NCBI GenBank assembly: GCA_965112735.1 | Contig: OZ218962.1 | Location: 2,232,001-2,296,000, forward strand | From: Phaeosaccion multiseriatum | Lineage: Eukaryota > Protista > Ochrophyta, other classes | Direction of reading: 5' to 3' | DNA: 64,000 nucleotides | Shown here: piece by piece, positions 1 to 64,000 of the stretch | Layout of the letters: each line of letters opens with the position of its first letter | Numbering within the stretch: position 1 is the stretch's first letter | Program-made: the position numbers and the translations under genes | The notes under the pieces: model-generated | What the model saw: the letters and a program-made list of their open reading frames with translations, nothing else | Database searches by the model: none | Told to the model about the DNA's origin: nothing

Positions 1-861
1 GCAGGGAAGGGAGACAAGGAAAAGAGGGAGGAGCGCTCGCCCACACGGGCCAGAGAAGAGGACCACGCGGATGTTGAGGGTGGGGCGAAAATCCTTTTCC
101 TGTGGCAGCTCTCTCTCTCTCTCCTTCATGGGCGAGCTCGTACTCACTCACTCACTCACTCACTCACTCACTCACTCACTCACTCACTCACTCACTCACT
201 CACTCACTCACTCACTTGACAAAGAAGGGACACACAGTCCCTAGAGTGGCATGCGAGTTAGCAATCTCTATCCCCAGCTTCTCCGCAAGCTCTTCCCCTG
301 GAGTCTGCCCTCCCCCCTTGGGTGCCTGACCTCCTCCCTCGGCTGTCTGACTTCCCCCCTCGGGCCTCGCTGACGCACACCCACCGCCACGACTGCGACT
401 ACTTGCAGCAGCACTGCATGGGTCAGTGGGCTCCTCCTCCTCCTCCTTCTCCTCCTCCTCCTCCTCCTCCTCCTTCTGCTGTATCATCAACTGCTCCTGC
501 TGCCCTCTGTCGACAGAGCACCCCGCCAGGGCAGGGGGGTACCACTTCCGTGTGCGAATGTCCATCAAGTTCATCCCCGACGCATCGCTGCAGTCAATGG
601 GAGCATAGTCCCCCAGAAACAGGGAGGGGAGGAAGGAGGACACCAGCGCCACCCGCTCCGTAGCCGAGTATACATCCGGCTCACAGTTGGCGATTTTCCG
701 TATCTGCAGCCCGCTGAAACGGCAATAGGCCTTTGATCCGGTGGCGTCTGCGAGGGCTTGGGCTCCTCCGACGGAAGCCTGCAAGTGGTCGCATTCTTCT
801 GTGGTGCTGGAGTCCGCCCAAATTGGGCTCGCTCGGCGAGAGAAGCAGCCTGAAAAACAAA

Positions 862-900
<39 letters not shown>

Positions 901-1096
901 AAAGTATAATGGGCTTGGGCGAAGATGGTGATGGGAGGGAGGGGGAGAGGGGGAGGAAGGGGGGTAAGAGTGAGGGTGAGGGTGAGGGTGATGGTGGGGG
1001 ATAGCGTGAGAGCGAAGGTGAGGGTGTGTGTGAGGGATGAGGATGAGGATGAGGGTGAGGGTGAGGGTGAGGATGAGGATGAGGGTGAGGGTGAAG

Positions 1097-1129
<33 letters not shown>

Positions 1130-1961
1130 AGGATGAGGATGAGGGTGAGGGTGAAGACTCGAGAGCGACGACGCACCCTCAAGGGCGTCTTTGAGCGTAG
1201 TGCGTTGGTCGGCTTGAACCTGCCCTTGGCCCAAGCAATGCTGCTGCTGCTGCTGCTGCCCTTGGCCTGCACAGTGCTGAAGCCTCTCTTGCAGTCGCTG
1301 GCGGGCTCCTCTCTTGGAATAAGGTGGTTACACCGCAAGGTGTCAGCGGCAGAGGAGGAGGGTCAGTTCGTTGATTGCATTGATTGGCCGTGAACTGAAG
1401 CAATAGAGAGGGCCATCATCTCAAGGTACGAAGTGGAGAGTTTGGGGCTTGACTTTGAACCTAGACCCCTCGGGAAAGGTCCCTCCTGCACTCACTCACT
1501 CGCCCACTCTCTCTCTCACTCTCGCTAACTCTCTCACTTTTGCTCTCTCTCGCACTCACTATCGCGCTCACTCACTCAATCACTGAACCACACACACACT
1601 CACTCACCTTCTCTCACTCATTCACTCACCCACTCACCTTCCAATACACCGTGCCATGCTGTTGGCCACTGAAGGAGACGGCCTTGACCTTCGGCATAAG
1701 TGGATGTCGGACCAAGCGAACGAGGCCCATATCGAGCGCGTCGAGCCACATCGTGACTGGGGAAGTTACAATTGAGAGGTCTTTGCCCGATACATGCATG
1801 CCCGCCTTCGTGTTATAGTGCGGAAGGCACTCGTCGAAGCTGACGGACTCCACTGCTTTCACCTCATAATCGCCTGCTGCAACCCCAAAGGACAGCAGAA
1901 TGATTGTGCAGCTTTGCGTGCTTAGGTCGACTCCCATGTAGACGTCATCTTCTTCCCCCAT
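1..1961 (-). CDS. XYLB: Xylulose kinase (FGGY family carbohydrate kinase), multi-exon, 3' part runs off the left window edge
   Basis: Exon 1638-1961 reads MGEEDDVYMGVDLSTQSCTII...VKAVSFSGQQHGTVYWK. Exon 216-849 reads CFSRRASPIWADSSTTEEC...ATGSKAYCRFSGLQIRK...TERVALVSSFLPSLFLGDYAPIDCSDASGMNLMDIR. These are characteristic eukaryotic xylulokinase motifs with GT..AG introns. The middle exon (~1177-1485) is not fully resolved. Confidence 0.9.
143..215. repeat. (CTCA)n microsatellite in xylulokinase intron
   Basis: Direct tetranucleotide tandem repeat. Confidence 0.95.
968..1154. repeat. (GAGGGT/GAGGAT)n hexamer microsatellite in xylulokinase intron
   Basis: Direct tandem repeat; source of the spurious poly-HP and poly-VR ORFs. 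Confidence 0.9.
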
Positions 1962-2648
1962 CTTGTCAACTTGCTGCTGAATGCTACCCGATCTCTCTCC
2001 CTTTCCCCCCCTCCCTCTTCTCCCTGAGTCCCCCCTGAGTTTAATTGAAGTGAAGAAAGTGAAGTAAGTGAAGTGAGTCCAAGTTGAAGGGGAAGGGGGG
2101 GGCGAGTGAAGTAAGTGAAGTAAGGGAAGAGGTAAGTTGAAGGGGGGAGGCGAAAGCAGAGCAGTTGGTGATCCAGCCCGGCTTCCTCGGATAATCGGAC
2201 AATCTTCTCTCCCCCTCTCTTCCCTTCTCAAGGCACGCACATTCGTCCTCCCCACCACCTCTTGCTTGACGCTGGCCTTTGACGCTGGTCTGCTGTTGTC
2301 ACGACAGAGCCGTTTGGGCTCTGGAGGGGAAGCGGGGAAGGTACCCTCGAGCACGTGCTCGAGCGATGATGAGCGAGGAGAGGGAGAGAGGGATGCAGGG
2401 ACGGCGCTGGCGTGGTACGACAAGAGCTTTAAGCAGGAGGCTTCGGGCTGGAGCAATAGCAACGAAGACCTCCTGCTCTTACTCAAGGCCGTCCTCTGCA
2501 CGGCCGATCTGTTTTTTCCCTCCAGATCCCAGAGGTTGCTGTTCCTCTCGTCCCAGCAGGCAGGTGTGTTTTGTAACCGTAGCTCAGGCAGCTCTTTCAC
2601 ACTCAAGCTCACATCCTCTGAATGCAAAGACGTATGATGCAAAAAAGC

Positions 2649-5600
2649 ATGGCGCTCGCTCTTCTAACCCTCATCCTCTCTGCAAGCGTAGTAGGCGCTT
2701 CATCAGCCCAAGCCAGCAGGGAGGGCAAGGAGCAGGCCGACTTTTTACAGAGTGCCTCCCGAGGATTGCAGAGAGAGCTTAAAAGCGCGAAGGTATGTGT
2801 TCTTTCTCTCTCCTCTCTGTCGCCCTTTGTCCGCTCCTCCCCCTTGCACTGTCTAACTGTTGCCGGCCTTGCATCTCTCTGAACTGCTCTCTTGAAGGAC
2901 CACAAGGCCGTACTCTTCGATGACTGGAAGGGTGATTTTCACGGACGTCCTGGTAGCTCCAGCACCTGCCTAGCCGATGTGAGTCGAGTCATCCAGTCCA
3001 GTCCCTGCGGTACTAAACTTGTCCCTCTGAGTCCTCACCCTCGTGTCTCTGTGCAGAAGAAACCTTAGCAAGGCATCACTTTCCCCGTCCGCCTCACATC
3101 GCCTGCTGTCTGCCTACCTAACCGTCTGACCATCTACCGGCTCGCCTCGCCCCCCCTCCCCTCCCCGTGTCCCTCTACCTCTCAACAAGGCCGCACACCA
3201 TTTACAAAAGGAGCTTACTGAGCTCAACTTCTTCACCATGGTGTACTCGGTGTCCTCGTGGCGCCACCCGCCCACCAACGGGGACGAGACATCCAAACTG
3301 CTGGACAAGTTCAAGTACATTGGCAACTTCCACAAGACTCTTCCCCACAACAACTATGGTGAAAGAGCGTTCCAAAATTTGCAGCGGGCACAAAGAACGC
3401 TACTAAGAATACCCTCCTTTCCTTCCCTTCCCTTCCCTTCCCTTAGGCGAAGTGGACCCAGCCGCCTACGAGTTTATGGTGATGCATTGCATTGAAAAGG
3501 GGGAGTTTGACAGCTGTAGCAGCGTACCGGGAGGAAGCGGAGATGGCACCTTCCCCTTAGCCAACCCCATGGGAAGCCAGTACATTCCGGCCCAGGGTAA
3601 GAGCAACAGCAGGAAAGTGAGTGATCCCGCCGCCCTCCTCCTGATGCTGTTGCTGCTGTTCACTCTATTTTAGGCTTGATGCCCTTCGCCATCAACACCC
3701 CCCCTCCGCCATCTGTGACGAGTGCCTCGCTGGCGACCATGTGGGCAGAGACCGCTTGGATGGCGCTCCTCAGAGACGTGCCCTTCTCGGAGTACTCGAC
3801 CGACCCGATGGCCCGGATGGCAGCAGAAGACCTCGCCCGTATGCCGGGGTACCGAAACGATAACACCAACTGGCGCCCAGGTGGGGAGCGAGCAATGGGC
3901 TCACTTTGCTTGCCGAGACAAGACACATGGGAATTTGAAGTTTAGCTGACTCCTCCTGTTGCTGCTTGTTCCAACCCCCAACCCCGCTGTCAGCCATGGT
4001 CAACGGCGCTGTCGACCCCGCCCAGCTCTTCCGCTACCATGTGCAGGGCGGGCTTGATGGACCCATGGTCGGTGTGGGGTTTCTCTCTCTCTCTACCTCT
4101 CTACCTCTGTCTCTACCTCTCTGTATCTCTCCCTCTCTTTCTCTCTCTCTCTCTCTATCTCTCTCTCTTCTCTCTCTCTGCCTCTCTCACGTCTCTCTCT
4201 CTGCCCAGCTCACACAATCAGTTCAGCCCTTCCCCTCAAAGTACGCACGCCCTTCCAATCGCACGCACGCACGCACACACGCACGCCCCCATAAAAGGTG
4301 TCCCAATTCCTGCTGCACCCCTACACGATGGACGGCATCACTGTGGACCCCAAGATCACCACTGCGATGCCCAACAACGACTACATGACGACCGTGGAGT
4401 CCTGGCTCAACGTTCAGAACGGGGGAGATCAGTCTGGGAACTACTTCGAGACCGACCCCGTTCGGAGGTGGGTATGGGCAGGCGTATGGGCAGGCAGGAC
4501 ATCGCAGCAGAGAGTTGGGTATGACTTACGTCTAATCTAACAAGCAACCCCCTCCCTTCCTCCTCCCTCTGTGGTGGGTCGCAGATATCCCCGCAATGCC
4601 CGAGACTTGGCCACCATCGCCATTTCGGACCAAGTCACCAGCGGATACGTGCGAGCCGCCAACATCGCGGGCATGCAACCGGGAAGGCTTACGGAACCCT
4701 ACGCCGAGGAGACTCGTCAAGGTAAGCTGCTTGGAAAGGCGAGTCTCAACGCAGCCCATCACGCGCTCTGAATTCTCTCCTCCTCCCGCCCTCTCTCCCT
4801 CCCCCTTCCACCGTAACGTCGCCTCGTCCGATGACGTCATCAGTCGGCTTCGTGACGGGTGGACTCGCCCGCTTCATTGCCCAAGTCAATGGTGCCGCCG
4901 GAGCAGCAGGACCTCACGCTTGGTAAGCTTTGCACAGCGCCGAGATGTATGAATGTATTGCCGCTGCAGCTCTTTGCTTGGTCCGACCTGACTTGACCTG
5001 ACTTGAGCTTGGTCCGACCTGACTTGACATGACTTGACCTGACTTCCTCGTTGGTTACTTCTCTTGACGTAGGTACAACAAATGGAATGTGCATCGCCTG
5101 CTCCGCCCGGAGGCCTTCGGAGGCCTCGTGCACATGACCATGACCGGTGCCAAGGAGTACCCCCTGCACGACTCGCTGCTGCACTCGAACTCGACCGTTC
5201 TGAGAGAGCTCAATGCCAAGTGGGGCAGCTTCCTCCTTCCTCAGGTGAGACGAAAGGGGAAGTCTGTGCAGCCGTTTCAGTACCCTGACTCGTACCCGTA
5301 TTCCTCCAACAGGTCAACGGCGGTGGTAGTCCCACACACCCCTCCTACCCGGCGGGGCACGGGGTATTCGCCGGAGCTTGCGTCACTGGTGAGTGATGGC
5401 AGTGGATGGGGGGGAGGGGAGGGTGGAGGGCAGGTGCAGATGTGCTTACCTACTCCCTCCCCTCCCTTCCTCTGCAGTGCTCAAGGCGTATCTAGACCCC
5501 ACCGGGGACAGGTGCTTCCCAAACGAGATCCTCGTGTCTAGCCCCGATGGTGAGAGCCTCGAGACCTACTTGGGCCCTGTGCATGGCTCCTGCATGAGGA

Positions 5601-6059
5601 GTACCTACGAATACGGCGCACAAGAGGAGAGGGGGTTGAGCATCACAGGAGAGCTGAACAAGTTGGCTCATAACATCGTCGCCGGTCGAGAAATGCTGGG
5701 AGTGCACTACCGCTGTGACGGCGTGGAGGGCATGAAGCTGGGGGAGGAGGTGGCGATGGCTTACTTGCAGGATGAGCTTGATCGACAGGTGGGGGGGCGG
5801 TGTGGAGGCTCCTGGTTTCACACACTCACACACTCACTCACACACTCACTCACACACTCACACAGTCACGAACTCACTCACCTCACTCACGCACGCAACC
5901 TCACTGCATGCCCAACCTGCCTGTCCGCCTGCCTATGCCCCACAGCCTGAGTGCTCGGGTGCCCACTACCGCTTCCGGGCCTTCGATGGCGAAGATGTGA
6001 CCATCTCCAGACGAACGCGGTGTGATGCCTTCGAAGCCTGCAAGAACGGTGCTTATTAA
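2649..6059 (+). CDS. Secreted vanadium-dependent haloperoxidase (brown-algal vBPO/vIPO type), copy 1, multi-exon
   Basis: Signal peptide MALALLTLILSASVVGA. Spliced exons give RHPPTNGDE..KYIGNFHKTLPH, LANPMG, ETAWMALLRDVPFSEY, LFRY..GLDGPM|VSQFLL, RYPRNARDLA, WYNKWNVHRLLRPEAFGG, GSPTHPSYPAGHG and GELNKLAHNIVAGREMLGVHYRCDG (all three vanadate-binding motifs). Stop TAA at 6057-6059. Confidence 0.93.
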
Positions 6060-6266
6060 GGATCGACTAACAACACAAGAACAACAGCAATTGCCGCGAT
6101 GATCCGGAGGAGCGAAAGAGCGTTTAGTTTAGTTTATATGGAGATAGACTTACGACTGTGTATTGAATGAACCTAAAGTAGCCACCACCATTCTTAAGGT
6201 ATTCTTGAGCAGACACCGCTTGCCTCCCCTCCACATGTCCTCCACATGTCCCTCCACTGTTCACCT

Positions 6267-6843
6267 TAACTACCATGCCATGCTGGAGTTTGAGTCCACT
6301 TGGTGCCACACTCCGACCAACGGAGACGATTCAGGACTGTCGGACGACTTCAAATACATTGGCAACTTCCACGAGACCCTTGCCCACATGTGGAGGTCCC
6401 TGGCTTCACTCACCCACTCACATACACTGTCACTGACTCAGTCAGTCAGTCAGTCACTCACTAACTCACTCACTCACTCACTCACTCACTCCCTCCCTCC
6501 CTCCCTCCCTCCCTCCCTCCCTCCCTCCCTCCCTCCCTCCCTCCCTCCTTCCTTCCTTCCTTCCTTCCTTCCTTCCTTCCTTCCTTCCTTCCTTCCTTCC
6601 TTCCTTCCTTCCTTCCTTCCTTCCTTCCTTCCTTCCTTCCCTTCCTCCCTCCCTCCCTCCCTCCCTCCCACGCACCCACCCTCACTGCTTGCCCTGCTTG
6701 CCCTTGTGCCTGCCTATGCGCCACAGCCTGAGTGCTCGGGCGCCCACTACCGCTTCAAGGCCTTTAACGGCGAAGACATTACCCTCTCTACTAGACGAAC
6801 GCGGTGTGATGCCTTTGTAGCCTGCAAGAACGGTGCTTACTAA
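6267..6843 (+). pseudogene. Internally deleted vHPO remnant (exon-3 fragment fused to last intron and last exon)
   Basis: HTPTNGDD..DDFKYIGNFHETLAH is followed at 6389 by TGTGGAGG, which matches the last intron of copies 1 and 2. The terminal exon PECSGAHYRF..RRTRCDAFVACKNGAY* follows. No signal peptide and no catalytic motifs. Confidence 0.8.
6430..6670. repeat. Compound (TCAG)/(CTCA)/(CCCT)/(CCTT)n microsatellite
   Basis: Direct tetranucleotide tandem repeats. Confidence 0.9.
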
Positions 6844-7218
6844 GCAGCCACAACGACAACCAAAGCACCAACAGCCGACGACAACCAAAGCACCAACGGC
6901 CGCCTGCCAAAGAGAGGTTTACGGATGATGGGATCCATGATTTTTTGATGATCCGCCCCCCCGCCCAGTGGTGTGATATCATACTTTTCACTGTTACTCA
7001 ATCAAGTATACAATGATTAAATCAAAACAATGCTCGTGGCCTGAAGGTCGGCTCCCGACACCTTAGCCTTCCATAAAAATCCCTGTTCATGCACATTATC
7101 TATTCGATTGCTCGCGAAAAAACTGTGAATTTGATCACGGTCCCGTCGTGATCCATAATCTAACTGCTTTCAATAGTGCGTGCGCTGGTCAGCTCGATGA
7201 CACGCACCCAACGCATCA

Positions 7219-9024
7219 TCAGTTGCCATCCTCTTCTTCCGATTCCGCCGGTAGCACTTGGGGACGGGACCCCCAACTCTTGACACGTGCTCTACTTTCG
7301 CCATCCAACTTCGTCTTGACGTGACAGTGAGGCAGGGAGGAAGACCCAGCCTCCATCGGACCATCACCACCTTTTTGTCCAGCGACGGCGATAGAAGTAC
7401 TCACACGAATCACTGGCTCCAAGTCCTCTCCCTGATCCATCGCCTCTGAAACCCCGCTCTCACTCTCCTCATCCTCCTCCGCATATGCATCAATGAGACG
7501 GAGATCTTCGGCCAAGGTGCTCGATATCGTCTTTGCCAGCTTCGTCGTCGTCATCGTCGTCGTGCGCACGGGAGGAGTCCGCTGCGACTCCCTCTCGCCC
7601 AAAGCCGGTAGAGTGGGTTCGTCTTCTCCACTTCTTGCGACACTCCATCTGACATTCCTTCCGTATCCTCCTCCTGCTGCTGCTGCTGCTGCTCCTCTAA
7701 CTCCTCCTCCTCCTGCTCCTCCTGCTCCCTTTGATTTCCCCCCTTCACTCCGAAGCAGACTGCTCCGCATGACGAAGGTAAACGCCATGACTTCCCACAA
7801 GGCGCAAAATAGGATGCAGGGTAAAACGTTCACAATAGGCCGCGCCCGTCCCCACGACTTTATCGGCTCAATGGAAAAGAAGCCGCTCATAAAGATCACG
7901 CCGGCCCCGCAGAAGATGGCATAGGCTCGAACGAAGGAACACTCCATTCGCACTCTCTTGCGACTGGCTGCGTTGGCAGTGGGCGAGGTGGGCGGGGGAG
8001 TAGCAGCAGCAGCAGCAGCAAGATGCGGTGCCCGAATGCTGGTGGAGATGTTCCTTTTCAGCTCCGAGAAGGATGCCCCACTGGTGAGACTACGATGCAT
8101 CTTCGTACCTCCCCCCCCAGGCTCCGACTCCTCGGTCTTCGTCTCGGCTGGTCTCGCCGTCAACGTTACTACGGAGTTTCTGCCCCCCCTGTTGGAACTG
8201 GTCGTGTCCAGAAGGGTGAGCATACTCGAGCAGGCAGCCGACAGCCCGCCCACGACGGCCATAATGAAGGGCACGGTGCCGAGCATGAGCAACCAAAAGG
8301 TGGTTGATCCTGGCTTGAAGCCTAGAACCACACATCCAGAGCCCCAAAACAGCGTTGAGGAGCCAAGGTACAAGTGCCACTTCTCTGTGGCGACCTTCTG
8401 CAGCTGCAGCATGCGGGGGCTCTTGAAGAGTAAACTCCTGGGCAGAGCCCCGATCCACAGCATGCCCGATATGTAGGCAGTCAAACAGCTCAGCCAGACG
8501 CCTAAAAAGACCAGACTCCAGTATAAACCTTCGTCGAGGCTTCCCCACCCTCCAATCTTCCGAATGGGGCAAACCATGCTGATCAGCGTCATTACCAGAG
8601 AGATGCACGTGCCGAGAAGTCGCAGTCGCATTGCTCCCCCCCCTTTCTGCTGCTGGCGGTGACCTGCGGGTCGGAGAAGAATGCTGAGCATGTTCGAGGT
8701 CGTATCCCCGTCTGCTCGTACCGCACTGAGCTTCAGCCGTGCAATTTTCCAGTACCGCAACGAAAGCACGAACCCGATGTGGAGCAGGTGGAGGCATTGT
8801 ACAGTAAGCAACAGGCCAAGGGCGGTGTGCATGAAAGCCTTGGACACACACGCCGGATTGCCGTACAGGTCCGTATCGAAGTACCCCTCCCCGCAGCCAA
8901 CACACTGAGGACTGGATGCTCCTCCTCCTCCCTCATCGCAGGTCCCATTAGCATTGTCGCTTACGAACCAAAACGTCCTCGCCGCTTCGTCCCTGCACGA
9001 GCTCACACATCCGCTGCTACTCAT
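7219..9024 (-). CDS. Intronless seven-transmembrane (GPCR-like topology) protein with N-terminal Cys-rich EGF-like module, paralog A
   Basis: Long ORF. Likely start MSSSGCVSSC (ATG 9022-9024) by alignment to the paralog at 21182. Seven hydrophobic segments, a long Ser/Thr-rich loop between TM5 and TM6, and a long polar C-tail. Confidence 0.75.
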   Translation of the reverse strand: MSSSGCVSSCRDEAARTFWFVSDNANGTCDEGGGGASSPQCVGCGEGYFDTDLYGNPACVSKAFMHTALGLLLTVQCLHLLHIGFVLSLRYWKIARLKLSAVRADGDTTSNMLSILLRPAGHRQQQKGGGAMRLRLLGTCISLVMTLISMVCPIRKIGGWGSLDEGLYWSLVFLGVWLSCLTAYISGMLWIGALPRSLLFKSPRMLQLQKVATEKWHLYLGSSTLFWGSGCVVLGFKPGSTTFWLLMLGTVPFIMAVVGGLSAACSSMLTLLDTTSSNRGGRNSVVTLTARPAETKTEESEPGGGGTKMHRSLTSGASFSELKRNISTSIRAPHLAAAAAATPPPTSPTANAASRKRVRMECSFVRAYAIFCGAGVIFMSGFFSIEPIKSWGRARPIVNVLPCILFCALWEVMAFTFVMRSSLLRSEGGKSKGAGGAGGGGVRGAAAAAAGGGYGRNVRWSVARSGEDEPTLPALGERESQRTPPVRTTTMTTTKLAKTISSTLAEDLRLIDAYAEEDEESESGVSEAMDQGEDLEPVIRVSTSIAVAGQKGGDGPMEAGSSSLPHCHVKTKLDGESRARVKSWGSRPQVLPAESEEEDGN

Positions 9025-9306
9025 CCTCAGGCGGCTAGCCCGCGGACCACCACGCTTTCCAACCCTGGATTCCGTACACACACCATTTTCATGGCACGAT
9101 TCTTTGTGTGCAGGAGAGACGAATTTATAGGTGCTGCTGTATGTAGATGCTGCTGGGAGAAACCACACTACTCATAAGAGGGAAAATAAGGGGATACATA
9201 TGTAAATGAAACCGCTGGAACGGGAAAGGGGGATGTTGGACATCTACGTCCACTCACAGATGGCGTATTCCTCTTCCTCCAGATTTTCCTCTAAACGAGC
9301 GGAAAG

Positions 9307-11079
9307 ATGAACGCTGTCCGTCGAGCTGTGGCTCGCACGAGTCTAGGCGTCAGCGGAAGAAGCAGCGCTAGTAGCAGCAGCATTCTCAACCCCCAGACAT
9401 GCAGTAGCAGCAGCAGAAGTAGCACGAGCACATGTTATTCTGGAGGCGCCCCTTCCCCTTCCAACCCCCAGCAAGTCCGTGCTTTCTCGAATCTGGCCAC
9501 AATGCTAGACTGCCGACGCTCTTCTCCCAACAAGGAAGATTCCCGACTTCACGGCGGAAGAAGTAAAGATCTATCGAGGAAAGAGTCCTTCTCCACGCAG
9601 AAGGCACCTTCCGAGGACGACAAAGAGCAGCTGGTGAACACGGAACGACTCCTCCGAGAGCAGCTTGAGGAGAGGATGGCAGCACTTCCCTCCAGCACCA
9701 GCAGCGAAGGAACATCAACCGGGCAGAAGATGACAGCCGAAGAGTTGGTACGTGTTTGAAGAGGTAGATCTGAAATCCCCCATCCCCTATCACTAACTCG
9801 TAGCCGCCCGCTTCTCTCTCTCGCCCCTCTTTCCTTCCGCTCTTACGTACTCCCTCATTCCACGTACCCAATCCCCCCTCTTTCACCCCCGTTCTCTCTT
9901 TCTGCCGCTGCCACTGCTGCTGGCATTGCTAATACCACTGCTGCTGCTGCTGCTGCTGCTGTTGCTGCTACTGCCCCTCCTCTTCCTCATCCTCCTCCTG
10001 CTGCTGCCACTGCTGCTTTGCTTCCTCCTCCCTCCTTCCAGAAACTCTCCAGCAACTTTGCAGTGAACCTGGGTCGAATGGCCGTACTGCACCGGTCCGT
10101 GGGGCAAATCACTGAAGCAGAGCGCCTCCTGCAGGAGAGCTTGGAGCTCTCCCGTCAGGTGCATGGCAACAACCACCCCCATGTTGCTGTTACACTCAAC
10201 GAGCTGGCGCAGCTGTACCGATCCGTGGGGCAGGTAGAGAGGGCAGAGGCCGCCCTACGAGAGAGTTTGCGTGTGTTCCGGGTCGTTTGCGATGGAGACG
10301 ATGCAAGCCCACATGTTGCAGTAGCGCTGCAAGAGCTTGCTCTTTTGCTGACATCACTTCCTGCTGGCACATCTAGTGGTGGCGGAGGAGGAGGAGGGGG
10401 TCGTGACAAGGCGCAGATCTTTGACGAGGCGGAGGGCCTGCTGCTCGAGAGCCTGGCACTCAAGAGTAAGGTCGCGGGGGAAGAATCCGGCAATGTCGCC
10501 TTGACGCTCGGACATCTCGGTGTGCTGCACAGAAACCACATTGCTGATGGGACGGGAGGGCAGTTTCTGGAGTCAGAGAGGATGTTTCGGGAGAGCCTGG
10601 CCATTTTCAGGAAGAATGCGGAGGAAGGAGGAGGAGGAGGAGGAGGAGGAGGAGGAGGAGAGACGTCATCTGCTGCTTCATCCTCCTCCCCTGCGGGGCG
10701 CCATGTTGCCATCACAGCGGGAGAGCTCGCTTTACTGCTGCGGGACTTTTCGGCTCCCAGTGAGGAAGGGCAGGGGCAAGGGCCACGCAGCAGCGGCGCG
10801 CAGCTGCAGGAGGCGGAGAGTTTGTTTCGCGAGAGCCTCTCTTTGAAGCGCAGGGAGCTCGGTGAGGAGTCAGTACATGTTGCCATGACGCGACAGGAGC
10901 TGGGCGTGCTGCTGCTGGCCAAGGCAGGGGGAGGGGAGGAAGAGGGGGCGTTGGAGGAGGCGGAGGGGCTTTTTCGGAAGAGCTTGGCCGTTCTGGAACG
11001 TTCTTTCCCGGGGGGCCATCCTCGAGTGCTCGCCGCCTCCACCGCCTTGCAAGACGCAGTTCAGCGCCGACAGCAGTGA
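9307..11079 (+). CDS. Tetratricopeptide-repeat protein (kinesin-light-chain-like TPR_10/TPR_12 repeats), possible mitochondrial presequence; 2 exons (9307-9747, 10042-11079)
   Basis: Repeats such as HPHVAVTLNELAQLYRSVGQVERAEAALRESL and AEGLFRKSLAVLERSFPGGHP; Arg/Ser-rich N-terminus MNAVRRAVARTS; GT..AG intron. Confidence 0.85.
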
Positions 11080-12108
11080 CCGCAGCAGCAGTAGCACCAA
11101 CGGCAGTACTTGGGTGGGGACTGACGTTTTCTCCAGCTCTTTGAACACCATTGGACGCCAACGCAGAAAGGCCAGGGAAAAGCGAGGCTGGACCCTTTTT
11201 TTGGGCAGGACCGGGGAGGAGGGGGGAGGGCTTGAATGCTCTGATAAGCTGAGGCTGTGATGAAGAGCGTCCCACACATCCTTTGGTCTCTGTGGCATCC
11301 TCTGTCGGTGGCGTCAGAGGTGCATGGGCGTGTATCATTGATGCCTCCCCACCACCGAGCAATCCGTGTGGAAGCACCACGAGAGCATGCAGACTGGTGC
11401 TGTGGCTGTTGGTTCTCCACAAGGAGGAGTATGAGGAGCCTGGGAAGCTGAGAAGCCTGCCTACAAATGGGACGCAGAGGCCTACAGAGGCCTACAGAGG
11501 TTCGATGTAAAAGGAAGGATGGCCATGCGAAGGCGAGAGCGTGTTGAGAGTAGCGTGCTTCTCCCCTGTGCGGCGCCTCTGATACCGGACCACGTTGCAT
11601 GCATGTGCCTGTGCTTGTCGAGTAAAAGCGAGGTCGAGCGAAGGAATCACAATCAATCGTTTGTGAATATGCACCATCTCGGCCCACGATCAGGCTCCCT
11701 CCCGCCACACGGACGCCCACACACGCGGGGAACTCACGCACGCACTCACACACACTCACACATTCACGCGCGGACACCTCACACATGCAGCACGCCTCAC
11801 ACCCACTCACGCACCCACGCACACACAGGTAGCTTCGGCACCAGACCAGAGTAGAAGGAGGGAGAAACTGACCACGTCACTTGGACCAAGCCTACAGCCT
11901 TCTAGCCTGGGCATGAGAGGATAGCGCTTCCACCTACGTCGAGGAGGTCGAAGGAGGTTGAGAGCGTTCTCGTGCCGCCGCCGGATGATCCACAGTTTCA
12001 ATTTTTTTGGTGTTGGGAATCTTCCTCACCTGCTACTGGTCTGTGGCTTGAGGATCTTCGCGTCCGTTGCGACTCACTCACTCACTCTCTTCCCTCCCTT
12101 CACAAACC

Positions 12109-15100
12109 ATGGCGCTCGCTCTCATAGCTCTCGTCCTCTCTGTGAGCGTAGTGGGGGGCTCATCAGCCCATATCAGGAACGAGGAGCAACAGGCCAAGAT
12201 CCGGAAGGATGCACCCCGAAGATTACGAAAGCAGCATGTACGTACCCAGCAGCCGGAGCTTCTCCTCTCTGTTACATTATATCCCCCTTTCTCCCTCCTC
12301 CCCCGCCTGACTTGTCCAACTCCGCGTCTGCTGTTTCGTACACTGCTGCTGCTGTGGTGTGGTTGCTTGCCTTCTTTCTTTGGCACTTTTCTCTCTCCCT
12401 TCCTTACTTTGCTTTATTACTTGCAGCAGGACATGGTTCGCGGGGGCATCGACCGAAACCGACATCCCAGCCCTGCCTGCCAAGCCGAGGTGCGTCTACG
12501 TCTCAGCTCCACCCTTCTATCCCTCCCAGCGCCAGCAGGCCAGCCACGATCCTTCCTCCCTCCCCTCAGCCACTCGTCGTCTCCCCCGGCCGGACCACGC
12601 CAAGCATTCTGTTTGTGTAGAAGGAACCTTCGCCACATCGCGCAATACACGTCTGCCGCATGCTTGTTGTATGCCTAACCATCTAACCATATAACCATGT
12701 ACCCACTCGCCTCGCCGTCACCCGCCGCCCGCTGTGTGATGTGCCCCTTCTCCTCGCCTCACCCAGGCCGCATACCAGCTGCAAAAGGAGCTTGCTGACC
12801 TCAACTACTATGCCAACTTCGAGTCTATGGGGCGGCACACGCCCACCAACGGAGACGAAACGTCGGAGCTGTTGGTGGACGACTTCAAATACATTGGCAA
12901 CTTTCACAAGACCCTTCCCCACAACGCCTTGGGTGAGTTCCTATCAATGGTCGTGTATTTCCTCCCTCACTGCTGCTGGTGTGCTGGTCAAGGCGTACAC
13001 GAGAGGCGAGTAGAAGGCATTCAGCGTGCTGTAGAGCTGTAGTGAGAACCTAACTCTTTACCTTTCCTTCCCTTCCCACGTTCCCTTCCCTCTTCTTCCA
13101 TTCCCTTCCCTCAGGCGAGGTGGACACAGAGGCCTACGAGTACATGGTGTCGGACTGCATCGACGACGGAAACTTCGAGAGCTGCAGCAGCGTGCCGGGT
13201 GGAAGCGGGGACGACACCGCTAGCCTTGCCAATCCCCTGGGAAGCATGTACTTGCCAGCTCAGGGTAAGAACACAGGAGAAACTAAAGAAAAGATGTGTG
13301 AAGAAGACGAACATCACATACATGAAGCCCAATCAACCATCATCAATGAAGGATGACACAGAGTGGATTGATGACTCCTTTCTTCCTTTCTGATTATACC
13401 GCCCTCCTCCTGCTGCTGTTGCTGCCGCTGCTGCTGCTACTCGCTCGCTCTCTACAGGCGTGATGCCCTTCGCGACCAACACGCCCGCACCGCCATCTGT
13501 GACGAGTGCCTCCCTCGCTGCCCAGTGGGCAGAGACCGCTTGGATGGCGCTCCTCAGAGACGTGCCCTTCTCGGAGTACTCGACCGACCCGATCGCCCGG
13601 ATGGCAGCGGATGGACTCGCCCGTATGCCCGGATACAGCAACGACAACACCAACTGGCGCCCAGGTGGGACTGGAAGCCTCAGGCTTTTTCATTCATTCG
13701 CTCACTCTTGTCGGTCTTTTGGTGTATGAGTGGGAGCTGCCCTCGCCCCCGCGACGCCCGCCTTACCAAGAGAGGCAGTGCCAACGGCAATAGTGTTTAC
13801 AGCTGACACCCCGCGTTGCTCGTTTGTCTGCTTGCTTGCTTGCTGGAACGAATGGTGCGGCTTCCACTCCTTCAGCCATGATCAATGGCGCTATCGACCC
13901 CACCCACCTCTTCCGCTACAGTGTGCAGGGCGGGCTCGATGGACCCGCGGTAAGGCAGCAGCAGGAGCTCGCTCGTTTGCACTATGTTTAAAAGTGTTCA
14001 GCTCACACAATCAGTTCAGCCCTTCCCCTCATTCATACACGCACGCACGCCCTTCCAATCGCACGCACGCACGCACACACGCACGCCCCCATAAAAGGTG
14101 TCCCAATTCCTGCTGCACCCCTACACGATGGACGGCATCACTGTGGACCCCAAGATCACCACTGCGATGCCCAACAACGACTACATGACGACCGTGGAGT
14201 CCTGGCTCAACGTTCAGAACGGGGGAGATCAGTCTGGGAACTACTTTGAGACCGACCCCGTTCGGAGGTGGGTATGGGCAGGCGTATGGGCAGGCAGGAC
14301 ATCGCAGCAGAGGGTTGGGTATGACTTACATCGTCTAATCTAACAAGCAACCCCCTCCCTTCCTCCTCCCTCCGTGGTGGGCCGCAGATATCCCCGCAAT
14401 GCCCGAGACTTGGCCACCATCGCCATTTCGGACCAAGTCACCAGCGGATACGTGCGAGCCGCCAATGTCGCGGGCATGCAACCGGGAAGGCGCAGGGAAC
14501 CCTACGCCGAGGAGACTCGCCAAGGTAAGCTGCTTGGAAAGGCGCTGGATCTTTTGGTGACTTGATCGCTCAGTGCTGAATTCTCCGCCTCCCTTCCGCC
14601 CTCCCTGATATTGACTCTGCTGCTGTATCACCAACACGTAACGTCGCCTCGTCCGATGACGTCATCAGTCGGCTTCGTGACGGGTGGACTCGCCCGCTTC
14701 ATTGCTCAAATCAATGGTGCCGCCGGAGCAGCAGGACCTCACGCTTGGTAAGCTTGGTTGGGGGGTCTGCAGTTCCCATTCCTGTCTCTGCCTTGCAGCA
14801 GCGCCGTGATGCATGAATGTATTGCCGCTGCAGCTCTTTGCTTGGTCCGACCTGACTTGAGCTGACTTCCTCGTTGATGGCTTCACTCACGTGACGCAGG
14901 CGAAAGAAGTGGAATGTGCATCGCCTGCTTCGCCCGGAGGCCTTCGGAGGCCTCGTGCACATGACCATGACCGGTGCCAAGGAGTACCCCCTGCACGACT
15001 CGCTGCTGCACTCGGACTCGACCGTTCTGAGAGAGCTCAATGCCAAGTGGGGCAGCTTCCTCCTTCCTCAGGTGAGACGAAAGGGGAAGTCTGTGCAGCC

Positions 15101-15849
15101 ATTTCGGTACCCTGACTCGTACCCGTATTCCTCCAACAGGTCAACGGCGGTGGTAGTCCCACACACCCCTCCTACCCGGCGGGGCACGGGGTATTCGCCG
15201 GAGCTTGCGTCACCGGTGAGTGATGGCAGTGGATGGGGGGGAGGGGAGGGTGGAGGGCAGATGTGCTTACCTACTCCCTCCCCTCCCTTCCTCTGCAGTG
15301 CTCAAGGCGTATCTCGACCCCACCGGGGACAGGTGCTTCCCAAACGAGATCCTCGTGTCTAGCCCCGATGGTGAGAGCCTCGAGACCTACACAGGCACTG
15401 TGAGCGGCTCCTGCGTGAACGACGAGGACGGCACACAAGAAGCAAGTCGTCTGACCATCACAGGAGAGCTGAACAAGTTGGCTCATAACATCGTCGCCGG
15501 CCGAGAAATGCTGGGAGTGCACTACCGCTGTGACGGCGTGGAGGGCATGAAGCTGGGGGAGGAGGTGGCGATGGCCTACTTGCAGGATGAGCTTGATCGA
15601 CAGGTGGGGGGCGGTGTGGAGGCTCCTGGTTTCACTCACTCACACACTCACTCACACATTCACACAGTCACTCACTCACTCACCTCACTCACGCACGCAA
15701 CCTCACTGCTTGCCCAACCTGCCTGTCCGCCTGCCTATGCCCCACAGCCTGAGTGCTCGGGCGCCCACTACCGCTTCCGGGCCTTCGATGGCGAAGATGT
15801 GACCATCTCCAGACGAACGCGGTGTGATGCCTTCGAAGCCTGCAATTAG
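12109..15849 (+). CDS. Secreted vanadium-dependent haloperoxidase, copy 2, multi-exon
   Basis: Signal peptide MALALIALVLSVSVVGG. Same exon structure and motifs as copy 1 (RHTPTNGDE, KWNVHRLLRPEAFGG, HPSYPAGHG, GREMLGVHYRCDG). Stop TAG at 15847-15849. Confidence 0.93.
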
Positions 15850-15852
15850 CGC

Positions 15853-15954
<102 letters not shown>

Positions 15955-16389
15955 GTGTGCGTGTATGTGAATGATGCTATACCCTCTTAGACTAGACGCA
16001 AGTGCATTTCCTTTTTGAGACTCCCAGACAGAAACCACACGTACGACGGAGTTGTATGGCCCAGATATCATGAGTTGAAGGTCGTAAACTTTAAGCTAAA
16101 ACTGAAACTGGAACTGGCCTTTTGTGCTCTTACTCCTTTCCTCACTCCTCACCCATTCACTCCATCAAGAACAAACTCTCATTTTCCCGCTCTCTGCAGT
16201 CCTCATTCGTTGACTTCGACATTTACCCGCCGTCGGATTCAACAAAAAAGAGGGAAAAATAGAGCTGGCGGTTCCCCCTTTTATTTTAGGTACTATGGCG
16301 CTAAGCCAGAATCGCCAGAGTTGAGGATGTGTAGGGGCACACAACCCATCTCAAACCATCTCTCTTACGTCCAAAGCACAGGGAGGAGA

Positions 16390-19300
16390 ATGCAGGACGG
16401 CATGGCGCTCGTGCTCACCTTCCTCGTCCTCTCTGCTGCCGTCGTCGTGGGTGCTGATGAATCTGCTTATCATGGCTTGGTAGGCGCTTCCTCAGCCGAC
16501 AGGAAGGACGAGCTGTGGTATGATTTCGGGGAAGGCGGCTCCCGGCATTTGCGGAGCAGATCATCATGGAAGAAAGTATGTTGATGATGTCCTGACCCTT
16601 TCGCCGTTCTCGTTGGCCGCCCTCCCTCTGGCTGGGCCTTCTTCTACTAACTCACCCAGTCCTTCACCTTTCCCTGATCTGTCCCCCCTCATCTTCAATC
16701 CACACAGAATAACAAGAGCAACAGGAAGAATAAGAAGGCCAAGAAGAACAAGGCCAAGAACAAGAAGAACAAGAAGAACAAGAAGAACAACAATAACAAC
16801 AACAAAGGAGACAAAGACAGCTGTCGGGCCAGTGTGAGTCGATACTTCGGGGCACCACCCTTTGTCATCCCATCGATCCTCTGTCCCTCCCTCATTTTCT
16901 TCAGACATGGAACCAAATGCGCCCCACTCCCACTCCTCACTCTGGCTGCTTCATTACCTGTTGTTGTCTCTTGTGTAGAGAGGCCCTCTAGCCGGCACGC
17001 CACCTCAATGCCCCGCTCAACGCCTGCCTGTCTGTCTAACTTTCGCCTGCGCTCCCTATGTACGTCTACTTCTGAAGGCCGTATATGGCCTGCAAAAGGA
17101 GCTTGCTGAGCTAAACTATTTTGCTCTGCTGGACATGCAGTCCACCCAGCGCCACCCCCTCACCAACGGAGACGAGACGTCCAAGCTATTGGTAGACGAC
17201 TTCAAATACATTGGCAACTTTCACAAGACCCTTCCCCACAACGCCTTGGGTGAGTTCCTACCCAGCCTCTATCAGTGGTCGTGTAGTTCCTGCCTTGCTG
17301 CTGCCGGTGTGCTGGCTGGGCCATGCGTACACGGGAAGCGAGTGGCAGCCCAAAGACAAAGAGCGCTACTAACGCGACCCTCCTTCGCTTTCCATCCCCC
17401 CTATCCCCTCTCCCCTCTTCTTCCTTTCCCTCAGGTGAGGTGGACGCAGCGGCCTACGAGAGTATGGTGACGGACTGCATTGAGGAGGAAGACTTTTCGG
17501 GCTGCAGCCGGGTGCCGGGAGGAAGCGGAGATGGCACCTTCCCCTTAGCCAACCCCATGGGATGCATGTACATTCCGGCCCAGGGTAAGAGCAAGAAGAG
17601 ACGTTTTAAGAAGACGATGCCTTCCTCCTGAACTGCTGCTGCTTCTTTCGCACTTGCTGCAGGCATGCTACCCCTCGCCAGTAACATGCCCGCGCCACCA
17701 TCTGTGACGAGTGCCAAGTTAGCTACCATGTGGACAGAGACCGCTTGGATGGCGCTCCTGAGAGACGTGCCCTTCTCGGAGTACTCGACGGACCCAATGG
17801 CCCGGAAGGCAGCGGATGGACTCGCCTGTATGCCCGGGTACATCGACGACAACACCAACTGGCGCCCAGGTGGGAAGGAGAACGGCTATAGGCAATGTGG
17901 TTCTTTTGGTGTCTTGGGAGTCACCCTGCCCCTCTGCAATCTTAATGCTTACTGACACGACAACGGCTTACTTGCTCTCCCTCCCCTTCAGCCATGATCA
18001 ATGGCGCTATCGACCCCACCCACCTCTTCCGCTACAGTGTCCAAGGCGGGCTCGATGGACCCGCGGTAAGGCAGCAGCAGGAGCTCGCTCGTTTGCACTA
18101 TGTTTAATAGTGCTCAGCTCCTTCCCCTCATTCATACACGCACACACGCACACACGTCGCCATAAAAGGTGTCCCAATTCCTGCTGCACCCCTTCACGAT
18201 GGACGGCATCACTGTGGACCCCAAGATCACCACTGCGATGCCCAACAACGACTACATGACGACCGTGGAGTCCTGGCTCAACGTTCAGAACGGGGGAGAT
18301 CAGTCTGGGAACTACTTTGAGACCGACCCCGTTCGGAGGTGGGTATGGGCAGGCGTATGGGCAGGCAGGACATCGCAGCAGAGAGTTGGGTATGACTTAC
18401 ATCGTCTAATCTAAACAAGCAACCCCCTCCCTTCCTCCTCTCTCTGTGGTGGGTCGCAGGTATCCCCGCAATGCCCGAGACTTGGCCACCATCGCCATTT
18501 CGGACCAAGTCACCAGCGGATACGTGCGAGCCGCCAACATCGCGGGCATGCAACCGGGAAGGCTTACGGAACCCTACGCCGAGGAGACTCGTCAAGGTAA
18601 GCTGCTTGGAAAGGCGAGCCTCAACGCCCCCCATCACGCGGTCTGAATTCTCTCCTCCTCCCGCCCTCTCTCCCTCCCCCTTCCACCGTAACGTCGCCTC
18701 GTCCGATGACGTCATCAGTCGGCTTCGTGACGGGTGGACTCGCCCGCTTCATTGCCCAAATCAACGGCGCCGCCGGAGCAGCAGGACCTCACGCTTGGTA
18801 AGCTTGGTTGGGGGGTCTGCAACAGCACCGTGATGTATGAATGCATTGCCGCTGCGCCTCTTTGCTTGGTCCGACCTGACTTGACCTGACTTGAGCCGAC
18901 TTCCTCGTTGATGGCTTCACTCACGTAACGCAGGCGAAACAAGTGGAATGTGCATCGCCTGCTTCGCCCGGAGGCCTTCGGAGGCCTCGTGCACATGACC
19001 ATGACCAGTGCCAAGGAGTACCCCCTGCACGACTCGCTGCTGCACTCGAACTCGACCGTTCTGAGAGAGCTCCATGCCAAGTGGGGCACCTACCTCCTTC
19101 CTCAGGTGAGACGAAAGGGGAAGTCTGCGCAGCCGTTTCGGTACCCTGACTCGTACCCGTATTCCTCCAACAGGTCAACGGCGGTGGTAGTCCCACACAC
19201 CCCTCCTACCCGGCGGGGCACGGGGTATTCGCCGGAGCTTGCGTCACTGGTGAGTGATGGCAGTGGATGGGGGGAGGGGAGGGTGGTGCAGATGTGCTTA

Positions 19301-19863
19301 CCTACTCCCTCCCCTCCCTTCCCTCCCTCCCTCCGCAGTGCTCAAGGCATATCTCGACCCCACCGGGGACAGGTGCTTCCCAAACGAGATCCTCGTGTCT
19401 AGCCCCGATGGTGAGAGCCTCGAGACCTACACAGGCACTGTGAGCGGCTCCTGCGTGAACGACGAGGACGGCACACAAGAAGCAAGTCGTCTGACCATCA
19501 CAGGAGAGCTGAACAAGTTGGCTCATAACATCGTCGCCGGCCGAGAGATGCTGGGAGTGCACTACCGCTGTGACGGCGTGGAGGGCATGAAGCTGGGGGA
19601 GGAGGTGGCGATGGCCTACTTGCAGGATGAGCTCGATCGACAGGTGGGTGAGGTTCACACACTCACTCACACATTCACACAGTCACTCACTCACTCACCT
19701 CACTCACTCACGCAACCTCACTGCATGCCCAACCTGCCTGTACGTCTGCCATACCCCACAGCCTGAGTGCTCGGGCGCCCACTACCGCTTCCGGGCCTTC
19801 GATGGCGAAAATGTGACCATTTCCAGACGAACGCGGTGTGATGCCTTCGAAGCCTGTAATTAG
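16390..19863 (+). CDS. Secreted vanadium-dependent haloperoxidase, copy 3, multi-exon (start ATG 16390 or 16402)
   Basis: Signal peptide MALVLTFLVLSAAVVVGA; Lys/Asn-rich exon 2; same catalytic motifs as copies 1 and 2; stop TAG at 19861-19863. Confidence 0.93.
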
Positions 19864-19866
19864 CGC

Positions 19867-19937
<71 letters not shown>

Positions 19938-20210
19938 ATAATAATACTATACCCTCCTTAGACTAGACACAAGGGCATCTCCTTTTTTCTTGAGACTCCC
20001 ACACAGAAACCACAGGTATAGATTTGTTGAAGGTCTTAAACTTTGAACTTTTCCTCTTACTCGCTCGCGAAGGGTCCTTAAAAGTAATCAAAAGTAATCA
20101 ACTTCCCTTAACCACTCACTGCTCACTCATTTCAACCAATTTCCTCTCCTCTCTCATCCCTCTTCCTCTTCGTTGACTTCGACACTTACCCGCCGTCGGA
20201 TTCAACAAAA
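19864..20210 (+). repeat. Diverged duplicate of the vHPO2-vHPO3 intergenic region (15850-16247)
   Basis: Shared blocks in the same order: CGCTTT(GT)n, CTATACCCT..CTTAGACTAGAC, GAGACTCCCA.ACAGAAACCAC and TTCGTTGACTTCGACA.TTACCCGCCGTCGGATTCAACAAAA. Confidence 0.85.
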
Positions 20211-20310
20211 GAGAGCCGGTTGAGCGTGTGTGGAGGGTTATAGATCAAGGGAGATTTTGGTTGAGTGGCATGGAGGGAGGGTGGGAGAGGGGGGAGAGGG
20301 TGGGGGGTTT

Positions 20311-20402
20311 TGTTCTGATATAAGGCATCCCAATATGCCTTCAGTATTATCCGAACGTTTGGATAATACTGAAGGCATATTGGGATGCCTTATATCAGAA
20401 CA
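20311..20402. repeat. Perfect 42-bp inverted repeat with 8-nt spacer (92-nt hairpin); candidate miRNA or hairpin-RNA precursor
   Basis: 20311-20352 TGTTCTGATATAAGGCATCCCAATATGCCTTCAGTATTATCC is the exact reverse complement of 20361-20402; spacer GAACGTTT. Confidence 0.9.
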
Positions 20403-21181
20403 GGGGGAGCGTCTACGGCAAAGCGTTGGAGCGCACGACACAGATGCAGGGGGCTGCGGAGGTGAGGTGCAAGGTATTCAGAGAGGTAGTGCATAATGTA
20501 GTGACATATGGTGTAGCGAGTGAAGTTGAGAAGGGGTACCACTGCCCTACAGATGCATCTTGTGTGTGATGAGTACTTGGAGAAGGAGAGAAAGACGTTG
20601 TCAATAAACCGAAACTTTGCTTCCTCATCTCACCTCACTCACCTTATCCTCACCCCATCTCACCTTCACCTCACCCCCACCCCACCTCACACCCTCACCC
20701 TCACCCCCACCTCACCCCCACCTCATCTCACCTCATGCGCGCATATATCCAGTGCATCACACACGCACACACAAGCGCACGCACGCTCACACACCTTTTC
20801 AGTTTTCAGTTTATGTGACCTCACCAACATCAAACACCATAAACGGATTCGATTTCAAAGATTCTGTGCCTATCCAATGGAGCAGCGTCTGAAGACTCAG
20901 GAGGATCCAAGCGCGCAGTTACCAACCTCGGACCAGAGTGGACAAGCCAAGAGTATGTCAACAAAAGCCGTTCAAGAACAGTTTCGAGCGTTTCATGGTA
21001 TGTTACCTCCCCTTTCGTGTTTGTCGCGATATCTTGTCTCGCGGCGCATACGGCCATTACGGTAAACAGCAGTGCATACCAAAAATATAGGGGTCTTGGA
21101 GAGTATATGGGCTGAGTGCCGTAGACGAGAATGCCGTAGATGTGCGTGTCGTAGCACCGGACACGTACAGTTACAGTGGCG

Positions 21182-22603
21182 ATGAGTAGTGGATGCGTGG
21201 GTGAATGCAAGGACGAACTGGCGAGGACATTGTGGTTCGTGAGCGACAATGCCAATGGTTACTGCGATAATGGAGGAGGAGGGTCCAGTCCTCAGTGTGT
21301 TGGCTGCGGGGAGGGGTATTTCGATACGGACCTGTACGGCAATCCGGCGTGTGTGTCCAAAGCTTTCGTGAAGAGCGTCATGGGCCTGGTGCTCGCCACG
21401 CAGCTCCTTCACCTGGTCCACGTCGTAGTAGTTGTCGGGCAGTACTATCGGCAGATAATGAAGGACCGAATAGTGGTCCCCGTTCCATCTGCTTCGACGA
21501 CCAGCTTCGCCGATGCTCGGACAGCGGACAGACGGGCCCTCACCACGCCGCAGGCCAACCAACAAAGGGAGGGTGGTAGCAAACGAGTCAGGAGCCTTCG
21601 AAAGCTGGGTTCGGCACTTTCCGTCTCAGCAACCCTGATCAACATGGTGCTTCCCATTCGACAGCTTTGGGGTCATGGAAGTCTGGACGATGGCTGGAGC
21701 TGGTCTTGTGTGGCGCTGGGCTTCTGGTGTAACTGTGCCGTAGCCTACACAGTCGGACTGTTGTGGTGCGGAGCACTGCCCAGGACCCTGCTCCAATCCA
21801 GCCCCAAAGTGCTGCATTTGCAGCAACTAGCGACGCAATACTGGTATGTGTACGCTGCAGCGTCGACGCTCTCCTGGGGCAGTGGATGTGTTTGGCTGGG
21901 ATTCCATCCTACCTCCGATACGTTCTGGAAAGTTGTTGCTTGCCAGTTCCCCTTCCTTTGGACTGTGGTGGGCAGCATTGTGCTGGCATGTACTGCCATG
22001 CTGGGCCTCCTCACCCCCGGAGACATGAAAACGGGGGCGAGGGACTACTCCATCGACCGCACCCTCACCACCTCAACAGCAGGAAGGGGGTGTGGTGGTG
22101 AGGGCAGGCCTGGTTTACCGACTCTTTCTTCCAAGTCGTCAGAGGTAGGAGCATCCTCGGCTGGACGGCAGCAACAGCAGCTCACAAAACGGGTTTCGGC
22201 CGAGCAACGCCATCGAGTGGTGAAGGAATGCCACTTCATTCGGTTGGCGGCACCCATTTGTGGGAGTGCTTGCATGGTCATGACCATGTGCTTTCTCGTT
22301 GAACCAATTAAGTCATGGGGGAGCTCTCGACCCCTACTCCACATCGTGCCCTTTGTTATGGTGTGCAATATTTGGGAAATGCTGGCCTTCTCCTTAGTCA
22401 TGAAGCGAGGTCTGAGTCTGAAGAAAGGACCAACTGGGCGGGGGGGAGGAGGAGCAGGACGAGAAGGAGGAAGAGGAGGAGGAGAAGGAGGAGAAGGAGG
22501 AGCAGGAGGAGAAGTGGGAGAAGGGGGAGAAGGAGAAGAGACATCAACGTCGGAAGGAAAGCTAGGGATCTACAAACTAGAGTGTCCCGACGTGGTAGAC
22601 TAA
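21182..22603 (+). CDS. Intronless seven-transmembrane (GPCR-like topology) protein with N-terminal Cys-rich module, paralog B
   Basis: Near-identical N-terminal module to paralog A (GCV..C.DE.ART.WFVSDNANG.CD.GGGG.SPQCVGCGEGYFDTDLYGNPACVSKAF). Shared W.GALPR.LL..SP, T..WGSGCV.LGF.P, EPIKSWG..RP and WE..AF motifs. Confidence 0.8.
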   Translation: MSSGCVGECKDELARTLWFVSDNANGYCDNGGGGSSPQCVGCGEGYFDTDLYGNPACVSKAFVKSVMGLVLATQLLHLVHVVVVVGQYYRQIMKDRIVVPVPSASTTSFADARTADRRALTTPQANQQREGGSKRVRSLRKLGSALSVSATLINMVLPIRQLWGHGSLDDGWSWSCVALGFWCNCAVAYTVGLLWCGALPRTLLQSSPKVLHLQQLATQYWYVYAAASTLSWGSGCVWLGFHPTSDTFWKVVACQFPFLWTVVGSIVLACTAMLGLLTPGDMKTGARDYSIDRTLTTSTAGRGCGGEGRPGLPTLSSKSSEVGASSAGRQQQQLTKRVSAEQRHRVVKECHFIRLAAPICGSACMVMTMCFLVEPIKSWGSSRPLLHIVPFVMVCNIWEMLAFSLVMKRGLSLKKGPTGRGGGGAGREGGRGGGEGGEGGAGGEVGEGGEGEETSTSEGKLGIYKLECPDVVD

Positions 22604-24179
22604 GTGATCACCGGTGGCGTCCGGTGAAGGGCACCTCTTCCTCTCTGAATGCTGGCCTGAGGGGCTATGGATAGCGGCAACAACAGTTGCGCCAGTCTCC
22701 CTGTAACGAGCAGAGTCGAAGAGCCTATTTTCCCCACTCTTTCAGTTTCTTAAGTGATTCCTATTAAGACAAGAAAGACCCCCACTAGCGAGTAGGTTGG
22801 GTATCCCTCAAGGATTCGAATACGCCATCAGTCTAATACACCATCACTCTACACTACAATAATGACTTGGAATGCGGCACTTTTACTCGTCATTTCGCTC
22901 GATTTTTTCATTTTTTTTATAATTTTAATTGAAAAAAAATATATATATCCTTGATTGTTCCAATTGTTTCATTCATTCATTCCTTCATCTGTCAACGGCA
23001 CAGAGACCAGAGGAGTAGCTTGGAGCCTGGGCCCATACTCACTTACTCCGACACACGCACTCACGCACTCACGCACTCACGCACTCACGCACTCACGCAT
23101 TCGCGCACTTGTCCACGCACTCCCTCTTGAGAGTCCTTGACATGCACGCACGCACGCACGCACGCACACGCACGCTCCAGATAAGAGTGTTGCCGACAAA
23201 TGTTCGAGGGAGAGACTTGCCAGCTCTCTTGCCTTTGGCAAACCCTCCCCATTTTGGCCGAGAGAGGAGAGAGGAGAATTCCGACAAACCTTGGGCCCTC
23301 CACAATCCATCCGCGCTCATCCCTAGTCGTCGCCTGGAGTGACTTTGTTCCTTACCTTTCCGACCTTCCCCCCTGCCCGAGCGCGTCTTCGCGTCTTGGC
23401 GCGTCTTCTTGGGCCAGCTGCACCTGCCAGGCCGGGCCGGCCCTCCTCGTCGTCGTCCAGCAGGAGGGGGGCAGTGGGCTCCCAGGGGGGGCAAGTAGCA
23501 CACACACACACAAAGTAACACTCACGCACGCGCGCACGCACGCACACAATTAATTACGTATGCTTTGGATAAAATTCATTCCTTCATACACTATCTACGC
23601 ACGACACGCTCGTATTTGCGTTGTCTCGTCTCGACCGCAGCAGCCCACAGCACTAAGGGCCTTGGCTTGATGGCTCAATGAGCAGTAGTCTCTCTCTCAT
23701 TTTCAGCAGGCCCTTCGGCCTTTTGCCTCAGTCGACCGTCCTCTGCGCGGAGGGTTCGAGAGCGTCTCTGCTGCTGCTCAGAGCAGGAAGGGAGCAGGCT
23801 AAGCAAACCCCGCTCTCTCTCTCTCTCGTTGTCCCTCGCTATCTCTCGCTACCTTATTGTCCAATCTGTCGCTACCTTTCGCGGTCCCCTTTCTCTCACT
23901 GCTATATCGCGCACTCTCTCCCCCTGCCTCCCTCCCCCTCACGCATCCTCTGAGTCAGTCCATCCTGCCCTTTATCGCACCGCTACCAAGCCCCGGGGAT
24001 GAAGGTGAGACGAAGATGCAGAGAGTAGTAAGCAACAATGCCTCCTCACGACACAATCCCCTCTTCGCTCCTTCACCTCTCACAACGAGGAGCAAAAGTC
24101 TTGATAGTAGCCCAACAAGAACCGCCCGCACGCCATCCACCAACCAACCCACCAACCCACCAACCAACCGCAGCCCCTT

Positions 24180-25550
24180 TCAGTCCCTCTCATGCCCCAT
24201 TTCAGACGCCATGGTGAGTAGCGACTCGGCGGACAGGGCCACACCTGCTCCCCTCTTGGCCTTCCTCTTCCGAAGCGGCACCCCCACCCCTCTCTCCTTG
24301 TTGTCGCCAAAGGACGGATCGCAGGAGCGCATCATATCCAAAACACTCTGCTGCGCAAAGAGTGCCTTCCTCGCCGCCCGGAGATTTTGCTGGAGCTCTG
24401 TTGCTTTGGGGCTCAACTGCAAGGCGAGCCCGACACAAATATGGTCCAACGAAGCTCCGGCAGCGAGCAGCTGCACCGCCGTGCCCTGCTGGTTGTACCA
24501 AAGGGCGCCAATCAGGGGAGTCAAGCCGTCGTACTTGGGGGTATCGATCAGGTGCGGGCCCGCGTCAAGAAAGAGTTTGACGATGGCCTTGTGCCCGGCT
24601 TGAGCAGCAAGGTAGAGGGGAATCGCCCCCTTGCCGTTCTTGCAATCGAGCTTCGCACCGGCGCTGACAAGGCTCTTGACAACACGGGTGTGCCCTCCCA
24701 TCGAGGCAATATGCAGAGCCGTTACCCCATCCTTGTCAGCAATGTCGATGCTCGACTTTGCTAGAATGAGTTTGTCCACCACCCTATGGAGCCCTATTCC
24801 GGAGGCCATATGGAGGGCAGTTTGACCGTCGATGTCCGCGATGTCTACAGCCGCCCCTGCCGATAACAGCTTGTCCACCGCCTTGCTTTGCTCGCGATCG
24901 ATAGCCGCCATGAGCGGGGTGTGTCCCTTCAAATCTGCTCTGTCGACGTTGGCGTGGAATGAAAAGAGCAAGTCCATGGCCGGGAGATAGCCATAGCCAG
25001 ACGCGATGAGTAGACACGTCAGTCCCCTTTCATCCGCTTCATCGGGTGACGCTCCGGCCTCCAACAGTGCCTTCATCACAGACACACTGCCCCTGCGCGC
25101 CCTTACAGCCATTGTTAGAGGCGTATTCCGCTCCGCGGCGCCTCCCCTCGTGCTGCATTTGGCGCCTTGCTCCAGCAGCATGTCCACCACGTCGCGGCGC
25201 CCATACGAAGCAGCAATGACCAGAGGAGTAACGCCTCCCTGCTTCCCGTCGATGGCCTGCTCAAGAGACTCAGCGCCGAACTTTCCGACCATCTCTCTCA
25301 CGATTGATTTGATCTTAGACACGCTTTGGGAGCAGGTCAGCGCTAGCCAAAGACGATGCGCCTGGTAGTGAAGAGGAGGAGAGGAGAGGTAATGTTTGAG
25401 GAGATCGAGCATCATAATGGCGTCATGGTGTAGCGGGGGGGGACAAGTAGTATAGCAGGAGGAGAAGGTCGAGAGGAGCACAAGATGGAGCGAGCTGGGG
25501 GGAAAGTCTAAGGTGGACGGACGTATCACGTTCTCTCCATCAACAATCAT
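24180..25550 (-). CDS. Ankyrin-repeat protein
   Basis: About 8 repeats: GVTPLVIAASYG, NTPLTMAV, GLTCLLIASGYG, GHTPLMAAI, GQTALHMASGIG, GVTALHIASMGG, GAIPLYLAAQAG, GLTPLIGAL. Start and 3' end uncertain. Confidence 0.88.
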   Translation of the reverse strand: MIVDGENVIRPSTLDFPPSSLHLVLLSTFSSCYTTCPPPLHHDAIMMLDLLKHYLSSPPLHYQAHRLWLALTCSQSVSKIKSIVREMVGKFGAESLEQAIDGKQGGVTPLVIAASYGRRDVVDMLLEQGAKCSTRGGAAERNTPLTMAVRARRGSVSVMKALLEAGASPDEADERGLTCLLIASGYGYLPAMDLLFSFHANVDRADLKGHTPLMAAIDREQSKAVDKLLSAGAAVDIADIDGQTALHMASGIGLHRVVDKLILAKSSIDIADKDGVTALHIASMGGHTRVVKSLVSAGAKLDCKNGKGAIPLYLAAQAGHKAIVKLFLDAGPHLIDTPKYDGLTPLIGALWYNQQGTAVQLLAAGASLDHICVGLALQLSPKATELQQNLRAARKALFAQQSVLDMMRSCDPSFGDNKERGVGVPLRKRKAKRGAGVALSAESLLTMASEMGHERD

Positions 25551-25965
25551 GGCTGGCACCCATGGGCTAGCTGCGACTTATTTCTCTTACTTCGGGGGTC
25601 GTGCTGCTGTTCGGCGGCTGTAATATGGTTGACAGCCTCATCTTGTCGTGGAATGCACCTCGCTTGTTGCTTCCGCTCTTTGAACGTCCTCTCCTCCTCT
25701 TCTACCACAAGTACCCGCACTTGGAGACGAGAGGGACAACAAAGGCAACTCCTTCCTCTGATTTGATTATTTTATACTTATCTCTCCTCCTTCTAATCCT
25801 TCAACGCTGCTCGAATGTATGCTCCTTCCCACAAACCCTCGAGATACACAGTTTCAATACAGTAGTTTCAGATTTGACTTTACTTTTGCACGCACCGCTC
25901 CTTCACTCGACAACCCTGCCCCAGCACACGAGCATCCCATTCCAGCACTCTTCTCAGCCCCAGAT

Positions 25966-25967
25966 GA

Positions 25968-26052
<85 letters not shown>

Positions 26053-26059
26053 TGTCTGT

Positions 26060-26092
<33 letters not shown>

Positions 26093-26172
26093 TGTCTGTA
26101 AGTGTGTGTTTGTGTGTGTGTGTGTGCGTGTGTGTGTGCGTGTGTGTTCGTGTGTGTGTGTGTTTGTGTGTG
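25966..26172. repeat. (TG)n-rich microsatellite
   Basis: Direct dinucleotide repeat. Confidence 0.95.
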
Positions 26173-26303
26173 TTGGGTTGCGAGAGTACTCGAATACACC
26201 CCCCGAGACCAGCTATGACGGCCGACACAACAGTGTTTGGGTATGGTAGACAGAAAGAGTAAGTTGAGCCACATCTTCTTGACACGAAGACAGGCAGGCA
26301 GGT

Positions 26304-26341
<38 letters not shown>

Positions 26342-26527
26342 ACAGAGAGATGAGTCTTGCTCTCGGGACCCTGCCCTACCCACTGCCAACAAGCACGACA
26401 AATGGAGAGAGTCCACGGCTATTCGGCTATTCGGGGGTTTGGTTGGTGGTACGGAGATGCACAGATACCTCATCCTCTCTCTCAACACCACCTTACACAT
26501 CCATCCATCCATCCATCTGCCTGCCTG

Positions 26528-26569
<42 letters not shown>

Positions 26570-26611
26570 CCTGCTGCTGCCGCTACACTCCAGCCGTCGT
26601 CATCGCTGCCG

Positions 26612-35146
<8,535 letters not shown>

Positions 35147-35883
35147 CACCCTCTCCCCCCCTCAAAGTCGCTCTTGTGCAGTGTGTGTGTCTGGAACAAA
35201 AGCGGGGCGAGCTTTTCTCGTCTCTGTTAATTAGCAGTGAAAGAGCCGCCGAGAAATAGAATGGACCCTCGATCTCTCCCTACACTGAAGTCACCTGACC
35301 CGCACGGTTTTCACACGGCTGGGTCTCGTGCTTTGTTTATTTGATTGATTTTTGTTTTCCAGGCCGGCATCTGTGAGAACACGTGTGGACGCGCAACCCG
35401 CGAAGCAAGCAAACCGCATCTAGGCCTAGGCCGCTAGGCGTGCATGGGGCTGAGTGTGGAGTAATCATCTCCTTCGCCGGCGCCAGCCAACGTGCTGCAG
35501 TACCTGCTACCGCCGGCGTCATCCGGCCTTGACCTGCTACCGGCCGACAGGCCGGCCGGCCAACCAGCTGGTGTGAGCTAGCTGCTACCTGCTACCGGAG
35601 GGCCCGTTGCATGCTACGGGGTCGAACAAAACGACACTTTGGAGCTTTCATCCCTTTGGAGGAGTGGCTCATGCAGCAAGCATACGCAAGGTGTAGCTGA
35701 TGGGAGAAGGGCTTTTAAATGCACAATGTTTGGAAACATGTTTTTATTACAAACGGTTTCGACGCCGTCTCAAAATCGGTAGACTCGACTTGATATGGGT
35801 AATATCAACCGTCAAGCATATCCTGAGCTGCTTCTCTGCTAACCACACCACTATTAAAACACTCCGCTCTCCGCTAAGCCGAG

Positions 35884-37934
35884 TTAAATCACATCCAGGT
35901 TCTCGGGCTCACCCTGCGGGGCCTGGAAAATGGTTGCGTAGCCCCTGATCTTGACCATAGGCACGAGGGCAACAGAGGCGACAACAATGTAGCCAAGGAT
36001 CTCATACACATCCGCCTTGGAAGAGGGCCCGAAGCGGAAGATCAGCCCCCACATGACGGCGCCCGTGTTGCCTCCGGCTCCCACGATACCCGACACAGCA
36101 CCTGTGTTGTCTGGTGAAATGTAGGGCACAATGCCGAAGGAGGACCCCTCTGCCGCTTGCGTGAAGAGGGAGAAGAAGACGAGCACCACAATGGCATTTT
36201 CAAGCTTCCTCTGCTGCGAGAAGGTGATGAGCATGAGGCCCTCTCCGAGAAGGCAAATCGCCTGAGCGATGAGCCGTCCGCGCATGCCCGTCTGGCCGCC
36301 GCCAAACTTGGTGTTGAGAAAGTCGGAAAACATGCCCCCCCAAGCACGCGCAAAGATGTTCATGAGGCCAAAGAGCGACGCAATGACCCCAGCCTCGGAG
36401 GTGGTGAGATTAAAGTCGTCCTTGAAGTAGGAGGAGGCCGTGTTGTTGATGGTGAGCTCGATGCCGAAGCAGGTCGCGTACTGCACAAACATAATCCAGG
36501 AGTTGAGGTTCGACCACGCCACCTTGGCGGAGGCCTTGGACGACTTGCGCTGCATGCTTCCCTCGCGAATCAGGTCCTTAAAGTTTCCCTTGGGGCAGTC
36601 GTCGGCGACGGACAGGGTGAGGAAGGCGACACAGATGCACATGGTGGCGGGCACGACAAAGGAAATTCTCCACGCCGACTCGTCGCTCATACTAGTCCTG
36701 AAGCCGTTCCACAGGCCCACCATGAAGAGCTGGGTCACACCTCCTCCCAGGTTGCCCCAGCCTCCGGAAATGGCGTTGGCGGTTCCGACAACCTCCTTGG
36801 CAAACATTTGTGAGCACCACGACTGCGTGGCCACAAACACGGCACCCATGATACCCACAAAGAAGCGCACGACGGCAAGGTCCACGGCACTGTTGACGAG
36901 TCCGGAGAAGTAGGCGGGGACGGCAGGGCCTATGAGCAGGAAGGCGGACATGTATCGGGCACCGAAAGTGTCGCAAAGAGGCCCGACGATGAAGCGGGCC
37001 GTCACGGTCGAGGCCACCGACGAGATGTTGGCGTTGTACACTTGGTCGTCGCTAAGCTCCAGGTCGTCCTTCACCTCAGGCATGAGGGGTGCGAAAGAGA
37101 ACCAGGTGAGGAAGGCCATGAAGAAAGAGAACCACGCAAGGTGGAAGGCGCGCATGTGCGGCCGGGCGAAAGACAGAATCTTCAACTCCGTCGCGCGGTC
37201 TCCCTGCGCGGGGTCGACATTCAGACTGTTTCGTAGTTAGGAAGGAGGGGAAGTGAGAAGAAAAGGGAGGGGGAGGGCGCGAGGCAGGGGAGGAGCCAGA
37301 AGGAGGGGAAGGAAGGAGAGGGGGGGTGAGTGGGACGCATGCACGGAAAAGAAGCCAAAAAGCGAGGATGACGAGTGAGCGACGGGGACAGGGCAGCCTC
37401 GCCGCCGCCCCCAAGGGACAGGGCAGCCTCGCCGCCGCCCCCAATAGAAAGAACACGCCCCCCCCCCCCGTGGGCAATGCGAAGAAAAGGACTTTTTAAC
37501 AGCCTCATACTAGTAAAGATTCGTCGAATGAAAGGCACACGGCGTGATGAGATGAGGAAGGAGAGAAGGCGCTGTACAAGACGTCTCACACCGACAGAGC
37601 CAAAGGCAGTGTCCTGAGGGTGGGAATGAAGAAAGAATGGGCCCCCCTTCACCGGCCCCCCGAAAGAAAGCAAGCCAGCGCGCCACCCTCCCCTCCCAGC
37701 CCAGAATAAAGACTTTAGTGAGAACCTGAGGGCGTAGAGAAGGATCAAGTCACCCAGCCCCTTCCCCTACCCTCTCCCCCTCCCCTCCCCGAAAGAAAGC
37801 AAAATGCGCGAGGGAGGTAAGACCCAGGGCACAACCTTCCGTCGCTTTCTTTTCCAAGCTCCCACTCCCGCCTCTTCGTACCTGTAGGTCTCGTACTTGC
37901 GCCATGTGCCCACAGGCTTCTCGACATCAGCCAT
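35884..37934 (-). CDS. NRT2: High-affinity nitrate transporter NRT2 (MFS, NNP family); exons 37882-37934 and 35884-37225
   Basis: Spliced N-terminus MADVEKPVGTWRKYETYS|LNVDPAQGDRATELKILSFARPHMRAFHLAWFSFF. Nitrate signatures VGTANAISGGWGNLGGG and VSGIVGAGGNTG; FGIELT and FGLMNIFAR. Confidence 0.95.
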
Positions 37935-38591
37935 GTTGTCCTCTTGTTACTGCTCAGGCGATGTCCCTTTGTCCTTTCGGCTTATGGGGGGTCTGATTTG
38001 GTTTGGTTTGTGAGGAAAGGACAAGAAACAGCGCCAAAAAAAAAATGTTTAATTTTGTGACGTCATTTTCTCCGTTGGAGTTTCAGTTTCTACGACACTG
38101 GCCATGTGTGTGTGTTCGTGGCCTTTGCTCTTGCGCTGACGACGCCCCTTAAATGTAAACCCATGTGCGTTTGAAATTTATTTATTACTGTGCCACAGCC
38201 AGCTCCTCCTTGCTCGTGCTCACCCTCGCTACAGAGGGAGGTACGCACATTCCCACCCTCACCTAACCCTCACTCGCTTTTCGGTTCGTCGGAAGGAACG
38301 ACAGGCTCTCCCCTCGTGACAGTCTCCTGCCACGCCGCGGGCGGTGCTTCGCATGCGAGCTTTTGTTACCTTCCCCTCCGCACGGCTGCATCCATGCAGA
38401 GCCTCTATCTCCCCGGCCGGCCAATCAATCTATACCATGCCCTCCTCGGGAGAAGTTCATATCCACCCGAACGGCATCATATTGGCGCACTGGACTTAAT
38501 TCCGGGCGCTGAGCCGATCCAGACTCCCACATCAACCCCCCCCCCCCCACCTCTCAGCCACCCAGCGGTGTCCTTCGATGCCTTGAACCTC

Positions 38592-40261
38592 TCACTTGAG
38601 GTTCTTCAAACCCTCTCTCAGGCTCTTGTCTATGGCTGGTAGGAGCTTCACGTGCTTATCTACACAGTTCCTACTAAAGCACTTTTGCATCGCTTCCTGG
38701 GCCTTGTTTTGGAGAGCCGCGTCGTCCTGAGAGGAAATCGCGTATGTGTGTGCGTGTGGGTGGGTAGGTGGGCGCGTTTTGGTCGGTGGATGGATGGATG
38801 GCAGTGGATGGGTGGGTGGGTGCAGACAAGTATATGGACAAGGTGTTGAGGCCACAAAAGGGCAGCACGCGGCAGCAGCAAGAGGAGGGTGGTAAGTGGG
38901 AGGGTTTTGAGCAGCAGCAGCAGCAGCCAGGGTGGGTGGGGTGGGTCGGTGGTCGAGAGGGGGGTGCCACAGAGGTACATGTAGCAGAGAGCAAAGGATT
39001 GGCAGCGGACTGTGGACAGGTACGGGATGGGAGCGCAACAGATTCAGAGGCTGCGTGGAAGGTAGTGATGATGTTGCTAGTCTCACTTGTCAGGGCTCTT
39101 GAGCAGCAGAAGTGGTGGTGCGAACGACTAACAGTGCTGAATCATCTTCCTACTCCTCCTCCTCGATCCTCCTACGACTGCTCCTGCTGCTCCTCCTCCT
39201 CGTACCACTGCTACTGCTATTCATTCATGCTACACTACTACTACTATATAGTAGTAGTAATAGGAATATTGCTGCTGCTGCTGCTGCTACTCCTCCTACC
39301 TCTTCTACTCCTCTCCTTCTCCTTCTCCTCCTTCTCCTCCTGATTACTACTACTGCTGCTGCTGCTCCTCTTACCACTACTACTACCATACTCCTCCTCC
39401 TTCTACTACACCATACTCCTCCAGTACTACTACTACTGCTTCTCCTTCTCCTTCACTACAACAACTACTCCCAACTACGACAACTAAACAACACCCCGAC
39501 CACACCCACCTGACTACCAGCTCCACGCATGAGGTCCTTGACCTCGTCCTGACACGCCATTGAGCAGCGCTCGAGGCGATTCTGGGAGATGGCAGCAGAA
39601 GAGTGGGGGGGTGGATCGTTTTGCTGTCAGACACGATGGACAGATGGACACCTGGCCGACAGGCAGATACACAGACAGACACAACACACACAGACAGAGA
39701 GAGACATGTAGAGAGACACACACAGAGAGAGAGACAGAGGGACAGAGGGACAGAGACACAAGAGAGAGAGAGAGAGAGAAAGAGAGACAGAGAGACCAAT
39801 GCACACGGCCCGCCCCTTAAAACCTTTGCAAGAGTACTGCCATCACCAAACATCACCGGACAAAGGCAGCAAGCTTACTTGAAAGTCATTGATCTCGTGG
39901 TTAATGATGTTCTGAGCCTGATTGATTGCCGCTCCACAGTTTTGCACGCAATTCTGTGTTTGCTGCGCGTTCGTGCCTTTCCGGTCAAAGCACGCCGCCA
40001 TACATAGATAAGATTTCTGGGGTTGGTGTCGCGGTGGGATACGAGGGGAGGAGGGGGGGGGGGAGAGGGGGCGGGGGATAGAAAAAGAGAGAGACAGAGA
40101 CGTGGGCGGAGAGAGAGAAAGGGGGTGAGGGACAGTTGGACGACACAGCTGAAAACGGGGGAGGGAGACAATACCTTCTGCAAAGGGTTCAGCATATCTT
40201 TGGTGATGCCCTCGATCATCTCCGTGACCGCCTTCTGGAGCTTCGCCTGTCCATCGGCCAT
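38592..40261 (-). CDS. FAM136A: FAM136A (DUF842) family protein, 4 exons
   Basis: Spliced reading MADGQAKLQKAVTEMIEGITKDMLNPLQK|KSYLCMAACFD...QNCVQNC...INHEINDFQ|NRLERCSMACQDEVKD|...KCFSRNCVDKHVKLLP. Paired Cx3C-like motifs and FQNRL.RC...CQD typical of FAM136A. Confidence 0.88.
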
Positions 40262-40404
40262 GATGAGCGCCTTTGCTTTGCACAAGGTTCTTATTTTCTT
40301 TAATTAATTAAAGTTTTCTTGCCCTCCCGAACTCCCCGCCGCTCGTCGACCCTCCAGTTTCAGTTTCCGTTTCATAGTCGGCACTCCTACTGTACGACCA
40401 TTTA

Positions 40405-40555
40405 GGTAAGGGTTTTGAGTGTGGTTTCGTGTCGAGAGCAGCATGTGGTCGCGACATTAGCTAAGGCTTATTCGTGTCGAGAGCACGAGGGGTGGTCTCA
40501 AGTCGGAGCCACGACTGAGCGCAGGGGACAGGCTGGCGTACACGCGGATTCGAGC
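40405..40555 (+). repeat. Left terminal inverted repeat
   Basis: Reverse complement of 50059-50210 with few mismatches. Contains TTCGTGTCGAGAGCA twice (40426-40440, 40471-40485). Confidence 0.92.
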
Positions 40556-40754
40556 ATCCACCATCCCCCCCCCACCCACATAGTACTCCTTGAGAGCTCA
40601 CTCGGTGTCCAGAACGATGACAGACTCGGGGCTACGGCGGTCAGAGAGAAGCGGAACGCAAGCAAGTTTAGGACGGTATGTTCGCAACGCCGGTCCCCCC
40701 ACTCAAAGGAAGGAACCTTCTCCAACGTCTGTCGCACCCCGTAATCCAAACAGC

Positions 40755-42389
40755 ATGGGAAAGGGAAAGGGAAAGGGAAAGGGAGGGAAAGGAGAACTCG
40801 CTGCGAGAGGAGGAGGAGGAGGAGGAGGAAGGAACGGAGGGGCTCCGTCACCGCCGGTAGACACAACAGCGAGGACAGGAGCGGGAAGGACACCGGCATC
40901 CGCAAGTCCGACACCAGGAGGAGCGGGAGGATTGGGAGGACCTCTGTCTGATTTCACAGATTTCACAGCATCTCCAGGAGGCGAACCGGGGGCGGCGGCC
41001 GCTCCGTCATCATTACCACCACCCGCGGTAGCACCAGCGACAACAGAGGTTGAGGGAGTAGCGGGAGCAGCGATTTTTGGAGGAGAAGGGGGCGCCGCAG
41101 CAGCATCAAGGATTCCTTCTCCACCAACTACAATTGGAACAGAGGGCCTTGCGGAGGGGGCTTTGGAAAGGGGTAGCGGAGAGAGTCAAGCCGAACTTAG
41201 CAAAGCCCAGGAACATGCTGCTGCCACTGCTGCTGCCACTGCTGCCTCTGCTACTGCCTCCGGATCCGTGCTCCGAGAGGCAGGGAAGTCCACGTCAGCA
41301 CTCCCTAGTGGCGCGAGAGGAGGAAAAACTAAGAGGTGAGAAGGACCTGCCTTGTCTCGTCTTTAAAGCTTCATTCTGTCCGCCTGCTGTAACGATTTCA
41401 ACACGTCTCTTCCAACACCCCTGCGCAGAACGACGCAGAAGAAAATCCTTGGGCTCCTGAAAGCCAATGCAGTGTCATCACAGGAGAGGGAGGCGTTAAA
41501 GAAGCAGTACAGAGGCAAAATGAACGCCGCTGCGGCCATGTTGGCGGCCTGCGGCGAGAAAATTGTTATCGTTGCGGCGGAAGACAGTGAGGTCCGAAAG
41601 ATTGTGACTAACAATTTCCCGAATGGCAGCGTCCTGGCTACGGCTCTGCGAGACTCCCGTGTGAATTCCATCATCCGCGAAGCTGTGAACGATATTCTTC
41701 CGAGGCAAGTGCAAACGTCTACAGCTGTTCAAGCGTCCGAACCCAGGACCCCTGAAAAGATTGTGGAGGAGGACGTGTCAGTGAAAGAGCTGCGCAAGGT
41801 CTGTGCGGTCTTGATGAAGCGCCATGCAGGAGATGTTCTGCAGGGAAAAGTCGAACAGAAGAAGCAGGAAGCCGCGCAGAGGGGGGCAGGGGGACGGCAG
41901 GAGGCCGTGGCGGACCCTGGGACAGGGGGGGCGGTCAGGGATGGTCTTCACCAGCTCAACGCGAAAGGCATCGCCGACAGCGGCCACAGGTACTGCATCG
42001 GAGCGACGCCGCAACCGAAGTATTGGCAAGGTGTGACCTACAACGGCAAAGCTATGGACTGGAAGGGATTTGGAGCCTTTCTCAAAGCAAAGCACTACGC
42101 GTGTTTGAGAATTCCCGAGAGCTTGGCGCACTCTGTGGTGGTTGCGTACACGAGGCACGTGTACGCAGCGGCGGCTGGAAGCAGCGGCGACAGCAACGGC
42201 TCAAACACCACCAGGGATCGCCAGAGGATCGGATCCGAAGCCGTCGAAGGCAGTCTGCATTCATTGATCAGAGAGGGCAACAAAGACGTCGCGGAGGCCC
42301 CACTCGACAAGGGCAGCAAGAAGCGAAAGCGGGGAGAGGCGGAGGCAACACCACCAGTATCAGTACCACCAGTAATGACTAATGTATGA
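40755..42389 (+). CDS. Transposon accessory gene of unknown function, 2 exons (40755-41335, 41429-42389)
   Basis: In-frame GT..AG join of two ORFs, ~513 aa. Low-complexity N-half, helical C-half, NLS-like KKRKR near the C-terminus. Confidence 0.6.
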
Positions 42390-42396
42390 TTTAGAT

Positions 42397-45300
42397 TTAA
42401 GTCTCTCCTGCCTCCTTCCTCCGCTCCGCCTCCTTCAGCAGCATCCGCGCGATCTCATTGCGCTTCTCCCCCATGTCTTCCTCCCGCACCTCCTCCTTGA
42501 GGGACTTGCCCTCATAGATGCACCTTGCAAAGGACACAGTAAAGACTCCGCAGTCGTATCCATTCTTCTGCCAGGGGGTCGTGTCGCTGCAAGTCGGCAG
42601 GGACTGCCATCCAACCATGTCCATGGGCGCTGCAGACAGGAGGAAGAAGGGGGGGGGGTGGTTAATGAGAGACAGAAGACACAGCGGTGAGCTTGCCCAG
42701 ACACTTACTCTTGAGCTTATCCACGTGCTCGTCCTGCAGCCAAAGCATGATAGCGTTGCGTGCGAGGTCGCCTTTGCCCCACTTGCTGTCGTAGCACTGC
42801 ACTACCTTCTTCTCCATGTCAATGACCACCAAATACCAGTGATGCATGTGAATGTTGACCGGCACAATGACCTTGCCACACTCGAAAACGTTTCCCCCCA
42901 CCACCTTTTCGCCTTGTGTCCACCTCTTCACGTTCGCGTAGACGTACTGGTCCATGCTGAGGAACTTGTCGGTGAGCTTGTGGAGGAAGTGGGAGTTGAA
43001 GAAGTGGGTCGGGCGGCGTTCGCTGTCCAGCTCACACTTCGTCTTGTCGTCCTCTGCCATAAGGTCGAGGCAGAGATTGATCACCTCGTCGTTCAGCCAC
43101 GTGAAGGACAGCAGGCACCGTAGCGTGTTCCGCGTAATCTCGGCGTTGAAGAGCGTAAAGAGAATTTCGTCCCCCTGCCCACCGTGGAAGGCCCATTGTA
43201 GGGCGGCCTCGTCACCCTCTGGCGGCAGCCCCGCCGTGTTTGCCTCTGTAGGTCGCCCCCTCTTTCGCTTGCGACTCTGCCCCTCCCCCGCCCCTGCTGT
43301 GACTCCTGCTCCCCCCTCCCCGCCTCCTTCTGATGCTCCTGCTCCTTGCCCTCTCCCTTCTGATCTCTGTGCCTCTTCCTCTCCTTCTTGTACTGCCCCC
43401 CTGGGGTCTGTATCCTCGGATTTCTCTTCCTCTACCCCTTCGTCCTCCTGCACGACGCTGCCCACCGAATCGCCCCGCGGCGACGGTTGAGGCGCCTCAC
43501 GATGGAGGCCTTGGCGGAGGCCCACAAGAAGAGGGCTGGAACTGGCCTCGCCAACCTGCTCCTGGACAGGGGTGCGGCGTGAGAGGAGTAAAAAGGATGG
43601 AGGGAGGAGAGGTGGGATGGTTTTCGAGTGAGACACCCAGACGAGGTCAGCCGAAGCCTCCAAAGCCAACCAGAAACGAACATTCTCTTCCTCCGGGCTG
43701 ATGGTCTCCATGTCGGGCATGGTGACCTGTAAAGGAGAGACACACACACACACACACACACAAACATACACACACACATGTATCACTTTGACAAGCAAGC
43801 CTGGAAGGGGGCCAGGGTAAAGCACCTACCGCTTCGATTGCTCCTCGTGAGCCTTCCGCGGCCATGTCCTTCAGTCTCTTCTCCGCGACCATGTGTAAGA
43901 AAACGTTAACGTACATCTGAGCTGTGCGCGACGACATGTGCGCCAACTGGGAGTCCACAGGCAAGGCAGGCAGGCACAAAAAGCAAGGAAGTGAGGAGAA
44001 AAACTTGAGTGAGCTGTAGCCCGAGACTCTCCTTCACCTGCGTGGCGATTTTGCGAACCTCCTTGTTGTTCTGCTCCGCCGCTTGGGTGTCAAGGCTTCG
44101 CAAGACGCTGAGGAAGAGACGACAATCACGACGGGGAAGGCGGCTGAGTTCTTACACTGTGGGGAAACTGAATTGCCCAGGGGAATGTACCCAATTCAAG
44201 GGTATGGGCAGGGGGCAGGAGAGAGAGGGGGGGGGGAGTTTACCTGTACTCTTCGAACAAGAGAGGCACATTCTTCTCGTACGCTGACCGTTTCATCAAA
44301 CTCAAGATGCCGTAAAGGGTGTTGCAGGCCACATGGTTGGGCAAATGAAAGCGGTCCAGGCAAAACCTGATGCGAAAAAGTAGGCGCGGGTCCCGGTACA
44401 AGATGTACTTGTGCAGCTTACACACTGGGCCAGGAGGACGAGGAGAGGAGCAACGGAGAGCAACGGAGAGCAACGCAGAGCAACGGAGAGCAGAAGTTAG
44501 GCATTTCCTTGGCAACTGCTGCATCAACCCAGCACACTCTGTTCACCGCGGAGGCAGCAGAGGGGGGTACGGACGCTGCCTGCCGCACTTCCAACCCTTT
44601 TCAGTGACACTGAAGGAAATTCCAATCCCTTCGGAGGCGAAGCGGTACAGGGTTGAGGCATCGCAGAGCACTGTAGAGGCACCAACAAAGCATGAACAGG
44701 GCGTCATACACACTCTGTATCACTTCAGAAGCACCAGGAATGAGTACGGGCATTCCCCCCCCCCCCCCGCCCCCCCACAACCAAAAAAAGTCAGGCCGAC
44801 TAAGTCACTGAATCAGCCCCCCTACGTGACCATGGTGGACCCTTGCCACAAACCCAGCGCGCATCGCTTGCCTCTGGTGAGGCGCACAAGGAAACATGGG
44901 CCTGACCAATCTATGTACCCTGCACCAGTGACTTCACAGGTGGTCTTGGCCCTCCCCCTCTGCGTCTCAGCTTGGGGAAGATCACCACCCCTGTTACGTG
45001 TCAGCCAAGCCGGAGGTATTCCCGAATCTCTTTGTCAGGAGCTCAGATAAAGGATCCTCTACAATCCTACCAACCCTCAAACATGCAGCAGTCCATTCAC
45101 CTCCTCTGCTTGGGCCAAACCGGCACCCAGTTTGCTCGTGCCGCCAAAGTAAGTCACTGAATCACCCCCCCTGGGTCACCATGGTGGACGCTTGGCCGAA
45201 ATCTAGCGCGGATCGTTTGAGTTTGGTCAGGGCTACAAGGAAACCTAATCAGACATTGGGGTAGAAACCCACAAGGTTGACTTCACAGGTTAGCGTAGCA

Positions 45301-48300
45301 AATCCCTCTCATTTCTGCCCCAAAACAGGGAAAACGACCACCTGCACAGCGTTTAAGCCGGCATGACCAACTTGCCCCACTATTTTTGGTCTGAAGCTGC
45401 CCCTACGCATCCTCTACCCCTCTGCAGATTACTAAGCGGTGCCGCAGTCACTGATCCCCTTCCCTCCACCCAAACACTTTCGATTCTGCTCATGTCTGAC
45501 CCTGTCAGGCACCGAATCACGCCCGAGGGGGGTCACACGACAGGCACAAGTGACCAGGACTTTCTCGCAGGCCCAGCTTGACCCCTCCACACTTTTCCGA
45601 CTCTTCTGGAGATGTCAGAAAGGTGTGAAGAGTATACTAGCAGTGCTGCGGAACCGTCCTTACTTGTCCCCGCGGCCTTTGAGGAGTCGAGAGGGAGTAC
45701 AGGGGGCATCGGCAGCATCGCCGGACCCTCAGTACTCCTCACCGAACCCTCTAAAGACCTCGGGACGTCATAAACACTGTACCAGCAGCACTACCAGACT
45801 CTGCACACTCCTCCCCGACCCTCGAGAGGGCCTTCACCGCTTCAAAGGCTCCACACTCATTCCCCACAAACAACCCTCAGACGCGTTAAGCTCACCGTTG
45901 TCGTAGATCCATAGCACTCTCGCGTGCTTGGAACTTGAAGCACTCCAGCGTCGAATCAGCTCAAAAGGGTACGCCACCGACTCTGGCCTCGGCATGAACA
46001 GCTGGGCGAGCGGGAACCGATGAGAACAGAAGCATAAGAACAAGCCCGACGACATGTTGGCACAGCTGCTGCTGTTCTTGCAGCACAAGCCGTCGTCCTT
46101 GTCCACTCCGGTCTTGTTTGAGGAAGGCCCGCGGTTCTCCTCATCCTGTGCGTAGGGTCGCCTCTCCGGTCTCTGCGGTACAAGAGACGAGAAAAAGGCC
46201 CAACAACACACAAAGGCGAGAGGACAAGTAGGCGAGTTCAGGGTTGAGCCAGAAGGGCGGGGGGGAATGGTTCGAAGGCAGGAGTACGGAGCGCATGGTT
46301 TTGGACATGAGAGAAAGGAGGTGGGTGGGTGGGGGGGGGGTAGCGGGGGGTAGCGGGAGGGGAAAGGGGGCGGAAAGCTCAGCAAGGTCACAAAGCGGGG
46401 AAGCCATGATCCCATGCGGTGCTGTCCACTTACACTTTCGAAGGTCTGCGAGCAGCAGAATCCTTGTGCCCAGTCATCGTCCTTCGACACGACCTTCGTC
46501 TCCAAGGGGCGGTGCAGTCCCTTGTCCGCCTCGTCCATCTCCTTACACACGACTATGAAGCGGTTTCGCACCTCATTCCTACGCTGAACATTCCCCAGAA
46601 GGAAAGTGGGTGTCTTGTGCGCAAAACACTCCTCGTGCACGAAGTGGAGCCTTCCCTCTTCAATGGCCTTCTCGTGGCGCTCCCTCAGGAGCCTATACTC
46701 CATCACTGCCATGGCAAAAAGAGGGTAGTGCCTCCAGAGGCGAGTCAAGAGCTCCGGGGGGCACTCCTCCATGTCCTTCTCCAGCCAATCTGCAAGCCAA
46801 AGGTGTGTCCCGAAAATGTACCTGCCGGTGGGTGCACCGAGGCCCAGAGGAGGGACAGTTGCAGCTCAGTACAGACAAAAAAACTGCACAGGCCGGAGCG
46901 ACTTGTCCAGGCCTTCTCTGTCTCAAGGACGCACCTCTCTACCTCCTTCGAGTCCAGCACGTGCACATCGTCCTCGTGCCCCGCGTCTGGTGAGACTCCT
47001 TCGTCCTCGTCAAAAGGCCCCGTCAAAGCTGTTGAAAGTACGTCCTCCTCAACGCCTTCGACTCCTCCACTGAGCCCCGGGAGAACGTCCGACGCTCCAT
47101 CCGCCGCAAAGTTCCTGCACAAGTATCTCCAGAGGGGAGGGAACACTTCCGCAGTCGGGACTCCAACGGCGGGACTTTGAATGGGAAGGGATTGAGGGGG
47201 GCAGGGGGGATATCCAGGGGGGGGGGGGCAGAGCGTTTGGACGATTGGAAGTGTAGGGTGCGGTGCAGAGTGAAAGAAGAGTTCATGATGGTGGCCTTGC
47301 CTCACCTCACGGACTCGGCCTTGTAGCCCGCGAAAGCGTCAAACCACATGAAACAGTCCTTCACCCATTCCGGTACTTCACCGCCATTTTGCAGCTCGGT
47401 AAGCTCCTCTCTTGTCAGCTGGGGACGATGCTTCCCCTCCTTGCCGCCACTCGTTTTCACTCGTGCATACCTCAGCAGGGCACTGCGTGTAGGCTGCTGA
47501 CGAGAACCAAGCTCCGTGATATCCCCGAAGTGTAAGCGCTTCAGCGGGGGGAGGTCCTTTCTGACTGAGTTGGTCGGTTCAGCCAGATTCATCAACTTTC
47601 GTTGAAGGCCTGAATCAGTGAGTGCACATGTCGCAAGCATACAGAGGCATGGGTGTGGGACGAGGGACGACGGACGTGATGCATACACGAAGTGACGTAG
47701 CGAAATCAAGGGGAGAAGGGGAAAGAAAGGGGGGGGGGGAGAAGAGGGCGGGGGGGCATATACGGAGGGAGGATCGGATCGAGGGAGGCAAGGGGTAAGG
47801 CCCCTATGGGGAGGAAGGAATACATAGGAGAGCAGCTGATACCGCGAGAGAGTAGGAGGCAGTAGGAGGGGGCAGAGAAGAAGCAGGGGCGGTGTGTAGG
47901 CAGCGAGGGAGGACGCGAACGAGGTAGGCAGGAGGGTAGGGGGGTAGGGGCGGGGGCGGTGGACAGAGAGTGAAGAGGAGGGGGTACGCAGGGGGGCGGG
48001 TGGGTGGGGGGGGGGGAGCGGTGGGCAGGGAGGGAAGGGGGGGAAGAAGGGAGAACAGAGGCAGGCCAGGCGCGGGTGGGGGGGCGGGGGGAGGGAGGAA
48101 GGGAGAGAGGGATGGGAGGGATGGGAGGGATGGGAGGGATGGGAGGGAGGTAGGGAGGCTGCTCAACACTTACCCTCCATGAGACCGTCGACAACGAATG
48201 CCCACGGGTCCAGACCGCAAATAGGGCAACACGGCCAGGGGTCCAGGACGCCCTCCATATTGAGGAGGAAGGCCATGAGGCCCTGCCTGCCCCGCGCTCT

Positions 48301-49875
48301 CAGAGTCTCCGCAGGGATCGTGAGCACATCTGTCAAGCCAAGTCTAGATGCTCCGTCCACGCAGCATCCTGTCCAGTTGGCTGCTGTAGTACCGTTGCGT
48401 CGGATTTGGTCGAGAAAGTCGAAGCCAGCTTTGTAAGCCAAGACTGTGGTATACGTGCTCCGAAAGAGGGCATGGCTGGAGGTATCCGCCAGGGCGATGT
48501 GGCCGCACCTGGGGCATTGATAGTCCACGAGCACGAGGTAGTGCGGGAAGACCGCTTCCTGTGTCCAAAGACAAGGTTGACTGTGGATGGCAGTCATGCT
48601 CGAGCCACAGCTGGCGCATATCGAAAGTGCTTCAATCCGCTGTGGGTAGGGCTTGCCGTAAAAGTAGGCCTGCATCAGCTCCACTATCTCCGAGTTGCCC
48701 CCCTGTCGCCCTAACCATGCCACTTGACGTTGGTGCAGCGATATTGCGTCCCCATTTGTTATAGTCTCCACCATCTCTTGAATATTGCGCGTCGGCCTGT
48801 GGTGCGGCGTGTCCGAGTACTCGGGCGCCGCCGCTCTGGGTTCGTCCGAGTGTAACTCCTCCCAAGCGATGCCATACATGTCGTCGCCCCCCCCCCCCCC
48901 AAAGTCTCCTGCCCCATCGTACACGTCTTCACTCCCTACGTCTTGAAAGAAGCCGTCCTCCCCTTCCCCCCTGTCCCCACAGCCCCCGCCCCCTCCGGAG
49001 GTGGGAAGAAGGGCGTCCCGTGACACGAGATGCGCAGCAATCTCGCACTCCCCTTGCTGGCACTCCATGCCCAGCAGACTCAGACAAGTGCCACAGGCGG
49101 GACACAAATTGCGACTGCAGAGCTCGCCACAAAGTGACTGGAAAAGTAAACGACAGCGAGCGACAGGGGATTCAGGGGGGGGGGGGTGGAGGTCAAGTGA
49201 GACCAAATCGAAGCGAAAGCGAGCTGTGTCAGACTTTTCGTCAATAGCTCCACTCCCTACCCATCGTACCTTATGACCCACGCACTCCAAGCCTTCACGC
49301 ACTGGTTCAGGAAGCTGTGCGCATCGCTCACTCCAGGAGGAAGATACGTCCCACAAGAGGGTGCTCTCGGGGAGGGGTGAAGAGAGCAGTGAGGAGGCGA
49401 GGAACTTGGCGCAACAACTCTCGGCACTGTCGATTCTTACAGCAGGGGCGGTCTCCTGGATGGACAATGAGTGCCGGCGACGGAAGGCAGTCTTGTGTGC
49501 ACCGAGTCCGTGCAGCTCTCCACAGTGCAGATGCCATAACCGGTGCAAACATTCAGAGCTGCTTGGCAGCACGGAACCATTCCACCCCTCAATGCAGTTA
49601 CCAGGATGAGGACACATACTGTTGAAGACCTTGCGTTGGCCCTCAAGTGTGATACCAGACAGGGACAGCTTCGCTTTCCGCAATGTTTCTAACAATGCCT
49701 GAAAGATCAGCCATTCCTCATCAATCGCTCGTTCGGCAAACGTGTACTCGAGGCCTACGGTACTCTCAACTGCAGCACACTCATCGTACCGTCGCTGGAG
49801 TCTATCGCCCGAAGCGCTGAGGTCGTCGAAGAGCCCGAGCATATCTCCAGTACTCTCTGCACTCGCAACAGGCAT
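42397..49875 (-). CDS. KDZ-type transposase with Cys-cluster Zn-binding regions, predicted to be fused by splicing to a C-terminal Ulp1/SENP (peptidase C48) domain
   Basis: Exons give CASCG..CPRCG, CPICGLDPWAFVVDG, GLFLCFCSH..PES, IYDN|VCKLHKY..CLDRFHLPNHVAC and LDTQAAEQNN, then WLNDEVIN, HFFNSHF, VPVNIHMHHWYLVVID, YDS and QKNGYDCGVF (complete His-Asp-Cys triad). Confidence 0.8.
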
Positions 49876-50058
49876 GGTGACGTGTGTAACTGTCTCTCAC
49901 CTTGTTTCCCACCCTGAAAGGGCGCTGAAGTCTTAACGTTTGAGGACGTAAGAGCAGCCCAGTAGAGAGTGGGAAAGACAAGCAGAGGAGGGAAAAGGTC
50001 GTGTCATTACCACGCAGTGCGAAGAGGAGATCCCGAGAAGATCCAGTGTGCCCGTGCG

Positions 50059-50210
50059 GCTCGAATCCGCGTGTACGCCAGCCTGTCCCCTGCGCTCAGT
50101 CGTGGCTCCGACTCGAGACCATCCCTCGTGCTCTCGACACGAATAAGCCTTAGGTCATGTCGCGACCACATGCTGCTCTCGACACGAAACCACACTCAAA
50201 ACACCCTACC
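50059..50210 (-). repeat. Right terminal inverted repeat
   Basis: Reverse complement of 40405-40555. Confidence 0.92.
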
Positions 50211-50246
50211 TAAATCGTACGAGGATAGGCAGAGAAAAGAAATATC

Positions 50247-51887
50247 ATGAGTCTGCGGGCTGCGACCGCCTTGGGGCTGCTATTCCTGGCAGGATATGCT
50301 CCCGCAACGCAAGTGACTGCATTCACTGTCTCTCTCTCTCGAAGCGGAGGGAGGACAGGTTGCAGAAGAAGTCGCAGCATTGGTAGCAGCCGCAGTAGCA
50401 GCCAGAGTAGAGTTGCCAAAGCCAGTGAGGAATGCCGGGCGTGTGCCATCAATGGTAGGTCATCATGGCTGGCGATGAGTACCGAGGGCGCGGCTTCATC
50501 AAAGCCGCTCTCCGTTCCATCGACTCTGAACGACAAGTTTCCACTGAAGAACGACCTCATCCTGCGCGTGGCGAGAGGGGAGAAGGTGGAGAGGACGCCG
50601 GTGTGGCTCTTCCGGCAAGCAGGAAGGCATCTGCCTGAGTACACGGCCTATAAGGAGCAGACGAGCAAGAACTTCCTCGAACTCCTGCAGGACCCCAAGG
50701 ATGTGACGGAGGTGAGGAGAAGGAGCGAGAGAGGAGGAAGGGGCACAGTAGAAAGCACAAGCTGCAGCAGCAGTTGCACCTTGCAACCCTCGGAGCAGAA
50801 GAATTTACTTTTGGGTCGCTGTGCAGGTGGAAGAAGTCAGCCGTGAAGAGAATAATGGGGAAAGCCAAAGCCAAAGCCAAGCCCTTCCCCCCTCCCTTCC
50901 CGTCGACCATTGTCTCCATGCCTTGTCTGAATCTAAGCCCCCAACCACCATCACCGCCCATCCCCACGTCCACCTCTCCCTTCTCTCTCCCGCCCCTCCC
51001 CGCAAACCAACGCAACCAGGTGACGATGCAGCCCCTGCGCCGCTACGACCTCGACGCCGCCATCCTCTTCAGCGATATCCTCGTGGTAGCAGAGGCAATG
51101 GGCATTGAGGTTTCCATGCCGGGAGGAAAGGGCATTCTCGTCCCGAGGTGGGTGGGTGGGTGGGTGTGGTGGGGAGGAAGGGAACGCCGGGGGAGAGGGG
51201 AGGGGTCTCGTGGCTCTTCTTTCCATCATGAGGGTGCCTCCGACTAGATGCATCTATCCTATCCCACGCTCAATGTTTGGCCACACTCCTTCAAGCCTCA
51301 CACTTTATGCTGTTCTTCTCTGAGCGGATCAGCAGTTGTAGTAGTAGTAGCCGCAGCAGCAGCAGCACGCACGCACGCACGCACGCACGAACGCTCGCAC
51401 CGACGTGGAACACAGTGTGCTTTGTTTCTTCTTTCTCGCCATCCTCTCTATCTATCGTGGCTGCTGCTAGTCAGTCCAGTACCTTACTACTTACTGACTG
51501 CAGAACTCTGTCCTCCTCCTTCCCTCTGCCTCACTGCCTTATTGGCTTCACCGCCTTGCTGCCTTCCCTGCCTTACTGCTGCAGACCCCTGTCTGATCCC
51601 GACGACATGGAGCTTCGCCTGCCCGCGAAAGTGGATGTGCAGGACAAGCTCAGCCATGTACTAGAGGCGGTCACCTCCATTAAGGAGGAGCTCAAGGGGA
51701 AGGCGAGTAGGGGGACGGGGGAGGAGGAGGGGAGGGAGGGAGGGAGGAAGGGAAGGGACGGAGAGAGGGGGGGGGGGGGAGGAGGGGAGAGAGTGGCGAG
51801 AGACAGGAGCTCACGTTCTCTTGTTTACTTCGCCATCTTACACACACGTATCCACACATGCACACACGCACGCACACACACATCCAC

Positions 51888-51936
<49 letters not shown>

Positions 51937-54688
51937 TACGTTCAGGTGCCTCTGATCGGCTTTAGTGCCGCCCCTTGGACGCTGATGTTCTACATGGTGG
52001 GGGGCAGCAGCCGCAAGAACACGCACAAGGGCGAGAAGTGGCTCACCAGATACCCCAAGGCCTCTACCAAGCTGCTGGGCCTGCTCACAGAGGTACGGTG
52101 TGGTGGGCGGGTGGGGACGGAGGGACGGAGGGACATACTGAGAAGAATCGACTTGGTCTCTGAAGGGCCGACTGCTCTTGCTTTTGTTTTGTGTTTATGC
52201 TTTGAAATGCCCTTGTTGGGCAGGATCCGGGGGCGGGGGGGGGGGGGGCGGGTGCTTTGGTTTCTTGATTTCTTGAAAATCATCCCTATCCCTCGCTCTA
52301 CCCTCATTCATAATATATATATATATATATATATATTTGAAAGGACTCTTACCCCCCTTTCGTGGTTCAGTCCTGTGTGCCTCCCTGTCTTGTGTGTTCC
52401 TGCTGGCCCACCCACCCACCTACCAGCCCCCACCCAACCTGTCCAATGCATCATTCTTCAAGCCTGAAGAATCGAGTTGGAAGCGTGAATCTGAAACTAA
52501 AACGAAACGTCGCATCCCTCTTTGGAACGAAGAATAGATGGAGGAATGGCAAAGCCTCATCGATATTCATTTGTCTGTTTGTGTTGTTTCGTCCCTCTTT
52601 AGGTGGTTGTGGACTACATGGTGGCTCAAGTGGAAGCGGGCGCCGATCTCATACAGGTATGTCAATGAACATGAGCATGTGTGGAGTTACACTCCTAAGA
52701 GGATTTTCGATACATGTATAGCATCGATGTCTGTTGATGTAGATAGGTCGGCGGAACACCTACATACTGTATGTGTGTGTGGGTGTGGGTGCGTGCGTAC
52801 CTGATCATAGATAGGTATGGAGTCGGCCAATCGGTCTAAATGTTGCTTACCCTCCCCCCTCCCTCACTCGTCTCTCCCCTCCCTCCCCGTCTACTCTCTC
52901 TCTTCCCTTCCTCTCTACTCTCCCCTCCCTCCCTCCTCATCTGCGTCCTCTCCTCTCTCCCCTCCCCTCCTCCCGTCTCCCATCCCTCCTTCTTCCCTCT
53001 CTTCTCTCTACCCTCCCCTCGGGAAGGTGTTTGAGGCAATGGGAGCGTTCATTACCGAGGAAGACTTTTACACTTTCGCCTTTCCCTGTATGGCACGTAT
53101 TGCCAAGGAGTTCAAGCAGAGGTGTCCAGGTGAGTGTGGGATGGAGGTAGAGCGTGGACAGGGGAGGGAAGAGAGGGAGAGGGAGATGGAGAGGGAGGGA
53201 GGGAGGGAGAGAAAGGGAGGCGGGGGAGAGGGAGGGAGAGGGCGCAGGCGCTGAGGACGTGAGCTGACGCCTTCTTTTCAGACCCCTTGAGGCCCTTAGC
53301 TTGCCCACACCAGCACACACACACATACACACACCCTCTTTAGTTGTCCTTCCTCACCCTCTCCCTCCCCCTCCCCTCCCCTCTCCTCAGAGGGAGGCGG
53401 GGGAGAGGGAGGGAGAGGGCGCAGGCGCTGAGGACGTGAGCTGACGCCTTCTTTTCAGACCCCTTGAGGCCCTTAGCTTGCCCACACCAGCACACACACA
53501 CACACACACACCCTCTTTAGTTGTCCTTCCTCACCCTCTCCCTCCCCCTCCCCTCCCCTCTCCTCAGGCGTGCCCTTGATGGTGTTCCCCCGAGGGGCCA
53601 CTTACTCCAACGTGTCCCTGCAGGAGGCAGGCTACGATGTTGTAACGCTCGACACTGAGAGCGACAGAAAGGGCACAAGGAAGGCTCTCAAGGACGGAGC
53701 CGCACAGTCAGGTAAGAGGATGGAGGGAGGGGGAGGGGGAGGGGGGGTCGGGGGTGGGGTTTTCGTTTGGCATGGGGGTAGAGGTGGGGGTGTTGTCCTC
53801 TCTCTTCTCGTTCTCTCTGTGTGTGCATGTTGTCCTGTTGCTATTGTTGTCGCGTTGCTGCTGTTGTTCATCTCGCGGGGCGCTCTCCCCCTCCCGTCCA
53901 CACACCTTCTCGTCTCCTCTCCTCCTCTCTTCTCCCTTGTCTCTCGTATATCACCTTCTCCTCTCTCTCGCCCCTCTCAGTCTCTCCTCTCTCTTCGTGT
54001 ACCTCCTCTCTCACCTCTCACTATCCCCTCTTCTCTCCCCACCCACTGACTCACACACACACACAACACACACACAATTACGTAATGTTTAGGTTGATTC
54101 CCGTAAGTCAATGTATCCTCCCCACCCACTAACCCCCCACCCACCCGACCCACCCACCCCAGGCTGCAAGGAGTCCGCTGTGCAGGGCAACTACAGCCCG
54201 AAGGTGTTTGTGGACGGCAGCGAGGAGGAAGTGCAGAGGACCGCGGAGGAGATGCTCAGCGACTTTGGCCCACAGGGACTCATCGCCAACCTGGGGTACG
54301 TACGTGCGTGTGTAACTGTTTTTTATGTACGCTGCTTACAGTCCATGCTACGTAATGCACCGAACTAAAGGGGGGGGGGAGGGGATTTGACTTTCAGTAG
54401 TGTGAGTCCTCTTCTTTGTAACTAAACTATCAGTCCAGTCCTCCTCTTCCTTCTTCGCCCAAAACTGCCCCTAGGGGTGTGAGGGTGGTACGTGTTACCG
54501 CCACTTTTACTGGCTAACTCACTTACTTACTGCCTTACTGACTTACTGACTTGTTTCCCTCCGGGTTGCTTGCGTTGTCCCGCAGTGAGGGTTTGATGGG
54601 CAAGGAGAAGCCCGAGCTGGTCAAGGCCTTCGTTGACGCCATCCACAGCGTCAGCGAGACCATGATCAACGAGGAGAAGGAGGCCTGA
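50247..54688 (+). CDS. hemE: Uroporphyrinogen decarboxylase, probably plastid-targeted, multi-exon
   Basis: [108 protein letters not shown]-terminal signal peptide ending ..VTAF, then a Ser/Arg-rich transit peptide. Stop TGA at 54686-54688. Confidence 0.95.
53214..53567 (+). repeat. Tandem 177-bp duplication of the 3' end of a UROD intron
   Basis: 53214-53390 and 53391-53567 are near-identical; each ends in a polypyrimidine tract plus CAG. Confidence 0.9.
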
Positions 54689-55459
54689 CTATTGACCGAG
54701 GGGATGGTGCGGAGTCACATGGGCTGGCTTGGTTGATTGCATGTGCTTGGGCCTGGGGGTGTGGGCACCACCACCCATGTGCTTGTGGAGGATGGAATGG
54801 GATGTGGAGAGGGTGGAGGGGGGGGGGAGGAGGAGGAGGAGGAGGAGCGGGTCTTTTTACACGAAGGGAAAGAATAGAGAAATATAACTCACATTTCAAT
54901 ATAGTAGAGTTGTTTGCAGAGGCACAAATAAGAAGAACAATCCGGGACGAATGAGCTGAAATGGGACACACGCTCCGAAATGACCTCGTAAGCTCCTCCG
55001 CGCTTCATCACCGCAGCAGGGAACGGGTGGGCGACTTTGGCTGGAGCTTGTATTTGTAGGGGAGTAGCAGCAGAAGGCAGCAAGCGGCTGCAGCGGCGCG
55101 GAAGGCAACGATCAACGACCAGAGGGAAAAGGGAGAAACTTAAATTTCGTCAGCGGGGGGGGGAGACGGGGAGGGGAGGAGATATAAGGACACCGAAGAG
55201 GGCCTCAACGTCGACAGGGGCTTCCCTCTCTTAGGGAGGTGGAGTGCCCTTCGAGGCAAGCAATTCTTTATACTCCAAATTCATAGATTTTTGGCTCTTG
55301 TCTCCCGTTCCGTGCCGGAGGCAGGGAGAAGGAGAAGGGCGGAGGCGGAGGGGAGAAGGAGGGGGTGAACTCCTCAGGAAGCCCACGCGAACGCTCGCCG
55401 CTCGAGCCTCTGGAGAGGAGGGCGTGGTGAAGGGCTCGTAGACGGGAAAGAGGGGCAGG

Positions 55460-56217
55460 ATGGGGACAGCCCCCAGCAGCAGCGGCGGCTACCCAGGAGG
55501 TGAGGGAAGCAATCTATGCTGTGGCTCTATGCTGTATGTGTACGATGTGACGAGGCGCTGTCTGTAGTTGTATGGTGTGTCGTGCCTGTGCTGGCGGAGG
55601 GGGGGCAGCAAGGGATGAATGGAGTGAATCCGAATGCATCCCTTAGTTTTGTGGAGTGAGCGGGGGTCAAGGAATGAACTGCACGGAGAGAAGCAGCTGA
55701 GCATTGCCTGTACAAACAGGCACGCTTTTCGCCCGCCAATCCCCACCCACCCACCAATCCCGCCATTCCCACCCCACTATACGCTGCCAACACAACCTCA
55801 GGTACTTCCAGCAGCAGCAGGCGGCGCCCAGTGGTCGAGGCGAATAGCGACACAGCAGGAGCAGCAGCAGGAGGAGGAGGCAGTAGTAGTAGGAGGACGA
55901 GGGGGCAGTCGGGCTCCACCGGGAGAGGGCAGGCGGCGTCAACAGCATCATCATCAGCAGCAGGAGGAGGAGGGGGAGCAGGGGCGGGTGGAGGTTTGTC
56001 CACGGCCTCCTCCTCCTTCCAATCGCAACCCCAACATCGTATCGGAGCAGGACGACAGCAGCTCTCAGATCACCCCGGGGCCTACTCGGTGCCCGGACCG
56101 GGCCGAGTGGGAGGCAACCCGGTCCACTACACTGTGGTGGTGCCCCCTTCGATTAGACCAGGACAGGACTTTCAGGTGTGTGAGTGAGTGAGTGATTGTG
56201 TGTCTTTGTGTGTGTGT

Positions 56218-56266
<49 letters not shown>

Positions 56267-57086
56267 GGTGGGTGGGTGGGTGGGTGGGTGGGTGTGGATA
56301 TGTTCGCGTGTGTGTGTGCGCTGCGGTGTGTGAGCGTGTCCGTGCTTGTGTGAGTGACAAATATCGTGAAACAAAAGAGACGAGAGCAACAAGGGGGAGG
56401 CGGTGTGCTTTACAACATCCTCAAAACCACCACCACCTTAGCACTACGTGCACTTACGCAAGGCTTTGTCCCAACTCCTTCTACTGCTGCTGCCTTCTGC
56501 TGCCTTCTGCTGCCTTCCACTGCCGGGCTTGTATTGCCATCTGCTGCCATCTGCTGCCTTGTCTGCGCAGGTGATGGCTGGAGGAGTGCCGATGATGGTG
56601 CGGTGTCCGGAGAACGTCCGCCCCGGGGAGCGAATAATGGTTCTCGTGCCCAGGGACCCACCGCAAGAGCAGGTGGGTTGGTCGGTTGGCAGTGAGTGTG
56701 GGTAACGAGTAAGAGAGACGAGCAGGGCAAGGGGAAGTAGGGGAAAGGGGGGAGAGAGAGACGGGACTGAGGGGTTGAGGAGGGGGGGAGGGCAAGAGCA
56801 TGGTGGTGGGGCAGTGGTGGACCACGAACAAGAGAGATAAGGAAGGCAATTGGGGCGGGGAGAGAGAGAGAGGGAGTGGAGAAAGAGGGGGAGGGGGAGG
56901 CGGTGACGGAGAAAGGGGAGGAGGAGCGAGGAAGGAGGGAGGGGGGCCAAGAGATAGGCGAGGGAAAGGAGGGAGACAGGACGATCTAGGGAGGGCGAGA
57001 CAGTGGCTCACTCAGTCACTCACCCACCCACCCACCCACTTGGCTCTGTCTATGGAGTTTGTGTGGTCTTGTTGCCAGTGCAGCCT

Positions 57087-57128
<42 letters not shown>

Positions 57129-60100
57129 CCTCCCTCCGACCCGGCTCTGTTGTTCGTTCTCATTTATCCCCGCGTTTTCCCCCTCACTCCCCCCCTCCAC
57201 CCTTCCCCTTCACCCCCTCCTTCCACCCTTGCCATTATTCTTTCCCTCCCTCCCTCCCTCCCTCCCTCCCTCCCCTCCCTTCCTCCCCCCTCCTTTGCTT
57301 TTCATGTCTCCTCCCCACCCCCCCATCCCCCCACTTTGCCCTTTCTGTCAGACACAAGCCCAGGTATACATGGCCACAGTCCCTCCAGGCGTCAGGGAAG
57401 GGGAGGAGTTCAACGTGCTTGTCAATGGAAAGACCATCGCAGTGACATGCCCCGCCAATGTCAGGCCCGGAATGCAGGTGAGTGGGTCAAGGAGGGAAGA
57501 GGATGAAGGGGAATTGAGGGAGGGAGGGGAGGAGGGGAGGGAGGGAGGGGAGTGGGCGAGGGAGGGAAGGAGGGAGGGATGGAGGGAGGGAGGGAAGGAG
57601 GGAAGGAGGGAGGGAGTGAACGAGTGAGTGAGTGAGTGAGTGAGTGAGTGAGTGAGCCAGAGGGCGAGCCCAAGCCTAACAAGGAGGGACGGTGCATCGG
57701 TGCAGCAGTACGTAAGCTTAAAACAAGTTTGCTCCCTCTTGGGGGGGGGCATCTGTGAATATCTATCGCAGATTCGCATTCGCCTACCGGAGCAGACCGG
57801 GTCCAGCGGTGCGACCAACACTATGATGCATCAGACCTTCGAAGTGACTGTGCCCACCGGGGTTCGGCCGGGGCAGCCCTTCGCACTCATCGCCAACCAG
57901 CAGAGGTAGGAGGGAGGAGTGTGTTTGTGTGTTTGTGTGTGTGTGTGTGTGTTTGTGTGTGTAAGTGTGTCTGTGTGTGTATGTGTGTGTGTCTGTGTGT
58001 CTGTGTGTATGTGTGTCTGTGTGTGTCTGTGTGTGTGTGTGTCTTTCCCCCTCCTGGCTTCATTCAATCTCCCTCCTTTCTCTGTGAGGCACCCTCCTCT
58101 CCTCTCTCTCTCTCCTTCTCCCTCTCCTCCCTCTCCGTCCCTGTTTCCCTCTCTCACTCCATCTCACCTCTCTCCTTCCTCTGTGAGGTAGTCCACTCTA
58201 CTCTCTACTCTATCCCTCTCTCTTCCTCTCCGTCTTTCTCTCCTTTCTTCCCCTCTCGCTCTCCCTCTCTGTCCCTTCTCTCTCCCTTCCTTCCTCTTTG
58301 CCGCCCTTCTGCCCACACGTCTTTGTGATACCCAATTTGAGGAAAAGTTAACACCCACCCACGCCTCATATGAAACCGTCGATTGATCAAAACATATTCT
58401 ATGTATTCACGCACGCACAAAAAGGGTGATGGTGCACTGCCCACAGGATGCCCGGCCCGGGCAAAAGATTCGCTTCCAGCTGCCCATTCAACTTAGCGAG
58501 CAGCAGCTGCAGACCTACAACATTCACTACAACAAGGGTGAGTGGGCCGAGGGAGGGAGGGAGGGAGGGAGGGAGGGACGGAAGGAGGGAAGGAGGGAGA
58601 GAGGGAGGGAGGGAAGGAGGGAGGGAGGGAAGGAGGGAGGGAGAGGGAGAGGGAGGGAGGGAAGGAGGAAATTAGGAAGGGAGAGCAGGTCATGTTGACA
58701 AGGATGTGCTCATACCAGAGGTGTGCTCATGCGAGCCCCGACAGGGGTGTGCCCGTGCTTCACCTCCGGGGGTGTTGGCCGTAGTAGCAGACATTCTTGG
58801 GCCGTGCCCCCCTTGGCTGCGCATGTGTGTGTGTGCATGTGTGTGTGTGGGTGCGTGTGTGTGCGTGTGTGCATGTGAAGGGGTGTGTGTGTGTATGTGT
58901 GGATGTGCATCTAAACCTCTGCCTCTACCTCCCTCTCCCTCCCTCCCTTCCTCCTCCCTCCGTCCCTCCCTCCATCCATCCCTCCTTCCCTCCCTCCCTC
59001 CCTCCCTCTCACCAACGCCCCAGACGGATGGGTGCGATGCGTCGGCGCCGACCTCAAGTTCCATTGGGTCCGGCATGAAACAGACGAAGCCACAGATGGC
59101 GAAGGAGGAGGAGGGGGGAAGCTTCCCCCAGGAGCCGACACTTCCACGACCGAGGGAGAGGAAAGCTCAAGTCAGCAACCACACGTGAAACATCTTGGCA
59201 GCACCTTCAATGTCGAGGTGAGGTTTCCGCGTCGTTGTTGTTTTGGGGGAAGAGGGAAGTGTGGAGCGGGTGTTGGAAACATGCTTGTGTGTGTGTCCCT
59301 GTCCTCTGAACGTACGTTGCTTGGCTTGCGGTCTGTGTGTGTGCGTGAGTGTTTTGTATTCTGGCTTGCTTGCCAACTTCTCCTCGCGCACGCACACACT
59401 CACGCCGGCACTCACGCACACACTGTTTAACCTCACGCAACCCCTTGCACTTACTCAACCCCACCAACCCCTTCACCACACTAAACCGCTGTACCACCAA
59501 CCGCTGCACCACACCAACCGCTGTGCTGTAACACCCACCGCTGCGCTGCATCACCACCACCACCACCATCACCACCACCGCCACCACCACCACCACCATC
59601 ATCATCACCACCACCACCACCATCATCACCACCCACCTCAGGGGAGCGCCTTTGTGCGGAAGCTGACCTCCCACGGCCCTCGTCGCTGGGTGCTAGAGAT
59701 GGTCCCTGCGGGGGATGCGGTGCTTGAGGCCGCAGTGCCCAAGGCCAGCTTGACCTTCCAGGTGGGTGGGTGGGATGGCAGTGGATGGCCGTGCATGTGG
59801 ATGGATGATTGGTGGGATGACACTGGATGGGTGGTTGGTGGGACGGCGGAAAGATTGGCAACCATGGAACACTCAACCATTCAACCATCAAGCACACTCA
59901 AACGCCCGCCCCCTTCGAAACTCAAAACCTCAAACTCAAAAAACCCCACCAGAAACAAACTCAAACTCAAACACTCTCACTCTCCCTACCCTGCTACCCA
60001 GCACCTGAGTAAGGTCAGCACGCAACCCTTCGCAGACAAGGTGCGATGGTTCCAGCAGCAGTGTGATGTTCTGCGTGTACCCTGGGACGTCAGCCACCAG

Positions 60101-60313
60101 CACATCAAGGTTCGGAGACACAACTTGCTTGAGGATAGCATGCGGGCCGTCGAGACCATACCCACAGATGTGAGTGCGTGTGGAGTGGAGTGGAGTGGAG
60201 TGGAGTGGAGAGCGGGGTTGGGTGGGGGCTGGAAGGGAGGAGCAGGGTGGTGGGTGGTGTAGTGTGTAGTGCGGACACCTACGTACGAGTCTCTTGCTTT
60301 TTCACTCTACGCC

Positions 60314-60347
<34 letters not shown>

Positions 60348-63300
60348 GTATCACCAACTGCTACTGCTACTGCTGCTGCTGCCGTTGTTGGGGCAGGATA
60401 TGCGGCAACGGTTTCGCTTCGAGTTTATGGGCGAGCCGGGGGTCGATGCCGGAGGAGTAGCGAGGGAATGGTTCCAAGTGAGTGTAAAGGGTAAGGGGAG
60501 GGGGGAGGGACAAAAAACAATGTAAGGGTAAGGGTAAATGTAAGGGTTTTGCCTGCGTCTGCTTGCGCTTTGCTCTCCTGCATGCCTGCATTCGTTACTT
60601 TTCCTTCCTTCCTCCCTTCCTCCCTCCCTCCCTCCCTCCCTCCCTTCCCCCTTCTTCCGTCCGTCCGTCCGTCCGTCCGCCTTTCCATCCATCCATCACT
60701 CCTTTCCATCCTTCCTTTCTTCCTTCCTTCCTTCCTTCCTTCCTTTCTTCACTCCTCCCTCCCTGTCTCCCTCCCTCCTTTCGCTCCCTCCCTCCCCCTC
60801 CCCTCCCCTCCCTCCCTCCCTCCCAGTTGGTGACAGAGCAACTCTTCAACCCGGACATCGCCCTCTTCCAGCACAGCTCCATCAACCAAACCTGCATGCA
60901 GATTAACCCTTCCTCCGGTGTCGCCAACGAAGAGCACCTTGCCTTCTTCCACTTCGCCGGGCGGATGCTCGCAAAGGCGCTCTTTGACGGGCAGATCATT
61001 CCCGCCCACCTGGTGAGTATGGCGTTGCGTGTGGTGGGTGCGTGGGTGGGTGCGTGCGTAGGTGGGTGGGTGCGTGGGTATGTGCGTGCTTGTGTGGGTG
61101 CGTGGGTGTGTGGGTGGTTGGGTCGGTGTGTGGGTGGTTGGGTCGGTGGGTGGGTGGATGTGTGCGTGGGTGGGGGAGTACGTAGTGAGCGGGTCCGGGT
61201 GGGTGAGTAGTGAGCGGGTCGGATGGCTGAGTTGGAAGTGGGTCCAATGTTTAGTGAGCATACCCAACAGCACCACCCAGCATCAAGCATCGTTGTCATC
61301 ATTGGCCTTCTTCGCTACCCCATCCCGATGGTCGTTCTTAACCCCTCCCCTCCTCCTCCTCCTCCTCCTCCTCCTCCTCCTCCTCCTCCTTCCCCTTCAC
61401 ACTCCCCTCCCCTCCCCTCTCCTCCGCTCAAGGTTCGCCCAATGTACAAGCACCTGATGGGTTGGCCCATAGGCTTCAGCGACCTCGAACACATCGACAA
61501 CCACACACACGACTCCCTCCTCAAAATGGTCGAGATGGACGATGTCGAGGTGTGCTACCTCGATTTTACGGTTACAGAAGATAAGATGGGCAGCAACCAC
61601 GTGGTCGAGCTGAGGAAGGGAGGGGCGGACATCAGTGTCACCAACGCAAACCTCTTTGAGTATCTGGAGCTTGTGTTGAAGGTGAGTATGTGTGCGCGTG
61701 TGTGCGTGTGTGTGTGTGTGTCGGCGAGTGAGCAGAAGTCATCCCAACCCTCGGTGTTCGTGCATGTGTATGTTCGTGCGTGTGCGGGGCAAATCACAAC
61801 TCCCTCACCTCTTTGTCATCTCGCCATCTGCCTGATCTGTCCGCCTGCTCCTGTGTGTGTGTGTGTGTGTGTGTGTGCTTGTCTCCCTCCCTCCCTCTCG
61901 CCCTAACCCCCTTCTCTCTCTCATCCCTCCGCCCTCTCTTGTCTCCCTACCCCCCTATACACCCCCTTGCATCCCTCCCCATCCTCCTCCCACCCCTCCT
62001 CCTCCCGGCCACACACTCTCTAAAACCTTACTATACATATATGAACAGCACCGCATTATGGGGCGGATACGTGAGCAGCTGACCGCCTTCTTGGTCGGCT
62101 TCTACGACGTTATCCCCGAAGCCCTCCTCACTGTGTTCGACTTTCAAGAGCTTGAGCTGCTCATGTGTGGACTGCCGCGCATAGAGCTCGAGGATTGGAG
62201 GGTCAATACAGACTATGCCGGCTTCTTCGAGCGGCAGGGGCTCAAGCATAAGGTGGGGTTGGTTGGTTGGTTGGTTGGTGGGTGGGTTGCTGAGTGAGTG
62301 AGTGGGTGTGTGGGGGGGGGGTACGTGGGTAGGTAGGTAGGACGGTTGGTTGGGTTGGGTTGGGTTGGGTTGGGTTGGTTGGTTGGTTGTTTGGTCGGTT
62401 GGTTTGTTGGTTGGTGGGTTGGTTGGTTGGCTGTCTGGTTTGTTCGGTAGGGTGAGCGTTGGGGTGCAAGTATGTCTTTGGCAGTTGGGGAGATGTTACG
62501 GAACCTTACGTAGCCCGTGGTATAGTGCTGGATGATGAGTTGAGGTATGCCCTCAAGTGGCCGGAGCCTTGATCTGTAAGACTGAAACTGAAACTACTCC
62601 CTCCTCCCCCCACCACACACATACACGCACACACGCATGCACGCGGACACACGATCAAACACGCCTCTTCACACACCTACACACATACACTCACATCTCC
62701 ACACACACACACACACCCGCACACACTTCTATACACACACCTACACCCACACCCGCACACATACACACACGCACACACACGCACACACACACACGCACAC
62801 ACACGCACGCACACACGCACGCCAGGTTGTAAAGTGGTTCTGGGAGGTGCTGGAGGAGTTTGAGACAGAGCAGAAGGCGCGGCTCTTGCAGTTCGTGACG
62901 GGTACCTCTGGAGTACCCAGCCAGGGCTTTGCGGTGCTGCAGGGCAACGACGGAAACATACGCCGCTTCACCATCAACGGCGTCAGTCTATCGGGCGGAC
63001 TCTTTCCAAGAGGTGTGTGGAGAGGCTAGGAGGAGAGGGAAGAGAGGGAGGGAGGGAGAGAGGGAAGGAGGGAAGGAGGAAAGGAATGAGGGGGTAAGGG
63101 AATGAGGGAGAGCGAGAGAGAGACAGCTGAAGAGGGCGAGACAGGGCGCGCGGGCGGGAGGGAGAGAAGGAGACAGAGAGGAATGGAGACCCTGTCTTGT
63201 CTGCGCATCGCTGCTGCGCCAATACCTTAGCGCGAGAGTGATGCCCGGCGGGCTGAAGGAACAGAATGCACTGAAACTGAAATCCTAGCACCACTTCGTT

Positions 63301-63801
63301 CCTCCCTCCTCCCTTCTCCCACGTCCCACTCGCATACTCCGCCGTGCCTGCCCTCCGTGGGGATGGGAAACCCGTCGACGGTTTCGGTTTCCCCAATGGT
63401 CACCATGGCGTCCTCTCTCTCTTTCTCTCTCTGCAGCTCATACGGTGAGTGAGTGTGGCTCTGCATGGCAGTGAACTTGACAAGAAGTGGCGTTGTCGCC
63501 GCCCATAACAAACAATCACTTGAGATCGATAAGGGATCCTTGGGTCAGTAACTGAAACTAACGCACAGCTTGCCTGGGTGGGATGCTGGTCAGCACCGTC
63601 TCCTCCTCAAGTCTGATAAATCCCGCGTTCGCGCGTCCCCTCCCCTCCTCCCCCCCTCCTTCTCCTTCCTTCTCCTCCCTGTATCACCAACTGCAGTGCT
63701 TCAACCGCATCGACTTGCCGCTCTACGCCAGCCGGAGTGACCTCAAGCAGTACCTGTCACTCGCCATTCAGCTCGAATGCACGGGCTTCGACATCGATTA
63801 A
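55460..63801 (+). CDS. HECT-domain E3 ubiquitin ligase (NEDD4-like HECT) with N-terminal VP.GVRPGQ.F repeats, multi-exon
   Basis: IKVRRHNLLEDS, FEFMGEPGVDAGGVAREWF, INPSSG, FHFAGRMLAKAL, FDFQELELLMCG, VVKWFWEVL..LLQFVTGTSGVP, and PR|AHT|CFNRIDLP (catalytic Cys). Stop TAA at 63799-63801. Start codon inferred. Confidence 0.92.
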
Positions 63802-64000
63802 GTAAAGAGGGCCCGTCCCCGCACCTCCCAGGAGAAGGGAGGGAGGAGGGGCGGGGCGCAGTCGGGCACGGAGGGGGGAGGGCGCAAGGAGCAGCGACCG
63901 AATTCTGACCCACTCCGGTTCTTGGCCTCTTCATTCAACCCTCCACTTCGAAGCAAGCAGCGTACTGCACACACGCACGCACGCACGCTCCAGAGGTCTC

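Follow-up and report, generated by a model that had tools for sequence, protein, structure and literature searches.

Few eukaryotic DNA transposons are as poorly characterised as the KDZ elements, and what is known about them is mostly fungal; we know of no KDZ transposase structure and of no experimental verification of the catalytic residues. Some Zisuptons carry a SUMO-protease domain. The transposon analysed here, from the alga Phaeosaccion multiseriatum, shares with Kyakuja (Kyakuja-1_LB and its Agaricomycotina relatives) a 7-bp target-site duplication (TSD) and a 5'-CA terminus (PMC12730594), as well as the KDZ-domain block Y-D-x-x-C ... F-H-x-x-x-H ... D-x-x-x-x-E. On the other hand, Kyakuja has been reported to lack terminal inverted repeats (TIRs) and to end in 3'-TG (PMC12730594), whereas this element possesses 157-nt TIRs and ends in ...ATC-3', and the cargo of Kyakuja is TET/JBP, that of the element a C48 protease plus an orphan gene. 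The experimentally mobile Cryptococcus elements KDZ1-KDZ3 and KDZx1 are similar in size (6-11 kb), in their long TIRs of up to 236 bp, possibly in an N-terminal zinc-chelating Cys cluster that precedes the catalytic domain, and in their extra domain-less ORFs, but differ by an 8-bp TSD, clear PF18758 and CxC Pfam matches and the lack of a protease (PMC11343200). Zisupton, found in fish, fungi, algae and nematodes, resembles the element in its TIRs and in a multi-exon transposase of approximately 1,300 residues (PMC9297572), while its 8-bp TSD (PMC12730594) and its SWIM finger with CxC4 and KDZ domain (PMC11343200) set it apart.

A host Ulp1/C48 domain has been transduplicated and kept intact by the Kaonashi (KIU) MULEs/VANDAL of plants, and in VANDAL elements an association of this domain with evasion of epigenetic silencing is reported (PMC13317346). 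Kaonashi, however, belongs to another transposase superfamily and has Ulp1 in an accessory VANC-type gene and not at the transposase end; the capture by the present element is independent of it and so recent that one can still recognise the donor gene and the intron position common to both. Brown and green algae are already known to have KDZ elements, among them those of Ectocarpus (KDZ-1_Ec32 and others) and Chlamydomonas, often with accessory genes and often with pseudogenised transposases that are mobilised in trans (PMC12477816; PMC8226300). While these other algal KDZ elements are giant (over 10-30 kb) and classifiable by homology, the element is compact and beyond the reach of exon-by-exon profile searches. 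We consider it likely that it is an autonomous class II (cut-and-paste, DDE-type) transposon with very recent activity, most probably a far-diverged KDZ with a host-captured protease; as a mobile element it is of a known kind.

The element is located in a stretch of 64,000 nt (the window; assembly GCA_965112735.1, contig OZ218962.1, positions 2,232,001 to 2,296,000 of the forward strand), where its borders and terminal features are as follows.

40399-50216, no strand: whole transposon, 9,818 bp, with ends where six genomic copies stop matching
40392-40398, no strand: left target-site duplication GTACGAC, a 7-bp direct repeat at the element's flank
50217-50223, no strand: right target-site duplication GTACGAG, a 6/7 match to the left one
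40399-40555, plus strand: left TIR, 100% identical across all six copies
50059-50216, minus strand: right TIR, inverted-repeat partner of the left TIR
40426-40485, plus strand: 15-bp motif TTCGTGTCGAGAGCA twice in the left TIR, at 40426-40440 and 40471-40485
50129-50188, minus strand: mirror pair of the 15-bp motif in the right TIR, at 50129-50143 and 50174-50188

A preliminary description of this DNA, made from the letters of the window, had placed the element at 40405-50210 with TIRs of ~151 bp. The element and its long TIRs are real, but that span misses a few bases on either side and the TIRs measure 157/158 nt, as the six-copy comparison extends the ungapped arms (40412-40555 and 50059-50202, 144 nt, 97% complementary) with small indels included. 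The tips read 5'-CATTTAGGTA... at 40399 and ...TACCTAAATC-3' at 50216 in this comparison, with 5'-CA at the start and ...AAATC-3' at the end. The TSD is 7 bp long, 6/7 identical at the window copy and a perfect 7/7 at three sister copies, and an 8-bp reading fails in all three perfect cases. With four matches in the window versus 0.01 expected, all within the TIRs, the 15-bp motifs are candidate transposase-binding sites.

Six full copies of 9.8 kb each are present in the genome, more than 99% identical and distinguished by 24 substitution columns over 9.8 kb. The element is a real, multi-copy and very young TIR transposon with an apparently intact window copy, in agreement with the earlier proposal of an apparently intact, possibly active element and at odds with a single-copy, fixed locus: six copies with TSDs are present, and both reading frames of the window copy are open. 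Applied to the other five copies, the gene model given below runs into frameshifts or a nonsense codon, so that the 1,260-codon transposase frame is open in the window copy only; since this copy alone keeps both that frame and gene B open, it is likely the master copy which supplies transposase to the family. Its status as the sole intact copy is provisional, as many of the differences between copies are homopolymer lengths and therefore possible assembly errors. Beyond the full copies, two terminal remnants were found, a 612-bp end fragment and a 47-bp tip, and a MITE family was rejected because short derivatives are limited to these two; a genome search with exons 2-4 retrieved the six copies only and no diverged paralogues. 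An outward ORF lies within 140 bp of 5-6 of the six copies versus 45% of random sites (P ~0.07), and since so many random sites are also near such an ORF, a promoter-proximal insertion habit is not claimed.

The genes of the element are arranged as follows.

48174-49875, minus strand: exon 1, residues 1-567, from a 570-codon ORF beginning at ATG 49875
46434-46789, minus strand: exon 2, with phase-matched GT-AG junctions, GC2 0.35 and GC3 0.76
45896-46001, minus strand: exon 3, ending ...VLWIYDN, from the gene model and coding periodicity
44244-44424, minus strand: exon 4, (V)CKLHKY...DRFHLPNHVAC, that is the [C/D]xxH and H(3)H block, from the gene model and identity to metagenome ORFs
44038-44107, minus strand: exon 5, with DTQAAEQ, from the gene model and from T-Q-V-[CA]-E-Q at the equivalent place in a metagenome group
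43830-43946, minus strand: exon 6, from the gene model and coding periodicity
42709-43726, minus strand: exon 7, linker and first part of the C48 domain with His and Asp (PF02902, E 7e-16; SENP2, E 3e-18)
42397-42629, minus strand: exon 8, end of the C48 domain with Gln and Cys (QKNGYDCGVF; PF02902, E 9e-9; SENP1, E 7e-5) and stop TAA at 42397-42399
41520-42389, plus strand: gene B, an orphan of at least 289 codons with a KKRKR basic patch at its end and an uncertain 5' end

The multi-intron minus-strand gene suspected earlier takes the form of eight exons and seven canonical GT-AG introns with polypyrimidine/CAG acceptors, which read through 1,260 codons without a stop. Exons 2-8 show GC2 of 0.31-0.44 and GC3 of 0.69-0.79, a periodicity that the introns do not have. 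The host alga is intron-rich. Exon 1 contains an N-terminal Cys/His module, the Cys clusters CxxC...CxxCxH and CCxxC, which had been noticed before, and VVDG; the previously listed DG, DRFHLPNH and TQAAEQ motifs are found at residues 561 (as VVDG), 745 and 789. YDNVC, also listed in the preliminary description, does exist in the spliced frame but is not contiguous in the DNA, as it is formed as YDN|VC at the junction of exons 3 and 4. By position only, VVDG would supply the first catalytic Asp and TQAAEQ the catalytic Glu, and the Asp of IYDN is the putative second catalytic Asp. Single-sequence AlphaFold models were unusable (pLDDT 37 for exon 1 and 39 for gene B).

Gene B lies in an open frame from 41367 to 42386 with coding periodicity from ~41334, and neither a Pfam match nor a significant homologue among 3,955 word-index candidates was obtained for it; it is probably an accessory protein. 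Its stop at 42389 and the transposase stop at 42397-42399 are 7 bp apart, which bears out the convergent two-gene layout described before.

The C48 protease exceeds the Pfam PF02902 cut-off of 20.7 bits on both exons that encode it (59.1 bits on exon 7 and 35.9 bits on exon 8), and in alignments with SENP2/SENP1 all four of its catalytic residues find their counterparts: the His of His-Trp, the Asp of YDS, and the Gln and Cys of QKNGYDCGVF. The protease is hence predicted to be catalytically complete, with the intact triad that had been read from the window, and in the clean GT-AG model the domain is in frame with the transposase, as the proposed fusion would require. The single-copy host C5 gene is 57-59% identical to the element's protease, has the intron (79 nt between exons 7 and 8 of the element) at the same position and in the same phase, and scores nearer to the family consensus than the element's copy. 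This exact intron position, common to both, indicates capture as genomic DNA: the C48 module was copied, intron included, from this host gene. The preliminary description had pointed to the Ulp1-like SUMO proteases of Zisupton and some MULEs; the protease of the element is not a trait inherited in common with these but a host gene captured locally together with its intron.

Relatives of the transposase part are difficult to retrieve by profile and sequence. A Pfam scan of all long ORFs and 20 stop-free segments, with E up to 10, gave C48 as the sole match, and no exon or stop-free segment matched KDZ (PF18758), CxC or another transposase family; at least four exons share the transposase domain between them, with pieces of 35, 59 and 23 residues around the motifs, and Pfam scored them exon by exon. 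Six-frame genome searches with PF18758 and with our own KDZ alignment were empty, with the positive control silent as well. Against 1.84 billion protein representatives, phmmer with exon 1 found one weak relative (P0001, E 2e-11), a subject of 193 residues from a 1.8-kb contig which matches exon 1 residues 57-204, and filtered tblastx found a 45-aa stretch of exon 1 (49641-49507, ~residues 79-123) to be 49% identical to a C12 locus. Atlas neighbours of exon 1 are the KDZ-associated CxC4/CxC5/CxC1/CxC2 clusters, at 0.84-0.88 and below the lead threshold of 0.9. Exon 4 obtained no candidate in the word-index search and no usable Atlas neighbour.

The core residues of the element, Y-D-x-x-C-x-[LF]-x-K-Y-(14-24)-F-H-x-x-x-H, were turned into a DNA pattern, which in metagenomes matched 12 loci with two match lengths only. 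Seven loci have 105 nt, and all five of those scanned match PF18758 at E 8e-15 to 2e-28. The other five have 102 nt, which is the spacing seen in the element, and their top Pfam match is KDZ at E 2e-4 to 3e-3 (17.8-21.3 bits, below the gathering cut-off of 26.6 bits); KDZ is the sole Pfam match in three of the five, and two show an additional match at a chance-level E of 0.23. Exon 4 is 44-53% identical to the ORFs of the 102-nt group, including 9/23 positions outside the selected motif, and this group has T-Q-V-x-E-Q where the element has TQAAEQ. A KDZ alignment compared by hhalign with exon 4 plus the 102-nt group gave P 1e-4 with the register confirmed, and P 0.0099 with exon 4 alone; since the metagenome loci were picked by motif, the Pfam and hhalign scores partly restate the selection. 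In a KDZ-core HMM search, exon 4 ranked 5 of 3,676 background segments, with 4.9 bits only. Among the exons that played no part in this selection, exon 3 aligned with a shallow KDZ profile in the right register without significance (P 0.14), and exons 5 and 6 had no significant hhalign match to it. A bona fide KDZ ORF itself has six close relatives only in the word-index search, too few for a deep profile, and no Pfam match was obtained for the 3.6 kb that lie upstream of the motif in L067, the best contig of the 102-nt group.

The signature that follows the second Asp in KDZ is present, namely Y-D-x-x-C, ~20 residues, F-H-x-x-x-H-x-x-C and D-x-x-x-x-E. The KDZ-like character assigned in the preliminary description is upheld by the motif scan, which yielded only KDZ and a KDZ-like group, but not by a KDZ profile match exon by exon; membership of the transposase in KDZ is probable, not proven. 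The Zisupton label was dropped because the TSD is 7 and not 8 bp and no exon has a SWIM finger in Pfam, and the 7-bp TSD together with 5'-CA fits Kyakuja better. The CMC/Plavaka/Transib clade is defined by a TSD of 2-5 bp and by C(2)C plus H(3-4)H in the stretch that separates the second Asp from the Glu (PMC12730594); the element has H(3)H, but this reading was rejected because exons 4-5 lack C(2)C and the 7-bp TSD is wrong for it.

The element could alternatively represent a separate undescribed [C/D]xxH DDE lineage, sister to KDZ and not a member, in which the block after the second Asp is common by deep ancestry or convergence and the five metagenome loci are the only known relatives. The failure of Pfam KDZ on every exon, the sub-threshold bit scores of the 102-nt group and of exon 4, the lack of significant KDZ similarity in exons 3, 5 and 6, and the pairing of a 7-bp TSD with long TIRs, not reported for the TIR-less Kyakuja (PMC12730594), would all fit such a lineage. 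We nevertheless regard it as unlikely, as a ten-residue signature with nearly the same spacing retrieved only KDZ and the 102-nt group, KDZ is the top Pfam family of that group with the competing match at chance level, and KDZ is also favoured by the CxC-like neighbours of the N-terminal part and by the architecture as a whole. A Mutator-like element is less probable still, even though long TIRs, a DxxH ~25 residues past the second Asp, MuDR-like convergent genes and a Kaonashi-like captured Ulp1 would all fit it, [C/D]xxH is common to MuDR, hAT, P, Kolobok and Dada (PMC3706591; PMC8230255) and Ulp1 transduplication is documented in MULEs (PMC13317346). A six-frame genome search with PF10551 (MULE) was empty at E 10 with a working positive control, no MULE, SWIM or FAR1 profile matched any exon, the motif scan gave no MULE, and the 7-bp TSD is below the 8-11 bp of MULEs. 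The T-Q-x-x-E-x-x-N context of the Glu resembles the MULE/IS256 Glu motif, which would favour the MULE reading.

A further question concerns the fusion, since the locus might comprise three genes, with the transposase ending after exon 6 and a C48 protein starting at ATG ~43719 in exon 7. Exon 7 indeed opens with V-T-M-P-D-M and thus has its own in-frame Met, and Kaonashi is a separate gene in MULEs (PMC13317346). Against this, exon 6 has a good donor, GCG|GTAGGT, and exon 7 an equally good acceptor, TCTCCTTTACAG|, each in phase 0, the unspliced exon 6 frame enters a (GT)n tract, and coding periodicity restarts exactly at the modelled exon 7 acceptor, which makes three genes rather unlikely; in the predicted model the exon 6-7 junction joins transposase to protease.

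On the reading of a KDZ-type transposase fused to a protease, the eight-exon gene would give a 1,260-residue protein whose N-terminal Cys/His clusters may bind the TIR motifs and whose RNase H-like core may cut and rejoin the ends via two Asp residues, in VVDG and IYDN, and the Glu of TQAAEQ; DRFH and the H(3)H block would then follow the second Asp and precede the Glu. The SENP/Ulp1-type C48 domain, copied from the host in a manner similar to the acquisition of Kaonashi by plant MULEs, would most likely remove SUMO either from the transposase itself or from chromatin or repair factors at the element; the role against SUMO-dependent silencing proposed in the preliminary description is hypothetical. 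More tentatively, and with the balance slightly against it, the element and the five metagenome contigs might form an undescribed protist clade of KDZ type, with an independent, fused capture of an intron-bearing SENP/Ulp gene and a functional master copy.

The locus illustrates that profile-based annotation can wholly miss intron-rich KDZ relatives. Like the Kaonashi MULEs of plants before it, and independently of them, it also exemplifies a transposon that retains a catalytically intact SUMO protease of host origin, and with this second case the proposed role of deSUMOylation in transposon success can be tested beyond plants. As a compact, apparently autonomous copy is accompanied by five near-identical broken siblings and clean 7-bp TSDs, the family is a practical substrate for studying excision and insertion, and if the master copy is functional, the host alga would have a DNA transposon that is active in nature and could serve as a tagging tool.

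The transposon in the window is probably a far-diverged KDZ-like lineage, as judged from the core of its transposase. Comparison among its genomic copies places it at 40399-50216 and shows that its terminal inverted repeats (TIRs), with an ungapped part of 144 nt that is 97% complementary, continue, interrupted by small indels, as far as the tips 5'-CATTTAGGTA... and ...TACCTAAATC-3'. Within TIRs lie all four matches of the 15-bp motif TTCGTGTCGAGAGCA in the window (0.01 expected), two per TIR and 45 bp apart. The window's own genome (67.1 Mb, 22 contigs) harbours six full-length copies, the window copy, two on contig C12 and one each on C1, C2 and C3, with 100% identical left TIRs and, over 9.8 kb, substitutions in 24 columns besides some two dozen indel sites, mainly homopolymer lengths. 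The target-site duplication (TSD) is 7 bp long, perfect in three copies (GGGGGGC, GCTGGCC, TTCTTCT) and matching at 6 of 7 positions in the window copy (GTACGAC/GTACGAG). The long-TIR transposon of the preliminary description is borne out. No TSD was found for the C2 copy (C2:1771861-1781671, L004/L011), the end 7-mers of which are unrelated (GATGGCC/CTCCGGG), nor for the C1 copy (C1:6834421-6844237, L006/L013), which has an altered right tip, ...CCCTTAGG in place of GATTTAGG; recombination between copies, flank deletion or an assembly problem are possible causes. The TIR copy number, a check suggested at the outset, comes to six full copies and two remnants with no MITE-like family in the genome, the remnants being a 612-bp right-end fragment (99.8% identical, C2:5376630-5377241, L020 6630-7241) and a bare 47-bp TIR tip (C2:4989183-4989230, L014), both of which may stem from aborted or imprecise transposition.

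Features of the element, in window coordinates
40399-50216, whole element, 9,818 bp
49875-48174, minus, transposase exon 1
46789-46434, minus, transposase exon 2
46001-45896, minus, transposase exon 3
44424-44244, minus, transposase exon 4
44107-44038, minus, transposase exon 5
43946-43830, minus, transposase exon 6
43726-42709, minus, predicted transposase exon 7
42629-42400, minus, predicted transposase exon 8, stop 42399-42397
41367-42386, plus, open frame of the second gene, stop ending at 42389

The minus strand is broken into numerous short open stretches, and an explicit exon model, new for this element, was built by tracing frame-keeping GT...AG pairs. The seven introns (1384, 432, 1471, 136, 91, 103 and 79 nt) all begin with GT[AG]A/G donors and end in CAG acceptors rich in pyrimidines, and the joined exons compute to a single uninterrupted frame of 1,260 codons, in agreement with the multi-intron gene described earlier. 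The model is supported by two lines independent of the tracing. Exons 2-8 have GC2 0.31-0.44 and GC3 0.69-0.79, a periodicity absent from the introns, and exon 1 is coding-like from about residue 250 on, its first part drawing its support from homology to a 193-residue metagenome protein (P0001) and a locus on C12. Under the same model each of the five sister copies carries a frameshift or nonsense codon, and a one-base length difference at 41925 shifts the frame of the second gene in four of them; the window copy would thus be the only intact one of six, provisionally, since homopolymer differences may partly be assembly errors. Intron 3 (1,471 nt) contains a 95-nt direct repeat of 80% identity, 349 bp apart (44801-44895/45150-45244), while long (AGGG)n-type arrays in intron 1 (47947-48158) and an (AC)19 microsatellite in intron 6 (43740-43778), immediately before the acceptor of exon 7, vary in length among copies.

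The motifs named in the preliminary description are all present in the joined protein: exon 1 ends in VVDG (residue 561), YDNVC (residue 719) is formed only by splicing exon 3 to exon 4, and exons 4 and 5 carry DRFHLPNH (residue 745) and TQAAEQ (residue 789), respectively. DRFH, 25 residues past the second Asp, represents the [C/D]xxH motif common to hAT, P, Kolobok, MuDR and Dada (PMC3706591; PMC8230255), and FHLPNH provides H(3)H. The CMC/Plavaka/Transib clade, as defined in PMC12730594, is ruled out by the absence of C(2)C and the 7-bp TSD. Near the N-terminus of exon 1, a Cys/His-rich module (49507-49641, minus; MCPHP..C..GW.GSVLP...C...HCG.LHG), 49% identical to an unrelated locus at C12:2985805-2986047 and overlapping the stretch that matches P0001, may be an unnamed DNA-binding domain.

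All searches and family scans were run on the individual exons. Of the Pfam profiles proposed for the element, Peptidase_C48 matches but KDZ and CxC do not, nor does MULE, hAT, P or any other transposase profile match any exon up to E 10. Among 1.84 billion representatives a single weak relative was found for exon 1; no word-sharing candidates turned up for exon 4, and diverged paralogues were not found in the genome; Atlas neighbours of exon 1 are KDZ-associated CxC4/CxC5 clusters (scores 0.84-0.88), a lead only. The resemblance to KDZ was tested with a degenerate DNA pattern of the element's own core residues (Y-D-x-x-C-x-[LF]-x-K-Y, 14-24 residues, F-H-x-x-x-H), scanned over metagenome contigs. 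Twelve loci were retrieved, chance expectation being roughly a handful and hinging on the size of the contig collection, with match lengths of only 105 nt (7 loci) or 102 nt (5 loci) of 31 allowed. The Pfam scan covered ten of the twelve. All five 105-nt loci scanned match KDZ (PF18758, E 8e-15 to 2e-28) and are bona fide KDZ, with the blocks CRHD, GE, YDIxC, FHxYGHxxxC and DGExxER. The 102-nt group has exactly the spacing of the element and reads ...YYDFACMLEKYCLARDPWLFRNVVFMIDKFHLKNHTC...TQV[CA]EQ; KDZ is its best Pfam match, under the gathering cut-off (E 2e-4 to 3e-3), and the sole one in three of five loci. Exon 4 is 44-53% identical to this group (37 bits), with 9 of 23 aligned unselected positions identical against 1-2 expected, and the likewise unselected T-Q-x-x-E-Q stands at the equivalent place. 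A previously unlinked metagenome group is thereby tied to the element, and the element is linked by motif to Pfam-verified KDZ transposases. The contig carrying exon 4's closest outside relative (Ga0115568_10016114, L067) is intron-rich with 54-60% G+C, and a short sequence translating as ...RDLRTCAS.../...TCARAQV... recurs there often in several frames, as a dispersed short repeat in presumed introns.

In profile-profile comparison the KDZ alignment matches exon 4 together with the second group at P 1e-4, and exon 4 alone at P 0.0099 in the correct register. As all of these sequences were chosen by motif, their scores in part repeat the selection. Against this KDZ profile, which is shallow (Neff 1.5), exon 3 is placed correctly, with its end on YD, but only at P 0.14, and exons 5 and 6 do not match. 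When 142 kb of the genome, as 3,676 six-frame segments, was run unfiltered against a KDZ-core HMM, the exon 4 segment ranked only fifth (4.9 bits, empirical p ~0.0014), and the 3.6 kb preceding the motif in the longest contig of the second group gave no Pfam match. Membership of the transposase in KDZ is considered rather likely and is rated no higher because of the motif selection, the results for exons 3, 5 and 6, the HMM rank and the upstream null; a sister lineage outside KDZ keeps a small but appreciable share of the probability. That the element is a MULE is unlikely, as the MULE profile returned nothing genome-wide while its control worked; the KDZ counterpart was empty too, as was its control.

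Within the favoured KDZ-like assignment the Zisupton part of the earlier label was not upheld, the TSD being 7 bp and no SWIM finger having been found in exon-level scans, whereas Zisupton and Dileera have 8-bp TSDs (PMC12730594). Judged by TSD, the element would be closer to Kyakuja, with which it shares the 7 bp and a 5'-CA tip, although Kyakuja is described without TIRs and with 3'-TG (PMC12730594). The overall architecture is closely like that of the experimentally mobile Cryptococcus KDZ1-3 (PMC11343200).

The protease with an intact triad is confirmed, Peptidase_C48 (PF02902) matching exons 7 and 8 at 59.1 and 35.9 bits (cut-off 20.7) and alignment to SENP2/SENP1 showing the key residues in place, His-Trp, Asp in YDS, and both Gln and Cys in QKNGYDCGVF. 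A joint transposase-protease product would depend on the exon 6/7 junction, which is well formed and phase-matched, and the fusion is predicted from the gene model; a separate protease gene of the element is possible, exon 7 having its own Met close to its start. The protease may, as the preliminary description proposed, counter SUMO-dependent silencing. C48 matches in the genome comprise the six element copies and a few single-copy genes, the closest being 57-59% identical to the element over the domain:

C5:1949265-1949985 (L056 ~4216-5110), minus, single-copy host C48 gene, exon inside a 484-codon open frame

This gene and the element share an intron position and phase (AAGCTCAAGA/GTAAGT ... 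CAG/.GCCCATGGAC) with near-identical flanking exon DNA, the intron being 79 nt in the element and ~165 nt in the C5 gene. This newly recognised sharing shows that the module moved at the level of genomic DNA; the simplest direction is out of the host into the element, with the C5 gene, which is nearer the Pfam consensus (74 vs 61 bits), as the likely donor. Plant MULEs provide a parallel in the capture of Ulp1 by Kaonashi (PMC13317346).

The two genes of the element are convergent as first described, their stops 7 bp apart, which is likened to MuDR descriptively only. The second gene is coding-like from ~41334 on, the first ATG there and candidate start (41520) opening 289 codons, and the G/A/P-rich stretch upstream is not coding-like in that frame; it has no Pfam match, no homologue was found, and a single-sequence structure model was unusable. 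A general preference of the insertions for gene starts is not significant (P ~0.07). The window copy lies in a short divergent promoter region between two genes:

39843-40283, minus, DUF842 gene, ORF start 40283
50247-52467, plus, uroporphyrinogen decarboxylase (UROD) gene, ATG 50247

Since 30 bases separate its ATG from the end of the element, expression of UROD, a gene of the haem/chlorophyll pathway, may be affected by the insertion.
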